A stretch of DNA of 64,000 nucleotides from Escherichia phage ZCEC14: the sequence record OP168898.1. One strand, written 5' to 3'. Numbering within the stretch: the stretch's first letter is position 1; each line of letters starts with the position of its first letter. Positions 1 to 64,000 of the stretch are shown in pieces. The notes beneath the pieces were generated by a model, which searched no databases, was not told the origin of the DNA, and was given only the letters and a program-made list of their open reading frames with translations. A program made the position numbers and the translations under genes.

Positions 1-57
1 ACGTGCGGTTCTTCGAGATGATGCTTCTCGTTTTGGTAAGCAGAAAGCATAAGTTGA

Positions 58-84
58 GGACTCCTTCGGGAGTCCTTTTTTATT
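58..84 (+). terminator. GC hairpin with UUCG loop followed by T-run (ggactcc-ttcg-ggagtcc-tttttt)
   Basis: Inverted repeat and T-tract read directly from sequence. Confidence 0.6.
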
Positions 85-105
85 TTCCAAAGACTGCACA
101 AAGTT

Positions 106-140
106 GTTTACAGTACGGTTCCTTTGTGATAGTATTATCT
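106..140 (+). promoter_or_regulatory. Early-type promoter cassette: GTTTAC -35-like box, then inverted repeat tttgtg/cacaaa spanning a gatagtatt -10-like element
   Basis: Motif shared with cassettes at 498, 57249, 57629, 57913 and 61276, each followed by ggagaataaaATG. Confidence 0.5.
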
Positions 141-162
141 TACACAAACAAAGGAGAATAAA

Positions 163-495
163 ATGAAAACTATTAATCTGAACGCTACAGTTAAAACTAA
201 ATGCTTCAATGGTAAATATAATGAAACTATGTGGTTCTTAATGGCAGTTGAAGGTGATATTATTGAAGTAGAAACAACAGAAGGTATGGGAACAGATTTC
301 ACCTTTACAATTCAAGTTCATAATTTCTTTACTGGTTGGATTTATGAATTGAATACAGTAATCGTTGGAAAAATTGAACAAAATGAATTAGGCGAATGGC
401 ATTATGTTACAGCTCGCCAACGTGCAGAACGTTTAATTGAGAAGATGAAAAAAGTTGGTAAACTTGACATGCAGCACTGGAAAGTAGTAAAATAA
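163..495 (+). CDS. Hypothetical small early protein (110 aa)
   Basis: ORF with RBS aaggagaataaaATG just downstream of promoter cassette. Confidence 0.6.
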   Translation: MKTINLNATVKTKCFNGKYNETMWFLMAVEGDIIEVETTEGMGTDFTFTIQVHNFFTGWIYELNTVIVGKIEQNELGEWHYVTARQRAERLIEKMKKVGKLDMQHWKVVK

Positions 496-497
496 TT

Positions 498-530
498 GTT
501 TACTTTGGTACAGGATATGATATTATATAC
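498..530 (+). promoter_or_regulatory. Early-type promoter cassette (GTTTAC then stem ggtacag/ctgtacc around gatattatat)
   Basis: Same architecture as cassette at 106. Confidence 0.45.
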
Positions 531-563
531 CTGTACCGCAATTAAACATCTCGGAGAATAAAA

Positions 564-929
564 ATGAACTACATCAACTTTGAACGTAAATATGTTTCTA
601 ATGGTATTGCAGGTTCTATTGATACCATCTGCCTTTGGAAACATCAAAATGGATCAGTATGCGAAATTGAACAGTATATGACTCCTAACTACGTTTATAT
701 GCGATTTGAAAATGGCATCACGGTTTCAATCACGAAAGAAGGTTCTTCCTTTAAAATCGCATTAGATGATGATTTCCGTCAACGTGATTTAGGTACTCAT
801 CCTTGTTGGAATGGCGTTAATCGCAAGCTTCTGGTTAAAACTTGGATTCGTCATATTCTGAGTAACAGAGCTAAACCTGAGCATCTTGAAGCAATCTTTG
901 ATGTAGTTCTTAACGAATTTGATATTTAA
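564..929 (+). CDS. Hypothetical protein (121 aa)
   Basis: ORF with RBS ggagaataaaaATG. Confidence 0.6.
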   Translation: MNYINFERKYVSNGIAGSIDTICLWKHQNGSVCEIEQYMTPNYVYMRFENGITVSITKEGSSFKIALDDDFRQRDLGTHPCWNGVNRKLLVKTWIRHILSNRAKPEHLEAIFDVVLNEFDI

Positions 930-940
930 AAAATAAATGA

Positions 941-954
941 GGGGCTTCGGCCCC
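941..954 (+). terminator. ggggc-ttcg-gcccc tetraloop hairpin (terminator or RNA-stability element; weak T-run)
   Basis: Inverted repeat in sequence after stop of 564..929. Confidence 0.4.
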
Positions 955-971
955 TTACTGAGGAAAATACT

Positions 972-1259
972 ATGTTTATGACTACTTATTTTGATACCCG
1001 TAAAAATTTCTGTGAAGTGGTTTTCTCAAAGGCGCCTAAAGGCCTTCCTGCTCATTTGCAACCTACCAGTGAATCGATTAAAAACTACGTTAATGTAGTA
1101 TGTCCTTTAGAGTTCCGTACTGTAAATGGACGTGATACTCTAGCAATCATTAAACTCAATCGTGAAATTGACATTGACCCTTCAATTGCGCGTGAAATTA
1201 ATATTTCTGACATTGGTGGTGGTAATGTTAAATCGCACGGATTTCAGATGAGGTTCTAA
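972..1259 (+). CDS. Hypothetical protein (95 aa)
   Basis: ORF, co-directional packing. Confidence 0.55.
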   Translation: MFMTTYFDTRKNFCEVVFSKAPKGLPAHLQPTSESIKNYVNVVCPLEFRTVNGRDTLAIIKLNREIDIDPSIAREINISDIGGGNVKSHGFQMRF

Positions 1260-1456
1260 TGAAATTCTTTTTGGGTCAAACTGTTGAATTAAAGGGAGTT
1301 GGTATACCTGGATTAATTTCTAAGGTTCTACCTCCATTTAAATGGAGTGGTATTCAAATAAAAGAGGCTTATATTGTTTCCTGGGTAGATGGAAATGAAG
1401 ACCTTCGTATGGGTGATGAATTATCTCCTATTTACGGATTAAAGGAATTAGTATGA
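1259..1456 (+). CDS. Hypothetical protein (65 aa)
   Basis: ORF with ATGA start/stop overlap with upstream gene. Confidence 0.5.
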   Translation: MKFFLGQTVELKGVGIPGLISKVLPPFKWSGIQIKEAYIVSWVDGNEDLRMGDELSPIYGLKELV

Positions 1457-1659
1457 ATATAATTAATAAGATTTTTGGAATTCAGTACATTAAGGTCACA
1501 TATAAAGTAACAGATAAAAATCCATATACTGATGAACACGAAGAACCACAAGTTGAATCTATTATATTAGAAAAGGACCCTAACTGGCCAGTTGAATTTC
1601 GTCTTCCTTGCTATGGTCATTGGGCTGATGTTGAAATTATAAGCATTGAAAATGTCTGA
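1453..1659 (+). CDS. Hypothetical protein (68 aa)
   Basis: ORF with ATGA overlap. Confidence 0.5.
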   Translation: MNIINKIFGIQYIKVTYKVTDKNPYTDEHEEPQVESIILEKDPNWPVEFRLPCYGHWADVEIISIENV

Positions 1660-2110
1660 GTTAGAGATTAGAAGTAATTTTAGATGGCCATCATGTGCAT
1701 TAAGTAATTTTGCCCAATGGCCTTTCGTTATGGATGGTATTCAATTTGGAGGTCTTGAAGGATTCCTCCAAGGGTGCAAGGTGAAAAATGTTGAACAACA
1801 ACGTCGTATATTTGGGTTATCCGGGCTTGCCGCCCAACAAGCTGGAAGGTCTTATGCTAGAGCTCAGGACCGTGGGACCCTCTTTTGGCTTGGAGTTCCG
1901 TTTTCAAGATACTCCCCGGCGTGGAAAGAATTATACACAAATGCATATTTTGAAGCAGCGATCCAAAACAAGGGCTTTCGTGATGCATTACAAGCCTCGA
2001 AAGGAAAAGTTTTGAAGCACAGCATGGCTAGTGGTCTAACAAAAGATGATACAATACTAACCGAAGCTGAATTTATTGATGTGTTAAACCTATTAAGAGA
2101 CTCTCTATGA
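1652..2110 (+). CDS. NADAR (DUF1768/YbiA-like) domain protein; ATG at 1652 preferred over the TTG at 1646 used by the ORF track
   Basis: Translation contains SNFAQWPFVMDGIQFGGLEGFLQGCK, resembling the NADAR core motif; locally GC-rich segment by eye. Confidence 0.55.
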   Translation: MSELEIRSNFRWPSCALSNFAQWPFVMDGIQFGGLEGFLQGCKVKNVEQQRRIFGLSGLAAQQAGRSYARAQDRGTLFWLGVPFSRYSPAWKELYTNAYFEAAIQNKGFRDALQASKGKVLKHSMASGLTKDDTILTEAEFIDVLNLLRDSL

Positions 2111-2952
2111 AGCCTACTATTTTAACTGATATTGATGGAGTATGTTTAAGCTGGCAATCAGGCCTTCCTTATTTTGCTCAGAAATATAATCTTCCGTTGG
2201 AACATATTTTAAAAATGATCCAGGATGAGAAATTTATTTCTCCAGGTAAACTCTTTAATTGTGATGAAGAACTTGGCGTCAAGTTAATTGAAAAATACAA
2301 TCGTTCAGATTTTATTCGTTACTTGTCTCCGTATAAAGATGCCCTGTGTGCAATTAACAAATTAAAAGAAGATTATAATTTTGTAGCTGTTACAGCATTG
2401 GGTGATTATATTGACGCTCTGTTGAATCGTCAATTTAATTTGAATGCTCTTTTTCCTGGTGCCTTCTCAGAAGTAATGATGTGTGGTCATGATTCTTCAA
2501 AAGAAGAGTTATTCAAAAAGGCAAAAGAGAAATATAACGTAATTTGTTATATTGACGATCTCGCTCATCACTGCGATCACGCGAGTGAAATATTAAATGT
2601 TCCTGTTTATTGGATGGCTCGAGGAGAGCGTGGCAATATTCCAAAAACTGCCCAGCGAGTTTATACATGGAATGATGTAGAAAATAAGCTTTTTTCGCCG
2701 AAGGAAAATAAAGAAAGTTTTGATAATGAAAAAGCTATAAAAGATGTAATTGAGAAGATGGTTAAAAACGATTCTTTTCCTTGGAACACTACCTGGAGAA
2801 CGCCTGGATTTAATCCTTATAATCCATATTATCTATATCATCCATATCAGACACATCCGTTTCAGACATGGAACTATATTAAACCTGGCGGCATAGAGTA
2901 TTTGTATAATAGACCTACTTGTGGTGATAATATTTTCCAAGGAGCATTCTAA
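2107..2952 (+). CDS. HAD-superfamily-like hydrolase (281 aa) with Pro/Tyr-rich C-terminal tail
   Basis: N-terminal DIDGV (DxDG motif I of HAD phosphatases); ATGA overlap with upstream gene. Confidence 0.5.
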   Translation: MKPTILTDIDGVCLSWQSGLPYFAQKYNLPLEHILKMIQDEKFISPGKLFNCDEELGVKLIEKYNRSDFIRYLSPYKDALCAINKLKEDYNFVAVTALGDYIDALLNRQFNLNALFPGAFSEVMMCGHDSSKEELFKKAKEKYNVICYIDDLAHHCDHASEILNVPVYWMARGERGNIPKTAQRVYTWNDVENKLFSPKENKESFDNEKAIKDVIEKMVKNDSFPWNTTWRTPGFNPYNPYYLYHPYQTHPFQTWNYIKPGGIEYLYNRPTCGDNIFQGAF

Positions 2953-3221
2953 TGTTTGTTGTTCACACTATTTATGAAAATGAAGGTAATACTACACGTG
3001 ATTACGGTCACGTAAATCAATTTTTTAGATGCAATCCAGAATTCCGAGCTCAAAAAGACGAACGAATTTTTAAAAAATGTGTGGAGCAAGGTTTCATTTA
3101 CGTCAAGCATTGGATGCAAGGAAATAAAGTTAGAACTACATATCATAGGTCTTTGACTGAGCTTAATGATGAATTGATTTATAATAGAGCTGTAAACCAA
3201 ACTCTAAAGGATGAACAATGA
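2952..3221 (+). CDS. Hypothetical protein (89 aa)
   Basis: ORF, translationally coupled to neighbours. Confidence 0.5.
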   Translation: MFVVHTIYENEGNTTRDYGHVNQFFRCNPEFRAQKDERIFKKCVEQGFIYVKHWMQGNKVRTTYHRSLTELNDELIYNRAVNQTLKDEQ

Positions 3222-4678
3222 TTCTTAAAATTCTGAACGAAATAGCATCTATTGGTTCAACTAAGCAGAAGCAAGCAATTCTTGAAAAGAATAAAGATAA
3301 TGAATTGCTTAAACGAGTATATCGTCTGACTTATTCTCGTGGGTTGCAATATTATATCAAGAAATGGCCTAAACCTGGTATTGCTACCCAGAGTTTTGGA
3401 ATGTTGACTCTTACCGATATGCTTGACTTCATTGAATTCACGTTAGCTACTCGGAAATTGACCGGAAATGCGGCAATTGAGGAATTAACTGGATATATCA
3501 CCGATGGTAAAAAGGATGATGTTGAAGTTTTGCGTCGAGTTATGATGCGAGACCTTGAATGTGGTGCTTCAGTATCTATTGCAAACAAAGTTTGGCCAGG
3601 TTTAATTCCTGAACAACCTCAAATGCTGGCAAGTTCTTATGATGAAAAAGGCATTAGTAAGAATATCAAATTTCCAGCCTTTGCACAGTTAAAAGCAGAT
3701 GGAGCTCGGTGTTTTGCTGAAGTTAGAGGTGATGAATTAGATGATGTTCGTCTTTTATCACGAGCTGGTAATGAATATCTAGGATTAGATCTTCTTAAGG
3801 AAGAGTTAATCAAAATGACTGCTGAAGCCCGCCAGATTCATCCAGAAGGTGTGTTAATCGATGGTGAATTGGTATACCATGAGCAAGTTGAAAAGGAGCC
3901 AGAAGGCCTAGATTTTCTTTTTGGCACTCCTGAAATTAGTAAAGCTAAAGAATTCGCCGAAGTAGCTGAATCTCGTACTGCTTCTAATGGAATCGCCAAT
4001 AAATCTTTAAAGGGAACTATTTCAGAAAAAGAAGCACAATGTATGAAGTTTCAGGTCTGGGATTATGTTCCGTTAGTAGAAATATACGGTCTTCCGACGT
4101 TTCGTTTAAAATATGATGTACGTTTTTCTAAACTAGAACAAATGACATCAGGATATGATAAAGTAATTTTAATTGAAAACCAGCTAGTAAATAACCTAGA
4201 TGAAGCTAAGGTAATTTATAAAAAGTATATTGACCAGGGTCTTGAAGGTATTATTCTCAAAAATACCGATGGATTGTGGGAAAATGCTCGTTCAAAAAAT
4301 CTCTATAAATTTAAAGAAGTAATTGATGTTGATTTAAAAATTGTAGGAATTTATCCTCACCGTAAAGACCCTACTAAAGCGGGTGGATTTATTCTTGAAT
4401 CAGAGTGTGGAAAAATTAAAGTCAATGCTGGCTCAGGTTTAAAAGATAAAGCTGGTGTAAAATCGCATGAACTTGACCGTACTCGTATTATGGAAAACCA
4501 AAATTATTATATTGGAAAAATTCTAGAGTGCGAATGCAACGGTTGGTTAAAATCTGACGGCCGCACTGATTACGTTAAATTATTTCTTCCGATTGCGATT
4601 CGTTTACGTGAAGATAAAACTAAAGCTAATACATTCGAAGATGTATTTGGTGATTTTCATGAGGTAACTGGTCTATGA
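3218..4678 (+). CDS. 30: ATP-dependent DNA ligase (T4 gp30-like, 486 aa)
   Basis: Length and N-terminus match T4 DNA ligase as recalled; adenylation motif KADGAR present. Confidence 0.9.
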   Translation: MILKILNEIASIGSTKQKQAILEKNKDNELLKRVYRLTYSRGLQYYIKKWPKPGIATQSFGMLTLTDMLDFIEFTLATRKLTGNAAIEELTGYITDGKKDDVEVLRRVMMRDLECGASVSIANKVWPGLIPEQPQMLASSYDEKGISKNIKFPAFAQLKADGARCFAEVRGDELDDVRLLSRAGNEYLGLDLLKEELIKMTAEARQIHPEGVLIDGELVYHEQVEKEPEGLDFLFGTPEISKAKEFAEVAESRTASNGIANKSLKGTISEKEAQCMKFQVWDYVPLVEIYGLPTFRLKYDVRFSKLEQMTSGYDKVILIENQLVNNLDEAKVIYKKYIDQGLEGIILKNTDGLWENARSKNLYKFKEVIDVDLKIVGIYPHRKDPTKAGGFILESECGKIKVNAGSGLKDKAGVKSHELDRTRIMENQNYYIGKILECECNGWLKSDGRTDYVKLFLPIAIRLREDKTKANTFEDVFGDFHEVTGL

Positions 4679-4863
4679 AAGCTTACTTAGAAACAATTGT
4701 TATAGCTCAAAAAGAAGGTGGAGATGTTTCTACTTCTGTATCACAAGTCATTCTCGAATTTGTAGATGCGTATGCTTATAATAAATTTACAGAAACATTT
4801 GATGCCTACGAAAAAGGTCCAAAGTTTGAAATATATCGTACTCTCTTACCATTAGATTATTAA
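4675..4863 (+). CDS. Hypothetical protein (62 aa)
   Basis: ORF overlapping ligase stop (ATGA). Confidence 0.45.
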   Translation: MKAYLETIVIAQKEGGDVSTSVSQVILEFVDAYAYNKFTETFDAYEKGPKFEIYRTLLPLDY

Positions 4864-4885
4864 AGGCCTTCGGGCCTTTAATTTT
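4862..4885 (+). terminator. aaaggcc-ttcg-ggccttt hairpin plus T-run
   Basis: Inverted repeat in sequence. Confidence 0.55.
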
Positions 4886-4892
4886 ATAAATA
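4885..4892 (+). promoter_or_regulatory. T4 late promoter core TATAAATA upstream of alt
   Basis: Exact TATAAATA about 24 nt upstream of ATG 4916. Confidence 0.5.
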
Positions 4893-4915
4893 GAATAAAC
4901 ACTAGAGAGGATATG

Positions 4916-7009
4916 ATGGAACTTATTACAGAATTATTTGACGAAGATACTACTCTTCCGATTACAAACTTAAATCCAAAGAAGAAAATACCGCAAATTT
5001 TTTCAGTTCATGTTGATGATGCAATTGAACAACCAGGCTTTCGTTTATGTACCTATACATCTGGAGGTGATACTAACCGTGATTTAAAGATGGGCGATAA
5101 AATGATGCACATTGTTCCTTTTACACTAACTGCTAAAGGTTCAATTGCTAAATTAAAAGGTCTCGGTCCAAGCCCAATTAATTACATCAATTCAGTTTTT
5201 ACTGTTGCAATGCAAACAATGCGTCAGTATAAAATTGATGCCTGTATGCTTCGTATTCTTAAGTCTAAAACTGCTGGTCAAGCTCGACAAATTCAAGTTA
5301 TTGCTGATAGACTTATCCGTAGTCGTTCAGGTGGCAGATACGTCCTTCTTAAGGAACTCTGGGACTATGATAAAAAGTATGCATATATTCTTATACATCG
5401 CAAAAATGTATCACTAGAAGACATTCCAGGAGTTCCGGAAATTAGTACCGAGCTCTTTACTAAAGTTGAATCGAAGGTCGGCGATGTTTATATCAATAAA
5501 GATACCGGAGCTCAAGTAACTAAAAATGAGGCAATTGCAGCATCTATTGCACAAGAAAATGATAAACGTTCTGACCAAGCTGTTATTGTTAAAGTTAAAA
5601 TTTCCCGTAGAGCAATTGCGCAAAGTCAATCATTAGAATCTTCTAGATTTGAAAGTGAATTATTCCAGAAGTATGAATCTACCGCAGCTAATTTTAATAA
5701 ACCTGCTACCGCTCCTTTAATTCCCGAAGCAGAAGAAATGAAGCTTGGAATTAATTCATTAGCTTCTAAAACTAAGGCAGCAAAAATTATTGCTGAAGGA
5801 ACTGCAAATGAACTTCACTATGACTATAAATTCTTTTCAAAAAGTGAGGTTGATGAAGTTTCTGAAAAAATTAAAGATGTAATTCTTAATGCGATTAAAA
5901 ATGAACCAACTACTTCAATAAAATGTTTAGAGAAATACGCAGCAGCTGTTAATAAATTCTTTGAAGAATATAAAGATAATTGGCTTGATAAACATAATAA
6001 AACCCGTAAAGGACAGCCAGATGAAGTCTGGGAAGAAATAACTAAAAATTCCTGGAACGCAGCAAAAACTAAATTCCTCAAACGAATGATTTATAGTTTT
6101 TCTGGAATTGGTGCAGGTCCAATGATTGATATTACTATTGCCCGTGATGGTTCTAAATATACTCCATCACAAAAGCGCGGCATTAGAGAATATTGTGGAT
6201 CAGGATATACTGACATCAATAATCTTCTTTTAGGCCGCTACAATCCAGAACGATATGATGTAATGAGTGAAAAAGAAATTGAATCTGCGATAAATAATTT
6301 AGATTCAGCTTTTGAAAATGGTGATCGTATACCAGAAGGCATTACAGTTTATCGTGCTCAAAGCATGACTGCTCCTATATACGAAGCACTAGTTAAAAAT
6401 AAAGTGTTCTATTTCAGAAATTTTGTATCTACTTCTTTAACTCCTATCATTTTTGGACGTTTTGGAATTACACATGCTGGTATCGGTCTTTTAGAACCAG
6501 AAGCTCGCAATGAATTAACAGTTGATAAAAATGAAGAAGGAATAACTATTAATCCAAACGAAATAAGAGCGTATAAAGAAAATCCTGAATACGTTAAAGT
6601 TCAAATAGGATGGGCAATTGATGGAGCTCATAAAGTTAATGTTGTATATCCAGGAAGTCTCGGAATAGCAACAGAAGCTGAAGTTATTCTACCGCGCGGA
6701 TTGATGGTCAAAGTTAATAAAATAACTGATGCTTCTAATAATGACGGAACAACATCTAATAATACAAAACTCATTCAAGCTGAAGTTATGACTACGGAAG
6801 AACTCACCGAATCAGTAATTTATGACGGTGACCGTCTAATGGAAACTGGCGAAGTAGTTGCAATGACAGGTGATATTGAAATAGAAGACAGAGTTGACTT
6901 TGCATCATTTGTTTCATCAAATGTTAAACAGAAAGTAGAATCATCTCTTGGAATTATTGCGTCTTGCATAGATATTACAAACATGCCTTACAAGTTCGTT
7001 CAAGGATAA
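4916..7009 (+). CDS. alt: Alt-like ADP-ribosyltransferase, copy 1 (697 aa from ATG 4916)
   Basis: N-terminus MELITELFDE (capsid-targeting/gp21-cleavage-like); C-terminal R...STS...EAE (VYRAQ, FVSTSL, EAEVILPRG) ART signature. Confidence 0.85.
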   Translation: MELITELFDEDTTLPITNLNPKKKIPQIFSVHVDDAIEQPGFRLCTYTSGGDTNRDLKMGDKMMHIVPFTLTAKGSIAKLKGLGPSPINYINSVFTVAMQTMRQYKIDACMLRILKSKTAGQARQIQVIADRLIRSRSGGRYVLLKELWDYDKKYAYILIHRKNVSLEDIPGVPEISTELFTKVESKVGDVYINKDTGAQVTKNEAIAASIAQENDKRSDQAVIVKVKISRRAIAQSQSLESSRFESELFQKYESTAANFNKPATAPLIPEAEEMKLGINSLASKTKAAKIIAEGTANELHYDYKFFSKSEVDEVSEKIKDVILNAIKNEPTTSIKCLEKYAAAVNKFFEEYKDNWLDKHNKTRKGQPDEVWEEITKNSWNAAKTKFLKRMIYSFSGIGAGPMIDITIARDGSKYTPSQKRGIREYCGSGYTDINNLLLGRYNPERYDVMSEKEIESAINNLDSAFENGDRIPEGITVYRAQSMTAPIYEALVKNKVFYFRNFVSTSLTPIIFGRFGITHAGIGLLEPEARNELTVDKNEEGITINPNEIRAYKENPEYVKVQIGWAIDGAHKVNVVYPGSLGIATEAEVILPRGLMVKVNKITDASNNDGTTSNNTKLIQAEVMTTEELTESVIYDGDRLMETGEVVAMTGDIEIEDRVDFASFVSSNVKQKVESSLGIIASCIDITNMPYKFVQG

Positions 7010-7012
7010 ATC

Positions 7013-9070
7013 ATGGAACTTATTACAGAATTATTTGACGGCGCTTCGGCGCCGGTTGTTAACTTAAATCCTAAGCATAAAATACCTCAAATTTTTGCTA
7101 TTCAAGCCGGCGAAGAAAGCGTGCTTCCTGGATTTAGATTTTGTACATACACCTCTGGTGGTGATACAAATAAAAACGTTAAGCCAGGTGATAAAATGAT
7201 GCATATCGTAATGATAGGTGTCAATGAGAAACTATCATTAGTTAAACTTAAAAACTTGGGTGGAAATCCAATTGGTGTCATTAATGCTGTTTTTGATACT
7301 GCTCTTCAAACAATGAAACAATATAAAATCGACGCATGCCTATTCCGCGTACTAAAAAGTAAAACAAATGGCGCAGCTCGTCAAATGCAAGTTATTGCTG
7401 ACCGTTTAGTACGTACTAAAGGAGCAGGTCGTTATGTTCTTTTAAAGGAAATCTGGGACTATGATAAAAAGTATGCATATATTATGGTTTACCGTAAAAA
7501 TGCCAATTTAGAAGACATTCCAGGTGTACCTCCTATTTCAACTGAGTTATTCACAAAAGTTGAATCGAAGGTCGGTGATGTTTATGTAGACGTTAAAACA
7601 GGTAATGCTGTTCCTAAAGCTGTCGCTGTTGCTGCTTCTATTGCTTTAGAAAATGATAAACGTACTGACCAAGCGGTTATTCAGAAAACTAAAATTAGTC
7701 GTCGATTAGCAGCGCAAGCTCAATATTCTACTGTCGATGCTTCACTTCAGGGTGATAGCTTCGCTGCCAAGAAATATCAAGAGTTTGAATCTAAAGTTCC
7801 GGTATATAAAGCAGAAGGACCAATGAACTCTGGCGTTATTCAGATTGGTTCAAACTTCAGCAAAGGAGCTATCGGTGGTATGAGGAGTGCTTCTCGTTTT
7901 AAATCTAACGATTATGAACTAGAAAACTTCCGAAATCATATTGCATTAGCCCATGCGCGTTTACGTGATCCATCTATCAAGTTGCAGAGCGATATAACAT
8001 ATCAAGGTTCTCAAGAATATTTAAAGAATAAAGAATTCTTTGATTATAAAACTGATAAAATTTTAAGCGATCTTGCTGATATTAATATTTCTAATAGCTT
8101 TGATGTTATTAAGAAAATTATCAATGATTTGGTTAAAGGTTCTAAAGCTACGCCAGATGAAAAGACAGCTATTATTCAATTTGTAATGAATGGCATTTAT
8201 AAATTGATTAATGAATCTGCTGCTCAGGCGTATGAATATGCAAGTACTGAAGTAACTCCAAAAGGATTAACTCAGGCTGAATCTGACGTAATTGAAGATT
8301 ATTGTGCTGATTCATATGTTGAAATGAACTCGTTCCTTTTGGGTAAACCAGATTCTACCCGTGAAGAATATATGGAACGAGCTATTAAACACATCGAGAC
8401 GTTGGATTCTGCCTTTGCCAAAGGATCAGTTCTTCCTCCAGGAACTACGCTTTATCGCGGACAAGAAGTTACATTTAAAACTTTGCGTCATAACATTGAA
8501 AATAAAATGTTCTATTTCAAGAACTTCGTATCCACATCGCTTAAACCAAATATCTTCGGTGAGCATGGTAAAAACTATATGGCTCTAGATGATTCCGGCG
8601 CAGTATTTTCTGGTGAAGGAGAAGGTTCCGTTGATGCAGAAGATTTGATGCATATGGGTAGTCATTCTACATATGCTAATGAAGATGCTGAAACTAGCGT
8701 GGGTATGGTAATTAAAGGAGCTGAACGAATCAAAGTTATCGTTCCAGGTCATTTATCAGGATTTCCATCAGAAGCTGAAGTTATTCTACCACGTGGAATT
8801 TTACTGAAGATTAATAAAGTAAGTACGTACTTTATGAAAGAAACTGCTTATAACAAGTATCTAATCGAAGGTACAATCGTTCCTCCTTCCGAACAATTAG
8901 AAGAATCGGTATATGATGGTGACCATCTGATGGAAACTGGTGAAGTTCGTCCAATGACTGGATTTAACCAATTCCTTGTAGAAGAATCAAAAGAAGAGGA
9001 AAACGAAGTTTCTCAAATCTTGGCTTCTTTGGTTAACATCAACGGAATGTCTAAAAAGTTCAAGATGTAG
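7013..9070 (+). CDS. Alt-like ADP-ribosyltransferase, copy 2 (685 aa), diverged paralog
   Basis: Same N-terminus MELITELFDG and same R/STS/EAEVILPRG motifs; middle region diverged from copy 1. Confidence 0.8.
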   Translation: MELITELFDGASAPVVNLNPKHKIPQIFAIQAGEESVLPGFRFCTYTSGGDTNKNVKPGDKMMHIVMIGVNEKLSLVKLKNLGGNPIGVINAVFDTALQTMKQYKIDACLFRVLKSKTNGAARQMQVIADRLVRTKGAGRYVLLKEIWDYDKKYAYIMVYRKNANLEDIPGVPPISTELFTKVESKVGDVYVDVKTGNAVPKAVAVAASIALENDKRTDQAVIQKTKISRRLAAQAQYSTVDASLQGDSFAAKKYQEFESKVPVYKAEGPMNSGVIQIGSNFSKGAIGGMRSASRFKSNDYELENFRNHIALAHARLRDPSIKLQSDITYQGSQEYLKNKEFFDYKTDKILSDLADINISNSFDVIKKIINDLVKGSKATPDEKTAIIQFVMNGIYKLINESAAQAYEYASTEVTPKGLTQAESDVIEDYCADSYVEMNSFLLGKPDSTREEYMERAIKHIETLDSAFAKGSVLPPGTTLYRGQEVTFKTLRHNIENKMFYFKNFVSTSLKPNIFGEHGKNYMALDDSGAVFSGEGEGSVDAEDLMHMGSHSTYANEDAETSVGMVIKGAERIKVIVPGHLSGFPSEAEVILPRGILLKINKVSTYFMKETAYNKYLIEGTIVPPSEQLEESVYDGDHLMETGEVRPMTGFNQFLVEESKEEENEVSQILASLVNINGMSKKFKM

Positions 9071-9101
9071 TTTACAAGTCACTCGTGTTGTGTTATAGTA
9101 G
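9070..9101 (+). promoter_or_regulatory. Early-type promoter candidate (GTTTAC then gttatagtag)
   Basis: Motif similarity to other cassettes; upstream of ORF 9131. Confidence 0.35.
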
Positions 9102-9130
9102 TCTTACTGACATAACATGAGGAACACAAA

Positions 9131-9421
9131 ATGAAATCTTCTTTGCGCTTTTTAGGTCAAGAACTTGTAGTTGAAGGCGTTATTCCTGCTGATAACGCTT
9201 TTAATGAAGCGGTTTACGACGAATTTATCAAAATTTTTGGAACAGATAAAAAGTTTGGAATTTTTCCTTCTGAAAATTTTTCAAAGCCAGAACAGACTGA
9301 AAACATTTTCCAAGGTGTAGTAACAGGTAAATTTGAGTCAGAAGCTCCGGTAAAAATTGAAGTTTATATTGAAGACAGTTTAGTTGCTTCAGTTGCTGCT
9401 TTTATTTCATTCCGTAAATAA
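9131..9421 (+). CDS. Hypothetical protein (96 aa)
   Basis: ORF with RBS gaggaacacaaaATG. Confidence 0.55.
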   Translation: MKSSLRFLGQELVVEGVIPADNAFNEAVYDEFIKIFGTDKKFGIFPSENFSKPEQTENIFQGVVTGKFESEAPVKIEVYIEDSLVASVAAFISFRK

Positions 9422-9425
9422 AAAC

Positions 9426-9447
9426 ATGGGGACCGAAAGGTCCCCAT
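9426..9447. terminator. Bidirectional hairpin ggggacc-gaaa-ggtcccc between convergent genes
   Basis: Perfect inverted repeat between + ORF end (9421) and gp54 end (9450). Confidence 0.6.
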
Positions 9448-9449
9448 TA

Positions 9450-10415
9450 TTATATTGCTCCTAATATTTTACTTTGCGAATTGACAATTCCCGTCATAGT
9501 ATTAATGTTTGAAATGCTTCCTGCAGTTCCTCCTAATCTACTAAGTCGTGAAAGCGAATTAGATAGTCCAGTAACACCTCCACTATTTCCGAGAACGCTT
9601 TGAATACCATTTATAGCAGCAGATTCAAGCCATTCAAGCGCAGCTTGCCTATCAACTGCTCCAGCCTGCATCACTCTATACGCAAAAGTAACATCAAATG
9701 TAGTTATTTGGTTATCTCCGTCATATGATAACTCAGGAGCGCTCACTGATATTGGAATGCATCCGGTGAACATCACCGCAGTATGAGGCAATCCATTACG
9801 AGAATGAAGATTAACCTGAATATCTGCCTCGACATCTTGTGGCAAAGCACGCAGTCCAGTTACTGGGTCTTGAACAGAGTTAACCCAGTCTTGCATTGCA
9901 CGATAGTTACAAGCTTCTGAATCCATTCTAAATGAAATAACCAAAGGGTCTAATTCTCTCCCAGTTATACGAATATTAGGAGAATTATAGTTCCAGTCAG
10001 TTTCATAGGATAATCTATTCTCTGGCATTTTTACAGAATATATCATCAATCCAGATGAGTTATATGCCATGTTAAAGAAGTCAATTAAATATGTACCAAC
10101 TGTAAATGAGCCTAATAAACTTTGAACTGTACGTTGACTCATGGCACCAATAAGATATTTACTAACCCCTGATTTTCTTATCAGTTTTTGTGTGCCAGCT
10201 GTAATTAGCGTGGTAATTCCCTGATTAATATCACCTTGAGTTAATCCTAACCAATCTGAATTTAGGCCCAAGTTATTATAAGAAAAGTTGCTAATTGAAC
10301 TTATCAACGAAGAGCTTTTAGTTGATGGAGTTGTTGCAAAAACGCAGCTAAACATATTATTACGTTGGAAATCTGCATTTATTGCTTGATTATTAAATTC
10401 CTCTAAAGAATACAT
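9450..10415 (-). CDS. 54: Baseplate tail-tube initiator gp54-like (321 aa)
   Basis: Position/length in conserved 54-48-29-28-27-51 block. Confidence 0.85.
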   Translation of the reverse strand: MYSLEEFNNQAINADFQRNNMFSCVFATTPSTKSSSLISSISNFSYNNLGLNSDWLGLTQGDINQGITTLITAGTQKLIRKSGVSKYLIGAMSQRTVQSLLGSFTVGTYLIDFFNMAYNSSGLMIYSVKMPENRLSYETDWNYNSPNIRITGRELDPLVISFRMDSEACNYRAMQDWVNSVQDPVTGLRALPQDVEADIQVNLHSRNGLPHTAVMFTGCIPISVSAPELSYDGDNQITTFDVTFAYRVMQAGAVDRQAALEWLESAAINGIQSVLGNSGGVTGLSNSLSRLSRLGGTAGSISNINTMTGIVNSQSKILGAI

Positions 10416-11509
10416 TAAAAAGTCCCCGCATATAAAGAAGCACGGTTTAACGTGATAATTTCTCTCATAGTAATCTCGAGAGTAAATGTACTAGGGAGGT
10501 TTGGAGCAATAGCTAATCCGTTAAAGTTACCATTAGGTGTTTTGTCAAATCTGATGCTCTGTATTTGGCATGGACCAAATATTTCCGTTTTTCCATCAAA
10601 CTTAGATGTTGCACCAAAGTTTTTAACCATCCAAACTGTCGGGTTTGAAACTACTAGAACGTTAGTTAAACTCGATGTCATTTTCTCAAATAGTGTTTTA
10701 TTTTTAGCTGCGTCTTCCGGAGATAAAGGTTCAATTAACGTAGAACGATACCAATCATCTAAATACCCCTTTATTTCAGCAGCATATTGAGATTTACCCG
10801 TTTCACCATAAGAAAAATAGTTAAAATATTGATAGATATTAATAATAGCCATTAAATCTTCTGTTGAACGAGGAGTCAAATCCCATGTAAACACTTTAGT
10901 TCTATTTTCAGCACCACCATACATACTTCTGGCTGTCGTATAAATCTGTTCATTATTATCAGCCATTATACCTTGTGTTATACTTTCCAACGCCCCAAAT
11001 ACTGCGGTTGAAGCAATATTACTTAGCACTCCAGTAGCAGTACCTCCGCCTCTGCTGATAAGACTTTCTTGAACATCATTAAATCTATGTGATGATGTAT
11101 CAACATCAGATTTAGATCTCGGTAAAAGAATATTTGCGATAGGAGCTTTACTTATTGTTCCTGAATTATTATTTGATATTAATCCATTTGATAGTTTTGA
11201 TACTGTATTACTGATAGTGTTTCTGGCTGTACGTAAAATACTCGAAGATGAAGAAGAGTAGTTAGATCTCATCGATCTAAGACTTCCAGAATCCCTAGAT
11301 GACATATTGTATGCAGTAAATAATAATCCATTCTTATATAGATCTGTTACCTGGAAGTCCCCTGTAGTGTCATTACCACTAGCACGCCCAGTTGGAAACT
11401 GGGCAGTGTATGTTTTAGTTGTTACTTCTGATTTAGTACTCTGTCCGGCTGAAATTTTCTCACCGGACTTTTTAATTAAATCAGCAGTTATTTCTTTAAC
11501 AATTGCCAT
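10415..11509 (-). CDS. 48: Baseplate tail-tube junction protein gp48-like (364 aa)
   Basis: Synteny and length equal to T4 gp48. Confidence 0.85.
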   Translation of the reverse strand: MAIVKEITADLIKKSGEKISAGQSTKSEVTTKTYTAQFPTGRASGNDTTGDFQVTDLYKNGLLFTAYNMSSRDSGSLRSMRSNYSSSSSSILRTARNTISNTVSKLSNGLISNNNSGTISKAPIANILLPRSKSDVDTSSHRFNDVQESLISRGGGTATGVLSNIASTAVFGALESITQGIMADNNEQIYTTARSMYGGAENRTKVFTWDLTPRSTEDLMAIINIYQYFNYFSYGETGKSQYAAEIKGYLDDWYRSTLIEPLSPEDAAKNKTLFEKMTSSLTNVLVVSNPTVWMVKNFGATSKFDGKTEIFGPCQIQSIRFDKTPNGNFNGLAIAPNLPSTFTLEITMREIITLNRASLYAGTF

Positions 11510-11517
11510 ATTATTCC

Positions 11518-13290
11518 TTAATTAACTCCAGTCGCATCAAATACACCAGGAGCAGTTGTGCTCGTGACAGGTGTCATATTATGAACGACAGTATTTTTCT
11601 TAATAACATTATTAGTATTATTGATTGAAGGAGATGCTTGTTGAACAGGAGCTTGTTGTGCTTTGTTCTTTTCAATAACCTGGACTTGTTTTGCTTCTGG
11701 CGATTTAGCAGAAGTTTCAGGCTTGGCGTTAGGCTGATTTTTCTTGAGCTCTTGATAAGTAGCATCAATTTTAGAAAATCTAGCAGCAAGTTCTTTTTTA
11801 ACTGCTGGTGAATTATTTAAATCCGGGTCATCCATCCGTTTTTTAAGGTCTTCATAGGCAGCTTCAACTGATTTAACCGTTGAGTCTTTACTCATATCAG
11901 CTGAATCAGCATATTTTTCAAAGCGAATCATCGCGGCACGAGCTTCATTAGCCTTCATTAAAGCATTTTTTCTTTCTTCCGGCGAAAGTTGCTTTAATTT
12001 TTCTTCTTCCGCTGCACGTTCTTCGTCAGTTGTTAATGCTTCTTTATTATCAACACCACGAATCCAGTTAGATGCGCGAGTTTTCCAGTTCGCAATTTTA
12101 TCTAGTCCTTCTGCTATTGGACCGAGGTCTCCATTCATTCGTTTATCTTGATAATTTGCTACTTTTTCTTGGTCTTCTTTATTAAGAGATGCTCCAGTAG
12201 AATTTTGGAAATTTTCCAGTGCTCTTCCTTCTACTTCATCAGCAGTATCCTTCATGCCAGGAATGACTCGAAGAATTGCAGCAGATAATTTAGCCATACC
12301 TAATTGGATAAGTTCACCTAAATTATAAAGAACCTTTCCAAGTCCTTCTACAATAGCTACCGTCAAACCGCCCCAATCTCCCGCTTCCCAGAATTTTTTA
12401 ATTTCATCAATAGAACTAAAGATGCTTTGTAATAAAGGACCCCATGTTCCGGTTTCGCTAGAGAATTTAGTAAAGTCTGTACTAAACAAATCCCAAGCCT
12501 GCGAAAATTTATCTGACCAATATTTAAAATGAACCATCAACAGGTCTATTCCAACAACAACAGCCAATATCATTGCAGTCATTTTAGCAGCTTCAATAGC
12601 AGCGCTGACGGTATACTTAAATAACATGCTTGATATTTTATCAGTAATTGAAATGGATTTCTTAAATCCAAAATCAACAGTCTTTGTTAATTTATCTAAA
12701 GATTGAGATAATTTTAAGTTAAATGCGTCTTTTTTCTGTTTTTCTTCTGGCGATTCTTGTTTGGGCTCAACTGGTTGAGGAGTAGGGAAAAAATCAGCAT
12801 CAGGATCATTATTAACTGCTTCAGGAGCCGGTAATAAAGGACCCACAGATTCAGCTGTATCATCCTCAACGACTTTAACAGGAATAGCGCTTTCAACAGT
12901 GGCTAAACTGGTTCCTGTTTGTTGAATTCCAGCTGTCTGAATTTTTTGCTCTAATAAACTCGTTAATTTATCTAATTTACTCCCGAGCGATTCACCGATT
13001 TCTTTATTAATATTGTTGCCAATTTCGACAGTTTCAGCAATTAACTCAGAACCAGCAGTAGTATCACTCACTGCGTTTTCTACGTTGTCAATTGCTCCAA
13101 TTATTTCATTCGATTTTTCTTCGACAGTTTGAGCAATTAATTCAGAAGCAGCTTGAGCATCATCCAATTTCGTAGATATATCGTTAAGTCCAGATAAAGT
13201 GTTAGAAGCGGATTTAGCCGCTTCCTGTGTTGGTTTATTATCTGAAATAACTTTTCTACGCATCGTTTGCATTTCTTGTGGCTTTTTCAT
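11518..13290 (-). CDS. 29: Tail tape-measure protein gp29-like (590 aa)
   Basis: Synteny, length, coiled-coil-rich composition. Confidence 0.85.
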   Translation of the reverse strand: MKKPQEMQTMRRKVISDNKPTQEAAKSASNTLSGLNDISTKLDDAQAASELIAQTVEEKSNEIIGAIDNVENAVSDTTAGSELIAETVEIGNNINKEIGESLGSKLDKLTSLLEQKIQTAGIQQTGTSLATVESAIPVKVVEDDTAESVGPLLPAPEAVNNDPDADFFPTPQPVEPKQESPEEKQKKDAFNLKLSQSLDKLTKTVDFGFKKSISITDKISSMLFKYTVSAAIEAAKMTAMILAVVVGIDLLMVHFKYWSDKFSQAWDLFSTDFTKFSSETGTWGPLLQSIFSSIDEIKKFWEAGDWGGLTVAIVEGLGKVLYNLGELIQLGMAKLSAAILRVIPGMKDTADEVEGRALENFQNSTGASLNKEDQEKVANYQDKRMNGDLGPIAEGLDKIANWKTRASNWIRGVDNKEALTTDEERAAEEEKLKQLSPEERKNALMKANEARAAMIRFEKYADSADMSKDSTVKSVEAAYEDLKKRMDDPDLNNSPAVKKELAARFSKIDATYQELKKNQPNAKPETSAKSPEAKQVQVIEKNKAQQAPVQQASPSINNTNNVIKKNTVVHNMTPVTSTTAPGVFDATGVN

Positions 13291-13820
13291 TCAAATAATC
13301 CAATAATATTGCCAATTCCGGTTATTGGACCATTAGGGCCAGGAATTGCTAAAGTTGTAAAAATATCATTTGCCCATTTTAAAACGAATGCTGGCATCTC
13401 AAGAAAATTAATTTCTTTAACTTCATCATTGACCTTAAGCAAGCATTTGGATAACATATCGCTCACAGTTAAAAATTGTTCAAATTTTCCAGGAGGTCTA
13501 AAATAAAATGTATTTCCTTGGTATTGAAATTCTAATCTTTGGCACACATAAACATCATTAATGTCATAAGTATAACCATCTATTTCTTTACGAGATTTAA
13601 TCTTTCCATTAAATTCCAATAAATGAATGGAAACGAAATCAACTTCTGCTGGTGATAAATTCGGACAAATAGAATCAATAAGAAGTTTTAAATTTTCATC
13701 AGGTCCTTTAACATCTTTTAAAATGTTATAATGTTTAAGACCCATTTTAGGAATAGAAACTTCTTTATTGCTTATTGGAAGAACTACTTTCTTCAGTGGT
13801 AGTATCAGATTTAAATTCAT
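13287..13820 (-). CDS. 28: Baseplate distal hub gp28-like (177 aa)
   Basis: Synteny and length. Confidence 0.8.
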
Positions 13821-14940
13821 TTTTAACCTTAACTGGGTCTATTGTTTCCAGTTTCGTTGCATTAGTGAACATATAAAGATGAGTTACTGAATTATTATTG
13901 GATAATTCATGGATAACTTCATCAACGTAAAATTCTGTTTTAAATTGGTTTTTACTATCATTAAAAATAATTTTAACGCCAGGAGTCAAGTTAAAATTAC
14001 CGACAGTAGAACATTTAGCATAGCCGTCATATTGTGCCATAGTTTGAAGACGAATAGCTTCTTCATATCCATTCCTATAAGTCATTTCAGAATAAGCACC
14101 TGACCTTGACACTACAATAGAGTTTTCACCCTTTCCTGTAGTAATCATTGGTATTGAAGAATCTAAAAATGAATGCGCATAGATAGTAGCATTTTTCATT
14201 GGGTCACGTTTGTGAGGATTCGATTTAGTCAACCAAACGAAATCATATGCTAATGGATATTTTAATTCTTGGACAAATTGACCTATTAAAGATGGCTCAC
14301 CGACAATCATTGGATATGGTTCTTGATTTATCATCATATCATAGTCCATCATGTTAACTCCCATGATGTCTTGCCACACAAATACAAATTTGTCACTTCC
14401 TACAGCTAGAGCAACTTCTCTTACATATGACAAATAGTTTTCAAATGTGCTAGTCCATGGAATATCAGGAACATAAGCATTTATAGCATTTATTGCTGGA
14501 GTTAATAATGTGCGATCCTGATAAATGACACCAAGCATTTCTTTTATAGATTCACCTGCATCAGGGAAAAATGGTCTACCAAATTTAAGATTTTCTATAG
14601 AATGAATAGTTCCCAATTCAATAGCAATGATGTTATCACCTTTTGAATCTACTGACACGGAAAAATGCTTACATCCATAAATTCGTGTTTTAACATTATT
14701 AATATCATTTGCATTAGCTACAGAAATCTGAATTATTTCATTTCCATCCATTTTTGTATGGATGTTTTTAGAATCATAAAACTGCAACATTCCTTCATTT
14801 CGGCCATAAAGAGAATCCCGCATAGTTAATGTGGTAATAGTAGCAGCTAATTCAACAAATCTATTATTACTCCAAGCGTCGTAGCTATCAAATAATTTAA
14901 CGCTGAGATTTGGATATCCGGGGCGTTGCAACATACTCAT
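13765..14940 (-). CDS. 27: Baseplate hub gp27-like (391 aa)
   Basis: Synteny and length. Confidence 0.85.
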
Positions 14941-15689
14941 TATTGTTTATCCTTCTCAATCAGTTTTAATACGAATCCGCGCTCAGCAGGAATCATTTTC
15001 ATTATTGAATTTAAGCTATAATTACTTTTTACGAGTGTGTGATTAATTTGATAAAAAGTAAATATCTCATCTGGGTTAACTAATAGCTTAAACACGTCTA
15101 CTATATCAGTGTATTTTTTAACGTACTTATTACAGCATGACATATGTAGAGTTAAATTAATAGGATTCATTGCATCGAGAATTTTTTCTAATGTTTCTAT
15201 CTCGATGGCGTCAACTAGTTCTATTTGACTGGACTCGCTAATTTCCTTCCAATCATACCATATTTCATCTACTTGAACAGAATGAATATTTTCAGTAATC
15301 ATCTTTGCTTTATTTTCATAAAACTCAGAAGGAAACTTTAATTTAATTTTAACATTAGCTACATCAAAAACAGGTTCCTTTAATTCTTTTTGATATATTT
15401 CAAATGGAACTGTCTTTTCTTTTTTACATTTTGGACATACAAATGTGACCGGTACTTTAGTTTTACCTATTGACCCTACAAATACCTGCAAAAATATAAA
15501 TGGTTGCCAAGTCTTCGGATAGTCTCCAAAATAATCATCAATTAAATCAGTAATTATTTCTTTTTGTTCTTGTGGTGACCGATGTTCTATATCGTTTCGA
15601 ACTAACAAAAAATCTCGATAATCTTCTACCGTAAATGGTTTAAAACGATGAACACCATCTGGTAATTTACAACGAATAATGTTTGCCAT
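14940..15689 (-). CDS. 51: Baseplate hub assembly protein gp51-like (249 aa)
   Basis: Synteny and length. Confidence 0.8.
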
Positions 15690-15706
15690 AGATGCTCCTT
15701 TTATTC

Positions 15707-15714
15707 TATTTATA
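15707..15714 (-). promoter_or_regulatory. Late promoter TATAAATA (minus strand) upstream of gene 51
   Basis: tatttata on + strand = TATAAATA on -. Confidence 0.45.
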
Positions 15715-15718
15715 AATA
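15711..15718 (+). promoter_or_regulatory. Late promoter TATAAATA upstream of gene 26
   Basis: Exact TATAAATA 23 nt upstream of ATG 15741. Confidence 0.5.
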
Positions 15719-15740
15719 TGATAAATAAAGGAGCTAAAAT

Positions 15741-16367
15741 ATGTATGAATACAAATTTGATGTGAGAGTTGGTTCTAAAATAATCAATTGTCGCGCATTC
15801 ACGCTTAAAGAATATCTAGAACTTATTACTGCCAAAAATAATGGTTCCGTAGAAGTAGTTGTTAAAAAGCTAATCAAAGACTGCACAAATGCAAAAGATT
15901 TAAACCGCCAAGAATCAGAACTATTGTTGATTCATTTATGGGCACATTCTCTCGGTGAAGTTAATCACGAAAACTCCTGGAAGTGCACCTGTGGAACTGA
16001 AATACCAACCCATATAAATCTATTACATACACAAATAGATGCACCAGAAGACCTCTGGTATACACTGGGTGACATTAAAATTAAATTCCGATACCCTAAA
16101 ATTTTTGATGATAAAAATATAGCCCACATGATAGTATCATGCATAGAAACGATTCATGCTAACGGGGAAAGCATTCCAGTTGAAGACTTAAATGAAAAAG
16201 AACTGGAAGATTTATACTCTATCATCACAGAGTCAGATATTGTAGCTATAAAAGATATGCTTTTAAAGCCTACTGTTTATTTGGCTGTTCCAATTAAGTG
16301 TCCAGAGTGTGGAAAAACCCATGCTCACGTAATAAGAGGCCTCAAAGAGTTCTTTGAGTTACTATAA
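15741..16367 (+). CDS. 26: Baseplate hub gp26-like (208 aa)
   Basis: Synteny and length. Confidence 0.8.
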
Positions 16368-16765
16368 TGGCAAATATTAATAAGCTTTATTCTGACATTG
16401 ACCCGGAAATGAAAATGGATTGGAACAAAGACGTTTCCAGATCGCTTGGATTAAGGTCAATTAAAAACAGTCTTTTAGGAATTATTACAACAAGAAAAGG
16501 TTCAAGACCGTTTGACCCTGAATTTGGATGTGATTTATCAGATCAGCTTTTTGAAAATATGACTCCTCTTACTGCTGACACAGTTGAGCGCAATATCGAA
16601 AGCGCAGTAAGAAACTATGAGCCGCGTATTGATAAATTATCAGTTAATGTGATACCCGTTTATGACGATTATACTCTGATAGTAGAAATACGCTTTTCGG
16701 TCATCGATAACCCCGATGATATTGAGCAGATAAAACTGCAACTGGCTTCCAGTAATAGAGTATAA
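16367..16765 (+). CDS. 25: Baseplate wedge gp25-like (132 aa)
   Basis: Synteny and length. Confidence 0.85.
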   Translation: MANINKLYSDIDPEMKMDWNKDVSRSLGLRSIKNSLLGIITTRKGSRPFDPEFGCDLSDQLFENMTPLTADTVERNIESAVRNYEPRIDKLSVNVIPVYDDYTLIVEIRFSVIDNPDDIEQIKLQLASSNRV

Positions 16766-16791
16766 TGCTTCACGTATAAACGTGGTATAAT
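16764..16791 (+). promoter_or_regulatory. T4 middle-type promoter: MotA-box-like aatgcttca plus tggTATAAT
   Basis: MotA box consensus (a/t)(a/t)TGCTT(t/c)A about 13 nt upstream of TATAAT; upstream of uvsY. Confidence 0.5.
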
Positions 16792-16831
16792 GAATCTAAG
16801 TCCATCCAATAACAATTGAATAGAGAACAAT

Positions 16832-17245
16832 ATGAGATTAGAAGATCTTCAAGAAGAATTGAAGAAAGATGTGTTTATAGATTCGACTAAATTACAGTAT
16901 GAAGCAGCTAATAATGTGATGTTATATAGTAAATGGCTTAATAAGCATTCAAGTATTAAAAAGGAAATGCTTAGAATTGAAGCACAGAAAAAAGTTGCTC
17001 TTAAAGCTAAATTAGACTACTACTCGGGACGAGGAGATGGTGATGAATTTAGTATGGATCGTTACGAGAAATCAGAAATGAAGACAGTTCTATCAGCTGA
17101 TAAGGATGTTTTAAAGGTTGATACCTCGTTACAGTATTGGGGGATTTTATTAGATTTCTGTAGCGGAGCTCTTGATGCTATTAAATCACGTGGATTTGCT
17201 ATTAAGCATATTCAAGACATGCGGGCATTTGAGGCTGGAAAATAA
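16832..17245 (+). CDS. uvsY: Recombination mediator UvsY-like (137 aa)
   Basis: Length and position as in T4. Confidence 0.85.
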   Translation: MRLEDLQEELKKDVFIDSTKLQYEAANNVMLYSKWLNKHSSIKKEMLRIEAQKKVALKAKLDYYSGRGDGDEFSMDRYEKSEMKTVLSADKDVLKVDTSLQYWGILLDFCSGALDAIKSRGFAIKHIQDMRAFEAGK

Positions 17246-17469
17246 TGAAATACAGCATTGATGATGCTTTTAATTATGAAGAAGAATTTGAAACGGAAAT
17301 TCAATTCTTAATGAAAAAGTATAATCTCAAGCGTCAGGATATTCGTGTCCTGTCCGATCACCCGTGTGGTGAAGATGTCCTTTATATTAAAGGAAAATTT
17401 GCCGGATATCTTGATGAATATTTTTATTCTAAAGATATGGGCATTGATATGCATATGAGAGTTGTATAA
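17245..17469 (+). CDS. Hypothetical protein (74 aa, uvsY.-1 position)
   Basis: ORF with ATGA overlap to uvsY. Confidence 0.6.
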   Translation: MKYSIDDAFNYEEEFETEIQFLMKKYNLKRQDIRVLSDHPCGEDVLYIKGKFAGYLDEYFYSKDMGIDMHMRVV

Positions 17470-17472
17470 ATA
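17465..17472 (+). promoter_or_regulatory. Late promoter TATAAATA
   Basis: Exact motif upstream of small ORF 17498. Confidence 0.45.
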
Positions 17473-17497
17473 GATATATAATTCAGAGGAGACAATC

Positions 17498-17665
17498 ATG
17501 TCAGATAAGATTTGTGTTGTCTGTAAAACTCCAATCGATTCTGCATTGGTTGTTGAAACAGACAAAGGTCCTGTACATCCTGGGCCTTGCTATAATTACA
17601 TTAAAGAACTACCAGTTTCAGAAAGTTCGGAAGAACAATTAAATGAAACACAACTTTTGCTATAG
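17498..17665 (+). CDS. Small Cys-rich protein (55 aa; CxxC...H...C), absent from ORF track because <60 aa
   Basis: ATG with RBS gaggagacaatcATG; translation MSDKICVVCKTPIDSALVVETDKGPVHPGPCYNY... Confidence 0.5.
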   Translation: MSDKICVVCKTPIDSALVVETDKGPVHPGPCYNYIKELPVSESSEEQLNETQLLL

Positions 17666-17685
17666 TGTGACCTTTAGTCTATAGT

Positions 17686-17716
17686 TTTGGCCCTTCCTTT
17701 TTGGTTGGGCCTTTTT
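17686..17716. terminator. Hairpin ggccc...gggcc with flanking T-runs between convergent genes
   Basis: Inverted repeat and T-tracts in sequence. Confidence 0.4.
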
Positions 17717-17720
17717 TAAT

Positions 17721-17963
17721 TTAAAAGCTTTCTTCTACTTCATCGTCTGAATCTTCTAATTCAGCTCTTTTTCCTGCCAAAGCATCTCTGACTGAGATGT
17801 CATCAGTATCTTTTAATTCAGTTTCTTTAACTCTTTTCTTATAATAAGCTTCAAGTTCTTCTAAACCTTCTAATGTTTGACAAGAGGCAATTTTACCCAT
17901 AAATTCATCAATAGAAGCTTCATAAAGAAATTGTTTAAATTCTAGTAACATCTTTTTCTCCAA
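17721..17963 (-). CDS. Hypothetical acidic protein (80 aa, uvsW.1 position)
   Basis: ORF immediately downstream of uvsW on - strand. Confidence 0.6.
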   Translation of the reverse strand: MEKKMLLEFKQFLYEASIDEFMGKIASCQTLEGLEELEAYYKKRVKETELKDTDDISVRDALAGKRAELEDSDDEVEESF

Positions 17964-17976
17964 AGGGCCGAAGCCC

Positions 17977-19488
17977 TTATAAATTAACTGTTTTCATTAC
18001 GTAATTAAATTTTTCATCTGCGTAGCGCTGAATACGATCAATGCCGTGTTTTAAAAGATAGTTCAAATGAACATATTTCTTTTTAGTATTAGCAGATTTT
18101 GGCTTAACACCACAATCATCTATGAGGTCCCAGACTGTTGCTATTGTCTTAGAACCATGCTTACGTAATACACGACCGATTGTTTGTAATACAATGATTT
18201 TTGATTTAACACCGTGCGCTAAAACAACGTGATGCAGATTTTTAACTGAAATACCAGTAGAAAATACACCATAACTAGCTACTATAATTATTCCTTTACC
18301 ATTTTCAGCTAAGGTTTTCATTATATTGCGGGTTTCGGTATCAACTTCCCCTGATACGTAATAAACTTTATCGTATTCATTTTTAATTAAATCGAAAATA
18401 GCTTTACCGTGCGATACATGTTTAAACATGACAAAAGCGTTTTCATCTTTTTGCGCAAGCTTAATAGCTAATTTCGCGATCCATTTATTTCTTTTACTAA
18501 GCCCAGTAATAATTTTTATTTCTTCTTGATAAGTTTTTCCCTTTAATTTAGTAGTGAACTCATCAGGATAGCGAAGAAAAATACTATTAATTTTTAACTC
18601 AGTTACTTGTCCATCTTCCATTAATTTAGAAGTCGTTACTGGTTTAAATATTTCACCAAACATTCCAACGTACTGCATGATATTGGCTTTGCCATCACGT
18701 AATGAACCTGATAGACCAAATTTAAACATACAGTTATTTAAACCTGATATGATAGATGAAATACTTTTTCCTGTAGCAAGATGACATTCATCATTCATCA
18801 TCATTCCAAACTGTGAGAACCATTCTTTTGGTTGTTTAACTACAGTTTGCCATGTACCAACAACGACTGGTGCATCATTTTTATATTTATCATCTTTTGA
18901 TGCTCCTCCACCGATTTTCTTTATCATTGCATGACTGAATAAACGATAGTCAACGAAGTCATCAGCCATCTGAGTTGTCAGAGCGGTTGTTGGAACAATG
19001 ATAAGAATTTTACCTTCATAATTTTCCAAATAATACCGAGCAAGCAAAGCTTGAATTAAAGATTTACCTGCGGATGTTGGAAGATTAAGAATTCTACGAC
19101 GATTAACTAATCCTTCGAACACTGCATCTTTTTGATACCAGTGTGGTTCAATTCTTTTATTTCCTGAATAGATTTCTAATTTAGAAAGCCATTCATCAAA
19201 ATCTTTTCTTGATAATTCTTCTTTTTCGTTAATCTGTGGGTCAATCCAGGCTTTATAGCCAAAGTTATCACAGAACTTTTTAATTTGCCCGACTAAGCCG
19301 AATGGAAGAAGGCGATTATAATCTAAAAGACGGATTCGTCCATCCCAGTGGCCATATTTGTATTTCGGATTAAAACGATACCCATCAGCTTCAAAGCTAA
19401 AGAAATCACGGAGTTCATGAAATGTACTTTCTTCACAATCAATTCTCACGTGACTAAAATCATAAAAATGTACTTTAATGTCAGTCAT
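17977..19488 (-). CDS. uvsW: UvsW-like SF2 DNA/RNA helicase (503 aa)
   Basis: Walker A PTSAGKS and DECH box (MNDECH) in translation; length as T4 UvsW. Confidence 0.85.
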   Translation of the reverse strand: MTDIKVHFYDFSHVRIDCEESTFHELRDFFSFEADGYRFNPKYKYGHWDGRIRLLDYNRLLPFGLVGQIKKFCDNFGYKAWIDPQINEKEELSRKDFDEWLSKLEIYSGNKRIEPHWYQKDAVFEGLVNRRRILNLPTSAGKSLIQALLARYYLENYEGKILIIVPTTALTTQMADDFVDYRLFSHAMIKKIGGGASKDDKYKNDAPVVVGTWQTVVKQPKEWFSQFGMMMNDECHLATGKSISSIISGLNNCMFKFGLSGSLRDGKANIMQYVGMFGEIFKPVTTSKLMEDGQVTELKINSIFLRYPDEFTTKLKGKTYQEEIKIITGLSKRNKWIAKLAIKLAQKDENAFVMFKHVSHGKAIFDLIKNEYDKVYYVSGEVDTETRNIMKTLAENGKGIIIVASYGVFSTGISVKNLHHVVLAHGVKSKIIVLQTIGRVLRKHGSKTIATVWDLIDDCGVKPKSANTKKKYVHLNYLLKHGIDRIQRYADEKFNYVMKTVNL

Positions 19489-19517
19489 GTCTAAATACCA
19501 TGTAATAAATATATCTA

Positions 19518-19525
19518 TATTTATA
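19518..19525 (-). promoter_or_regulatory. Late promoter TATAAATA (minus) upstream of uvsW
   Basis: tatttata on + strand about 30 nt upstream of uvsW start. Confidence 0.4.
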
Positions 19526-19538
19526 CTGAGGAAATATT

Positions 19539-20219
19539 ATGATAGATAAAGATTATATTGCAGAGCTGAAGGCTCTTGATGATAATAAAGAAGCTAAAGC
19601 TAAATTAGCTGAATACGCTGAACAGTTTGGTATAAAGGTCAAAAAGAATAAATCTTTTGATAATATCGTTGTTGATATTGAAGAAGCCCTCCAGAAGCTC
19701 GCTAGTGAACCTATGCCGGAGACTGATGGGTTATCTATTAAAGACTTAATTGATGCTGCTGATGCTGCAGAGGGATTAAAATATGACGATGAAGAAGTCA
19801 ATCCAGAAGCAGCACTTCTGATTGATTCTCCGGTTAAATCTGACATTAAAATTGAAGTAGTAGAAACGGATAAAATTCCTGAAAATACTGATATTTTGAT
19901 TGAAGATACTCCCTTTGTTGAAGAAAAATTTGAACAGGCTGTATCTGAGATTATTGAATCTGAAAAGCCGTCTGTATTTACTCTTCCGGAAAACTTTAGT
20001 CCGAATCTTCAGCTGATTGGAAAAAATCCAGGATTCTGCACTGTTCCTTGGTGGATTTATCAATGGATCGCTGAAACTCCGGATTGGAAATCTCACCCAA
20101 CTAGTTTTGAACATGCGTCAGCACACCAAACTTTATTTAGCTTAATTTATTACATTAACCGTGACGGATCAGTTTTAATTCGTGAAACACGCAACTCTTC
20201 TTTCGTAACATTAAAATAA
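19539..20219 (+). CDS. inh: Inh-like inhibitor of prohead protease (226 aa)
   Basis: Length and position as in T4. Confidence 0.75.
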   Translation: MIDKDYIAELKALDDNKEAKAKLAEYAEQFGIKVKKNKSFDNIVVDIEEALQKLASEPMPETDGLSIKDLIDAADAAEGLKYDDEEVNPEAALLIDSPVKSDIKIEVVETDKIPENTDILIEDTPFVEEKFEQAVSEIIESEKPSVFTLPENFSPNLQLIGKNPGFCTVPWWIYQWIAETPDWKSHPTSFEHASAHQTLFSLIYYINRDGSVLIRETRNSSFVTLK

Positions 20220-20228
20220 GGATAACTT

Positions 20229-21646
20229 ATGGCTTTTACAGTTGATATAACTCCTAAAACACCTACTGGAGTTATAGATCAGACTCAGCAGTTTACTGCT
20301 ACACCCAGTGGTGAAACTGGAGGCGGAACTATTACCTATGCTTGGAGCGTAGATAATGCTCCCCAAGAAGGATCAGCAGCAACTTTTGATTATGTATTAA
20401 AAGGACCTGCTGGTCAAAAAACTATTAAGGTAGTTGCAACAAATACTATTCCTGATTCTGAAGCTGAAACAGCTGAAATTAGTACAACTATCACAGTTCA
20501 AAATAAGACACAAACGACTACCTTAGCCGTAACTCCTAATAGTCCTCCGGAAGGAGTAATCGGAACAGCTATTGAATTTACTGCCGCTTTAGCTTCGCAG
20601 CCACCAGGTGCATCTGCTACGTATCAATGGTACGTTGACGGTTCTCCTGTGGGCGAAGCAACTTCTGCTACATTCAATTACACTCCTGCCGAAAGCGGGG
20701 TAAAAAGAATTAAGTGTGTGGCTCAAGTAACCGCAACAGATTATGATGCAAAAGAAGTTACTTCTAATGAAGTGTCACTGACTGTTAATAAAAAGACACA
20801 GACAACTACTTTGGCAGTAACTCCTGATAGTCCTTCAGCTGGAGTAATTGGAACCCAGTTCAATTTACTGCTGCCTTAGCTTCTCAACCAGTTGGAGCGT
20901 CTGCTACGTATCAGTGGTATGTAGATGATTCACAAGTTGGTGGAGAAACTAACTCTACATTTAACTATACTCCAACTACAAGTGGAGTAAAAAGAATTAA
21001 ATGCGTAGCCCAAGTAACTGCTGAAAATTACAATGAAAAGGAAGTTACTTCGAATGAAGTATCATTAACGGTTAATAAGAAGTCAATGAATCCACAGGTT
21101 ACATTGACTCCTCCTTCTATTAACGTGCAGCAAGATGCTTCGGCTACATTTACAGCTAATGTTACTGGTGCACCAGAAGAAGCACAAATTACTTATTCAT
21201 GGAAGAAAGATTCTTCTCCTGTAGAAGGGTCAACTAACGTATATACTGTTGATACCTCATCTATTGGAAGTCAAACTATTGAAGTTACTGCAACTGTTAC
21301 TGCGGCTGATTATGATAGCAAAACTATTATAGCAGAAGGTCAAGTTCAGGTAACTGATAAAGTTGCTCCGGAACCAGAAGGTGAATTACCTTATGTTCAT
21401 CCTCTTCCACACCGTAGCTCAGCTTACATCTGGTGTGGTTGGTGGGTTATGGATGAAATCCAAAAAATGACTGAAGAAGGTAAAGATTGGAAAACTGAAG
21501 ATCCAGATAGTAAATACTACCTGCATCGTTACACTCTTCAGAAGATGATGCAAGATTATCCAGAAGTTGATGTTCAAGAATCACGTAATGGATACATCAT
21601 TCATAAAACTGCTTTAGAAACTGGTATCATCTATACCTATCCATAA
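20229..21646 (+). CDS. hoc: Hoc-like outer capsid decoration protein with an extra Ig-like repeat; reading frame interrupted at a C-run (20854-20856), giving track ORFs 20229..20879 and 21086..21646
   Basis: N-terminus close to T4 Hoc as recalled; 3 Ig-like repeats plus C-terminal capsid-binding domain; +1 frame continues the repeat across the break. Confidence 0.75.
20503..21083 (+). repeat. Tandem direct repeat of about 290 bp (two diverged copies), each encoding one Ig-like domain of Hoc
   Basis: Copies begin aataagacacaaacgactacc / aaaaagacacagacaactact and end gttaataaaaag / gttaataagaag. Confidence 0.75.
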
Positions 21647-21650
21647 TCAT

Positions 21651-21678
21651 AAGGGGCTTCGGCCCCTTTCTTCATTTT
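21651..21678 (+). terminator. ggggc-ttcg-gcccc hairpin followed by T-rich tract
   Basis: Directly after hoc stop. Confidence 0.55.
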
Positions 21679-21735
21679 GAAAGCACGCAAAACACAATCA
21701 GAAAATGATGTATATAATGGCACCAACTCGATAAC

Positions 21736-21951
21736 ATGAGATTGATTATGAGAACTGAGGTTGTGGTGTTTACTCTTCATGAGTCTGGAAAGTCATTCAT
21801 TGAAATTGCTCGTGAATTAAATTTACAGGCGAAAGAAGTGGCTGTATTATGGGCTCGAGCTATGACTGCTAAGAATAAATTTGAGACTCGAGAAAAAATT
21901 GTCTATAGAAAAAGACATATTAATAAAAAGGTGAAAAATGGAACAGTATGA
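21736..21951 (+). CDS. Small putative HTH DNA-binding protein (71 aa)
   Basis: Segment SGKSFIEIARELNLQAKEVAVLW resembles a helix-turn-helix; basic C-terminus. Confidence 0.45.
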   Translation: MRLIMRTEVVVFTLHESGKSFIEIARELNLQAKEVAVLWARAMTAKNKFETREKIVYRKRHINKKVKNGTV

Positions 21952-22216
21952 TCTTTATGAAAACGAATCTTTTGCCAATCAATTACGCGAAAAAGCACTA
22001 AAAAGTAAACAGTTTAAACTAGAGTGTTTTATTAAAGATTTTTCAGAACTTGCTAATAAAGCAGCTGAACAAGGTAAAACATATTTTAGTTATTATTGTA
22101 CTGCTCGTGATAAATTGATTACTGAAGAAATTGGTGATTGGCTGAGAAAAGAAGGATTTAGCTTTAAAGTCAATAGTGACCAGCGTGATGGTGATTGGTT
22201 AGAAATTACATTTTGA
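21938..22216 (+). CDS. Hypothetical protein (92 aa)
   Basis: ORF overlapping upstream stop. Confidence 0.5.
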   Translation: MEQYDLYENESFANQLREKALKSKQFKLECFIKDFSELANKAAEQGKTYFSYYCTARDKLITEEIGDWLRKEGFSFKVNSDQRDGDWLEITF

Positions 22217-22225
22217 GGATTAATT

Positions 22226-23230
22226 ATGTTTAAAAAGTATAGCAGTCTTGAAAATCATTACAACTCTAAATTTATTGAAAAACTTTATAGCTTGGGATTG
22301 ACTGGTGGGGAGTGGGTAGCTCGTGAAAAGATTCACGGCACAAATTTCTCGTTGATTATTGAGCGTGATAAAGTGACTTGCGCTAAACGTACTGGACCGA
22401 TTCTTCCTGCTGAAGATTTCTTTGGGTATGAAATTATTCTAAAGAATTACGCTGATTCCATTAAAGCAGTACAAGATATTATGGAAACTTCAGCAGTTGT
22501 ATCTTATCAAGTCTTTGGTGAATTCGCCGGACCTGGCATTCAGAAGAATGTTGATTATGGCGATAAAGATTTTTATGTATTTGACATTATTGTTACTACA
22601 GAAAGTGGTGATGTGACTTATGTTGATGATTATATGATGGAATCATTCTGTAATACATTTAAATTTAAAATGGCTCCACTTTTAGGTCGCGGTAAATTTG
22701 AAGAGCTTATTAAATTGCCAAACGATTTAGATTCTGTCGTCCAGGATTATAATTTTACGGTAGACCATGCTGGATTAGTTGATGCAAATAAATGCGTTTG
22801 GAATGCTGAAGCAAAAGGCGAAGTATTTACCGCTGAAGGATATGTATTGAAACCTTGCTATCCTTCTTGGATGCCTAATGGCAATCGTGTAGCTATCAAA
22901 TGCAAGAACTCTAAATTTAGTGAAAAGAAAAAGTCTGATAAGCCTATTAAAGCTAAAGTTGAACTGTCAGAAGCTGATAACAAATTGGTGGGAATTTTAG
23001 CTTGTTACGTTACACTGAACCGAGTAAATAACGTTATTTCTAAAATTGGCGAAATTGGTCCAAAGGATTTTGGAAAGGTGATGGGACTAACTGTTCAAGA
23101 TATTTTAGAAGAAACTTCTCGTGAAGGTATTACTCTAACTCAAGCAGATAATCCTTCTTTGATTAAAAAGGAATTAGTTAAAATGGTGCAAGATGTACTT
23201 CGTCCAGCTTGGATTGAGTTGGTGAGCTAA
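22226..23230 (+). CDS. rnlB: RNA ligase 2 (Rnl2-like, 334 aa)
   Basis: Nucleotidyltransferase motif KIHGTN near N-terminus; length equals T4 Rnl2. Confidence 0.85.
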
Positions 23231-23235
23231 ATAAA

Positions 23236-23260
23236 AAGGGACCTTTCGGTCCCTTTGTTT
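23236..23260. terminator. Bidirectional hairpin gggacc-tttc-ggtccc with flanking T/A runs
   Basis: Between convergent rnlB and gene 24. Confidence 0.6.
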
Positions 23261-24543
23261 TATTCATCAATAATAATTTTTGGTAATTTAACACCTAATA
23301 AAACAGACAAATCTGAACGACCCGCCATTTTATCCATGTCTCCACCATCAATTATTCTTGCTTCTTTTTCATCTTTTGCTACGGTATAAGGATTTGCTGA
23401 TAAAGCATATCTAACTAATAAACCGATAGATGGTTGTAAGCTTTCTGGATCAACTACAACTTTAAATGCACCTACATGTTCAGGGTCATCTAAGTCAAGA
23501 CCTTCTGTATACGGAGCATAGAAAATTGATCCAACAATTTCTTTTTCGCCAATATTTTCTACCACACCAACGATTACATAATCTAATGGGCTGTTAGTAT
23601 CGCAATAAAGCGGTAAACCATTAGCTAAGAACCCATAGGCATTTTGTGAAAGATATTTATCATCTTCTGGTTTATGTTTTAACCAACCTGATGCAGCAAG
23701 AATCGCGGCGGCACGAGCTGAAGCAACACAGAACGTTGCTGTATAAGTTGATTCTTTTTGGATATGCGAAACCATTTCACACACCATTCGATATAATGAA
23801 CGACCAGCTTCAGGGGCAGATGCATAACTCAAATCAATGAATCCAGTATCAGTAATTCCTGTAACTTTATAGCGTTTTGACACTGTAATCAAAGACTGCA
23901 GAATATCTTTATTGATTTCATCTGCCATTTCAGTTGCAAGCAAATCTTCCAAGAAATTAGGAGCATCGAATCCATTTGCTTCTAAATCTTGTGCTAATTC
24001 GACTGTGATGCCAGTTTTAAGTTTACGAGATTTAACTGCGGTTTGCCATTTATTAATCTGGAATCTAGCATCCGCAATTTCACTATCAGAGCTTTCAAAT
24101 TTGCTTGTTACTGCAGCATCAGAAAATAGACGAACTTTTAAAAGAACAATTGCAATCTGAAGAGCTAATTCTAAATCGCTTTCTTCAATATCAGCAAATG
24201 GTGTATCTTCTAATACTTTATAAACGATATTATTATATTTGAATAAATCGCCTTTATTGAGAGTTAATTTAGACTCTTCTGTTAATTCTGTGATTTGTTC
24301 TCGGTCTACATATCCAGCTTCGCCAGCATAAGTAGCACCAGTTTTAAATGTAAATTCGTTGTCTGGGTTAAGGTATTTGATACCATAAAAAGCAGCAACA
24401 GGTTGATTAGTTCTTTGCGTTGCTACAATGTCAGAATATATTAATTTAGTGGTAGCGCGAGTCAAAGCAACGAGATTTGGGCGACCGATTGAGTTGCTAT
24501 TCGTTGTGGTTGATTCGCGCAGAAGTTCGTTGATTTTAGCCAT
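23260..24543 (-). CDS. 24: Capsid vertex protein gp24-like (427 aa)
   Basis: Length and synteny next to gene 23. Confidence 0.9.
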   Translation of the reverse strand: MAKINELLRESTTTNSNSIGRPNLVALTRATTKLIYSDIVATQRTNQPVAAFYGIKYLNPDNEFTFKTGATYAGEAGYVDREQITELTEESKLTLNKGDLFKYNNIVYKVLEDTPFADIEESDLELALQIAIVLLKVRLFSDAAVTSKFESSDSEIADARFQINKWQTAVKSRKLKTGITVELAQDLEANGFDAPNFLEDLLATEMADEINKDILQSLITVSKRYKVTGITDTGFIDLSYASAPEAGRSLYRMVCEMVSHIQKESTYTATFCVASARAAAILAASGWLKHKPEDDKYLSQNAYGFLANGLPLYCDTNSPLDYVIVGVVENIGEKEIVGSIFYAPYTEGLDLDDPEHVGAFKVVVDPESLQPSIGLLVRYALSANPYTVAKDEKEARIIDGGDMDKMAGRSDLSVLLGVKLPKIIIDE

Positions 24544-24570
24544 TGCGCTTTCCTTTTGGTTTATATGATT

Positions 24571-24578
24571 TATTTATA
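24571..24578 (-). promoter_or_regulatory. Late promoter TATAAATA (minus) upstream of gene 24
   Basis: tatttata on + strand 28 nt upstream of start. Confidence 0.5.
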
Positions 24579-24593
24579 CCATAAAAACAACTA

Positions 24594-24613
24594 AAGGGAC
24601 CCGAAGGTCCCTT
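24594..24613 (-). terminator. Hairpin gggacc-cgaa-ggtccc downstream of gene 23
   Basis: Perfect inverted repeat after gene 23 stop. Confidence 0.55.
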
Positions 24614-24626
24614 AAATCGTCAAAGA

Positions 24627-26192
24627 TTAGATACCTTTAACATATACACGGCGGAAGTAAGCGTTTTTACCAAGGCTATTCAGAATAGAAGGCATACCGC
24701 TCTGGATGCGAGAAGCCGGAGCCTGAGCAGCGGATTCTGCAAATGGGTTGATACCGATACCGTAACGAGTTTTGAATCCCATTACCGGTTGGAAGTTCTT
24801 CGGATCGGAACCACGCAGCGGAGTCAGAGCTACATATGGAGCATAGTAAATACCAGCATCCATTTCATTCGGACCTTTATAACCTACAGTGAAATAATCC
24901 TGTTTAGCATACTGGTCGATATATACACGGTATTTACCACCCAGAACACCAGCAAATACTGACTTGGTAGTATCAGTGTTAAAGCCAGTAGCCAGACCCT
25001 GTGCAGCATAAGAAATGCCAGTATCAACTGAAGCCAGAACGTTAACTACGTTACGGGAAGCGATAATGAAGTTACCTTCGCCACGACCGGTCTGACGAGC
25101 AATTTCAACTGCTTCTTTGTCAATCTGGAACAACAGAGCTTTAAAGGATTCACCTGCCCAGCGAGCACCACGAATATCGATTGGGTCCTGGAAGTCAAAT
25201 ACACCAGCTTTAGAACCCGGAGTCAGGGTCATACCAGATTTACCAACCTGAGCTGAGTAGTTAATCCAATCAACAACTTCACGGTTGATTTCCAGCATAA
25301 TTTCTGTAGCCAGAATACCAGACAGTTCAGCATCAGCATCCATACCGTGAACAGCGCGGAGGTCTTGTGCTAATTCGATAGAGTAAGCAGCTTTCAGCTG
25401 GCGAGATTTAGCTTCGATAACTTGTTTATCGATACGGAAGCCCATTTCATTCCATGGGTTATCGGTAGAACCATTGAAACCTTCCTGGAGTTCAGCGATA
25501 GAAGTAGCCATACCTTCAGCGATTTCTACTAGTGCACCAGCTTCCATTTGTTTCTTAACTTCGGCATCTAATTTAGCAGCATCAGTCGCGCTAGAACCAA
25601 GTGTTACGACAGCAGAAGCTTGCAGATATACGGTACCAGTTTCCTGGAAGAAGTGAGAATAAATGTCACCTACTACTGTAGTGGTATTAGCAGCCAGAGC
25701 TGGGAATTTCTTAGCAGCACCCTGACCAGAGAACATTGCATCTGGACCATACATTGGGTGGAATGCTTCTTTAGCACCGGCAGCCACCGGATCTTTACCA
25801 TATACTGCACGCAGTGCGAATACCTGGCCAGTCGGGCTGTTCATCGGCTGAACACCGCAAATATCGAAAGCAATCAGGTTAGGAATAGCACGACGTACCA
25901 TACCCATAACAGCTGGGCCAATCTGAGTTACTGCGCCAGAAGTCTGACCTGCAGCGATGTTGGTAGCATTGTAACCGTGGTCACCGCCGATTTCAGCTTC
26001 TGTTAAGAAAGAACCGAATGCCTGAGCAATTTTTTCGTCTTTATATTCCGGAGCTGTCTGGAAATCTTTTTCCTGGTTTTCAAAGATTTTAGCGATAATC
26101 GCTTGTTTGCTATTAGCAATTTCCGGTAAACCTTCACCTTCCAGTAATGGCTTCCATTTGTTCAAAAGTTCAGCTTTAGTTTTGATAGTCAT
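24627..26192 (-). CDS. 23: Major capsid protein gp23 (521 aa)
   Basis: N-terminus MTIKTKAELLNKWKPLLEGEG... matches T4 gp23 as recalled. Confidence 0.95.
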   Translation of the reverse strand: MTIKTKAELLNKWKPLLEGEGLPEIANSKQAIIAKIFENQEKDFQTAPEYKDEKIAQAFGSFLTEAEIGGDHGYNATNIAAGQTSGAVTQIGPAVMGMVRRAIPNLIAFDICGVQPMNSPTGQVFALRAVYGKDPVAAGAKEAFHPMYGPDAMFSGQGAAKKFPALAANTTTVVGDIYSHFFQETGTVYLQASAVVTLGSSATDAAKLDAEVKKQMEAGALVEIAEGMATSIAELQEGFNGSTDNPWNEMGFRIDKQVIEAKSRQLKAAYSIELAQDLRAVHGMDADAELSGILATEIMLEINREVVDWINYSAQVGKSGMTLTPGSKAGVFDFQDPIDIRGARWAGESFKALLFQIDKEAVEIARQTGRGEGNFIIASRNVVNVLASVDTGISYAAQGLATGFNTDTTKSVFAGVLGGKYRVYIDQYAKQDYFTVGYKGPNEMDAGIYYAPYVALTPLRGSDPKNFQPVMGFKTRYGIGINPFAESAAQAPASRIQSGMPSILNSLGKNAYFRRVYVKGI

Positions 26193-26210
26193 TTGTGTTA
26201 ACCTTTAAAA

Positions 26211-27020
26211 TTAGAAACGAGATGCGACTTTCGCATATACACTTACAATATCTTCTGCACCCTGTGCAGCTTTATCTTCTACAGCTTCAGTGACGAAATT
26301 CAGTCCGGCTGCTTCAGTATCAGGAGTATTTATACCCTCAGTAATAGTGCTTTCATCTTTATTAGACTTCTTCACCATTTCTACGATGGCACTCAATTTA
26401 CTTGAGAATTCATCTGAATAATCCATACCTTCGACCAGAGCAGAGACTTTTTCTTTTTGAGACTCAGTCAGATCTTTAGTACTTTCGCTCAATGCCACTT
26501 CACGCTGCACATAATTGATATATGCGTCGCGCATATTGAGTTCTTCGAACAGACGAGCTGATTCTTCTTTATGTTCTTGCAGCTCTTCTTCCATTTCAGC
26601 TACAACATCAACTGATTCTTCTGGAACAACAACGTTGTGTTCAACAAAGAGCTCTTTTAATCCACCAAGCATGGATTCAAACAGTTCGGCTTTGATACCT
26701 TTATCAACTGCTAATTTATTTTCAGCTAGCCATTCTTTCGCAAGATGGTCAATGAATTTAGAAGCTTGCTCAGCGATTTTCTTCTCAGCTTTTTCTTCGG
26801 CTTCTTCTTTATTTTTTTCTACTTCTTCTTCTGCTTTTTCAGCAATTTTAGCGATATGAGATTCAGCTAATTTAACGGCGTGCTGCTTGACGGTAGCTTC
26901 GAATACAGTGCCGAAAGTTTCTTTTGCTTCCGGAGAAATATTAACTGATTCGAAAATACTATCAAGAGCAACGGAAGCATCAATTTTCTGCGCTTCGGCA
27001 ATCAGTTGTTCTTTAAGCAT
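26211..27020 (-). CDS. 22: Prohead core scaffold protein gp22-like (269 aa)
   Basis: Acidic coiled-coil protein, synteny and length. Confidence 0.9.
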   Translation of the reverse strand: MLKEQLIAEAQKIDASVALDSIFESVNISPEAKETFGTVFEATVKQHAVKLAESHIAKIAEKAEEEVEKNKEEAEEKAEKKIAEQASKFIDHLAKEWLAENKLAVDKGIKAELFESMLGGLKELFVEHNVVVPEESVDVVAEMEEELQEHKEESARLFEELNMRDAYINYVQREVALSESTKDLTESQKEKVSALVEGMDYSDEFSSKLSAIVEMVKKSNKDESTITEGINTPDTEAAGLNFVTEAVEDKAAQGAEDIVSVYAKVASRF

Positions 27021-27047
27021 TTTGTAGTCCTGTTGTTTAGATAATAA

Positions 27048-27055
27048 TATTTATA
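27048..27055 (-). promoter_or_regulatory. Late promoter TATAAATA (minus) upstream of gene 22
   Basis: tatttata on + strand. Confidence 0.45.
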
Positions 27056-27689
27056 ACGCTTTTTTCATGGCCTCTGCGAGAGCCATATAGGCGTCATCGG
27101 CACTTGTATCGGCTTCCGCCGTCTGTGATTCGGTAATTTCCTTAGGAGTTACCCATGCATCTGGAGCACTTGGACCCCATACTGCATCAACACCTACAGT
27201 TAATTTGAATCCTTCGTTTACGATACGATAACCTTTATTTGTGTCAGTCAATGAACCTAATCCACGAGAAGAAACTCCTGGAATCCATCCGGCACGAATA
27301 TTAGCTGCTAATTTATCTCCAGGACCATGGTCACCTTCAATAACACGAGCTCGTCCGTATACGTCATTTCCTTTCCACCACATATCTTCTATAATGATAG
27401 CGGCTTGCATTGGGTCAACATTAGCGCGTGGAGGATGATTTAATTCTCCGAGAGCTTGTTTAGTTAAAACTTGCTCATTAATATAGTCTTTTACCGCTTT
27501 TTCTAATATACGTTTTGGATAAAGACGTTTATTTCTATTGACGACTTCCGCTTGCATGAATATTCCTTCGATGTATAAACCCGGTTTTAAACCTAAGTCT
27601 TTTCCATCATGGGATTCAAGCATTGGCACGCCATCAATAATTTCGCCAGGTTGACCCCAAGTTTCAATTAGTAATTGGGGTTCATTCAT
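27051..27689 (-). CDS. 21: Prohead protease gp21-like (212 aa)
   Basis: Synteny and length. Confidence 0.9.
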   Translation of the reverse strand: MNEPQLLIETWGQPGEIIDGVPMLESHDGKDLGLKPGLYIEGIFMQAEVVNRNKRLYPKRILEKAVKDYINEQVLTKQALGELNHPPRANVDPMQAAIIIEDMWWKGNDVYGRARVIEGDHGPGDKLAANIRAGWIPGVSSRGLGSLTDTNKGYRIVNEGFKLTVGVDAVWGPSAPDAWVTPKEITESQTAEADTSADDAYMALAEAMKKAL

Positions 27690-28114
27690 TAGCTTAATCC
27701 TAATGCTTTACGGCGTTTAAGAGCTTTTTTACGCTTACGCTGAGCACGAGATTGACCTGCTGGATTGGCAATCTTCGTTTTGGTAGCTTTACGAGCAATT
27801 TGTCTACGTTTTGCTTTAGAAAGCCCAGTGGTTTGAAATGCATTACGTTCACGCGTTTTGCGGTCTTTAGTACGAGTAATTTCACCACGGGCGGAAACAT
27901 GTTTAACGATGAATTCATTTAACGGCATATTTTCATTAATAGAAGCTAATGCAACCGCTAAATCAGTTTCATTATCAAGCATATTCTCGACAATTGTATT
28001 TATATCGTCTTTATTTAAAGCAGAAGACAATTCGTCAAAGCGACCCTGTGCTTCAGGAATAAGTGCTTCGACATTCTCGAGAACTAATTCATGAGTTTCA
28101 GGGATCAGAAGCAT
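27689..28114 (-). CDS. 68: Prohead core protein gp68-like (141 aa)
   Basis: Synteny and length. Confidence 0.8.
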
Positions 28115-28361
28115 TATTCATCATCCTCGTCTTCGTCATCTTCATCAGAGTCTTTGTCTTTTTTGTCGTCTTTATCATCACTATCTTCGTCTTCGTCATC
28201 ATCCTCGTCTTCAGGTTCTTCACCTTCGATTAAGAAATTACGAGCGATAGCGATTTTTTCTTCTTTAATTAAATCAATCGTTCTTGCAGCCATGGCTTCA
28301 GCAAATAATTTACGAGCGGCTACGAGGTCGTTTGATTTAATAGCTTCAATTAAACCTTCCA

Positions 28362-28362
<1 letters not shown>
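28114..28362 (-). CDS. 67: Prohead core protein gp67-like (82 aa) with poly-acidic C-terminus
   Basis: Synteny; Asp/Glu tract. Confidence 0.8.
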
Positions 28363-29987
<1,625 letters not shown>

Positions 29988-30019
29988 TTAAGCAGGATGG
30001 GGATTTCTCCCCATTCATT

Positions 30020-30511
30020 TTATTCCCAATAATCGAGAGCAAGAGTTACTTCAAAGGTTTGGATTTCATTGTTTGAATCCCAATCTAATTGAAGTTCACC
30101 CACGTTAGTAGGCCACAGACCTTTAATTTCAATTTCTTTTGTTACTGTTTTAGCGTCACGAGCATATTGACGAACGATAGCGCTCTTTTTATACTCTGCA
30201 GGTTTTCCACCAGTAATTTCGTTTCCTTGCCCCGCAGCAATGCTTTGCCAATCAACAAACTTCTGGCGAGCATCATGTGCCTCATCGTTCATTACTGTAA
30301 CAGTCCAGTCATCGAATGTACGATCGCCTGCTACGTTAATTTTACGATTCATAAATCCGACTGGAATTTTTTCTACAATACCAGCTGGTAGAGCAGTAGC
30401 TTTACATTGGAATGTAAAATTTTGTCCAAGATAAGAAATTTCTACTTGGAATAAGTTAGGTCGAGCAAAATCACCAGATTCAAACGCTCGTGTTACATCA
30501 TCTACAAACAT
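30020..30511 (-). CDS. 19: Tail tube protein gp19-like (163 aa)
   Basis: Length and synteny. Confidence 0.9.
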   Translation of the reverse strand: MFVDDVTRAFESGDFARPNLFQVEISYLGQNFTFQCKATALPAGIVEKIPVGFMNRKINVAGDRTFDDWTVTVMNDEAHDARQKFVDWQSIAAGQGNEITGGKPAEYKKSAIVRQYARDAKTVTKEIEIKGLWPTNVGELQLDWDSNNEIQTFEVTLALDYWE

Positions 30512-30525
30512 ATTAGCCTCTGTAG

Positions 30526-30533
30526 TATTTATA
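30526..30533 (-). promoter_or_regulatory. Late promoter TATAAATA (minus) upstream of gene 19
   Basis: tatttata on + strand 15 nt upstream of start. Confidence 0.5.
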
Positions 30534-30584
30534 TCCCTATGTTTAACCTAGGGCATATAGAATTAAAGAATTAAGGATATAGTG

Positions 30585-30592
30585 TATTTATA
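30585..30592 (-). promoter_or_regulatory. Second TATAAATA (minus) about 60 nt upstream of the first
   Basis: gtgtatttatatgg vs agtatttatatccc. Confidence 0.4.
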
Positions 30593-30593
30593 T

Positions 30594-30611
30594 GGCCTGC
30601 CGAAACAGGCC
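30594..30611 (-). terminator. Hairpin ggcctg-ccgaaa-caggcc downstream of HNH ORF
   Basis: Inverted repeat in sequence. Confidence 0.45.
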
Positions 30612-30618
30612 TTTAGAA

Positions 30619-31275
30619 TCATTCTAGTAAATCCCAAAGATCTACACTATTTCTTTTTGATTTTTCTCGGTTAGATTCCCAAGTGATTATTTCTAAATTA
30701 TTAATACCGCCAATTATTTCAGCAGGAATTAAATTATCAAAACCGTATTTGATAGATACCTTATGATCAAGTTGGTAAGCACCTTTTGTACCGCACACTC
30801 CTATTTTATCAGCATTTGGCCATTTTGACCAAATTTTCTTATGCTTACGAGTTTCTTTATATACCAATGAAATATATTCACGCATTTCAGATTTATTTGG
30901 GTTCCATCTTGGATGATTTACGCCATGCATACATTCTACTGTTTTTCCTTTATTCGCGGAACCATATGAATTATTGCGCATTTTATCTTTATGACGGCAA
31001 TCACGACAAATATCAGTGTTTCTTCCAATGCGTTGGTTATATTCAATTCCACATTTATCGCAACGGCATTTTACATACGCGGTACTACCTTTAATGTCTT
31101 CAACTTTAACATCAATTTCATAATACCTAAATCCATGTTTAACCGCTCCAAGAGGTGTTAATTTATAACCCTTTGATTGATAATGTTTAAAATTTGATGG
31201 TACAATTTTCACTTTAACAAACTTAGAAATAATCACTTGTTTCCTCGAGAATAGGGGCCGAAGCCCCATAATCAA
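30619..31275 (-). mobile_element. Free-standing HNH-family homing-endonuclease-like gene (218 aa) inserted between genes 18 and 19
   Basis: Cys cluster CRCDKCG...CRDCRH, HGVNHPRWNPN and LDHKVSIKYG...NLEIITWESNREK (HNH-like His/Asn); no gene at this position in T4 as I recall. Confidence 0.65.
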
Positions 31276-33255
31276 TTAACCTGCAAGACCAGTTAACTCA
31301 TCGAAGTCTGCACCAGTAGCAGTTGCGACGAAATTCAAAGTAATATAATTTATACTGCGCGCCGGTTGGATGTAGAATGTTGCAACAAACTCATTTCTAT
31401 CAATTACTGACGGAGTGTTATTTGTTGTATCGCAAACTACACGATATTCATAAATTCCACCGAGAGCTTTAATTCCCTGTAAGTACTGGGCAGTTTCTGT
31501 GCGGAATGATGAACGAGTAAACGCGTTGTTTAATTCGAACAAACGATATTTTGAACTACGTCCGATATTTGTTTTCAACATATTAAACAGACGACGAACG
31601 TTAATACGATCAAACGGAGAAGGAACAGAAGTAGCTGTTTTATCACCATACAATACGTAACCATCGCCACCTGTACCAGTTACCGGGTTGATAGCTTCTT
31701 GGTATAAACGGTCGCGCTGAGCCTGGCGAGTTTCAATAGCAAGTTTAATAACGTTAAGAATCTGGCCACGATTATAACCAGCTGGAGACATCCAAGTCTG
31801 AGATACGTTATCAGTTCTTGCGCATAAACCAGCAATATCAGCTGCTAATGGAACCCAACGATTCACATCATTATATTTGTCATACTGATACTTGTAGTTA
31901 CCATCAATTGCTGCGTAGGTTGAACTGATATTAAAGTTATTATCAGTGTATGAACCTGCAGCAGTTCTCCAATTGACTAAGTTATCAACAGCACGAGTTA
32001 CAGGAATTCCAACCACAGTTTCACGCGGAGGAGAGCACAATACTAAGCAATCTTGACGAGCATCTCCGATTGAAACGACGTGTTTTTGGACAGTAGATGC
32101 TGTTTCTAAAGATTCACCGGCACAAGAACCCGCAATAAACAACTGAACATCAACAGATTCGCGGTCAGCAAAGAAGTCCCAAGCTTCCATCAAATCTCCT
32201 GCTGTTACTTCAGCATTTGATGATAATCCACCAGACAGAGTTAAAATTCCAGAGAAGCCTTCTGGCCAGTTTTGTGCAGTTGCAAAAATATATTCTGAAC
32301 CACCTTTTGCGAAAAAGTCATCGATATAGATGTTACTATCGTAAATATCTTTTTCACCACGCTTAGTTGAAAGAACAACGCTTTGAACAATAGCATCATT
32401 ACGACGAACTATAATAGCGTACTGTGAATCAGTTTGCGGTCCATATCCAAACACTGCTTTGGCAGTAGATGCACGAGTACCACCACCTGGATAAATTGGG
32501 AGTAATGCAGAAGCTCCTTTTGCATAGTCAGCTTTAGATACGATTTCAATTTCAATTTTATCGCCTAATTCGCCTGGATAAAGAGCTACTACTCCTGGAA
32601 TTCCGTATTTTTCGAGATTTGCTTGAAAGTCAACCGCTGTCATAGCAGCTTCAGCATTTTCAATTTCAGCTAATAAAATACCAGAATCAGTAATAATTTT
32701 TCCAAGAGTTATTACTGCAGCTAAACCAGAGGAAGACGAAGAAATTTCCGCAGTCCAGTTAGAACCTAATTCCGGATATTCACCGACTTCTTTAGCTTTA
32801 GCGATAATTTTTGCAGTAGGAATATTAATTTTCTTAATTTTTCCATCTGCGTCTACTTCAGTAATTTTACCTTCAGTTTCAATATCATCTGAAACATATT
32901 TGACCGTGATTTTATCTCCAACCTCGTAGTTACTACCTGGGGTAGAAATTGTGTATTCAATATTACCAGCGATTGGTGATGAGTTTTTAGCGGTATCTCT
33001 ATCAACAGCACGAACTACTCGTAAGTCATTTCCGTACTGCAAGAAATTCATCGCAGACATAAAATAGTCAGCAGTTTCAGCGGTTGGTTGACCAAAAGTA
33101 TTAACTAAATCTACTTCATTTGTAACCTGTTTAATCTGAAAAGCAGGACCCCACTGGAATTTACCGGCCAAAGCTGCTGTACCAGTAGAGTTATTAACCA
33201 CGGTGCTTTGAACCGTAGTTTCTTTGAGCTCAATGCCCGGAGATAATAAAGTCAT
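31276..33255 (-). CDS. 18: Tail sheath protein gp18-like (659 aa)
   Basis: Length and synteny. Confidence 0.9.
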   Translation of the reverse strand: MTLLSPGIELKETTVQSTVVNNSTGTAALAGKFQWGPAFQIKQVTNEVDLVNTFGQPTAETADYFMSAMNFLQYGNDLRVVRAVDRDTAKNSSPIAGNIEYTISTPGSNYEVGDKITVKYVSDDIETEGKITEVDADGKIKKINIPTAKIIAKAKEVGEYPELGSNWTAEISSSSSGLAAVITLGKIITDSGILLAEIENAEAAMTAVDFQANLEKYGIPGVVALYPGELGDKIEIEIVSKADYAKGASALLPIYPGGGTRASTAKAVFGYGPQTDSQYAIIVRRNDAIVQSVVLSTKRGEKDIYDSNIYIDDFFAKGGSEYIFATAQNWPEGFSGILTLSGGLSSNAEVTAGDLMEAWDFFADRESVDVQLFIAGSCAGESLETASTVQKHVVSIGDARQDCLVLCSPPRETVVGIPVTRAVDNLVNWRTAAGSYTDNNFNISSTYAAIDGNYKYQYDKYNDVNRWVPLAADIAGLCARTDNVSQTWMSPAGYNRGQILNVIKLAIETRQAQRDRLYQEAINPVTGTGGDGYVLYGDKTATSVPSPFDRINVRRLFNMLKTNIGRSSKYRLFELNNAFTRSSFRTETAQYLQGIKALGGIYEYRVVCDTTNNTPSVIDRNEFVATFYIQPARSINYITLNFVATATGADFDELTGLAG

Positions 33256-33283
33256 TTTTAATCCTCTTTAATATGCTTTAATA

Positions 33284-36424
<3,141 letters not shown>

Positions 36425-36465
36425 GATTTCTCCTAATCTGGGCTTTAATTAGTTTATAATATTTA

Positions 36466-38167
<1,702 letters not shown>

Positions 38168-38179
38168 TTAAAATCCTTT

Positions 38180-38195
38180 GGGGCCTTGCGGCCCC
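38180..38195 (-). terminator. Hairpin ggggcc-ttgc-ggcccc between wac and gene 13
   Basis: Perfect inverted repeat. Confidence 0.4.
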
Positions 38196-38198
38196 ATG

Positions 38199-39656
38199 TT
38201 ATGCTGGTGATAAAAAGGTAGAAAGTAGTACCCATTCGCCGTCTTTACGAACGTAAGCTTGACCATCCTTTGGAGCTTCAGGAATATAACCTGCTTCTTG
38301 TAGAGCTTGAACGCTGCTCTGTAAAGAGGATATATTGTCTTTAGCTGTATTTACTTCATGTGTGACTGCCGCAATGTTAGTTTCATTCGTTTTTACAGAA
38401 TTAGTTAATCCTCGTTCTTCAACAGTTGATCCGTCAGGATTATTTCCATTTATAAGTGAAGTAAGTTCAATAACTTGACCTTTAATTCCTGTTCTATTAT
38501 TTCCTATTTCAACTTGTATATTTTGAACATTATTGTTTAAAACTGAAACTTCTCCTTCAAGCACTGAAACTTTATTTAATAGAGATCCAGAAGGAGACGG
38601 TTGTCCTCCGCTGGAGTCAGTTCCAACAATTTGATTTAACCACGAAACATTCGCTCTTAAACCAGACGAAGTGTTTTCACCAACAATTCCGTTTAAAGAC
38701 TCGATAGAAGTTGTGTGATTTTTAATTTTTCCTTTAATACTAGAAGGAATATCATCTGAACCTATAGAAGTTTCAATAGACGTTAAGCGCTGTTTAACAC
38801 CTTCACTCTGATTTAATTCATTATTAATAGCTTCAATGCTACTTTTGTTATTATTAATTTCTGTTATTATAGAAACATTTTCTGGGTATCCAATAGAAGA
38901 TTTAATTTCTGCTATATCAGAATTTATTAAAGTTTGTTTATCATCTATAGTGTTTAATCTATTATAAATATTTGGTCCAAAATCTACCGGTTTATTACCA
39001 AGTTCATCACGTAATTTACCAACTTCAACAGTCAATGATCCTACGTCAGATTCAGTAAATTTAGTTTCTAATTCGCTTAAACGAATGCCTTGTGAAGATA
39101 ATAACGTACTATTTGTTATTATTCTGTGTTTCATTCCTGTGCTAGCATTACCAACAACAGGAAGACCGTTAATGTCTTGACCAGAATATTGTCCTAATTC
39201 CTGTTTAATCCACAATAAATCATTTCTAATTGTTCTATAAACAGAGTTTTCTTCATCATTAAATGGACCTATATCAGCAATAATTTTGTCAACTGTATTA
39301 TTAGTTCCAGTTAATATATCAGTGTGTTCACTAGTAAGTGTCTTTAAATTTGATATGTCATTTTTATTAACACTGATCTGCGATAGCGCTTCTATATCTC
39401 CTGATACGTCTAAAACTCCTTGAATTGTTTTAATATCTTTCTGTGATGTTTCAATGGCAGTTTTAAGAATTCCCACATTTTCATCAAGAACTTCGACGTT
39501 TTTAAACACGGAAACAATTGGTCTATTCATTGATCCATCATTTCCATACTTAGTACTAGCTCCTAATATTTCTTCACCATTTTTAATCCATGAAATACGT
39601 TCCTGACCTTCGTCAGGAATGCTATCAACAAAAGGTAACTCTTTTAATTCAATCAT
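38199..39656 (-). CDS. wac: Fibritin (whisker) wac-like (485 aa)
   Basis: Coiled-coil-like repetitive composition; synteny. Confidence 0.85.
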
Positions 39657-39665
39657 TTGTAATCC

Positions 39666-41216
39666 TTAGTAATGAACTTTAATAATATAGTTTAATGATA
39701 TATTCCATGGTCTAGTTTCATAACCAATTAATCCTTCACGATTAAGTGTACCATGAGCATCTCTCGGTCCACCTAATTCAAATCCATCATTAGTGAAGTA
39801 TGAAGCATTATCCCAGTCGGAATATTTTCTAGTTCCAAGATATCCTTGATAAACTGACGCGCCAAATGGGCCTTCACTTCTGTTATATTCTCCCCAACCA
39901 CCGGCGTGTTTATGGTATGACATTTGTTGTGCCTGGACACCACCAACATGCATTCCGTCACATCCTACGCCAAGTCTATCCTTTCCATAACCATCTTGTC
40001 CTCGTTGATTTAAAATATGACCGCCTGTGCCGGCTCCTCTGACGAAAAGACCTCGCATATCAGGAATACCAGGATTATTCCAATCACCACCAAATCTTGT
40101 TCCAACTACGTTTCTATAATCAGGAAATTGGTCACCTGACACGGTTCCACCGTGACACATAGACCAACCTGGAGGTGCTGAATCACCTGCAAACATCATA
40201 ATAGTCCCAACTGGAATTCTTTCGGACGCATATCTTTCAGTGGCAACAGGTTGATCGCCATTTTTCCACATTCCGCCGCGCGACCAAATTCCATTTGCTG
40301 TGAGATGATCTAAATTTAAAGAACCATTAATAGTTTGTCCACCACGAGTATTAATTACATCTGCGTTCCAGGCTAATGCTCCAGAGCTATCACCTTCAGG
40401 AGCAATACCGGCCTGCGTCGTTAATTTTACTACCCCACGCATAGAACCGGTAGCTCCTCGACCATTTAGTGTTTCACCTGTTACTGCAACATCCCCCAAA
40501 TTATTATTAATTTCTGCTTGTGTTCCTAGACGTATAATACCCTTATATTCTTGTGTTGCAACAGAATTCATAAAGGTATACGGGGAAATTGCATATCCTT
40601 CGCGGAGAGTTCCTTGACGAGTTTGTGCAACAGTAGATAATTGAACTACTCCTCTCACCGATTCTGTTGCAGTGTCTTCTGAAGGAGCTATTTGTGAAAT
40701 TAATTTTATTGCAAGTTTTTGGGTTTTCAACGGAGTCATCGCCGTAGTATCATCGACACCAGCCAAAGCTGCAGGCGTAGATGATATTTTAATAACCCCG
40801 TTTGATGACTCAGATGAATATCTATTTCGGAACACATCATCAGTATGGTATTTCAGTTTTTGCGGCGTTATTGATGAATTATTATCTGAGCCTTCTAATG
40901 TTTCTTCATTTGTTGAATAGCGCGTTAAACCGTATTTAGTTTCAGTAGCATTTGGATACAATAATCTTGTTGCTAATGTAGCTGGTGTAACGATTTTAGA
41001 ATTATTTGTTCCATCTAAAACCTCTTGCTCTGATGCAATCATTGCTATTCCTTTAACTTCCATAGTTGCATCAGGAATACCATTTACGCCGATATTACTT
41101 ATTCTTGATAATGCAGACTGCACTGTCGTAACAGTGTCAGGAAAATTCGATCCAGTAGGATCGAATTTAACATATTTTGATTCATTTGATACGTGCTGAT
41201 ATGTATTGTTACTCAT
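39666..41216 (-). CDS. 12: Short tail fibre gp12-like (516 aa)
   Basis: Synteny and length. Confidence 0.85.
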
Positions 41217-41872
41217 GCTATTCTCTCAAAATAATAAAATACTGTAGGTTGTGTGTGACTATCTAGCGTAACAGTTTGCGCACCTAATAATTGCCAAGTT
41301 CCGTACCCAGGTTTAGAAGGAGAAATTATTTCCTGTTTGAAAGTAATTCCTTTATCAGAGTATTGTTCTAAGATATGTTCTTGGTTATCTAAATACTTAA
41401 CTTGTATTTTATTTCCTATGGTAGGATGGTCTTCAAATGAATCAATTGCAATAAATTTTACAACCATTTCCTGTAGAGCTATTCTAACGGCACTAGTGAA
41501 TTCGATTGAAGTCATTCCATTAGTAGCTTTAACTGGAATACCAAACATGTTAACAATAACTGGATCACCTGGTTTGGCTGAAGTATCAGTAACGGTTCCT
41601 TCAAATGACCAATAGTCTGTTTGTTGCACGCCAGTAGGAGATACACCGCTTATATTAACTAATACAGCTCCAACCGGTTGCTCTGCCATATTTCTAACGT
41701 CATTGATAGCAGATTCTACATTTGAATCATAAAAACCTTTTGCTATTTGTGAAATTGTTACAGCGCCTACCGGCTGATTATTCATAACCGAAATATCATT
41801 TTTCTTAGTTCTAAAACCAAGAAAATCTGCTAAGCGGGAAATAACTCCCGCTTTATTATTAAGTAAACTCAT
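41213..41872 (-). CDS. 11: Baseplate wedge gp11-like (219 aa from MSLLNNKAG; track ORF starts 6 codons upstream)
   Basis: N-terminus [20 protein letters not shown] matches T4 gp11 as recalled. Confidence 0.85.
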
Positions 41873-43677
41873 TATGCAATCCTTATCCAACGGTATACAG
41901 TAATAGACGGTTGAATATTACTAATATTAGTAGGAGGAGTATGTGAAGAGTTTGTTGTTGCGTAGTCTTCACGATATTTTGTATATATAGGACCAGTTTC
42001 GTCTGGGTCATATTGGCAACCTCCAATAATAACTGATCCATTTTCGTCTTCAATTAAAACTCTTTCATCGGTTTTAGTCGCAGGAAGATTTGCGTTTTCA
42101 AGCGTTACTGTTGTTGTACCAACTGTTCCACCGGCGGTATGTGAAGGATTTCCGCTAGAATCTAAATCATTATTGTTTAATGCAAAGTTTGGATCTGTAA
42201 CATCATCATTCCATCCTACTAAAACCTGCCCTTTACCAAATAATTTCCATGAACCAAATCCCATATAAGTCACCGGATTATTTGGGTTTATAGCATTTTC
42301 ATAAATTGAACCAACAGGATAAATGCTGTCGAAAATAGATGATATTGAATTATACGTTCTAGTATAAGAATCAACTTTTTCAACATTTGGCCAACCGATT
42401 TTATCAAAATCTGTTAAGGCTACATCACCAGTAACTTCAGTAGATGTTCCTTTACTAACATAACGGTCATCGGTTAATTCAATAATGTCATCTTTTTCTA
42501 AAAGAGTTCCTAAATCATTATTGAACCATGTTATAACGATTATATCTCCTGATTCAAATTTTCTATCAAATAAAAGACTGACAGGTTTTCCATCTTCATA
42601 TTCTATAGAATAATCTGTGTTTGATTCTTTCCATTCGCCACCAAGAGATATACATCCTGCTTGCGTATCTGAATTAGCGCCTTCACACAAAAACAGAGGA
42701 TATCCGGCTGTTCCAGCTTGTTGTTGTAAAATTCCATTAAAACGAACTTCAAGAGAATTAGGATTAATAGGTTCTCCGGGAATTAATCCAAATGCAGAGA
42801 ATGGAATTGATTTCATTGTTGATAAATCAGTAACGTAAATACTTCCTTCTAAAGAAGTTTTTGACGTTAATTTTGAATCTAATACTTTTATTTGGCGTCT
42901 TGTATATGAACTTCTCCATTGTGATATACCATCCATAAATGTTTCAATTTGAACAGTGTCACCAATATTACAAGGCTGTCTTAACCTAATATTAAATCCA
43001 TCAAGAGGAATCAATTCTCCTTCATTTTCCCCAGGAGAGCCAAAGTCACTGTTTTCACTAAATACATCGCCGTAATATAATTCATTACCACGGTGTTTTA
43101 CTCGGATGTTATTAACATTATAGCTAGTTCCACGGAAAACATCTAAAAAGTCTGTTTGTCCTTGAACTTCGACTAAAAATTCTTTACGTGCTACATTACT
43201 AATATCTGAACTAATAATTTTGTCAATTTGCTTGTTTTTGACATATTCCCAACGTCCTGGAGCACAATAAACGAGCTCTAAATCACTAAATTGAATATTA
43301 ATTTCAACTGACGATGACGACCCTTTAATTGTATCCCCAGAAGCAGCTACTAAAGTAACTGGATTAATGTTCCATGTTGCAAATACATCCCTAGCTCTAA
43401 TTACTTTATTATAATCATTAACAGTTCCTTTAGGAAGTTGTAAAGTTACTCTTCCAGAAGAGGTATTAATAGCGTATGATTTTCCCCACTTAGCTTTTAA
43501 TGTTTGACCGGATGAAGCATTATAAGTTTTCCAGGCACCGGCTGAATATGGAACATCTCCATCGCCAAGTTCATAATAAAGTTCATCAAAGTTTTCATTT
43601 ATTTTTATACCACCTTTACGCAGGTAGTCACCGGTACCATCATCAACAACATTACCGATATTAATATTTTGTTTCAT
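41872..43677 (-). CDS. 10: Baseplate wedge gp10-like (601 aa)
   Basis: Synteny and length. Confidence 0.85.
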
Positions 43678-44543
43678 TATTGAGCCACCCCGATTTTCTG
43701 CGTAGCGATAACTTTAACTGCTGCTCTCATACCGACAGTTGAAGAACTTATAGTCGCCGTTACATAATTTTCTTTAATACTAAATGCAATATTAGCGATT
43801 TCGTCTTCTTCGGTTTCATTCCCAACTCGCATGACAGCATATTCAGAAGAAATGACCTCTGAATTAACAATATCCACAAGAATATTTATTTCTGCTGTTT
43901 TAATTTTTCTTCCATCTACCGATTGGCACGTAACTAACAATTTAGCCATATTGTATTCAGTGCGATGAAATAGTGGAATGTCAACTGATCCAGATGTAGA
44001 AATATTCCATGTGCCTTCAGCTGGTGATTCCCTTTGACCAAACATGCTTTCAATAGAATAATTCCAAACCGACGTAGAATTATCAGATGAAATACAGCGT
44101 AAAGTAACTTTACTATATGGAGTAGTTACTACCAAATTACCTGAAACACCTTTAATTGAATCAATAGCCTGAATCGTTAAAGGATTAGTAACTGATATTG
44201 ATCCATTAGAGTTAATGAATTCAACACAATCGCCAAGTTCTCCTCTTTCAATGATAACTTTAACACCTACAGTAGAGGTATCAATATCATGTCTAGTGCC
44301 AACTTTTACTGGAGTTGCATACTCAGCAATAGAGTGTTTTTGATAATATCCAGTAGCATGGATAATTTGACCATCTGCTCCGGTGCCATTTGCTACTGCC
44401 ATTTTACGTTGATCGCCAAACGCATTATAAATTGCGTTAAAATCACTATTAATTTTATTACCACCGTCGAATAAGATATCACCAGTAGAAGCGTTACCAA
44501 TTTCGCCGGTATCAATCAATTTCTTTGGTTCTTGAATGAACAT
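43677..44543 (-). CDS. 9: Baseplate wedge / long-fibre socket gp9-like (288 aa)
   Basis: Synteny and length. Confidence 0.85.
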   Translation of the reverse strand: MFIQEPKKLIDTGEIGNASTGDILFDGGNKINSDFNAIYNAFGDQRKMAVANGTGADGQIIHATGYYQKHSIAEYATPVKVGTRHDIDTSTVGVKVIIERGELGDCVEFINSNGSISVTNPLTIQAIDSIKGVSGNLVVTTPYSKVTLRCISSDNSTSVWNYSIESMFGQRESPAEGTWNISTSGSVDIPLFHRTEYNMAKLLVTCQSVDGRKIKTAEINILVDIVNSEVISSEYAVMRVGNETEEDEIANIAFSIKENYVTATISSSTVGMRAAVKVIATQKIGVAQ

Positions 44544-44567
44544 AGCGGTTTCCTTATGAGTTTATAG

Positions 44568-44575
44568 TATTTATA
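44568..44575 (-). promoter_or_regulatory. Late promoter TATAAATA (minus) upstream of gene 9
   Basis: tatttata on + strand. Confidence 0.5.
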
Positions 44576-44585
44576 AAGAAAAAAA

Positions 44586-44603
44586 GGGAGCCCATGGGCT
44601 CCC
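44586..44603 (-). terminator. Palindrome gggagcccatgggctccc flanked by A/T runs
   Basis: Perfect 18-nt palindrome between genes 8 and 9. Confidence 0.5.
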
Positions 44604-44608
44604 TTAAT

Positions 44609-45613
44609 TTAAAATGTAAACAGAATATTGATTTCTTCTGTTTGATCCATTGCCATGATAATAGGTGGCCTATTTTCCATATAAATCATTTCGCCCGAAT
44701 GCCTCATTAAATCTTCTGGATCATAATAATCCTTTTCAGCTTTAACGTTTGGGTCATTTGGATGAGCTTTAGCTTCAAGAGGATTCGTGATTATTGATAT
44801 TTGTCTAAATCCTTTATTTCCTGGCAATGCAGCATCAGGAAAATAAACTGAATCTAAATATGCTTTAAAACGGATAGTATTTGCCTTAACCCGGTAAATT
44901 AATCCAAAATCATCTTGTTGCCAAGTGAGATTATCTTCATACCCCCATCTAGTCGGGTCTTCTTTTAATTCCTCAGGCCAAGGAACTACGATATATTCAT
45001 TCGTACATCTATTTATAGATACATCGGGTGGAATCTCAAATAGATATTCCCATACATACCCGTCCCCAGGTTCAATTGTTCCTTCAGCATCTCCTCGACC
45101 TTCAGGAGGAGTCATTGACCTAACAGAAGGTGTCCATTTTCCGCCTAATTTAAGGCATTCATCCTTATCAGTTAAAGATGAGATTGAACACATTCCGGTA
45201 TCAGGAACATCTAAACAACGATATACTAACCAGCCTGCACCTGATTCAGTAGCGTTGTAAGGAGCTGAGTTACACACTACAATATCGTTAATTCTAAATG
45301 TATACGGATCCGGATATCTAGTATCTCCCCAATCTCGACGAGGAATAACTGCATCAAGCATTGATGGAAGAACCTTTACGGTTCCCATCATATGCGTCCA
45401 CATGTCAGTTACGCCTAATACAGAATCGGTTGGATAAGGTGGGGCAAAGCCCACCTCATTTTCATTTGATGACCACGGTTCTGATCTTCCAAATGTGATA
45501 AAGATAGTGTTTTTATCCGGACCACTTCCAATTGAATTATAAAAATTCAACATTTTTTCTGTTCTAAATTTTGAAGTAACTATCGCACGATAGATAACAC
45601 TTGAATCATTCAT
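44609..45613 (-). CDS. 8: Baseplate wedge gp8-like (334 aa)
   Basis: Synteny and length. Confidence 0.85.
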   Translation of the reverse strand: MNDSSVIYRAIVTSKFRTEKMLNFYNSIGSGPDKNTIFITFGRSEPWSSNENEVGFAPPYPTDSVLGVTDMWTHMMGTVKVLPSMLDAVIPRRDWGDTRYPDPYTFRINDIVVCNSAPYNATESGAGWLVYRCLDVPDTGMCSISSLTDKDECLKLGGKWTPSVRSMTPPEGRGDAEGTIEPGDGYVWEYLFEIPPDVSINRCTNEYIVVPWPEELKEDPTRWGYEDNLTWQQDDFGLIYRVKANTIRFKAYLDSVYFPDAALPGNKGFRQISIITNPLEAKAHPNDPNVKAEKDYYDPEDLMRHSGEMIYMENRPPIIMAMDQTEEINILFTF

Positions 45614-48600
45614 CTATTTTAACCTGTGTTGGATTTTCAGGGTCTCTTGGATTTCCTATATTATCTTTTAGACGTTTATTAACTAAATCCCTAAATTGCG
45701 CAAATGTTGTTCCAGATGCATCAAATAGGGGACTCATTAATTTACGTCGTTCAGACGGCAATTGACCTTGAAATATTGAATTATTATTTTCAGCATTATA
45801 GTCATCAGGAAGAGGATATTCTACACCAGCCATTGGGCCAGGCTCATAAATTGCTTCGCCTGTTACTGAATCATACTCAATTTCACCAGTTGGAGTTAAT
45901 TTAGCTACTCTATCAGCATATTCAGTAGGTAATCCAGAATCCCATTTATAGTTTTTGTATTTATTAATTATAGTCTCTGTATGTTTAAGAGTTAAACCAA
46001 CATTAATAAACATTGTTAAAAGAGTAATTGCTATAAATCCAAATCCTACTGGATGAACAAAACGAATAACGTCAGATTTCCAGCGGGAAGAAGGTAAATT
46101 GGATTTAATTTTCATTACATAGTATGATCTACTTCTATTAATATAGTCTATATTGTTTTGAAGCAAATCCTTTCCTTTAACTCCACGAATAATTTCGCCT
46201 TCAAAACTAGGGAGTCTTTCTGCTTTAACTTCTTGACCAGCAATCAATCTTCCCAAAAGATTATGAATAGTTACGGTCCATTGCAATTTACCATTAGAAT
46301 AGCTTCTTTCTATATAAGTAACATTACATCTTCCTGTTGCCGTATAAATCGTTTGTCCTACTAAATCTTCAGTCAAAGAATCAGATTGAACGATTATATC
46401 ATATTCAGTACCAGCTCCAGATTCAATTTCAATTTCAACTTCTTCATTATAAAGAACTTTAAAAAGAAATTTGTATGATGCTTCAATTCCTTTAGTAGAA
46501 TAAAAATCATAACTACGTGATTCAAAAAATCTTGCTACAGCATCACGTTTATCAGCATTTAAATAAATGTTTCTTTTATATATCTCTGACCACAAATATT
46601 CCCATGCATGCTCTTCTCGTGGATACTGATTACGAATTAAATTTCGTAAATTATTATACTGAGTTCCATATCCGTCAGAAAGATACTGAATATATGCTTC
46701 GCAAAATGCCTCAAAATTAGAATCCTGTAACAAATAAGAATCAGGCATCATTGTGCCAATTAATGGTCTTAAATCAGGGTCAGCTAATCCATGCTCTTCT
46801 TCTGGTGACCAAGGAGTCTCATGCTCTTGGTTTTGTAAAAATGCTTTTAAAAATACTCCAGTCGGCTTCCAAATAATTTCTACTGTATCTCTCACACGAT
46901 AGTTAAAATCATAGTAAGAAATTATTTCACCGGAGGCTTTATAGAAAAGCATTCCTGATGCGTATTTTTTAAATCCAGTGAATTTAACATTTGGCATTAC
47001 TATAGTGCAATCACCATCATCCCAGTATTCATGAACTAATCTATCTGGCGATGTTTCTGGAAAATTTTCAATAACTTTAGTATATTTTAAATCTGCATAA
47101 ACTACTACAGCTCTATTAGAGTTGTTTATCCAACAGCGTGTGTTAGATTTTTTAGACCAGTTAAAGAACGGTTCTGCGTAGTATTTCATTGGTTGAGGAG
47201 TAAAAGTCTCCCAATCAGATTTTTCATCCGCTATAAATGCCATCATATGATAATGCTTATCAGCTAACCATTCACGAGGAAATTCATATTTAACAGCACC
47301 GATTAACTGATATTTTGCTGCAGTTTCAGGGTCATTAACAACATTATCACTTAAAAATTTAAAATTACTCGAAGACAGAGAAACTAATTTACCGTCAGTT
47401 GACATGTTTGCGTATCCAGGTTGAATACGTCTTCTTTCTTCTTCTGTATTACCGAAAACTCTTTTCCATGTTTTTTCGTCATGATTTAAAACATATATTC
47501 CTTTATCAGTAGAATCAATTATTTTTGACGTTCTAGGATTAGCATTTAATGTTTCAACTTCACCGATAATAAGAGCAAAAACTTTATCACCAATAGAATC
47601 CATTTTATAGCATACTGCTTTAGGATTTCCAGTTATAGTCATTGTATCAGGTTCAAATAGCCTTTCCGAATATGTTGGAGATAATGGATCAGAATCTATA
47701 GGTGCATTACTCGTTTTTATGTATCTAACTTTGTCTCTGGCGACAACGTAAATGTAATCATCGGTGCAAGTAATAGCTTCAGCTATACGATACACGTTTG
47801 CAGGTAATGTAGCATAAGTACCAAAGATTTCAACATCAAATCCCAAATGAAGTTGATCACCAAGTTTAGCGAATGTTATGTCCTGCGAACTAAATCTGAC
47901 ATCATCAGCTGACCATCTAACATCAGTAGATTTGCGGCCATAGAAAATCTTGTCGTATCCTAGAACATATGTTGTGCTCGCAGATTGATAATATACAGTC
48001 TTAGATAAAGGATATCCTACACGGTCATTGAAGAGCTTTACAGCTTTCCAGGTTTGACCTTTATCATTGGATACTTTAACTACAGGTTGATAACGCTCAA
48101 AAAGATATAGAATCCCTTCTGATTCCATCAAATAAACTCGATTAATATCCTTACATACTTGCTGAATAGAACCTTGTATTTCATGATACTCATTTTCACC
48201 AATAATAAAATTACTTATTGATGAAACATCAGCATACGATGGGCTGAATTGGAATGATTCATTCATCAATGCAGCCATTATAGTGTCATTATTAAAATTG
48301 ACATAATTAGAATTGTTAAGAGTAAATTTTTCCTGAATGAATTTATTGGCTAATTGCATTTCAATCATGTTTTGAAATGTGTAAGCATTCGTAGCAAAAG
48401 TTTCAAACTCTTCTGTATAAACCCAATCAGACTGCTCAAAATCTTGCGCCGCCGTAGCTACTCTAATGATGTATGATGTTAGTGGATCAGCATCATCAAA
48501 AAAGAAACTATTATTTGCTGTATATCCTAAATTAATCCAACGATATTGATCGCTCGGGAGATTTTCCCCCGAGTCTGTTTTTGTCTCAGCGATTTCTACA

Positions 48601-48704
48601 AAATAGTAGAAATTAGCACCAACGTCATCCCAGCGTACTTGCACCTGATTTGCGGATAACTTGGAAATTCTGAGACTAGTGACTGAAGGTGCTTTTACTG
48701 TCAT
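45606..48704 (-). CDS. 7: Baseplate wedge gp7-like (1032 aa)
   Basis: Synteny and length. Confidence 0.85.
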   Translation of the reverse strand: MTVKAPSVTSLRISKLSANQVQVRWDDVGANFYYFVEIAETKTDSGENLPSDQYRWINLGYTANNSFFFDDADPLTSYIIRVATAAQDFEQSDWVYTEEFETFATNAYTFQNMIEMQLANKFIQEKFTLNNSNYVNFNNDTIMAALMNESFQFSPSYADVSSISNFIIGENEYHEIQGSIQQVCKDINRVYLMESEGILYLFERYQPVVKVSNDKGQTWKAVKLFNDRVGYPLSKTVYYQSASTTYVLGYDKIFYGRKSTDVRWSADDVRFSSQDITFAKLGDQLHLGFDVEIFGTYATLPANVYRIAEAITCTDDYIYVVARDKVRYIKTSNAPIDSDPLSPTYSERLFEPDTMTITGNPKAVCYKMDSIGDKVFALIIGEVETLNANPRTSKIIDSTDKGIYVLNHDEKTWKRVFGNTEEERRRIQPGYANMSTDGKLVSLSSSNFKFLSDNVVNDPETAAKYQLIGAVKYEFPREWLADKHYHMMAFIADEKSDWETFTPQPMKYYAEPFFNWSKKSNTRCWINNSNRAVVVYADLKYTKVIENFPETSPDRLVHEYWDDGDCTIVMPNVKFTGFKKYASGMLFYKASGEIISYYDFNYRVRDTVEIIWKPTGVFLKAFLQNQEHETPWSPEEEHGLADPDLRPLIGTMMPDSYLLQDSNFEAFCEAYIQYLSDGYGTQYNNLRNLIRNQYPREEHAWEYLWSEIYKRNIYLNADKRDAVARFFESRSYDFYSTKGIEASYKFLFKVLYNEEVEIEIESGAGTEYDIIVQSDSLTEDLVGQTIYTATGRCNVTYIERSYSNGKLQWTVTIHNLLGRLIAGQEVKAERLPSFEGEIIRGVKGKDLLQNNIDYINRSRSYYVMKIKSNLPSSRWKSDVIRFVHPVGFGFIAITLLTMFINVGLTLKHTETIINKYKNYKWDSGLPTEYADRVAKLTPTGEIEYDSVTGEAIYEPGPMAGVEYPLPDDYNAENNNSIFQGQLPSERRKLMSPLFDASGTTFAQFRDLVNKRLKDNIGNPRDPENPTQVKIDE

Positions 48705-50683
48705 TGTGATATAGGCTCCAAATCGATAGTTAAGTATTGCGGACGTAAATCATTTTCAAATACAATCAGTGAACCATCACGGGTAAAGATAACATCATCG
48801 GTTGGATCAGAATATAATTCAATAGTCTGAACCTCAAATTTTTCAGATGTTAAATTAATTTTAGCGATATTCCAATAAATCATGTCAGCCGGATAATTTA
48901 TTTCACCGATAACATAGTATTTGTCGCGTCCATCAGAATTTGCTAATTTATTAAAATCATTGCCTGTATATGGCTGAATGTTTTCATTTTCTGTAACATC
49001 GCCAGAAGCAAATGGACCAATAATAACTTTACCAATTCCTTTAGAATCTCGGTCTGTTGATACTATACGAACGTCATATAATACATCTTCTTCTAAACCA
49101 GTATCAGGATTTACAACCTTTCGTCCAGAATTAAATGAAAACGTATTAGATTCCATAGAACGATCTTTTATTTGATTATTGTATTTAATACCTGCTTCAG
49201 GTGTTTTATAGAAGTTTTGTACTTCACGAACCATTTGAATAGTCGCTGATGAACCAATGACAGAATGATCTGCATCATCTACATAAGTTAACATCTTAGA
49301 TTTAGCGAAAGACGAGTTAAAAATTTCTACATCTTCGGTATAATAGCGATCAATTTTATCAATTATTTGACCTTCAAGCCACTGCTCGGATTCTTGCAGT
49401 TTATTTAAAGCATATGTGACTTTTAAATTAGTCTTAATAAAAAGATAATTAGGAGAAATAATTGATGGTGTAATAGGAGCCAAATTATAATCTTTGAGAT
49501 AATTTTTAATATCTTCACGCTGTACGGTAGTTAAATACAGACCTGATTTAGGTTTAGCAGCAATAAATGCATACCCAGGTTTAGTAGAATCAGTGAAAGT
49601 CTGAACTGCCTGAATAATAGAACCGAATCTCTCTGAAACGAATGTATCATAGTCAGTCGCAGTTACGCATCGTTGCTGGGTTTCGCGTTTAATAGTACCC
49701 AATTCGCGAATACGCTCAATATCTTCTGGATCACCGCCTCCATCTGCCCCAACAAAATCTGGGTCACCGTTTGGATTTTCATTAATATTGATGACAGTTA
49801 TATTTGTTAATGTATCTGCGTATGAAAATCCGACTGCTCCGTTCGCGTCAGCACCATTAGTACTAATGTACTCAATAACAATCGTAGAGTTCTGAGTAGG
49901 TTTAAGACCTCCAATATAATTAGCAGTCAAAGCTCCTTCAGAAGCATTAACAGAAATTTCACCTTCGCCAAAATAGAATTCAGTGTTTCCATCAATAGTT
50001 TCACGCATATAATAAATTGTTGATGTAGAACCAGCATGAACCATTGACTTTCTCGTCCAGTTAATCCATTCCGCTCCATCAACATATAATTTAACCTGGT
50101 TTCTATCAATATTTTTATCATAAATGATAATAGGCGTTAATTTATCATAAATGATTTCAGTTCTTACTATACGTCCCTGGGCCAATTTTAAACGCGGAAA
50201 ATATTGGTTATTTTTATCACGAATAGCAATAACGTCTTCAGTAGAAACGAAGTTATATGGATTAACAGAAGTATCTTTTGCATATGCTAAAAAGCGAGTT
50301 CCGCGAGGAATTGTAATGTAATTTCTATTCAATGCGTCTGTACAAGTTAGCATAATTTCAGTTTGAGCAGCTGATTTTGAAGTAGGTAAATATCCGTTAT
50401 CTTGTGCAGCTTGAACAACTGAACTTCGTAAGTTAGCAGTACGCATAAAGCTTTCATATACAGCAGCATTACCAAACTGCTGAATGTACAGCGTATTATA
50501 AGCCAAAAGGTCACACAGAACGTTTAATCTTGAGCCTTCAAAATCATAATCCAAAAATTCATTTTGGCCATTAAGCCATTCAATGAGGTTTTGTTTTATT
50601 TCAGCAAACGTACCCCCGACGAATATCTCGGGAATAGCATTTGCTGTTCTTGTTAATTGATAATTTACAGGGGTATTTGCCAT
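48701..50683 (-). CDS. 6: Baseplate wedge gp6-like (660 aa)
   Basis: Synteny and length. Confidence 0.85.
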   Translation of the reverse strand: MANTPVNYQLTRTANAIPEIFVGGTFAEIKQNLIEWLNGQNEFLDYDFEGSRLNVLCDLLAYNTLYIQQFGNAAVYESFMRTANLRSSVVQAAQDNGYLPTSKSAAQTEIMLTCTDALNRNYITIPRGTRFLAYAKDTSVNPYNFVSTEDVIAIRDKNNQYFPRLKLAQGRIVRTEIIYDKLTPIIIYDKNIDRNQVKLYVDGAEWINWTRKSMVHAGSTSTIYYMRETIDGNTEFYFGEGEISVNASEGALTANYIGGLKPTQNSTIVIEYISTNGADANGAVGFSYADTLTNITVININENPNGDPDFVGADGGGDPEDIERIRELGTIKRETQQRCVTATDYDTFVSERFGSIIQAVQTFTDSTKPGYAFIAAKPKSGLYLTTVQREDIKNYLKDYNLAPITPSIISPNYLFIKTNLKVTYALNKLQESEQWLEGQIIDKIDRYYTEDVEIFNSSFAKSKMLTYVDDADHSVIGSSATIQMVREVQNFYKTPEAGIKYNNQIKDRSMESNTFSFNSGRKVVNPDTGLEEDVLYDVRIVSTDRDSKGIGKVIIGPFASGDVTENENIQPYTGNDFNKLANSDGRDKYYVIGEINYPADMIYWNIAKINLTSEKFEVQTIELYSDPTDDVIFTRDGSLIVFENDLRPQYLTIDLEPISQ

Positions 50684-50691
50684 TTTAAATC

Positions 50692-50985
50692 CTATTTAAT
50701 GAATACTTTAGATGATGCCTGAGCCACAGTATCACCACATGATATTGGATCAGCCATTTGAACAGCTTTCTTTCCAGTGACATATACCTTAGAAGTTCTG
50801 GGTTGTGTCACTCCGCCATGTGTTTCATATGGCTTTTTAATTTCTGTATGTTCTGTAATTGGATCGCCTGCTACTAGAACAGCAATTCCTCCAGTGAATA
50901 CTTTACTTTGCGTAGCATTCACAACTGTTGGAGGCCATGCTTCATGGCCAGCAGTAACACACTTATCATAGCTTAATCCTGACAT
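50692..50985 (-). CDS. 5.4: gp5.4-like PAAR-type spike tip protein (97 aa)
   Basis: Length, Gly/Thr/Val-rich, position next to gene 5. Confidence 0.75.
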
Positions 50986-51543
50986 TTATTGCCTCTCATA
51001 TACGTAGCTTCTCAATTTATTAGCCCAACGGCTCCAATTTCCAACTATAGTTTTTGTGTAATTTTTAACGAGAGTTTTTCTTATTGGAGCAGGAGGATCC
51101 GTTGGTTCAGTAGTATCAGAAGATGACCTAGAATTACTGCCAGAACCTCCAGATTCACTTTGTTCTTGGTAGTCATATATTAATGTTACTTCATAAGTGA
51201 ATGTCTTCTGGAGGTTTTGAGGAGCTTTCCATAGATATAACTGAGTATTAGAATCAGTTGGAAGGTCTTCCCATGAAGCAGCAGTTTTAAATTCATTATC
51301 TAAACGATATTTCAATGCGTCATTTCCAAATCCAAATACAGATTCATATGTTCCATATAAGCGATTTTCTTCTACTAAAACCCCAGGAGTTTCTTCGTAA
51401 CTAGTTATATTTATAGATACTAACGTTTCACCTGTTTCTAATTGAGCGGTAAAGGTGACGTCGATAGAAGAACCTTCCATGGATTCTCCTAAATCAGCGC
51501 TCATTGGAAGTATATTAGCCAATGTCAATCCTCGATCCATCAA
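50986..51543 (-). CDS. 5.1: gp5.1-like protein (185 aa)
   Basis: Synteny and length. Confidence 0.7.
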
Positions 51544-53242
51544 TTGTGTATTGACCAGATGAAATAGAACTCATAGATGCCATTTTTTCTGTCCAATCAC
51601 CACCAACGTCCCAATCAACTGTTCCAGCAACTTTCCAAGAAAGATTTCCATTTACTGTATTAGTCTGATTTCCTTCAACTAAAGTGGTAGCATCTCCTTT
51701 AACTGTAATGTCAGCATTACCTTCAACTACAATAGTAACATTACCTTTAACTAGGATAGTTCCATTACCTTCAACCGTCTTAGTTTCATCGCCACGTACA
51801 AATATTGTATTGCTTCCATCTATTTGGTGAAGACGATTATCCATGTTGTAATAAATTTCTGATCCACCGACGTTAGTCTTTTTATCACCGGCTACCAAAA
51901 AATTACCATCAGCGTTGGTTATATCATACAAATTATCAACAGTTTTTCTTGTTCTTCTTCCTGACGGTGATACTTCTTCATAAGTTCCAGTTGGATGAAC
52001 TAATCTATATCGTTCTTGCCCAGGGGTATCATCAAATTCTTGGATATGTCCGCTTTCAGTTTCCATTGTATGCACATAAGGATATTCACCCTTATATGAA
52101 GAAACTGGCTCTTTAAATAAAATTCTCGAGTCATTTGGAATAGGAGGGTCAGCAGGGTCAGAAGATTTAGCTACAGTAGCAGCCATTGCTGATAAAGACC
52201 TAGCTGGGGTTTTCACTTCAACACCATATGATTCCAAATTTCCCGTAAGAATAATCATGGTAACACGGGATGCACGGCCTTTTGTTTGTTGATACCACAA
52301 TGAATCACGACCAGCTTTATATGCTTTTTCCCAATCTCCTGTTAACATAGCAGTTAACATTGTGTTAAATTTAGCTACACCACCAACACCCATCTGAAAT
52401 GCCATATTTTCTAATGCCATTTGACGAGAACGGTTGACAGCTTGCCAGACTGGTCCTACTTTAGAATGTGATTTAATGTCACGTTGCATATCAGCCAAAT
52501 CACGCTCAAATAAAGTCGTCGCCTCTTCCATTGTAATAGAACCTGGATTTCCTGTAATTTCACGACCAACTTGTTTTGATAAAACTTTATTAATTTGAGC
52601 CATATCACGAACTGGCTGCTTCATAATAAGATGACCAATACCAATTGTCGGATATCCTTCTGTATCCCAATAAACTTTTAGTCTTAATCCTTCATCACGG
52701 CGAAGCATTTCAGCCATTGACATATTTGGATTATCATCAGTTGGAATTTCTGATAGTGGTCTATCATCTGGATTTATTGCAGTGTCTAGATTGCTATCTT
52801 GGATAATGTTAGAAGACGAATCATATCCTACTTCTCCGCCTTGGTTTAATACGTTAGTATCATTTCCTAGACGTCTAGGATACTGTCCAGTTGGGTCAGA
52901 AAATCCTTCAAGTCTATTAGGTTTTTCGCGAACTATCCCGCCATACGTGCCAAGGACAATTCCGTTAGTTTTCCATTTGTCTAAAAAATGACCATAAACT
53001 CTAGTTCCTTCTACCGGACCAGTAACGGAGCCTCCAATTCCAGACATTGCTGCAGAAGTTATAGGTTGAATAACTGACATCCATGGTAATTTATCAGTTG
53101 GAATACCCATTACATCACCTTGTGCTCTTTGAGGCGGATGCAGACCAACCACACGAACACGAACACGACCTAATTTTAATGGGTCCATTCTATCTTCAAC
53201 AACACCAACAAACCAATTGAGGTTATTACTTATCATTTCCAT
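51515..53242 (-). CDS. 5: Baseplate hub + tail lysozyme gp5-like (575 aa)
   Basis: Internal lysozyme-like segment EMLRRDEGLRLKVYWDTEGYPTIGIGH; C-terminal VxGxxxxx beta-helix repeats. Confidence 0.9.
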   Translation of the reverse strand: MEMISNNLNWFVGVVEDRMDPLKLGRVRVRVVGLHPPQRAQGDVMGIPTDKLPWMSVIQPITSAAMSGIGGSVTGPVEGTRVYGHFLDKWKTNGIVLGTYGGIVREKPNRLEGFSDPTGQYPRRLGNDTNVLNQGGEVGYDSSSNIIQDSNLDTAINPDDRPLSEIPTDDNPNMSMAEMLRRDEGLRLKVYWDTEGYPTIGIGHLIMKQPVRDMAQINKVLSKQVGREITGNPGSITMEEATTLFERDLADMQRDIKSHSKVGPVWQAVNRSRQMALENMAFQMGVGGVAKFNTMLTAMLTGDWEKAYKAGRDSLWYQQTKGRASRVTMIILTGNLESYGVEVKTPARSLSAMAATVAKSSDPADPPIPNDSRILFKEPVSSYKGEYPYVHTMETESGHIQEFDDTPGQERYRLVHPTGTYEEVSPSGRRTRKTVDNLYDITNADGNFLVAGDKKTNVGGSEIYYNMDNRLHQIDGSNTIFVRGDETKTVEGNGTILVKGNVTIVVEGNADITVKGDATTLVEGNQTNTVNGNLSWKVAGTVDWDVGGDWTEKMASMSSISSGQYTIDGSRIDIG

Positions 53243-53816
53243 AAGATTTCTCCATTATACGTATAAGGTCGTTCATAAATGAATTGATGTCTGATTTTGC
53301 TATTATTTTTATTTGACGAAGTTTTTCATTTTCAAGAACAGCCGCTTCATACGTATCGACCGCAGCAAGTGCTCCTTCATATTGAGGATATTTTCTAGCT
53401 TTATCGCCTTTGTCATACCAAACATGTGGATTATCATCGTATGATACTAAATTATAAAATTTTTCACCATTCTCATTCACGTGATATACTATTTGGTCTC
53501 CACCTACATTTTTGTATTTTTGTATAGATGCTTGATAAGCTGCTTCTTGTGAAGTAATCCATCCATAATATGGATCATAATTATCATTACACATCAATAA
53601 AACCCAATACAACTGCGGATTTCCATATATAGCATTTGCTAATTCTTCCGGGCGTGGTGAACCTTTGATATAATAAGTACGTAAGCGGTATCCCGCAAGA
53701 GCACGTTTAAAATAGTCTTTATAGTTTCTAAAAATATCTGTCATAGGAATAGTCGGCGCGTTTTTATTCACCGTTTTGGCCGCATATTCAATCGGATCAA
53801 AAAATGTAAAGAGCAT
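53226..53816 (-). CDS. 53: Baseplate wedge gp53-like (196 aa)
   Basis: Synteny and length. Confidence 0.85.
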   Translation of the reverse strand: MLFTFFDPIEYAAKTVNKNAPTIPMTDIFRNYKDYFKRALAGYRLRTYYIKGSPRPEELANAIYGNPQLYWVLLMCNDNYDPYYGWITSQEAAYQASIQKYKNVGGDQIVYHVNENGEKFYNLVSYDDNPHVWYDKGDKARKYPQYEGALAAVDTYEAAVLENEKLRQIKIIAKSDINSFMNDLIRIMEKSYGNDK

Positions 53817-53829
53817 GGGCCCTCCTGTT

Positions 53830-53837
53830 TATAAATA
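53830..53837 (+). promoter_or_regulatory. Late promoter TATAAATA upstream of gene 4
   Basis: Exact motif 27 nt upstream of ATG 53864. Confidence 0.5.
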
Positions 53838-53844
53838 TATTATC

Positions 53845-53852
53845 TATTTATA
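53845..53852 (-). promoter_or_regulatory. Late promoter TATAAATA (minus) upstream of gene 53
   Basis: tatttata on + strand; divergent from the + promoter. Confidence 0.45.
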
Positions 53853-53863
53853 AGGAGAATCCA

Positions 53864-54316
53864 ATGGCATATTCTGGAAAATGGGTTCCTAAAAATATAT
53901 CAAAATATAGAGGTGACCCTAAAAAAATTACGTATAGATCAAATTGGGAAAAATTCTTTTTTGAATGGTTAGATAAAAATCCAGAAATTATTGCATGGGG
54001 TAGTGAAACAGCAGTAATTCCTTATTTTTGTAATGCAGAAGGGAAAAAACGTAGATACTTCATGGATATTTGGATGAAAGATTCTTCTGGACAAGAATTT
54101 TTTATTGAAATAAAACCTAAAAAAGAAACACAACCACCAGTTAAACCGGCACATCTAACAACTGCAGCGAAGAAAAGATTTATGAATGAAATTTATACAT
54201 ATTCTGTTAATACTGACAAATGGAAAGCAGCACAATCTTTAGCTGAAAAGCGTGGAATAAAATTTAGAATTCTAACAGAAGATGGATTACGAGCTCTTGG
54301 CTTTAAGGGGGCATAA
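53864..54316 (+). CDS. 4: Head completion protein gp4-like (150 aa)
   Basis: Synteny and length. Confidence 0.85.
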
Positions 54317-55140
54317 TGGCTATTTTTCAAATAATTAATGAAAGCACTCCCCAAGTTCCAAAGGTTAAGCAATCATTAAACGAGAAGAAATGGATTCAGA
54401 TAGGTCTTGAATATAAAAAGGCCAAAGCAAAAGGAATGACAGGAAAGCAATTTGCTGAAGAAAGAGGAATCAAATACTCTACGTTTACTTCAGCAATGTC
54501 AAAATATGCTTCAGGAATTAAAACGGCTGAAAAGATTCAAAAGCTTGAATCAAAACCAATGAATAAACTCAATAAGCAAGAAAGACAACTGCTTATGATA
54601 AATTCATTCAGACAAACATTGCGTGATAAAATTCGTAATGAAGGTGCAGCAATTAATAATAAAACCAGAAAGTGGTTTGCTGAAACTATTAAGCAAGTAA
54701 AAGGACATAAAGTTGTTCGCCCGCAGCCGGGACGAATATATGCTTTTGCTTATGATGCTAAACACAAGGAAACTCTTCCTTACTGGGATAAATTTCCTTT
54801 GATAATTTACCTTGGTTTAGGTAAGCATAATTTAATGTACGGATTAAACTTGCACTATATTCCACCTAAAGCTCGTCAGCAATTCCTAGAAGAGCTTTTA
54901 AAGCAATATGCAAATACACCTACTATTACTAATAAAACGAAATTAAAAATTGATTGGAGTCAAGTGAAAGGATTTAGGGGTGCAGACCAAATGATTAAGG
55001 CATATATACCTGGTAATATTATGGGTAGCCTTGTTGAAATCGCCCCGAAAGACTGGGCGAACGTTGTGTTGATGCCACTTCAGCAGTTCGTTTCAAAAGG
55101 AAAACGTTTCTCTGCAAACAAAGTCTGGTCAAATATCTAA
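54316..55140 (+). CDS. 2: DNA end protector gp2-like (274 aa)
   Basis: Synteny and length. Confidence 0.85.
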
Positions 55141-55246
55141 TTCTATTATCTTCCATTCTTTTCTGTTGTTTGTTCTAAATGAAATTGAATGGAAGGGACT
55201 TAGACCCATTATACCACCAACAGTTATAAAGCATTATGAGGAATAT

Positions 55247-55777
55247 ATGTCGCAAGCTCTGCAACAAATTTTTAACCAAGCAAATACAACTAACTTTGTA
55301 GTATCAATACCACATAGTAATACTACATCTGCTTTTACTTTAAATGCTCAGTCAGTTCCTATTCCAGGAATTAGAATACCTGTTACTGATACCGTGACTG
55401 GGCCGTTTGGACTGGGCCGAGCACAACGTCCAGGTGTTACATTCGAGTATGATCCACTCATTGTGAGATTTATAGTTGATGAAGAACTTAAGTCGTGGAT
55501 AGGAATGTATGAATGGATGCTAGGAACTAGCAACTATCTTACAGGTGAAAATACTGCTCAAAAAACAGGTCCTGAATACATTACGCTTTACATCTTAGAT
55601 AATAGCAAAACTGAAATCGTGATGTCAATAAATTTTTATAAGCCTTGGGTTTCTGACCTGTCTGAAGTAGAATTTAGCTACACAGAAGATTCAGACCCGG
55701 CTTTAGTATGTACAGCAACGATTCCTTATACGTATTTTCAAGTAGAAAAAGATGGCAAAATTATAGCAGAAGTTTAA
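55247..55777 (+). CDS. 3: Tail completion / sheath stabiliser gp3-like (176 aa from MSQALQQ; track ORF extends 27 codons upstream)
   Basis: Length matches T4 gp3 when started at the internal ATG. Confidence 0.75.
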   Translation: MSQALQQIFNQANTTNFVVSIPHSNTTSAFTLNAQSVPIPGIRIPVTDTVTGPFGLGRAQRPGVTFEYDPLIVRFIVDEELKSWIGMYEWMLGTSNYLTGENTAQKTGPEYITLYILDNSKTEIVMSINFYKPWVSDLSEVEFSYTEDSDPALVCTATIPYTYFQVEKDGKIIAEV

Positions 55778-55801
55778 TGCTTCAGTTTCATGTGTTATAA
55801 T
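55776..55801 (+). promoter_or_regulatory. Middle-type promoter: MotA-box-like aatgcttca plus tgtgtTATAAT
   Basis: Motifs about 11 nt apart, upstream of gene 1. Confidence 0.5.
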
Positions 55802-55826
55802 CTTAACTAAATTTGAGGAGAAACAT

Positions 55827-56551
55827 ATGAAACTAATCTTTTTAAGTGGTGTAAAGCGTAGTGGAAAAGATACTACTGCAGATTTTATCATGAATAATTA
55901 TTCTGCAGCTAAATATCAACTTGCTGGTCCTATTAAAGATGCATTGGCTTATGCATGGGGCGTGTTTGCTGCAAACACTGACTATCCTTGCTTAACTCGT
56001 AAAGAGTTTGAAGGAATTGACTATGATCGTGAGACTAATTTAAATCTGACTAAATTAGAAGTAATCACGATTATGGAACAAGCATTTTGCTATCTTAATG
56101 GTAAAAGCCCAATTAAGGGTGTGTTTGTTTTTGATGACGAAGGACAAGAATCAGTTAATTCCGTAGCATTTAACAAGATTATTGACGTTATAAATAATAT
56201 TGAAGATCAATGGTCAGTCCGTCGTCTGATGCAAGCCCTAGGTACGGATTTGATTGTTAATAACTTCGACCGCATGTATTGGGTAAAATTATTTGCTTTA
56301 GATTATCTTGATAAATTTAACTCAGGTTATGATTATTATATCGTTCCTGATACCCGTCAAGATCATGAAATGGATGCGGCTAGGGCGATGGGTGCTACAG
56401 TAATTCATGTAGTTCGTCCTGGTCAAAAATCCAATGATACACATATTACAGAAGCTGGATTGCCAATTCGTGATGGCGATTTAGTAATTACAAACGATGG
56501 TTCTCTTGAAGAACTTTTTTCTAAAATTAAAAATACACTAAAGGTACTATA

Positions 56552-56552
<1 letters not shown>
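55827..56552 (+). CDS. 1: Deoxynucleoside monophosphate kinase gp1-like (241 aa)
   Basis: P-loop-like SGVKRSGKDT at N-terminus; length equals T4 gp1. Confidence 0.85.
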
Positions 56553-57237
<685 letters not shown>

Positions 57238-57248
57238 TTTCACAAAGT

Positions 57249-57282
57249 TGTTTACATACTGATGAGGTAGTGATACTATTAT
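57249..57282 (+). promoter_or_regulatory. Early promoter cassette (GTTTAC; stem gatgag/ctcatc around gtgatactatta)
   Basis: Shared motif family, upstream of 57310. Confidence 0.55.
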
Positions 57283-57309
57283 CTCATCAAAATTAATTAG
57301 GAAAATAAA

Positions 57310-57618
57310 ATGAAAACATTTAAAGAATTTATCAATGAAGCGGCTGCGCCAAAGACATTCGTTATTAATACTCAGACGAGTCTTGACGATGAGTATGCAG
57401 AGGCAATTCTGAAGTCACTTGCTAAGAACGGCGTTGAAGTAATCGCTTCGGACTTTAAGAAAGGGGCTTCCGAGATGTTTATTTCTATAACTAAAGGATC
57501 TAAAGCTAAGATCAAATCATCATTCGGAGTTGCTCGTACCGATCAAATCGACAATCATGACTTTAAACAAACTGGCGTTAAACGGCAGAACACAATTGCA
57601 TCACGCGGAATAAAATAG
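57310..57618 (+). CDS. Internal-protein-like small basic protein (102 aa) with capsid-targeting-like N-terminus MKTFKEFINEA
   Basis: N-terminus resembles T4 IP capsid-targeting sequence (MKTYQEFIAEA as recalled) with an I-x-E gp21-cleavage-like site. Confidence 0.65.
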   Translation: MKTFKEFINEAAAPKTFVINTQTSLDDEYAEAILKSLAKNGVEVIASDFKKGASEMFISITKGSKAKIKSSFGVARTDQIDNHDFKQTGVKRQNTIASRGIK

Positions 57619-57628
57619 TTTATAAACC

Positions 57629-57660
57629 GTTTACTTTTAGATGGGGTAGTGATACTATTA
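57629..57660 (+). promoter_or_regulatory. Early promoter cassette (GTTTAC; stem gggta/taccc around gtgatactat)
   Basis: Downstream 45 nt nearly identical to cassette at 57913. Confidence 0.55.
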
Positions 57661-57686
57661 CCCTATCAACTACTGAGGAGAATAAA

Positions 57687-57909
57687 ATGAAAACATCTAA
57701 AGAATTTATTGTAGAAGCTAAAAGACGCGAAGACGAACTGCCTTTTGTTTCAAAAACCTTTGATGGAACATTGTCTGATTTTAAAAAATTCCTAATGATA
57801 AACTTGCTAAATTGGTTGGTTCTATCAGTGAAAAAGGTGGCAAGGTCACATTTTCTGCTCAAGGTGTTGCCAATCTTAAAAAACTTTTGAAAGCCGCTGG
57901 TGTTGAATA
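57687..57909 (+). CDS. Internal-protein-like ORF (MKTSKEFIVEA...) interrupted by a frameshift at an A6 run (57783-57788); continues in another frame to TAA 57907-57909
   Basis: With A7 instead of A6 the frame reads ...DFKKIPNDKLAKLVGSISEKGGKVTFSAQGVANLKKLLKAAGVE; the track ORF tail LMINLLNWLVLSV looks out-of-frame. Confidence 0.5.
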
Positions 57910-57912
57910 AAT

Positions 57913-57944
57913 CGTTTACATAGGGTTTTAGTTGTGATACTATT
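57913..57944 (+). promoter_or_regulatory. Early promoter cassette (GTTTAC; gtgatactattaccc)
   Basis: Near-identical to cassette at 57629. Confidence 0.55.
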
Positions 57945-57971
57945 ACCCTATCAACTACTGAGGAGAATAAA

Positions 57972-58157
57972 ATGAAACGTTGTGAATTAATTCGAAATGT
58001 TGCTATTGCAATTTCTGCTTCCGCTTTTAGTTTTTCAATGTTTGTTGGATTTATATGTGGATTATTAACTACAGCAGAAAATGTGTTTTCACTTGTAGTA
58101 GCATTTTTAATTGGTTTAATTGCTATCGTTATGGATAAAATTTCTAAAGGTGAATAG
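57972..58157 (+). CDS. Small membrane protein (61 aa, two predicted TM helices)
   Basis: Hydrophobic segments AIAISASAFSFSMFVGFICGLL and FSLVVAFLIGLIAIVM. Confidence 0.55.
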   Translation: MKRCELIRNVAIAISASAFSFSMFVGFICGLLTTAENVFSLVVAFLIGLIAIVMDKISKGE

Positions 58158-58158
58158 A

Positions 58159-58539
58159 ATGTATAAAGTGTACGCGGATTATCAGGCTAATCCATCTGAA
58201 AAGCCAGGTTGTCAAATTGGATGGGCTCATGATACTTTACTTGAAGCAGTAGATGCTGCTCAAAAATTGGGATATAAATATGTAGAGATTGTTCAACCGT
58301 CAGGAAAAGTTATTACTCTTGAAGAGTTCAATAACATTAAACCGAACTTTTTACTTTTTGCAGGTGATAATTATTATCCTCGTGGTGGATATGCTGATTT
58401 AATCGCGAAAGCCGCCACTGAAGATGAACTCCGTGACATTATCAAAGAAAATGAAAACAAACCAGATTATGGTTCCAATCGCTTTGATTGGTGGCAAATT
58501 GTAAATGCCAATACGCATACTATTGTTGATGAAGGTTGA
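58159..58539 (+). CDS. Hypothetical protein (126 aa from ATG 58159)
   Basis: ORF with RBS aaaggtgaatagaATG; track start 58120 is less likely. Confidence 0.55.
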   Translation: MYKVYADYQANPSEKPGCQIGWAHDTLLEAVDAAQKLGYKYVEIVQPSGKVITLEEFNNIKPNFLLFAGDNYYPRGGYADLIAKAATEDELRDIIKENENKPDYGSNRFDWWQIVNANTHTIVDEG

Positions 58540-58829
58540 TAATGATTCTTTATGCTAAAGTATCGTCTATTGAAAATGGATATAAATATGATCAAGACGC
58601 GGCTAAAGCCTTGATTGATGATTATGGCATTTTAACATGTTTTGAAGTTGAAAAAGTTTATATTGACCGTTCATCTTCTCAAGTTAAATTAGTGAAAGAA
58701 GACCGTAAATTTAACACAGTTAACTTTGATTTCTTTATTGAAACGGAAAAAGGTCCTCTTGAATATGATATTTTCAAGAATCCTTTGGGTCTTGAATGTA
58801 TCGTAAATACGTATCATCATAAATGGTAA
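58536..58829 (+). CDS. Hypothetical protein (97 aa)
   Basis: ORF with ATGA overlap. Confidence 0.5.
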   Translation: MIMILYAKVSSIENGYKYDQDAAKALIDDYGILTCFEVEKVYIDRSSSQVKLVKEDRKFNTVNFDFFIETEKGPLEYDIFKNPLGLECIVNTYHHKW

Positions 58830-58926
58830 ATATGCTTTAAGAATTATTTGTTATTATTAACTCATACCGCACTGATTAATACCCTCTATCATCAAGGGTT
58901 CTTGTTTGAGAGCCTTTGTTAATAAT

Positions 58927-58999
58927 TGGGAATTAGCCAAGTTGGTAAGGCACTGGATTTTGATTCCAGGATGCAAAGGTTCGAGTCCTTTATTCCCAG
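58927..58999 (+). tRNA. tRNA-Gln (anticodon UUG)
   Basis: Cloverleaf: acceptor tgggaat/attccca, anticodon loop ttttgat, T-arm ggttcgagtcc. Confidence 0.85.
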
Positions 59000-59000
59000 C

Positions 59001-59087
59001 GCGAGAATGGTCAAATTGGTAAAGGCACAGCACTTAAAATGCTGCGGAATGATTTCCTTGTGGGTTCGAGTCCCACTTCTCGCACCA
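59001..59087 (+). tRNA. tRNA-Leu (anticodon UAA), class II long variable arm, CCA encoded
   Basis: Acceptor gcgagaa/ttctcgc, anticodon stem cagca/tgctg with loop cttaaaa. Confidence 0.85.
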
Positions 59088-59092
59088 AATTT

Positions 59093-59166
<74 letters not shown>

Positions 59167-59176
59167 ATTTAATTTA

Positions 59177-59250
59177 CTCCGTGTAGCTCAGTTTGGTAGA
59201 GCGCCTGATTTGGGATCAGGAGGTCCAAGGTTCAAATCCTTGTATGGAGA
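59177..59250 (+). tRNA. tRNA-Pro (anticodon UGG)
   Basis: Anticodon stem cctga/tcagg, loop tttggga; T-arm ggttcaaatcc. Confidence 0.8.
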
Positions 59251-59252
59251 CT

Positions 59253-59342
59253 GGAGGCGTGGCAGAGTGGTTTAATGCACCGGTCTTGAAAACCGGCAGT
59301 CGCTCCGGCGACTCATAGGTTCAAATCCTATCGCCTCCGCCA
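59253..59342 (+). tRNA. tRNA-Ser (anticodon UGA), long variable arm
   Basis: Acceptor ggaggcg/cgcctcc, anticodon stem ccggt/accgg, loop cttgaaa. Confidence 0.85.
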
Positions 59343-59347
59343 GTTTT

Positions 59348-59423
59348 GCTGATTTAGCTCAGTAGGTAGAGCAACTCACTTGTAATGAGAAGGTCGGCGG
59401 TTCGATTCCGTCAATCAGCACCA
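59348..59423 (+). tRNA. tRNA-Thr (anticodon UGU)
   Basis: Acceptor gctgatt/aatcagc, anticodon loop cttgtaa. Confidence 0.85.
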
Positions 59424-59424
59424 A

Positions 59425-59499
59425 GGCCCTGTAGCTGGAAGGTTCAAGCAAGCGACTCATAATCGCCAGATGGTGGTTCAATTCCACCCAGGGCCACCA
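59425..59499 (+). tRNA. tRNA with CAU anticodon (Ile2-type if lysidine-modified, otherwise Met)
   Basis: Acceptor ggccctg/cagggcc, anticodon loop ctcataa. Confidence 0.75.
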
Positions 59500-59511
59500 A
59501 ATTATGAATTA

Positions 59512-59598
59512 GGGGAGTTATCCCGTAGAGGTAGCGGTGTGGACTGTAAATCCATTGTCATTGCGACTCGGGTGGTTCGACTCCATCACTCCCCACCA
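59512..59598 (+). tRNA. tRNA-Tyr (anticodon GUA), long variable arm
   Basis: Acceptor ggggagt/actcccc, anticodon stem tgga/tcca, loop ctgtaaa. Confidence 0.75.
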
Positions 59599-59602
59599 AT
59601 TT

Positions 59603-59677
59603 GGATGTGTAGCTCAATGGCAGAGCGATCGCCTGTTAAGCGATTGGTTATAGGTTCGAATCCTATCACGTCCGCCA
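59603..59677 (+). tRNA. tRNA-Asn (anticodon GUU)
   Basis: Acceptor ggatgtg/cacgtcc (G-U pair), anticodon loop ctgttaa, T-arm ggttcgaatcc. Confidence 0.75.
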
Positions 59678-59681
59678 AATC

Positions 59682-59757
59682 CGAGGCATAGCTCAGAAGG
59701 AAGAGCAAGGACCTTCTAAGTCCTGGGTCGTAGGTTCGATCCCTACTGCCTCGACCA
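59682..59757 (+). tRNA. tRNA-Arg (anticodon UCU)
   Basis: Acceptor cgaggca/tgcctcg, anticodon stem ggacc/gtcc, loop ttctaag. Confidence 0.8.
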
Positions 59758-59775
59758 ATTATAAGTGAGGAAAAT

Positions 59776-60126
59776 ATGAAAGGTAATGTTTATTTAGTAG
59801 TTCATGATTTAACATTCTATTTTAATCATAATGATACTGTTATTTCTGAACGTGTAATTAATTTACTTTATCAGCATGCAGATTATGTTTATGTTGAAAA
59901 CGAATTTGGACATTGGCAATTTATTAAAAATCGTTCATTTGGTTTAGATGGTTACGAATATTTTGAACGTAAAGACCTTTTAGATAAAATTCCGTTATCT
60001 ACACAATATCAAAATCATAAGTCTTTATATAAATGTCGGCTAATTCGAAATGCTGAATCTGCGTATGAAGCAATTGATTTATGGCGTAAACGCCGTGAAC
60101 AGATTGATGCTTTAAAAGAATATTAA
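59776..60126 (+). CDS. Hypothetical protein (116 aa)
   Basis: ORF with RBS gaggaaaatATG directly after tRNA cluster. Confidence 0.55.
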   Translation: MKGNVYLVVHDLTFYFNHNDTVISERVINLLYQHADYVYVENEFGHWQFIKNRSFGLDGYEYFERKDLLDKIPLSTQYQNHKSLYKCRLIRNAESAYEAIDLWRKRREQIDALKEY

Positions 60127-60465
60127 GAAACCGGGTCGCTACCGGTAAGTCGTCGGACTGATGTTCCCTGAGTAAGGACTAGCATTAACAAATCTTTGCG
60201 ATTGGTTAATGCCCCCTTACATCACAGCAGAAACGGCGCACCGAATTATCGATTCGAGGAAATATCTTTGCCGTAAGCCGAGTAGCGTTTTTGACGGAAC
60301 GTTCGGATATGGTCGAGATATGGCCTTTTAAAAATATTGAGTAGCGTCAACTGCTTAATAACCGGGTTCGAATCCCGGCGTTTCGTACAAACACTTGCCT
60401 TAGCAGGTGGAACCCCGACAAGGTTGCCGCAAGGCTTAGCCCCGACCGAAAGGTTGGGGCTTTTT
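60127..60465 (+). ncRNA. Structured non-coding region, candidate stable small RNA(s) analogous to T4 rnaC/rnaD, with tRNA-like T-arm and terminal hairpin+T-run
   Basis: GC-rich, stop-rich; accgggttcgaatcccggc T-arm-like element (60361-60380); terminator agccccgacc-gaaa-ggttggggc-ttttt at 60436-60465. Confidence 0.4.
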
Positions 60466-60555
60466 AGTTTGAATCATATAGAGAATGCTGTTACGGATAA
60501 TAACAAAGTAATAAATAATTAATAACCAACCGATAAATTATTTCAAGGATTTTAA

Positions 60556-61119
60556 ATGAAAACCTATGCCGAATTTTTAACCGAAGCAGCAAAATTACCA
60601 TCTGAAGCAGATCTTACTAAAGTATTCTTCCAATTGGACCCCAAAGACCGTGGTGATTTTCTTAAGTGGAAAGCTAAAGCTATTGAAATGTATAACATTG
60701 ATAATAGTTCTTTTACGATGAGTCAAGAAAATAAATTCAATAAAGCATTTTTCAAAATTTCTAAGAAATTGGCATCTGGCACTCAGGTTCCTAAATCTGC
60801 CTTAGCTACTCCTGAACGTGCACCTGTTAAAATTTCTAAGAATATGTTTGACACTAAAAAATATGTCAATGCTTTGAATAAAGCTCTTGATGCATTGGAT
60901 GATGCAAAGAAGGCAGCTCGTGATCTTCAAGACGTGTACACCGATTTTGATCGTAAAACTAAAGGTTCTATTTCAAATAGCGAACGCAATAGTGTAAGTG
61001 TTTATTCCGATAGCCTTGATGTTCTTGGCGATGCGTATACTGAAATTAAAAATCGTATTAACACTGCATCTAAGCTAAAAGCTGCTGCCGAAGCTATAAT
61101 AACTAAACTAGGTAAATAA
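60556..61119 (+). CDS. Internal-protein-like protein (187 aa) with capsid-targeting-like N-terminus MKTYAEFLTEA
   Basis: N-terminus close to T4 IP capsid-targeting sequence; size similar to IPIII (about 194 aa as recalled). Confidence 0.65.
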   Translation: MKTYAEFLTEAAKLPSEADLTKVFFQLDPKDRGDFLKWKAKAIEMYNIDNSSFTMSQENKFNKAFFKISKKLASGTQVPKSALATPERAPVKISKNMFDTKKYVNALNKALDALDDAKKAARDLQDVYTDFDRKTKGSISNSERNSVSVYSDSLDVLGDAYTEIKNRINTASKLKAAAEAIITKLGK

Positions 61120-61275
61120 TTTTAAATCCCTATCTAAATGATAGGGCTTTTTGGTATCTAGGCCTTTCTGGACCTCTCTAGGCATCATTTAGTTTCTACC
61201 CTTTATAATATATTATCCTATCTTTTAATTGCCCCTCCCTGCTCTAGAATTCCCTAAAATTTTTTTCACAAAACG

Positions 61276-61308
61276 GTTTACATCCCTGTTCTTCCATGGT
61301 ACTATACA
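61276..61308 (+). promoter_or_regulatory. Early promoter cassette (GTTTAC; ccatggtactatac)
   Basis: Shares leader caactatcaactactga and ggagaataaaATG with other cassettes. Confidence 0.5.
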
Positions 61309-61348
61309 ACTATCAACTACTGATACAGAAAACAACTTGGAGAATAAA

Positions 61349-61612
61349 ATGGATAATTACGGCGAACTGTTCAACTTCTTTATGAAATGCGTTTCAGAAG
61401 ATTTCGGTCGTACAGTGAATGATATTAAAGTTATCGGTCCTGACCATCCGATGTTTGAAACTTACGCAGTAATGGGTAATGAAGACGGTCAGTGGTATAC
61501 TGTAAAGGTTGTGATTAACATGTTCACTGCTGAAGGTTATGTTAAACTGTCTTCTAAAGTTTACCATGATAACGATGAAATCGCAGAAGAATATTTCAAT
61601 AATATGAAATAA
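61349..61612 (+). CDS. Hypothetical protein (87 aa from ATG 61349; track ORF start 61229 runs through the promoter)
   Basis: RBS ggagaataaaATG at 61349. Confidence 0.55.
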   Translation: MDNYGELFNFFMKCVSEDFGRTVNDIKVIGPDHPMFETYAVMGNEDGQWYTVKVVINMFTAEGYVKLSSKVYHDNDEIAEEYFNNMK

Positions 61613-61680
61613 TTGTGTACAAACACCAAGGATGGTGTTATTATAGACTTATCAAAACAAATACAGAAACGGAGAAATAA

Positions 61681-61857
61681 ATGACTACTTTAATTATTTG
61701 GTTTGACGAAAATGAAGAAACATACTGCGTGAACATTGGCGAAAGTCCAATGCCAGAATTTGAATCTTCAGATAAAAACTCGGTTGTATCTTGGGCTGAA
61801 GGTTATAAAGCAGCAAAAGGCGATGTTGAAATAGTTTACAAACTATCCGGAGTATAA
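61681..61857 (+). CDS. Hypothetical small protein (58 aa), not in ORF track
   Basis: ATG with RBS acggagaaataaATG; translation MTTLIIWFDENEETYCVNIGESPMPEFESSDKNSVVSWAEGYKAAKGDVEIVYKLSGV. Confidence 0.5.
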   Translation: MTTLIIWFDENEETYCVNIGESPMPEFESSDKNSVVSWAEGYKAAKGDVEIVYKLSGV

Positions 61858-61900
61858 TACTCTCATGGATTTTAAATTTTAATTAACCTAAGGAAATACT

Positions 61901-62494
61901 ATGAACACACTGAAGAAAATTGTTGAGTTTATTCGCACTAAACTTGGTTCTGCTATGGCTAAAAATCTGTCTGTTGAAGAACAGTATACTGCCGCAGCAG
62001 CAAAACTGCTTGATAAAATTAAAGACCTAAAAACTGCTTCTGTTAAATCTATTAATGAAGAAAAGCGTATTCGTGAACTTATCGTTGAAAAGAATAAGCA
62101 GGCCGAATCAAAAGAGCGTGAAATTCGCAAGCTTCTTTCCGAAGGTCAAGATGTAACAATGCATGCTAAACTCGGTTTGCTATATCGTCGAACAGCTGAA
62201 CAGTTGACTACTAAAGCTGATGGTTATGCTGAAATGCGAATTGAAATCGCCAAGAAAGTAGTTGAGTTAGATGATGCTCGTCAAGAACTTGCAGTTAAAT
62301 TGGAATATATCCGTGAAACTCGTGCAGCAAATGCCCTTGGAATTAGTACTGCCGATGATGTAGTTGAAATTGCAGCACTGACTAAGGTTGATATTGAAGA
62401 TACCCTTGCTCGAGTTGAAACCTTTAACGGTAATATTTCTGGGGTTGAAACTACCTCTGCCGATGTTCAGGAATACATTAATTCTCTGAAATAA
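61901..62494 (+). CDS. Hypothetical alpha-helical protein (197 aa); N-terminus [10 protein letters not shown] has an I-x-E site
   Basis: ORF with RBS ctaaggaaatactATG; helix-favouring composition. Confidence 0.6.
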
Positions 62495-62498
62495 TGAT

Positions 62499-62516
62499 AA
62501 GGGGCTTCGGCCCCTT
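62499..62516 (+). terminator. aaggggc-ttcg-gcccctt hairpin
   Basis: Inverted repeat after stop of 61901..62494. Confidence 0.5.
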
Positions 62517-62535
62517 ATACTTGGAGTAAATAGGA

Positions 62536-63150
62536 ATGAAAATGAAAATGCAAAGTGATTTCAATTCAATGTTTGAAGAATTCCAACGACAAGTTGATGT
62601 TCCAGACCAATTGCTAAATGCTCTTAAACGTATGGCAGAAGGGCGTAATTATTATTGGGGTTCTTCATATGAAACTGATGAAAGTCTTTCTGGAAGATTT
62701 TCCAGAGGTAAAAAGTCTTTAATACGTCCTGGAATACTTATTAACAGTATTGAATCAATTTATTCATTGACATGTGATTTTGATGTTGAATTTACTGATT
62801 TCATTTCTCCTGAATGGACAGTTTGTTATTTAAACGACGATTTTGATTATCTCGGTGTTTATAGTTTAAGTGACGCATGGTTTAAACGTAATTTACAAAA
62901 GTCAAATTTATTTTATATTGATACTACAGTAAAATTTCAGGGAAAGAAATATTTCTTTACTCTTATAGTTGATTCTGAAACGAAACATGAAAATAAACGT
63001 ATTCTTAGTAAAAGAAATATCTTGAATATTGTTGATGATCTTTTTGATAAATTAGTGGAAAATCCTAATTTTGAAAGTGATTTATTACTAGAAAAATTTG
63101 TTAAGGAATGTAGAGAATATGTCAAAACCATCACTATACCTTCCAAGTAA
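62536..63150 (+). CDS. Hypothetical protein (204 aa)
   Basis: ORF with RBS ggagtaaataggaATG. Confidence 0.55.
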   Translation: MKMKMQSDFNSMFEEFQRQVDVPDQLLNALKRMAEGRNYYWGSSYETDESLSGRFSRGKKSLIRPGILINSIESIYSLTCDFDVEFTDFISPEWTVCYLNDDFDYLGVYSLSDAWFKRNLQKSNLFYIDTTVKFQGKKYFFTLIVDSETKHENKRILSKRNILNIVDDLFDKLVENPNFESDLLLEKFVKECREYVKTITIPSK

Positions 63151-63511
63151 ACCTGTGAAGTATGAACCAAAGCGTCAGCTAATTCCTACTGATGTATTAA
63201 TAGGTCCTGTGGTAGCTGTATCATTTGTGATTCTGCTGATTGCTGGAATGGTTATAGACGTTATGACTGATATTGAATCTGGTGTAATATTTGGAGCAAC
63301 ACTAATTCTTCCATTAGTAGTTCCATTTTTATTGGTACCTGTAAATTGGGTAGGATATTGGTATCAAGGAAGGCATTATCGTAAACGTGTACGTGAATGG
63401 AAAGCTCAGTGTAAAAAGATTAAAAAGGAACACCAGCTTAAGCTAGATATGTATGAATTTGATGAAATTATGAAATTTGTTAAGGAATCACGATGCAAAA
63501 GCCAAAACTAA
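63119..63511 (+). CDS. Small membrane protein (130 aa from ATG 63119; two TM helices)
   Basis: Hydrophobic segments LIGPVVAVSFVILLIAGMVIDV and GVIFGATLILPLVVPFLLVPV. Confidence 0.5.
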   Translation: MSKPSLYLPSKPVKYEPKRQLIPTDVLIGPVVAVSFVILLIAGMVIDVMTDIESGVIFGATLILPLVVPFLLVPVNWVGYWYQGRHYRKRVREWKAQCKKIKKEHQLKLDMYEFDEIMKFVKESRCKSQN

Positions 63512-63855
63512 ATAAAGTCAAATATTCGTTTCCTGAGTCATTTTTAATTTTTGTTGTGGCGTTGACTGCAGCTCTTGCGGGTAGTCTTTTTGGATTGTTA
63601 ATTGACTGTATTATTTTAAACATCGATAGTTCAGCAATTATAACAGATGTTTGGAGTGAACTTCGTTTTACTATAGCGATTTCATTATTTTCATTCTTTG
63701 GTACCATACTATATTTTCATTATGATAATTTTAAAATAAATTGGCAAAGAAAAAAGGATTACAAAATACAATTAAAAGAATATAATAGCTACATGTCTTA
63801 TATTGAAAATGAATCAATGAAAGAGTTTGCGAGTGATTGCAGGAAATTAAAATGA
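63493..63855 (+). CDS. Small membrane protein (120 aa; two TM helices)
   Basis: Hydrophobic segments FLIFVVALTAALAGSLFGLLIDCIIL and TIAISLFSFFGTILYF. Confidence 0.5.
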   Translation: MQKPKLNKVKYSFPESFLIFVVALTAALAGSLFGLLIDCIILNIDSSAIITDVWSELRFTIAISLFSFFGTILYFHYDNFKINWQRKKDYKIQLKEYNSYMSYIENESMKEFASDCRKLK

Positions 63856-64000
63856 AAACACTATCAGCTGGTATTATCTTTATGACAGAAGATAAAGATT
63901 TATTTATGGGTCGGGTTACTGGTTCTCGTAAGCCTGGAATGATGGCACACCGCTGGGATATTCCAAAGGGCCGTGTAGAAAATTCTGATTTAAGCGCATT
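63852..64000 (+). CDS. Nudix-hydrolase-like protein, 5' part only (runs off window end)
   Basis: N-terminal SAGIIFMTEDKDLFMGRVTGSRKPGMMAHRWDIPKGRVE resembles the start of a Nudix fold (W-x-x-P-x-G-x-x-E). Confidence 0.4.
   Translation, partial: MKTLSAGIIFMTEDKDLFMGRVTGSRKPGMMAHRWDIPKGRVENSDLSA

What the first reader, a model, noticed from the sequence alone, without database searches (positions are those of the whole stretch)
57687..57909. Internal-protein-like ORF interrupted at an A6 homopolymer
The ORF starting MKTSKEFIVEA shifts frame at aaaaaa (57783-57788). With seven A residues the reading frame would continue as ...DFKKIPNDKLAKLVGSISEKGGKVTFSAQGVANLKKLLKAAGVE to TAA at 57907, which looks like genuine hydrophilic protein sequence, whereas the in-frame continuation (LMINLLNWLVLSV...) looks like out-of-frame translation. 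This is either a homopolymer sequencing error, a recently inactivated gene, or slippage-dependent expression.
Basis: seen in the sequence. Interest (0 to 1): 0.45.

Follow-up and report, generated by a model that had tools for sequence, protein, structure and literature searches.

The report
Frameshifted ip8 internal-protein gene, T4-like phage
This is a known small accessory gene (ip8) of a T4-like phage, coding for a protein packed in the head and injected with the DNA; here it is broken by one missing A in a run of seven, which is either a recent knockout or a sequencing slip and not a special decoding signal.

Summary
The ORF at 57687 starts with the T-even capsid-targeting leader (MKTSKEFIVE|A) and changes frame at A6 (57783-57788). 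The only error is the stop of the restored frame, which is TAA 57908-57910, not 57907-57909.

The gene is ip8 of the polymorphic ipI locus, first described in phage RB15. It lies between 57B/acb1 plus ip7 and tRNA.4. Each of the 43 phage records carrying ip8 spans a length that fits A7, and all five aligned show it. The nearest, VEc74, differs from the window by that one base only.

Nothing supports programmed slippage: there is no in-frame slippery heptamer, no downstream RNA structure, and A6 is too short for transcriptional slippage. As written, the product keeps the leader and one strand of a predicted β-α-β-β-α fold.

Real mutation and sequencing error cannot be separated without reads. 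I lean slightly to a real mutation. The window has three unique one-base homopolymer changes: ip8, hoc at 20854-20856, and an intergenic run at 928-933. None hits an essential gene (P≈0.04-0.08 if placed at random), and 70 other named genes are intact.

This is ordinary and of low interest.

The parts
57622..57686 (+). Conserved ~70-nt leader repeat upstream of ip8. It contains a sigma-70/T4-early-like promoter (TTTACT 57630-57635, 17-nt spacer, TACTAT 57653-57658), a 12-bp hairpin at 57640-57667 that encloses the -10 element, and the SD GAGGAG at 57675-57680.
   Evidence: Direct-repeat families D1-D3 have copies before ip7 (57245-), ip8 (57622-) and tRNA.4 (57907-). The promoter scan finds TTTACA-17-TACTAT in the two sister copies. 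The ip8 copy scores 8/12, read directly from the sequence. Hairpin: -16.1 kcal/mol, z -2.78.
57687..57716 (+). Capsid-targeting sequence (CTS), MKTSKEFIVE. The prohead protease (gp21) is expected to cleave after E10, before A11.
   Evidence: The N-terminus is conserved in all Ip8 homologues (M1 K2 T3 F7 I8 E10 A11). The role of the CTS is taken from the literature (PMC3012670; PMC12373910). Cleavage and packaging are inferred and were not tested.
57687..57788 (+). 5' part of ip8 in the original frame: codons 1-34, ending in K33 K34 (AAA AAA).
57783..57788 (+). A6 homopolymer, the site of the one-base deletion. It is A7 (TTT AAA AAA ATT = F K K I) in every aligned relative.
   Evidence: Alignments with VEc74, UFV-AREG1, G4498, RB15 ip8, VR5 and C6. 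Of the 43 records, 36 span 225 nt, 6 span 222 nt and 1 spans 226 nt, against the 224-nt query.
57791..57910 (+). 3' part of ip8, out of frame as written: codons P36-E74 plus TAA 57908-57910.
   Evidence: 100% protein identity to VEc74 Ip8 residues. ORF 57812-57910 lies in the same frame. The repaired protein matches PHROG 8765 over residues 1-72.
57687..57890 (+). The ORF as written: 67 aa, made of the CTS, 24 native residues and 33 out-of-frame hydrophobic residues, with TGA at 57888-57890.
   Evidence: This exact product is not on record in public assemblies.
57310..57618 (+). ip7-type internal head protein gene (102 aa, CTS MKTFKEFINEA), the upstream neighbour in the same cassette array.
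   Evidence: PHROG 2667 'internal head protein', E 5e-41. It corresponds to RB15 ip7. The identical protein occurs in at least 22 public contigs.
56779..57237 (+). Gene 57B (Acb1 family), the left boundary of the ip locus.
   Evidence: 100% identity to RB14 57B. Pfam Acb1, E 2.7e-60.
57972..58157 (+). tRNA.4 (61-aa predicted membrane protein), the right boundary of the ip locus. It has its own copy of the leader repeat, so no polar effect of the ip8 frameshift is expected.
   Evidence: 100% identity to RB14 tRNA.4. PHROG 1692. Repeat copy at 57907-57977.

Best explanation
The feature is ip8, one of the interchangeable internal-protein cassettes in the ipI locus of T-even phages.

When intact, the gene encodes a 74-aa protein. 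Its 10-residue N-terminal capsid-targeting sequence loads it onto the scaffolding core of the prohead. The leader is then cut off by the prohead protease after E10. The small basic α/β protein that remains is injected with the DNA, presumably to disarm a host defence as T4 Ip1-3 do against GmrSD enzymes.

In this genome the A7 run encoding F-K-K-I has lost one A. Translation therefore leaves the native frame after K34 and ends 33 unrelated residues later, so the protein fold is lost. The lesion is not programmed. I think it most likely a genuine, recent replication-slippage (Streisinger-type) mutation at the longest homopolymer of a dispensable accessory gene. Under this reading the phage is an ip8 null. 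Its aberrant leader-bearing peptide may still be packaged.

Shown here: gene identity, locus, leader, the A6/A7 difference, loss of the predicted fold, and the absence of recoding signals.

Inferred: packaging, cleavage, injection, the anti-defence role, and that the deletion is biological rather than a sequencing artefact.
For: Identity and locus:
- 95.6% nucleotide identity to RB15 ip8, and 99.6% to VEc74, where the single gap is the only difference.
- The synteny 57B-ip7-ip8-tRNA.4 is as in RB15, UFV-AREG1, VEc74 and G4498.
- PHROG 'internal virion protein', E 8e-23.

Effect on the protein:
- The AF2 model (pLDDT 77) has residues 1-13 disordered and β20-26, α37-42, β45-50, β53-59, α61-70. 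The shift after K34 leaves only β1.

Not programmed:
- Relatives have an in-frame A7.
- There is no heptamer.
- The downstream fold has z -0.91.
- AAA makes up 81% of Lys codons in the window, so A7 follows from codon usage.

Real rather than artefact:
- 70 named T4-type genes in the window are single-frame and full length.
- Only three window-unique one-base homopolymer changes exist: ip8, hoc 20854-20856 and intergenic 928-933.
- None lies in an essential CDS, although essential CDS holds 57-66% of homopolymer runs. P≈0.04-0.08 if placement were random. That is the pattern purifying selection leaves.
- Runs of 7 or more are rare here (4 in 64 kb), so an A7 is a natural slippage hotspot.
Against: - No reads are available, and the sequencing platform is unknown.
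- Both coding deletions are unique to this sequence among hundreds of relatives.
- The A6 allele and its 67-aa product are absent from IMG/VR, JGI metagenomes, GTDB genomes and the assembly index.
- Unique undercalled homopolymers are the classic signature of 454, Ion Torrent or Nanopore consensus error.
- ip8 shows no other change relative to VEc74, so there is no sign of decay after inactivation.
- The selection argument is weak (three events, rough essentiality classes) and would also arise if submitters had hand-corrected frameshifts in well-known genes.
Confidence: 0.5

Rival explanations
1. Sequencing or assembly artefact. The phage really carries A7 and an intact ip8, and the consensus undercalled the homopolymer. 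The same would apply to C4 in hoc.
For: - The change is a one-base deletion in a homopolymer. It is unique among 43 ip8 records and absent from all other collections searched.
- A second unique homopolymer deletion lies in hoc, and a unique +A lies at 928-933.
- Apart from the gap, ip8 is identical to VEc74.
- Other deposited genomes show suspicious states at this locus. Phage C6 has an extra A in another A-run, and its ip8 is annotated as 46 aa. An older UFV-AREG1 protein of 101 aa diverges after residue 49, and that record is now at version 4.
Against: - The rest of the window is clean: 70 genes are full length, there are no ambiguous bases, and all 40 A/T runs of 6 or more in essential genes are in frame.
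- All three unique indels avoid essential CDS (P≈0.04-0.08 under random error).
- C4 to C3 is a short run, unusual for homopolymer miscalling.
Confidence: 0.42
2. Slippage-dependent expression. Full-length Ip8 would be made from the A6 allele by -1 ribosomal frameshifting, or by insertion of an A during transcription, as a programmed or usefully leaky event.
For: - P-site tRNA-Lys on the second AAA can re-pair perfectly one base back, and tRNA-Lys(UUU) is intrinsically shifty (PMC4066793).
- The review literature describes 'savior indels' rescued by low-level frameshifting, such as the HSV TK G-run (PMC5009743).
Against: - The arrangement is not conserved: relatives encode the protein in one frame.
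- The in-frame context is U_AAA_AAA, so only an A_AA.A tetramer is present. Tetramers without a stimulator gave 0.147% against 0.112% background, and A_AA.A was the weakest responder even with a pseudoknot.
- The downstream 92 nt fold no better than shuffles (z -0.91).
- No SD-like element lies upstream.
- Bacterial transcriptional slippage is described for runs of about 9 A/T.
- Any rescue would therefore be of the order of 0.1%.
Confidence: 0.03
3. Mutational ON/OFF switch (contingency-locus-like). The A-runs in ip8 would make the gene toggle at high frequency, so phage populations carry both ip8+ and ip8- members. The deposited sequence would simply show the OFF state.
For: - Two independent frameshifted ip8 alleles at two different A-runs exist among about 44 records: this window (A7 to A6) and Dhakavirus C6 (A6 to A7 at GCT AAAAAAA CAC).
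- The A7 run is conserved across Tequatrovirus and Dhakavirus alleles.
Against: - The runs are explained by Lys-rich sequence and 81% AAA usage.
- Both OFF alleles may be sequencing errors.
- No cost of carrying Ip8 is known that would favour an OFF state.
- A7 is short compared with bacterial contingency tracts.
Confidence: 0.05

Closest known systems
[quoted passage not shown]
   Same: The gene is the same: 95.6% nucleotide identity. It holds the same position as the last ip cassette before tRNA.4, has the same leader repeat upstream and the same CTS-type N-terminus.
   Different: RB15 and the other aligned records have A7 and a 74-aa ORF; the window has A6. The window locus holds only ip7+ip8, whereas RB15 has ip5-ip9-ip7-ip8. 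I could not read the 1994 paper, so its content is cited only through later papers.
T4 internal proteins IPI*, IPII, IPIII (injected inhibitors of GmrSD-type type IV restriction enzymes)
   Same: They share an N-terminal capsid-targeting leader that is cleaved by the prohead protease. All are small, dispensable proteins encoded in hypervariable loci, and the expected mode of action is packaging followed by injection (PMC12373910; PMC3012670).
   Different: Outside the leader there is no detectable sequence or fold similarity. There is no significant Pfam hit, IPI_T4 included, and no PDB hit by sequence or Foldseek. The target of Ip8 is unknown.
ip8 of Escherichia phage C6 (MW679410, Dhakavirus)
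   Same: It is another deposited ip8 broken by a one-base change in an A-run, and it is annotated as a 46-aa remnant.
   Different: The run is different (codons 12-13), the change has the opposite sign (+1), and the phage belongs to a different genus.
Streisinger-type frameshift hotspots at A-runs in T4 (rIIB and lysozyme genetics; from my own knowledge, not checked here)
   Same: These are single-base gain or loss in a run of six or more A during replication by T4 DNA polymerase.
   Different: Those were demonstrated genetically. Here the event is inferred from one consensus sequence.
Promoter-early stem-loop (PeSL) elements of T4-like phages (Arbiol 2010; Comeau 2014, PMC4122927)
   Same: Repeated intergenic modules combine a sigma-70-like promoter (TTTACW-N17-TAYWAT in the PST/T4 pair), a stem-loop and an SD, and they flank swappable accessory ORFs. 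The paper itself links them to the IP locus.
   Different: In the window the stem-loop encloses the -10 hexamer instead of lying upstream of the promoter. I did not test membership formally.

Membership tests
T-even internal (injected) proteins, Ip family | N-terminal ~10-residue capsid-targeting sequence ending in (I/L)-x-E followed by A (the gp21 cleavage site) | tested here: met
   The window has MKTSKEFIVE|A. M1 K2 T3 F7 I8 E10 A11 are conserved in the homologues. ip7 next door has MKTFKEFINE|A.
T-even internal (injected) proteins, Ip family | Encoded in the polymorphic ip locus between 57B and tRNA.4, each cassette behind a conserved leader repeat | tested here: met
   Gene map, annotated relatives and repeat families D1-D3.
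T-even internal (injected) proteins, Ip family | Orthology to a named Ip (Ip8 of RB15) | tested here: met
   95.6% nucleotide identity over the whole gene. PHROG 8765 'internal virion protein', E 8e-23.
T-even internal (injected) proteins, Ip family | Uninterrupted reading frame giving the mature protein | tested here: not met
   A6 instead of A7 shifts the frame after K34.
T-even internal (injected) proteins, Ip family | Physically packaged in the head, processed by gp21, injected with the DNA | not testable with these tools
   This needs virion proteomics or injection assays. It is inferred from the CTS only.
GmrSD (type IV restriction) inhibitors Ip1/Ip2/Ip3 | Sequence or fold similarity to IPI* or another characterised inhibitor | tested here: not met
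   No Pfam hit above threshold. Best PDB sequence hit E 0.11. Best Foldseek hit E 0.25.
GmrSD (type IV restriction) inhibitors Ip1/Ip2/Ip3 | Blocks a specific restriction enzyme in vivo | not testable with these tools
   This requires plating assays.
Programmed -1 ribosomal frameshift sites | In-frame slippery heptamer X_XXZ_ZZN | tested here: not met
   The frame-0 context is U_AAA_AAA_U, so only the tetramer A_AA.A is present (motif rules from PMC4066793).
Programmed -1 ribosomal frameshift sites | Stimulatory element (downstream hairpin or pseudoknot, or upstream SD-like sequence) | tested here: not met
   The 92 nt downstream fold at -18.6 kcal/mol against shuffles at -16.2±2.6, z -0.91. 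No SD-like sequence lies upstream.
Programmed -1 ribosomal frameshift sites | The two-frame arrangement is conserved in relatives | tested here: not met
   All aligned relatives have A7 at this site, which encodes Ip8 in one frame. Record spans for the 43 hits agree, apart from C6, which is broken at a different A-run.
Transcriptional slippage sites (bacterial RNA polymerase) | A/T run of about 9 or more | tested here: not met
   The run is 6 nt. The threshold comes from PMC5009743.

The most novel reading that the evidence does not exclude
The A-runs of ip8 act as reversible mutational switches. T4-like phage populations would then keep ip8-ON and ip8-OFF subpopulations of an injected counter-defence protein. 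The window (A7 to A6) and phage C6 (A6 to A7 at another run) would be two captured OFF states, possibly with trace rescue by tRNA-Lys slippage.
Probability: 0.05. Interest if true: 0.5.

Novelty: already known. Interest (0 to 1): 0.12.

Why it matters
It matters little for biology at large. Three practical points follow.

1. Annotation: the locus should be labelled ip8 (internal head protein) and marked as frameshifted or a pseudogene, not as two hypothetical ORFs.
2. Quality control: this site, the hoc frameshift at 20854-20856 and the A-run at 928-933 are the three positions to check in the reads.
3. Phage biology: if the frameshifts are real, this phage is a natural ip8- hoc- double mutant. 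That is useful because no target is known for Ip8, and Ip1-3 were recently shown to be specific inhibitors of GmrSD-type restriction enzymes (PMC12373910). An isogenic A6/A7 pair would be a ready-made tool to look for the host defence that Ip8 counters.

Tried and rejected
- Other occurrences of the A6 allele: exact-pattern scans of IMG/VR (0 for A6; 1 for A7, which is phage VR5), JGI metagenome contigs (0) and GTDB genomes (0). These gave no independent A6 and did not reveal the source genome.
- Exact-product look-ups: the 67-aa ORF and the 216-aa Hoc fragment are not on record. The window's genome therefore appears absent from the collections; the best phage records are about 96% identical over 24 kb.
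- The 1994 Repoila et al. paper (PMC395341) is not held.
- Programmed frameshift was rejected. Transcriptional slippage was rejected.
- Re-initiation at TTG 57812 (a 32-aa ORF) was considered as a way to express the C-terminal half. I rejected it because no SD precedes it, and the fragment would lack both the CTS and β1.
- A second, compensating indel was excluded, because the gene is otherwise identical to VEc74.
- Function of Ip8 by homology: Pfam, PDB sequence search and Foldseek all gave nothing significant. There were only sub-threshold KH-like resemblances, which I do not rely on.
- A four-reference screen first flagged 15736 as window-unique. It turned out to be a common polymorphism.

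Full report
**What the window is**

The window is a 64-kb stretch of a T4-like phage (Tequatrovirus). It runs from gene 30.8 through DNA ligase, alt, the baseplate, head, tail and neck genes, genes 53-5-4-2-3-1-57A-57B, the ip locus, tRNA.4-tRNA.2 and ten tRNA genes to the e.x genes. No phage record matches it closely over long distances; the best are about 96% identical over 24 kb.

**The observation**

- The sequence reads ATG(57687) AAA ACA TCT AAA GAA TTT ATT GTA GAA GCT ... GAT TTT AAA AAA TTC, with exactly six A at 57783-57788.
- As written, the ORF ends at TGA 57888-57890 after 67 codons.
- One extra A would give ...DFKKIPNDKLAKLVGSISEKGGKVTFSAQGVANLKKLLKAAGVE, stopping at TAA 57908-57910. 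Everything else in the description is accurate.

**What the gene is**

- The region aligns with the ipI-locus records of many T-even phages, including the original RB15 entry Z35082, where the homologous CDS is named ip8.
- Gene order in the window is 57B (56779-57237; Pfam Acb1), ip7 (57310-57618), ip8 (57687-57910), tRNA.4 (57972-58157). RB15, UFV-AREG1, VEc74 and G4498 have the same right-hand end, ip7-ip8-tRNA.4, with one to three further ip cassettes on the left.
- The repaired protein matches PHROG 8765 'internal virion protein' over residues 1-72 (E 8e-23). The ORF as written matches only through its N-terminal part, nominally residues 1-51 (E 2e-7).
- The first eleven residues, MKTSKEFIVEA, are the capsid-targeting sequence type that defines T-even internal proteins. 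M1 K2 T3 F7 I8 E10 A11 are conserved in the nine full-length homologues found among 5.8 billion proteins.
- The literature describes this leader as sufficient to load even foreign proteins into the T4 head (PMC3012670). It describes Ip proteins as dispensable and injected with the DNA. Ip1, Ip2 and Ip3 of T4 each inhibit a specific GmrSD-type restriction enzyme (PMC12373910).
- Ip8 itself has no known target. I found no significant Pfam, PDB-sequence or Foldseek match.

**The lesion**

- In alignments with VEc74, UFV-AREG1, G4498, RB15, VR5 and C6, every relative has seven A at this position (TTT AAA AAA ATT = F K K I). The window alone has six.
- VEc74 differs from the window in the whole gene by that one base only (99.6%).
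- Across the 43 phage records that carry ip8, the matched span is 225 nt in 36, 222 nt in six (an in-frame codon loss, giving 73-aa proteins) and 226 nt in one, against the 224-nt query.
- The 226-nt case is Dhakavirus C6. It has an extra A in a different A-run (GCT AAAAAAA CAC) and is annotated as a 46-aa remnant.
- The window allele is therefore a derived one-base deletion. It is not an alternative conserved gene structure.

**Consequence for the protein**

An AlphaFold2 model of the closest full-length homologue (92% identical; mean pLDDT 77) has a disordered leader (residues 1-13). The leader is followed by a compact β(20-26)-α(37-42)-β(45-50)-β(53-59)-α(61-70) domain. The frame change after K34 keeps the leader and the first strand and replaces the rest with 33 mostly hydrophobic residues.

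The functional domain cannot form. Because the leader is intact, the aberrant peptide could still be targeted to proheads; this is an inference.

Downstream expression should not suffer, because tRNA.4 has its own copy of the promoter/SD leader repeat.

**Is it programmed?**

- The in-frame context U_AAA_AAA_U is not an X_XXZ_ZZN heptamer. Only the tetramer A_AA.A is present. In the systematic E. coli study, tetramers without a stimulator were barely above background (0.147% against 0.112%), and A_AA.A was the weakest of the responsive tetramers even with a pseudoknot (PMC4066793).
- The 92 nt downstream fold no better than shuffled sequence (z -0.91).
- No SD-like element lies upstream.
- Bacterial transcriptional slippage is described for runs of about nine A or T (PMC5009743).
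- AAA accounts for 81% of Lys codons in the window's genes. K-K followed by ATT therefore gives A7 by default, not by design.
- I conclude that slippage-dependent expression is not supported. At most, a trace of about 0.1% full-length protein would be made.

**Real mutation or sequencing error?**

This cannot be settled without reads, but the rest of the window can be examined.

- Mapping 73 named RB14 genes onto the window places 70 in a single frame at full length. The exceptions are nudE (cut by the window end), 5.1 (0.99 coverage, single frame) and hoc, the only gene split across two frames.
- hoc has C3 at 20854-20856 where VEc74, RB14, IME340 and KK4 have C4. The top 30 database hits also each span one base more than the query.
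- Against four references, the only other one-base indels seen with all of them are 928-933 and 15736.
  - 928-933 is A6 against A5, intergenic between 30.7 and 30.6, and unique in the database.
  - 15736 is a common polymorphism.
- The window therefore carries three unique homopolymer-length changes: one intergenic and two in classically dispensable genes.
- Essential CDS makes up 60% of the bases and 57-66% of the homopolymer runs. Three randomly placed errors would all miss it with P≈0.04-0.08. That pattern is what selection leaves on real mutations.
- The 40 A/T runs of six or more in essential genes are all in frame.
- An A7 is among the longest runs in this region; there are only four runs of 7 or more in 64 kb. 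It is therefore a plausible slippage hotspot.

Several points argue the other way.

- The sample is three events, and the essentiality classes come from my own knowledge of T4 genetics.
- Hand-curation by submitters would produce the same bias.
- Unique homopolymer deletions with no other divergence are exactly what consensus errors look like.
- The locus has questionable states in other deposits: C6, and an older 101-aa UFV-AREG1 protein in a record now at version 4.
- I put a real mutation at about 0.5, an artefact at about 0.4, and exotic readings at under 0.1 together.

**Attempts to find independent copies of the A6 allele**

All attempts failed. Exact-pattern scans of IMG/VR, JGI metagenomes and GTDB genomes found none. 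Exact-product look-ups for the 67-aa ORF and the truncated Hoc found none. Contigs that encode the identical Ip7 either lack ip8 altogether or carry an intact 74-aa ip8. This illustrates the cassette-like polymorphism of the locus.

**Comparison with known systems**

- The gene is a member of the T-even Ip family by leader, locus and orthology. It fails only the 'intact ORF' criterion.
- It is not demonstrably related to IPI*, IPII or IPIII beyond the leader.
- The repeated upstream module (TTTACW-N17-TACTAT, hairpin, SD, ATGAAA) resembles the promoter-early stem-loop (PeSL) elements proposed to mediate cassette shuffling in T4-like phages. The authors themselves link those elements to the IP locus (PMC4122927).

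**Verdict**

This is a correctly observed, ordinary one-base frameshift in a known accessory gene. It has no recoding signal, and the only open question is biological versus technical origin. Novelty: already known. Interest: low.

Noticed in passing
window 20229-21646 (+), frameshift at 20854-20856: The hoc gene (head outer capsid decoration protein) is also frameshifted. It has C3 where VEc74, RB14, IME340 and KK4 have C4, and the top 30 phage hits each span one base more than the query. The N-terminal ORF 20229-20879 (216 aa) is followed by the rest of Hoc in another frame, including Ig-like domains and the C-terminal part. As written, the phage is hoc-null.
   Followed up: partly
window 928-933: There is a window-unique extra A (A6 against A5, or A4 in RB14) in the intergenic spacer between 30.7 and 30.6, just before a GC-rich hairpin (GAGGGGCTTCGGCCCCTT). 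It is the third unique homopolymer-length change in the window.
   Followed up: partly
window 57245-57309, 57622-57686, 57907-57971: Three copies of a ~65-70-nt leader module precede ip7, ip8 and tRNA.4. Each has GTTTAC-N17-TACTAT, an SD and ATGAAA, and each contains a 12-13-bp hairpin that encloses the -10 hexamer (z -4.25, -2.78, -2.10). The stems differ between the ip7 and ip8 copies by apparently compensatory changes (GAUGAGGUA/UAUCUCAUC against GAUGGGGUA/UACCCUAUC). The module looks PeSL-like. Its role in transcription, mRNA processing or cassette recombination was not examined.
   Followed up: partly
window 57238-57971 compared with L001-L004 and L015-L024: The ip locus here holds only ip7+ip8. 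Relatives show ipI-ip9-ip7-ip8, ip5-ip9-ip7-ip8, ip9-ip7-ip8, ip9-ip7 or ip7 alone. The identical 102-aa Ip7 occurs in at least 22 contigs in different cassette contexts. I did not see this exact combination elsewhere.
   Followed up: partly
L008 301-526 (Escherichia phage C6, MW679410): The ip8 of this Dhakavirus has an extra A in a different A-run (GCT AAAAAAA CAC, codons 12-13) and is annotated as a 46-aa protein from an internal start. It is a second frameshifted ip8 in public data, real or artefactual.
   Followed up: partly
protein P0010 (UniRef, UFV-AREG1): An older 101-aa 'putative internal head protein' of UFV-AREG1 matches Ip8 only to residue ~49 and then diverges. The GenBank record KX009778 is now at version 4 with a normal 74-aa ip8, which suggests an earlier assembly or sequence error at this locus.
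   Followed up: no
window 19482-19539: No homing-endonuclease gene lies between uvsW and inh in the window. VEc74 and RB14 carry a 618-nt segE-type gene there; only its first 17 residues find a match in the window.
   Followed up: no
window 30619-31275 (-): A 218-aa ORF lies between genes 19 and 18 and has no Pfam hit. The DNA here (30842-31207) does not align with VEc74, which has a different 606-nt hypothetical gene at the same place. RB14 has nothing there. It is probably a mobile or accessory insertion.
   Followed up: no
window 58927-59757: This is an array of ten tRNA genes (Gln, Leu, Gly, Pro, Ser, Thr, Met-CAT, Tyr, Asn, Arg). The region 59757-61128 aligns only in part with VEc74.
   Followed up: no
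window 58144-58539: The tRNA.3 homologue is only 57% identical in protein to RB14 tRNA.3, whereas the flanking tRNA.4 (100%) and tRNA.2 (97%) are nearly identical. This is a local mosaic replacement.
   Followed up: no

What the first reader, a model, noticed from the sequence alone, without database searches (positions are those of the whole stretch)
60127..60465. Structured non-coding region with a tRNA-like T-arm and strong terminator
About 340 bp after ORF 59776..60126 is GC-rich relative to its surroundings, lacks a convincing ORF (the 61-aa track ORF has no RBS and crosses hairpins), contains a canonical T-arm-like element ccgggttcgaatcccgg, and ends in a strong intrinsic terminator (60436-60465). 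In T4 two stable RNAs of unknown function (rnaC/rnaD) lie beside the tRNA genes; this may be their counterpart or a degenerate tRNA.
Basis: partly seen in the sequence, partly recalled or inferred. Interest (0 to 1): 0.45.

Follow-up and report, generated by a model that had tools for sequence, protein, structure and literature searches.

The report
T4 stable RNAs rnaD and rnaC
This stretch holds this phage's copies of two small stable RNAs found in phage T4 in the 1970s (species 2/rnaD and species 1/rnaC) plus their terminator, so it is not new; comparison with related phages shows that rnaC is a tRNA-shaped RNA locked by a loop-loop contact, though its function is still unknown.

Summary

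- **Identity.** Window 60122-60465 is the rnaD-rnaC locus of a T-even phage (Tequatrovirus). rnaC is 98.6% identical to T4, rnaD about 91%, and the trailer and terminator 97.5%. The locus lies after a 10-tRNA array and an inserted 116-aa ORF. No ORF in it is credible.
- **Databases and literature.** Rfam has no family for either RNA. Papers from 2010, 2022 and 2025 call their function unknown.
- **rnaC structure (60249-60387), from 30 distinct homologues in about 10 genera.** It is a four-way cloverleaf:
  - a 7-bp acceptor stem with two conserved U·U mismatches;
  - a 68-70-nt long arm;
  - a 10-bp hairpin;
  - a T arm that is canonical in most lineages.
  The tip of the long arm (UUGACG) and the hairpin loop (CGUCAA) are exact complements. 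They covary in two lineages, which indicates a kissing loop.
- **rnaC context.** In other genera rnaC sits between tRNA genes with tRNA-like spacers of 4-11 nt. It is probably matured like a tRNA, but it has no anticodon loop.
- **rnaD structure (60122-60242).** It is a 5' hairpin plus a long bent hairpin, and it also covaries. A published convergent adaptive SNP in phage BW-1 restores a base pair in its apex.
- **Function.** My best inference, at low confidence, is a tRNA mimic or decoy.

The parts
58927..59757 (+). Array of 10 tRNA genes (Gln, Leu, Gly, Pro, Ser, Thr, Met/Ile-CAU, Tyr, Asn, Arg), upstream in the same transcription unit
   Evidence: ARAGORN; Rfam tRNA hits of 59-74 bits; same order as in phages Aplg8 and BW-1
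59776..60126 (+). 116-aa ORF of unknown function, inserted between tRNA-Arg and rnaD. It is absent from T4, where tRNA-Arg abuts rnaD.
   Evidence: ORF list; phrog_3355 at E = 1.1e-53, no Pfam hit; homologous CDS in RB69, BW-1 and VEc20; T4 layout
60122..60242 (+). rnaD (species 2 RNA) homologue. Ends transferred from the Aplg8 annotation.
   Evidence: Annotation of NC_054902; coordinate mapping; model R2 155.8 bits
60130..60146 (+). rnaD 5' hairpin: 5 bp plus the 7-nt loop GUCGCUA
   Evidence: RNAalifold. All 5 pairs change on both sides in the wider set.
60149..60241 (+). rnaD long bent hairpin. The closing helix is GUCGUCG/CGGCGCAC. Internal helices are 60162-60165/60226-60229 and 60169-60177/60215-60224. 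The apex is variable.
   Evidence: 94-96% of cells paired against 31-51% when partners are slid
60243..60248 (+). 6-nt spacer GAAUUA between rnaD and rnaC (A-rich leader of rnaC)
   Evidence: Alignment
60249..60387 (+). rnaC (species 1 RNA) homologue, 139 nt, with a tRNA-shaped four-way junction
   Evidence: 98.6% identical to T4 rnaC; model R1 151.7 bits; structure counts; the MFE fold equals the comparative fold at 139/139 positions
60250..60256 (+). rnaC acceptor-stem 5' strand CGAUUCG. It pairs with 60379-60385 (CGUUUCG) and includes two conserved U·U mismatches.
   Evidence: A-U to G-C in 20 of 30 sequences. In Yersinia phage TG1 both U·U become U-A and C-G.
60257..60326 (+). rnaC long arm, in the position of a tRNA D arm: 27 bp in five helical segments, with a GUA bulge at 60282-60284
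   Evidence: 14 of 20 lower pairs and 5 of 6 tip pairs change on both sides. Length from G10 to C77 is 68-70 nt in all 30 sequences.
60291..60296 (+). Tip loop UUGACG, one partner of the kissing loop
   Evidence: Exact complement of 60345-60350. Covaries as UUGAUG/CAUCAA and UUGGCG/CGCCAA.
60327..60334 (+). Single-stranded linker UUUAAAAA; three of its A residues are invariant
   Evidence: Alignment A3, invariant columns
60335..60360 (+). rnaC hairpin 2, in the position of an anticodon arm: 10 bp plus the 6-nt loop CGUCAA (60345-60350), the second kissing partner
   Evidence: 9 of 10 pairs change on both sides
60362..60378 (+). rnaC T arm CCGGG-UUCGAAU-CCCGG
   Evidence: 99.3% of cells paired and 2 pairs compensatory. 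The loop is non-canonical (UGCAUGC, UGCAUC) in the Winklervirus-type lineages.
60379..60385 (+). rnaC acceptor-stem 3' strand CGUUUCG, followed by U60386 and A60387
60388..60437 (+). Conserved trailer with small hairpins: CACUUGC/GCAGGUG at 60392-60409, AACC/GGUU at 60411-60425, GCC/GGC at 60426-60435
   Evidence: The first ~40 nt are nearly invariant across Tequatro-, Mosig-, Dhaka- and Gaprivervirus. In JS98 the trailer follows rnaD directly.
60438..60465 (+). Intrinsic terminator: 10-bp stem, GAAA loop, T run
   Evidence: Terminator scan; annotated as a terminator in Aplg8

Best explanation
The interval is the 3' end of the phage's tRNA operon. It encodes rnaD (60122-60242) and rnaC (60249-60387), the species 2 and species 1 stable RNAs of T-even phages, followed by a conserved trailer and the operon terminator (60438-60465).

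Shown:
- rnaC folds as a tRNA-shaped four-way junction. The parts are a 7-bp acceptor stem, a 68-70-nt long arm where a tRNA has its D arm, a 10-bp hairpin where a tRNA has its anticodon arm, and a T arm.
- The 6-nt tip of the long arm base-pairs with the 6-nt loop of the hairpin (a kissing loop).
- rnaD is a 5' hairpin plus a long bent hairpin.

Inferred (probability about 0.7):
- rnaC is excised from the polycistronic transcript by the host tRNA-maturation enzymes. RNase P, recognising the acceptor/T-arm minihelix, would cut at the 5' side, and tRNA 3'-end nucleases would trim the 3' side. That would account for its stability.
- The long arm runs out about 20 bp, turns at the conserved purine bulge, and returns through the tip helix, the kissing helix and hairpin 2 (about 22 bp). 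The result would be a closed, 'paperclip'-like body.

Inferred (probability about 0.3):
- rnaC cannot decode, so it acts in trans by its shape. It would be a tRNA mimic that occupies or decoys a tRNA-binding host or phage factor, for example a tRNA-directed defence nuclease or a maturation enzyme.
- rnaD is a separate structured RNA whose fold affects fitness on particular hosts.
For: - Identity.
- rnaC structure: on an alignment of 30 distinct sequences made without reference to structure, 90.3% of cells are paired, against 39-46% when partners are slid. 33 of 54 pairs change on both sides. The single-sequence MFE fold is the same fold.
- Kissing loop: 100% of cells paired. The changes A-U to G-C (4 sequences, Klebsiella phage lineage) and C-G to U-A (2 sequences, Tegunavirus) are at different positions.
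- Acceptor stem: A-U to G-C, and U·U/U·U to U-A/C-G in TG1.
- Arm length: constant at 68-70 nt although the middle of the arm cannot be aligned between groups.
- tRNA-like processing: in Karam-, Winkler-, Teguna- and Gelderlandvirus and the Klebsiella phages, rnaC is flanked by tRNA genes at 4-11 nt, like any tRNA of the array (with rnaC coordinates). U precedes C2 in 25 of 30 sequences. From my own knowledge, that is the RNase P -1 preference.
- Separate modules: JS98, IME281 and TH44 have rnaD and the trailer but no rnaC. Karamvirus has an rnaD-like RNA about 1.3 kb upstream of rnaC.
- rnaD structure.
- rnaD matters on some hosts: the single convergent SNP in all BW-1 lines evolved on ECOR34 (PMC12685909) is A to G in the RNA sense. 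It restores the C-G pair seen in VEc20 in the apical hairpin and changes the MFE from -25.9 to -31.0 kcal/mol.
- Expression: a Northern blot of RNAC is reported in PMC9697503.
Against: - No experiment or database links either RNA to a partner or phenotype. Reviews and papers from 2010, 2022 and 2025 state that the function is unknown.
- The kissing helix rests on two independent evolutionary events only. Covariation cannot tell an intramolecular contact from dimerisation.
- The 3' end carries no CCA in T4-type sequences (U-ACA).
- The T loop is non-canonical in Winklervirus-type homologues. Recognition by enzymes that read the T loop therefore cannot be universal.
- The annotated 5' end (U1) is one nucleotide upstream of the position a canonical RNase P cut would give.
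- From my own knowledge, T4 deletions that remove the whole tRNA region grow on laboratory strains. Any role is therefore conditional.
Confidence: 0.6

Rival explanations
1. The RNAs have no function in trans. They are structured modules of the tRNA operon that direct the order of processing, protect the 3' end of the polycistronic transcript from exonucleases and terminate it. They accumulate only because they are nuclease-resistant by-products.
For: - They lie at the 3' end of the operon in T4-type phages, just before the terminator.
- rnaD-like RNAs always start immediately after the 3' end of a tRNA, with an A-rich leader.
- The trailer is highly conserved.
- From my own knowledge, phages deleted for the tRNA region are viable.
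Against: - In five other lineages rnaC sits in the middle of the tRNA array, not at its end. A role in 3'-end protection cannot explain that.
- The kissing loop, the constant arm length and the invariant junction nucleotides are more constraint than a spacer would need.
- The BW-1 SNP points to host-dependent selection on the rnaD fold.
Confidence: 0.2
2. rnaC and/or rnaD are base-pairing regulatory sRNAs. They would use a conserved single-stranded segment (for example the UUUAAAAAU linker or the loops) to target host or phage mRNAs.
For: - Recent papers refer to them as small regulatory RNAs.
- Several single-stranded positions are invariant (A83, A84, A86).
- rnaD has the conserved 7-nt loop GUCGCUA.
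Against: - The conserved unpaired segments are very short and A/U-rich.
- The two invariant 6-nt loops of rnaC are explained by pairing with each other.
- No target is known.
- The mature RNAs are cut away from the terminator hairpin and U tail that typical Hfq-dependent sRNAs use (annotated ends).
Confidence: 0.1
3. The kissing contact is intermolecular. rnaC would form homodimers or chains through reciprocal tip-to-loop pairing and act as an RNA scaffold or condensate seed.
For: - The two complementary loops lie on the same molecule, and covariation fits intermolecular pairing equally well.
- Six consecutive pairs give -4.1 to -7.6 kcal/mol as isolated duplexes.
Against: - The arm length is conserved within 2 nt.
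- The return path (about 22 bp) matches the outward path (about 20 bp), which fits ring closure within one molecule (my inference).
- Nothing else requires dimers.
Confidence: 0.07
4. The region is a decayed tRNA gene or encodes a small protein (the 40-aa or 61-aa ORFs).
For: T-arm motif; mechanical ORFs at 60209-60331 and 60337-60522; ARAGORN calls the 3' 96 nt of the KKP_3262 homologue tRNA-Phe.
Against: - Compensatory changes occur throughout, and the RNA is conserved over about 10 genera.
- The acceptor pairing in the ARAGORN model changes from G·U to A·C. Its 5' strand is absent in KMB17-type sequences.
- The ORFs cannot be conserved where a tRNA gene follows rnaC within 4-11 nt.
- The long arm differs completely in sequence, with indels, while keeping its pairing.
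Confidence: 0.02

Closest known systems
Bacteriophage T4 rnaC (species 1 RNA) and rnaD (species 2 RNA)
   Same: - Same position at the end of the tRNA operon, same order (rnaD then rnaC), same terminator.
- 98.6% and about 91% identity.
- Annotated as such in Aplg8, RB27 and others.
   Different: A 116-aa ORF separates tRNA-Arg from rnaD in this window, as in RB69 and BW-1, whereas in T4 the two abut. The apical hairpin of rnaD differs at several positions, with compensation.
Canonical tRNA (Rfam RF00005)
   Same: - rnaC has a 7-bp acceptor stem directly followed by a 5-bp T stem.
- The T loop is UUCGAAU with a G-C closing pair.
- The topology is a four-way junction.
- It sits in tRNA arrays with tRNA-like spacers.
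   Different: - No D arm; a 68-70-nt arm takes its place.
- The 'anticodon' arm is 10 bp with a 6-nt loop that pairs with the long-arm tip, so there is no anticodon.
- The acceptor stem has tandem U·U mismatches.
- No CCA is encoded in T4-type sequences.
- Neither ARAGORN nor the Rfam tRNA model detects it.
tRNA-like domains of tmRNA and of bacterial Y RNAs (YrlA, RF02553)
   Same: These are non-decoding RNAs that carry an acceptor/T-arm mimic and are handled by tRNA enzymes (my own knowledge).
   Different: - No tag ORF and no G3·U70 pair.
- ARAGORN finds no tmRNA.
- The Rfam tmRNA and YrlA models do not hit the interval. Their only weak hits lie on real tRNAs.
- In YrlA the RNA termini lie in the Ro-binding stem, whereas here they form the acceptor stem.
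Engineered 'tRNA scaffold' RNAs (a structured RNA inserted into a tRNA body to make it stable in E. coli; my own knowledge)
   Same: An acceptor/T-arm handle that would recruit tRNA processing and confer stability on an unrelated structured insert.
   Different: This one is natural. The insert replaces the D and anticodon arms and is closed by a kissing loop. Nothing here tests whether stability depends on the handle.

Membership tests
T4 rnaC (species 1 RNA) | Sequence homology to T4 rnaC over its full ~139 nt | tested here: met
   98.6% identity over 139 nt to T4; identical to the annotated rnaC of Aplg8
T4 rnaC (species 1 RNA) | Location in the tRNA gene region, downstream of rnaD, upstream of the operon terminator, same strand as the tRNAs | tested here: met
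T4 rnaC (species 1 RNA) | Accumulates as a discrete stable RNA of about 140 nt during infection | not testable with these tools
   A Northern blot for T4 RNAC is reported in PMC9697503. There are no data for this phage.
T4 rnaD (species 2 RNA) | Sequence homology to T4 rnaD (~119 nt), placed after a tRNA and upstream of rnaC | tested here: met
   91.5% identity over 117 nt to T4; model R2 155.8 bits. Here an ORF lies between tRNA-Arg and rnaD.
tRNA | Cloverleaf with D arm, a 5-bp anticodon stem and a 7-nt anticodon loop; detected by tRNA models | tested here: not met
   No ARAGORN call in 60122-60465. No RF00005 hit there at E up to 10. Hairpin 2 has 10 bp and a 6-nt loop that pairs with the long-arm tip.
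tRNA | 7-bp acceptor stem stacked on a 5-bp T stem with a TΨC-type loop | tested here: met
   The T loop is non-canonical in Winklervirus-type homologues.
tmRNA | tRNA-like domain plus a tag-peptide reading frame and pseudoknots | tested here: not met
   ARAGORN reports no tmRNA. The only Rfam tmRNA_permuted hit (13.6 bits) lies on a tRNA at 59472-59549.
Y RNA-like YrlA (RF02553) | Match to the family model; Ro-binding stem formed by the RNA termini | tested here: not met
   The YrlA hits (25.8 and 18.8 bits, against a gathering score of 69) lie on tRNA genes, and none lies in the interval. The termini of rnaC form the acceptor stem.
Intrinsic (Rho-independent) terminator | G+C-rich hairpin followed by a U run at the end of the transcription unit | tested here: met
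   60438-60461 has 10 pairs (7 G-C) and a 4-nt loop, followed by TTTTT. Conserved in relatives. Termination itself was not measured.

The most novel reading that the evidence does not exclude
rnaC is a new class of tRNA mimic. An acceptor/T-arm handle would carry a closed, 'paperclip'-like body locked by a kissing loop. T-even-type phages would use it as a decoy or inhibitor of a tRNA-directed host factor, such as an anticodon or variable-loop nuclease of an anti-phage system, or of a tRNA-maturation enzyme. rnaD would be a second host-range-modulating RNA, as the convergent base-pair-restoring SNP in phage BW-1 suggests. As far as I could check, neither the kissing loop nor the family-wide distribution is described in the searchable literature or in Rfam.
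Probability: 0.2. Interest if true: 0.7.

Novelty: already known. Interest (0 to 1): 0.3.

Why it matters
- As a genome feature this is ordinary. It is the well-known rnaD/rnaC locus of T-even phages, which many deposited genomes leave unannotated or cover with 'hypothetical protein' calls.
- The function of these two RNAs has been open for about 50 years.
- The comparative model obtained here gives concrete handles for experiments:
  - a tRNA-shaped rnaC with a covarying kissing loop and a constant arm length;
  - rnaC and rnaD as separable modules spread over about 10 genera;
  - a published adaptive SNP that repairs an rnaD helix.
- The two alignments could also seed Rfam families, which would improve phage annotation.

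Tried and rejected
- **Rfam.** A scan of 58500-61500 at E up to 10 gave only noise inside the interval: isrK on the minus strand, anti-hemB and Rev39 at 11-16 bits.
- **ARAGORN-style tRNA reading of rnaC.** This reading places the 5' acceptor strand, ACGGAAC, inside the long arm. I rejected it because the pair changes from G·U to A·C in Karamvirus and the strand is absent in KMB17-type sequences.
- **Other complementarities in rnaC.** The 5' strand is complementary to the T loop (GAUUCGA/UCGAAUC). The rnaC 3' strand is complementary to the rnaD 3' region (GAAACGGCG/CGGCGUUUC). For the first, TG1 changes break the pairing while keeping the acceptor stem. For the second, there is no variation to test.
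- **rnaD-rnaC pairing.** The rnaD loop GUCGCUA is complementary to the repeated GUAGCGU in rnaC. The long-arm copy of that repeat is not conserved in lineages with a divergent long arm, so the idea is unsupported.
- **Wider searches.** Two viral-contig pattern scans, one metagenome scan and one bacterial-genome scan found no new lineages. The two bacterial hits and one metagenome hit are chance matches.
- **Promoter.** There is no T4 late-promoter motif TATAAATA between 58589 and rnaD, so an own promoter is not evident.
- **Literature.** Searches for the classical processing work (p2Sp1, species 1 RNA) found nothing in the held library, and Miller et al. 2003 is not held. Statements about RNase P or RNase E processing of species 1 therefore rest on inference and memory.
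- **Flanking ORFs.** Pfam and PHROGs searches gave only families of unknown function.

Full report
**1. What is in the sequence**

- Window 58927-59757 holds ten tRNA genes on the + strand. A 116-aa ORF follows at 59776-60126.
- The flagged interval has 200-nt GC values of 0.445-0.47, against 0.265-0.38 in the neighbouring ORFs.
- It contains the exact T-arm-like sequence ccggg-ttcgaat-cccgg at 60362-60378.
- It ends in a terminator: a 10-bp stem at 60438-60461 followed by a T run to 60465.
- The + strand folds much better than shuffled sequence (z = -5.14). The - strand folds less well (z = -3.22).
- Only mechanical ORFs of 34-61 aa lie inside.

**2. Identity**

- blastn of 60100-60500 against 50,697 phage records finds 806 records, nearly all T-even relatives of enterobacteria. 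Where the region is annotated, the features are rnaD, rnaC and a terminator.
- In phage Aplg8, rnaD, rnaC and the terminator are annotated in that order. In T4 strain wild, rnaC is annotated at the homologous place.
- The three-way alignment is 94% identical overall. By piece, identity to T4 is 98.6% over 139 nt for rnaC, 91.5% over 117 nt for rnaD, and 97.5% for the trailer plus terminator.
- Transferring the Aplg8 ends gives rnaD = 60122-60242 and rnaC = 60249-60387.
- The oligonucleotide used as an RNAC probe template in PMC9697503 starts with TCGATTCGAGG, which is the same 5' end.
- In T4, tRNA-Arg abuts rnaD. Here, as in RB69, BW-1 and VEc20, a 116-aa ORF (phrog_3355, unknown function) lies between them.
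- Rfam 15 has no family that hits either RNA at E up to 10.
- The literature I could read says the function of both RNAs is unknown: PMC3014915 (2010), PMC9697503 (2022) and PMC12685909 (2025).

**3. Structure of rnaC**

I collected homologues from the phage collection, IMG/VR and metagenomes. This gave 30 distinct sequences. They come from Tequatro-, Mosig-, Gapriver-, Karam-, Winkler-, Teguna-, Moon-, Kanagawa- and Gelderlandvirus and from Klebsiella and Edwardsiella phages.

On the MAFFT alignment, which was made without reference to structure, the model below has 90.3% of cells paired. The figure is 39-46% when the 3' partners are slid by 1-3 columns. 33 of 54 pairs change on both sides. 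The single-sequence MFE fold of the window's rnaC is identical to the model at 139 of 139 positions.

The model, in window coordinates:

- **Acceptor stem**, 60250-60256 with 60379-60385. It is 7 bp with two central U·U mismatches in 28 of 30 sequences. The third pair is A-U in T4-type sequences and G-C elsewhere. In Yersinia phage TG1 the two U·U become U-A and C-G.
- **Long arm**, 60257-60326. It has 27 bp in five segments, and 19 of its 26 pairs are compensatory.
- **Linker**, 8 nt, UUUAAAAA.
- **Hairpin 2**, 60335-60360. It is 10 bp with a 6-nt loop, and 9 of 10 pairs are compensatory.
- **T arm**, 60362-60378.

This is the topology of a tRNA cloverleaf. However, the D arm is replaced by a 68-70-nt arm and there is no anticodon loop.

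The ARAGORN call of a 96-nt 'tRNA-Phe' in the KKP_3262 homologue uses a 5' strand inside the long arm. Covariation contradicts that reading.

**4. The kissing loop**

- The tip of the long arm (UUGACG, 60291-60296) and the loop of hairpin 2 (CGUCAA, 60345-60350) are exact reverse complements.
- They are the same in 24 of the 30 sequences. Where they differ, they change together:
  - UUGAUG with CAUCAA in Tegunavirus (2 sequences);
  - UUGGCG with CGCCAA in the Klebsiella phage lineage (4 sequences).
  These are two different positions and two independent lineages.
- The arm from G10 to C77 is 68-70 nt in all 30 sequences, although its middle cannot be aligned between groups.
- A 3-4-nt purine-rich bulge (GUA, AUAA or AUGA) always precedes the 6-7-bp tip helix (read directly).
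- My inference is that the arm runs out about 20 bp, turns at this bulge, and returns through the tip helix (6 bp), the kissing helix (6 bp) and hairpin 2 (10 bp) to the junction. That would give a closed body. An intermolecular contact (dimer) is not excluded.

**5. Genomic behaviour**

- rnaC and rnaD are separable:
  - Dhakavirus JS98 and IME281 and Gaprivervirus TH44 have rnaD and the trailer but no rnaC.
  - Karam-, Winkler-, Teguna- and Gelderlandvirus and the Klebsiella phages have rnaC inside the tRNA array.
- In those lineages rnaC typically lies between tRNA-Trp and tRNA-Gly, or after tRNA-Met. The spacers to the neighbouring tRNA genes are 4-11 nt, the same as between tRNAs (with rnaC coordinates).
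- This is the main argument that the acceptor/T-arm minihelix makes rnaC a substrate of the tRNA-maturation machinery. Processing itself was not tested here.
- U precedes C2 in 25 of 30 sequences. From my own knowledge, this fits the RNase P preference for U at position -1.
- The annotated 5' end is that U itself, so the exact ends remain open.
- The 3' strand is followed by U-ACA in T4-type sequences, U-UCA in TG1 and U-CCA in the Klebsiella phage type.

**6. rnaD and the trailer**

- rnaD has a 5' hairpin (5 bp, loop GUCGCUA, 60130-60146) and a long bent hairpin (60149-60241). The closing helix and internal loops are invariant and the apex is variable.
- On 17 T4-type and related sequences, 96.5% of cells pair, against 31-51% when slid, and 6 pairs are compensatory.
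- A covariance model finds weaker homologues (22-37 bits) in Klebsiella phages, Moonvirus and Karamvirus. Where tRNA annotation is available (KKP_3262, KaAlpha, kv_tblp8), they start right after a tRNA 3' end.
- On that wider alignment, which was fitted to the model, 16 of 25 pairs are compensatory.
- PMC12685909 reports one convergent SNP (164264, T to C) in all BW-1 lines evolved on E. coli ECOR34 and places it in rnaD.
- Mapped to the RNA strand, this SNP is A to G at L039:1281. It restores the C-G pair of the apical hairpin CACAGU/ACUGUG that the close relative VEc20 has. It lowers the MFE from -25.9 to -31.0 kcal/mol.
- This is indirect evidence that the rnaD fold affects fitness on some hosts.
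- The first ~40 nt of the trailer (60388-60437) are almost invariant across four genera. The trailer follows rnaD directly where rnaC is missing. Its role was not resolved.

**7. Mechanism and rivals**

- Shown: the identity, the two secondary structures, the loop-loop pairing and the modular distribution.
- Inferred at about 0.7: maturation of rnaC by the tRNA-processing enzymes, and the closed fold.
- Inferred at about 0.3: a function in trans as a tRNA mimic or decoy for a tRNA-binding host or phage factor.
- Rivals considered:
  - processing or stability modules with no trans function;
  - base-pairing sRNAs;
  - a dimeric scaffold;
  - a pseudogene or small protein (effectively excluded).
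- No homologue was found outside phages with the pattern used.

**8. Verdict**

The finding is a correct rediscovery of a known but functionally unexplained pair of phage RNAs. Its novelty as a feature is nil. The structural model, and especially the covarying kissing loop, may be new, but I could not check the pre-2000 literature. Interest: 0.3.

Noticed in passing
L026 (Klebsiella phage kv_tblp8) about 752-1047: About 300 nt with no annotated gene lie between the rnaD-like RNA (600-751) and tRNA-Met. Only short mechanical ORFs are present, so this may be another structured RNA.
   Followed up: no
L003 70-180, L024 166-276, L026 600-751, L015 783-892, L034 639-747: Distant rnaD-like RNAs (22-37 bits with model R2) occur in Karamvirus, Moonvirus and Klebsiella phages. 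Where tRNAs are annotated (L003, L024, L026) they start right after a tRNA 3' end, with an A-rich leader. Their apex carries a conserved UCCCUCAUUGAAACC motif that T4-type rnaD lacks.
   Followed up: partly
L001 2389-2419, L039 2072-2107, also L010, L011, L014, L017, L022, L040: The rnaC-operon terminator hairpin recurs about 600 bp downstream in several relatives, so an inserted ORF is bracketed by duplicated terminators. The window has only the one copy, at 60438-60465.
   Followed up: partly
window 59425-59499: The tRNA that ARAGORN calls Met (anticodon CAT) is the positional homologue of the gene that T4 records annotate as tRNA-Ile. It is probably a CAU tRNA read as Ile after modification.
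   Followed up: no
window 59776-60126: A 116-aa ORF (phrog_3355, no Pfam hit) lies between tRNA-Arg and rnaD. It is present in RB69, BW-1 and VEc20 and absent in T4, where segB sits elsewhere in the cluster. This window has no segB in the tRNA region.
   Followed up: partly
window 60230-60238 vs 60376-60384, and 60294-60300 vs 60380-60386: The 3' acceptor strand of rnaC is complementary to a segment of rnaD and to a segment inside its own long arm. Both pairings are better than the pairing with its true, U·U-containing 5' partner. They could compete during folding of the precursor, but no covariation supports either.
   Followed up: partly
window 60411-60425 vs 60440-60459: The trailer repeats the terminator's 5' strand motif (CCCCGAC...AAGGUUG). 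The upstream copy could pair with the terminator's 3' strand instead.
   Followed up: no
window 59243-59497: The Rfam 'Plastid-ycf2', 'sX4', 'YrlA' and 'tRNA-Sec' sub-threshold hits all lie on ordinary tRNA genes and are false positives.
   Followed up: yes

Follow-up and report, generated by a model that had tools for sequence, protein, structure and literature searches.

Gene Content Downstream of the tRNA Genes

The window analysed here, a 64,000-nucleotide (64-kb) stretch of the Escherichia phage ZCEC14 genome (OP168898.1), is a Tequatrovirus genome segment of the T4/RB14-like type. The original prediction had placed two further candidate packaged proteins downstream of the tRNA genes, namely ORF A (60556–61119, forward strand, 187 a.a) and ORF B (61901–62494, forward strand). 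Both ORFs were confirmed at these coordinates and with the N-termini ascribed to them, as was their position beyond the tRNA genes, which form a 10-tRNA block at 58927–59757. Further along the forward strand lie rnaD and rnaC (60127–60466), the "species 2" and "species 1" stable RNAs of T4, which align near-identically with T4 rnaD/rnaC and with the fD1 phage and were named following the T4 annotation. As Rfam returned only tRNAs in this region and no family match for the rnaC/rnaD stretch, the two RNAs were identified via the T4 alignment. Two mechanically called ORFs (60209–60331 and 60337–60522) lie inside or overlap rnaD/rnaC and were discarded as spurious.

ORF A resides in a 687-bp cassette (60466–61152, forward strand) that is absent from T4, as delineated by a three-way alignment of the window, T4, and fD1. 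As an insertion, it separates the rnaC terminator (GGGGCTTTTT) from GGTATCTAGGCCTTTC, which in T4 directly follows the terminator. A terminator scan located the intrinsic terminator of rnaC (stem at 60438–60461 followed by a T-run), which forms the upstream boundary of the cassette, and a second intrinsic terminator of the cassette's own (CCCTATCTAAATGATAGGG followed by CTTTTT; 61128–61152, forward strand), which closes it. As CTTTTT occurs at either end, the cassette boundaries can be placed only to within a few bases.

A Shine-Dalgarno sequence (AAGGA, 60545–60549, forward strand), read directly from the sequence, precedes the ORF A start codon by 6 nt. Using a one-mismatch scan, we also noted a candidate late promoter, AATAAATA (60510–60517, forward strand), which matches the T4 late-promoter box TATAAATA at seven of eight positions and lies 39 nt upstream of the ATG; the JLBYU22 phage carries GATAAATA at the equivalent position. 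The stretch from the rnaC terminator to the ORF A start codon contains no sigma-70-like site, and no exact TATAAATA late promoter lies upstream of either ORF A or ORF B. Given that T4 ipII and ipIII likewise lack an exact TATAAATA immediately upstream, and have sigma-70-like boxes, the type of promoter cannot decide whether a protein is packaged.

The N-Terminal Leader of ORF A

The first ten codons of ORF A (60556–60585, forward strand) encode MKTYAEFLTE, which leader comparison and a position-specific scoring matrix (PSSM) mark as a predicted capsid-targeting (CTS) propeptide. The leader had been described as nearly identical to the T4 targeting sequence, a description that is borne out by 8 of 11 identical residues between MKTYAEFLTEA and the MKTYQEFIAEA of IPII/IPIII. 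Four CTS positions have mapped functions, Tyr4 and Phe7 in targeting and Leu8 and Glu10 in cleavage by the prohead protease gp21 (Mullaney and Black 1996, as summarised in PMC9026906). ORF A keeps all four, with Tyr as the aromatic fourth residue and Phe as the seventh, counted from the exact N-terminus, and with L8-T9-E10 followed by the small residue Ala11, in agreement with the gp21 motif (L/I-x-E at positions 8–10, then a small residue). Cleavage by gp21 is thus predicted after Glu10 (L-T-E/A).

When all six frames of the 64 kb are translated, the strict pattern MKT[YF].EF has only two matches, each exactly at an ORF start (57310 and 60556), where ~0.0015 matches would be expected by chance. 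A leader PSSM made from ten other internal-protein leaders was applied to the 482 ATG-started ORFs of the window, and ORF A scored 20.9 bits (rank 2 of 482) with a background of −14.7 ± 6.3; leaving aside the CTS-type trio (57310, 60556, and 57687), no ORF exceeded 3.3. The AF2 model shows the leader as disordered (pLDDT 42, residues 1–10).

The Predicted Mature Protein and Family of ORF A

Processing of ORF A would yield a mature internal protein of 177 a.a and 19.7 kDa (60586–61119 including the stop codon, forward strand), predicted to begin at Ala11 (AAKLPSEADLTK...). At 187 a.a before processing, ORF A is indeed IPIII-sized, as had been claimed (T4 IPIII, 193 a.a), and the pI of the processed form (9.5; 9.54) equals that of full-length T4 IPIII (also 9.5). 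The protein is predicted to be all-alpha, with an N-terminal helical domain (residues ~17–73) and, at the C-terminus, a helical hairpin (101–186), joined by a disordered linker (74–95) that is rich in Pro, Ala, and Lys and is longer in distant relatives. A Foldseek comparison of the model with the PDB gave a best E-value of 0.34, with mostly ferritin-like helical bundles, which we regard as meaningless, and Pfam returned only sub-threshold noise for ORF A and ORF B alike. The mature part has no internal [LI]xE site, where 0.9 would be expected (p = 0.37); given this probability, and that distant relatives carry several such sites, avoidance of [LI]xE does not discriminate here as a signature of passage through the prohead.

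PHROGs places ORF A, over its full length, in the function-unknown family phrog_2280 (E 2.9e-53), which corresponds to RB14ncORF136c and RB69ORF148c-149c, annotated as "hypothetical protein". RB14ncORF136c (ACP30780.1) is the same gene at the same position, in a surrounding region that is 96.1% identical in DNA. No internal- or virion-protein label was found for the family in PHROGs or in the record annotations examined, and a paper on RB69 arabinosylation names neither ORF148 nor ORF149 and says nothing about virion composition. In total, the gene occurs in 164 phage genomes, with at least 96% identity in 163 and 86% in the remaining one. Beyond these close relatives, protein searches, both word-indexed and exhaustive (against a phage collection and 1.84 billion representatives), recovered a single distant family, 20–31% identical to ORF A. 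Its members retain the N-terminal M-x-x-F-x-[EQD]-[FI]-[LIT]-x-E-[AS], with Glu10 invariant in the family alignment, and diverge over the remainder; that the leader is kept among relatives of such low identity suggests that selection acts on the leader.

This conservation bears on a reading in which the ORF A protein stays in the cytoplasm unpackaged and its leader is a non-functional relic of recombination through conserved CTS-coding DNA. That packaging, cleavage, and injection are here deduced from sequence, and that the late promoter is imperfect, would fit such a relic. However, the four functionally mapped positions are intact, the leader is conserved in the distant relatives, and the gene is conserved at >96% in all but one of its carriers, and we therefore regard a relic as improbable.

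A different possibility is that ORF A is a relocated and diverged orthologue of IPIII (or IPII), serving as an aid to head assembly and an inhibitor of an ECOR17-type GmrSD enzyme. It shares its length class, charge, and leader with IPIII, and RB14, the closest annotated relative, has no ipII or ipIII annotated beside gene e. The alignment to IPII and IPIII that had been suggested as a check did recover the shared leader, but BLASTP showed nothing after residue 12, indicating that ORF A is not a homologue of either protein. Moreover, an exhaustive HMMER search of the 1.84 billion representatives returned no IPIII-like protein, phrog_2280 is a separate PHROGs family, and ORF A lies after rnaC, not between denV and e, so that orthology appears highly unlikely. 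Internal proteins are reported to share no homology outside the leader (PMC12373910; PMC3012670); ORF A conforms to this, with a mature part unrelated to the other internal proteins, and is also small and basic and occupies a variable locus.

ORF B Corresponds to T4 Gene e.6

ORF B (61901–62494, forward strand, 197 a.a) is 100% identical to T4 gene e.6 (= msp3), which belongs to a function-unknown family in PHROGs. It had been proposed as a weaker candidate on the basis of an I-x-E motif near its N-terminus. The motif is present (I-V-E, residues 7–9), but no more than chance would provide, with [LI]-x-E starting at residues 5–9 in 11 of the 61 window ORFs of at least 100 a.a; one of these is a 486-a.a ORF at 3218 that, by its size and map position, is presumably the DNA ligase gp30. 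In place of the aromatic residue (position 4) and the Phe (position 7) of a CTS, e.6 has Leu4 and Ile7, together with Lys6, and its leader scores −9.7 bits in the PSSM (rank 97 of 482), within the background. The supposed processing site is not conserved, as 9 of 27 homologues have another residue instead of Glu9 (VAF, WKF, VDF, LNF, AQF, LTF, and IQF). Rather than being a basic and variable accessory protein, e.6 has a pI of 6.06 and is conserved in 1099 phage records from several genera of T4-like phages, including those of Aeromonas and Klebsiella. T4 e.6 is also classed as "early RNA/middle protein", as opposed to "early RNA/late protein" for ipI, ipII, and ipIII.

One could still suppose that both ORFs are packaged, with e.6 using a non-canonical leader built around I-V-E, and in the fD1 study the e.6 homologue (g137, 99.5% identical) was flagged as "phage particle-associated". 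That dataset covers 137 of 277 phage proteins together with 672 host proteins, and since DenV, lysozyme e, NudE, and thymidine kinase are also included, it does not discriminate packaged proteins. Set against packaging of e.6 are also its background leader score and lack of Tyr/Phe4 and Phe7, the variable Glu9, the near-neutral pI, the middle protein class, and a total of six [LI]xE motifs, five of which, besides I-V-E, would expose the protein to gp21. To our knowledge, the head component lists drawn from decades of T4 biochemistry comprise IPI-III, Alt, gp67*, gp68*, and gp22 or gp21 fragments, with e.6 absent. Packaging of both proteins therefore seems very improbable. As a packaged candidate, ORF B does not hold up, given its identity with e.6, the missing CTS residues, the variable Glu9, the pI of 6.1, and the middle class; we saw no sign of e.6 being packaged, and regard it as not an internal-protein candidate, its I-V-E as coincidental, and the CTS route as not taken.

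The AF2 model of e.6 (pLDDT 73.7) comprises a helix (residues 2–22), a long hairpin (25–80 and 86–145), and short C-terminal helices, with the N-terminal segment modelled, at low confidence (pLDDT ~41–42 for residues 1–20), as the first helix of the hairpin fold. The top eight Foldseek matches in the PDB all belonged to Vipp1/PspA (probability 1.0, with E between 1e-3 and 1e-2), archaeal CdvB2 coming next, and a profile comparison with the PDB aligned e.6 with Vipp1 in register but weakly (E 1.7–4; residues 4–141 against 4–143). These best matches suggest that e.6, and not ORF A, may resemble PspA/Vipp1 of the ESCRT-III superfamily in its predicted helical architecture (a putative N-terminal amphipathic helix and a long hairpin), and they raise the question of whether e.6 is a membrane-binding or remodelling protein of the PspA/Vipp1/ESCRT-III type, or BAR-like, whose N-terminal amphipathic helix would bind a membrane rather than the capsid. 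No Pfam match, whether to PspA_IM30, Snf7, or any other family, was obtained at E ≤ 1, an hhalign comparison of the e.6 profile with a manually entered E. coli PspA sequence was insignificant (probability 0.4%), and literature searches on T4 e.6 and on phage PspA or ESCRT-III returned nothing. We consider a membrane role for e.6 possible, though less likely than not.

A Polymorphic Locus and the Putative Role of ORF A

The insertion site of the ORF A cassette differs in content among related phages, being empty in T4, occupied by a different CTS-bearing gene in fD1, and occupied by both genes in tandem in JLBYU22. With 0, 1, or 2 CTS genes present, the rnaC-e.8 site is a polymorphic locus of putative internal-protein genes. 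The fD1 gene at this site (g140, equivalent to RB32ORF132c) is a 157-a.a ORF starting MKSYTQFLNEA, and it shares with ORF A the position after the rnaC terminator, the CTS-like leader, a pI of 9.5, and a terminator-bounded cassette. It differs in lying behind an exact TATAAATA late promoter and in its prevalence (512 phage records versus 164 for ORF A), and its mature sequence bears no evident resemblance to that of ORF A, on inspection rather than alignment. The fD1 study detected g140 in particle preparations, although the proteomic detection is weak.

Of the two further packaged candidates originally proposed, ORF A has the sequence features of T-even internal proteins and e.6 does not. In our assessment, ORF A is probably a previously unannotated member of the T-even internal-protein class, carried in a terminator-bounded cassette with a candidate late promoter at a polymorphic site, and e.6 is conserved, close to neutral, and translated from early transcripts, and is not packaged by a CTS. 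As a member of this class, ORF A would use MKTYAEFLTE as the CTS by which it attaches to the scaffolding core while the prohead is being assembled. The gp21 protease would then cut after Glu10, and the remaining 19.7-kDa product, basic and all-helical, would stay inside the head alongside the DNA and enter the next host when the DNA is injected.

Such a protein resembles T4 IPII/IPIII (Ip2 and Ip3) in its leader (MKTYAEFLTE/A and MKTYQEFIAE/A, with L/I-x-E at positions 8–10), and all are small basic proteins encoded by non-essential accessory genes in variable regions; they differ in location, the T4 genes lying between denV and e and ORF A after rnaC and before e.8. The same principle, a conserved leader on unrelated mature proteins at hypervariable loci, applies to T4 IPI (Ip1) and the Ip4/Ip5 variants. 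The leaders of IPI and Ip5 are longer than that of ORF A (~19 residues, cleaved at I-T-E/A), whereas Ip4 (MKTYQEFITEAA...) has the short type, as does ORF A. Unlike ORF A, IPI, Ip4, and Ip5 are found at the 57B-tRNA.4 locus or at the locus beside gene e; the classical polymorphic ip loci with IPI and the Ip4/Ip5 variants were reportedly described by Repoila and co-workers in 1994.

Internal proteins act before any phage gene expression, as they are delivered with the DNA. Each of the three T4 internal proteins, Ip2 and Ip3 included, specifically inhibits a different restriction enzyme of type IV (GmrSD; PMC12373910), which makes each new CTS-bearing family a candidate anti-defence protein. By analogy with Ip1, Ip2, and Ip3, the ORF A protein might most likely neutralise a first-line host defence, for instance a variant restriction enzyme of type IV (GmrSD-like); as its mature part has no recognisable fold or family, we offer this role speculatively, from analogy.

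Extending this to the locus as a whole, the rnaC terminator-e.8 junction could represent a third, cassette-type internal-protein locus of Tequatroviruses, holding terminator-bounded modules in 0, 1, or 2 copies, with both CTS families (ORF A/RB14ncORF136c and fD1 g140/RB32ORF132c) encoding injected inhibitors of as yet unmatched host defences, e.g., further GmrSD subtypes beyond the targets of Ip1-3. We would place this broader proposal slightly below an even chance. While ORF A brings no new mechanism, both it (164 phage genomes) and g140 (512 genomes) are "hypothetical" in the records examined and now become internal-protein candidates, and the rnaC-e.8 swap site with these candidates supplies concrete genes for host-range and phage-therapy studies of Tequatroviruses.

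The suggestion that this genome packages an unusually large set of injected proteins is not supported. The ORF at 57687, which had been counted among the packaged candidates, carries an apparent frameshift in the window, at an A6 run (57782–57787). For comparison, Alt and three internal proteins are present in T4, RB14 carries Ip5, IpI, the ORF A homologue, and Ip4, and JLBYU22 has two CTS genes at one locus.

Predicted capsid-targeting leader and family of ORF A

ORF A (60556..61119, + strand), located between rnaC and e.8, is a real gene of 187 aa with a Shine-Dalgarno sequence (AAGGA) 6 nt before its ATG. Its start, MKTYAEFLTEA, is close to that of T4 internal proteins, as originally predicted, matching both IPII and IPIII (each MKTYQEFIAEA) at 8 of 11 residues. 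For the capsid-targeting sequence (CTS) of IPIII, mutations map targeting mainly to residues 4 and 7, and processing to residues 8 and 10 (PMC9026906, a review of Lindsay Black's work); ORF A retains Tyr4, Phe7, Leu8, and Glu10, with Ala directly after Glu10. This resemblance far exceeds chance. In a six-frame translation of the window, the pattern MKT[YF].EF matched twice, and each match fell precisely on the start of an ORF (57310, 60556), with a chance expectation of ~0.0015. A position matrix was derived from the leaders of ten other internal proteins (ORF A left out); with it, the ORF A leader scored 20.9 bits and ranked second among 482 ATG-started ORFs (background −14.7 ± 6.3), where the top ORF besides the CTS-type 57310, 60556, and 57687 reached 3.3.

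Alignment to T4 IPII and IPIII by BLASTP recovered the shared leader and nothing past residue 12, and for this reason we rejected ORF A as a homologue of either protein. ORF A corresponds to RB14ncORF136c, annotated as [quoted passage not shown], and matches phrog_2280, a family with no assigned function; no domain was found via Pfam. It is present in 164 phage records, at an identity of at least 96% in 163 and 86% in one. HMMER, run exhaustively against 1.84 billion representative proteins, returned a single true distant relative (P0062; 31% identity, E = 2e-6), which opens onto a family in Mosigvirus and T4-like phages of Enterobacter, Klebsiella, Serratia, and Kosakonia. In the family alignment, the mature parts are 20–30% identical and some members have a swapped C-terminal domain, whereas the N-terminus is kept as M-x-x-[YF]-x-[EQD]-[FI]-[LIT]-x-E-[AS] with an invariant Glu10. 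The same pattern, with the leader conserved while the body diverges, is described for internal proteins (PMC12373910; PMC3012670). In several members, a second I-x-E-A follows a few residues downstream, recalling the longer IPI-type leader.

The predicted processed form of ORF A (177 aa, 19.7 kDa, pI 9.5) resembles IPIII in size and pI, in agreement with the IPIII-like size first proposed. In the AlphaFold model, the leader is floppy (pLDDT 42) and is followed by a small helical domain, which a disordered linker joins to a long C-terminal helical hairpin. The model gave no meaningful match to the PDB via Foldseek.

A polymorphic cassette site between rnaC and e.8

The rnaD and rnaC genes align as nearly identical in the window, T4, and Yersinia phage fD1 as far as the rnaC terminator. 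In T4, this terminator is directly followed by GGTATCTAAGCC... and then e.8, while in the window a 687-bp insert (60466-61152) holding ORF A and its own terminator lies at the junction, past which the T4-like sequence GGTATCTAGGCC picks up again. At the same point, fD1 carries a different 157-aa ORF (g140, starting MKSYTQFLNEA), preceded by an exact late-promoter box (TATAAATA) and followed by a copy of the rnaC terminator; the g140 family occurs in 512 phage records. In JLBYU22, the two stand in tandem, a g140-type gene ahead of ORF A, each with a terminator behind it. The rnaC-e.8 junction is thus polymorphic, holding no CTS-gene cassette in T4, one in fD1 and the window, and two in JLBYU22.

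Each cassette is edged by an intrinsic terminator (window 60466..61152; L004 4680-5240; L005 440-1100), and the cassette end in fD1 and JLBYU22 is a near-copy of the rnaC terminator (AGCCCCGAC[AC][GA]AAAGGTTGGGGCTTTTT). This arrangement suggests that cassettes are inserted, deleted, and stacked in tandem via recombination between terminator repeats.

The candidate late box of ORF A is a 7/8 match only (AATAAATA at 60510), with GATAAATA as its JLBYU22 counterpart; past the rnaC terminator, no promoter of sigma-70-like type was found for ORF A. The imperfect box is not disqualifying, given that T4 ipII and ipIII also have no late box immediately upstream.

Based on its leader, family pattern, and cassette structure, ORF A is probably a previously unannotated member of the well-known internal-protein class. 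It would dock onto the scaffold through its CTS and be cut after Glu10 by the prohead protease gp21; the processed protein would stay in the head and then be injected. An anti-defence role is speculative, by analogy with Ip1-3, each of which blocks one GmrSD-type restriction enzyme (PMC12373910).

ORF B is the conserved T4 gene e.6

ORF B (61901..62494, + strand), also proposed as a packaged protein, is a real ORF 100% identical to T4 e.6 (msp3), and the evidence argues against its being an internal protein. Its leader scored −9.7 bits with the same matrix (rank 97 of 482), with neither an aromatic residue at position 4 nor Phe at position 7. The I-x-E string noted in the original prediction is present but carries little significance, as [LI]-x-E begins at residues 5–9 in 11 of the 61 window ORFs that reach 100 aa or more. 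From their sizes, locations, and N-terminal sequences, we take these 11 to include Alt, gp24, gp21, and gp22, presumably true gp21 substrates or head proteins; the ORF at 3218, also with an early [LI]-x-E, is presumably a DNA ligase. In e.6, Glu9 is replaced in 9 of 27 homologues (down to 47% identity), and the protein is near-neutral (pI 6.06) with five further [LI]xE motifs. Its presence in 1099 phage records, Aeromonas and Klebsiella phages included, is the opposite of the hypervariability of internal proteins. In time-resolved T4 omics, ipI, ipII, and ipIII were classed as "early RNA, late protein", and e.6 as "early RNA, middle protein" (PMC9697503).

Counter to this, the e.6 homologue of fD1 (g137) is listed as particle-associated in the fD1 particle proteome. 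However, that list spans 137 of the 277 proteins of the phage along with 672 from the host, with DenV, lysozyme, NudE, and thymidine kinase among them, and thus does not discriminate virion from non-virion proteins. ORF B, flagged through a chance tripeptide, is an ordinary and conserved gene of T4.

The AlphaFold model of e.6 (pLDDT 73.7) starts with a helix, continues as a long helical hairpin, and ends in short helices, and its best eight Foldseek matches in the PDB were Vipp1/PspA (E 1e-3 to 1e-2). Vipp1 matches in a profile search were in register but weak (E 1.7–4), and neither Pfam nor hhalign returned anything. A Vipp1/PspA-like fold may be considered a tentative lead only.

Other candidate packaged proteins

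The supposition that the packaged set may be unusually large is not supported: T4 carries Alt and three internal proteins, RB14 carries Ip5, IpI, Ip4, and the homologue of ORF A, and JLBYU22 has two CTS genes at the rnaC-e.8 locus alone. The further ORFs 57310 and 57687 do both bear CTS-type leaders, but 57687 (57687..57908; MKTSKEFIVEA..., called at 67 aa) has a frameshift within an A6 run (~57782-57787). One added A yields a 74-aa protein 100% identical to the intact gene of phage VEc74; about 100 other phages have versions at 70–93% identity, some of whose records carry the annotation "internal virion protein". Either ORF 57687 is a true pseudogene or its frameshift is a sequencing error in the homopolymer. 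Two Alt copies are indeed present in tandem (4913..7009, 698 aa; 7013..9070, 685 aa; 41% identical over full length). Both begin (M)MELITELFD, matching the gp21-processed N-terminus of T4 Alt.

Gene order and promoters

This Tequatrovirus segment runs opposite to the standard T4 map, and the 2.3 kb around ORF A and ORF B shares 96–97% identity with phages including IME340 and RB14. The gene order starts with gp2, gp3, gp1, 57A, and 57B, followed by the CTS-bearing ORFs 57310 and 57687, tRNA.4, tRNA.3, tRNA.2, and ten tRNA genes (58927-59757). The tRNA block compares with eight genes in T4, the extra two being Tyr-GTA and Asn-GTT; its "Met-CAT" gene is tRNA-Ile in the RB14 and T4 annotation, and segB, the homing endonuclease gene splitting the T4 cluster, is absent. 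After tRNA-Arg lies a 116-aa ORF (59776..60126; phrog_3355, function not assigned), at whose corresponding place RB14 has no annotated gene. Next are the stable-RNA genes rnaD and rnaC (60127-60466), near-identical to those of T4, for which an Rfam scan at E ≤ 0.1 returned no family; the mechanically called ORFs 60209..60331 (40 aa) and 60337..60522 (61 aa) lie inside or overlap them and are not protein-coding.

Beyond ORF A come e.8, a 58-aa ORF (61681..61857; RB14ncORF134c, phrog_5461), e.6, and then e.5, e.4, and e.3. The 58-aa ORF replaces the unrelated T4 e.7 (111 aa), another small module swap in the e.x region, and has its own sigma-70-like promoter with an extended −10 (61616-61644). 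This is one of four near-identical early-type promoters (57251..57279, 57915..57943, 61277..61305, and 61616..61644; TTTACA or TGTACA, 17 nt, TG-n-TACTAT or TATTAT), which precede ORF 57310, tRNA.4, e.8, and ORF 61681, respectively. ORF 57310, an ip gene in the Ip5 position, thus lies behind an early-type promoter, consistent with the "early RNA, late protein" class of the T4 ip genes.
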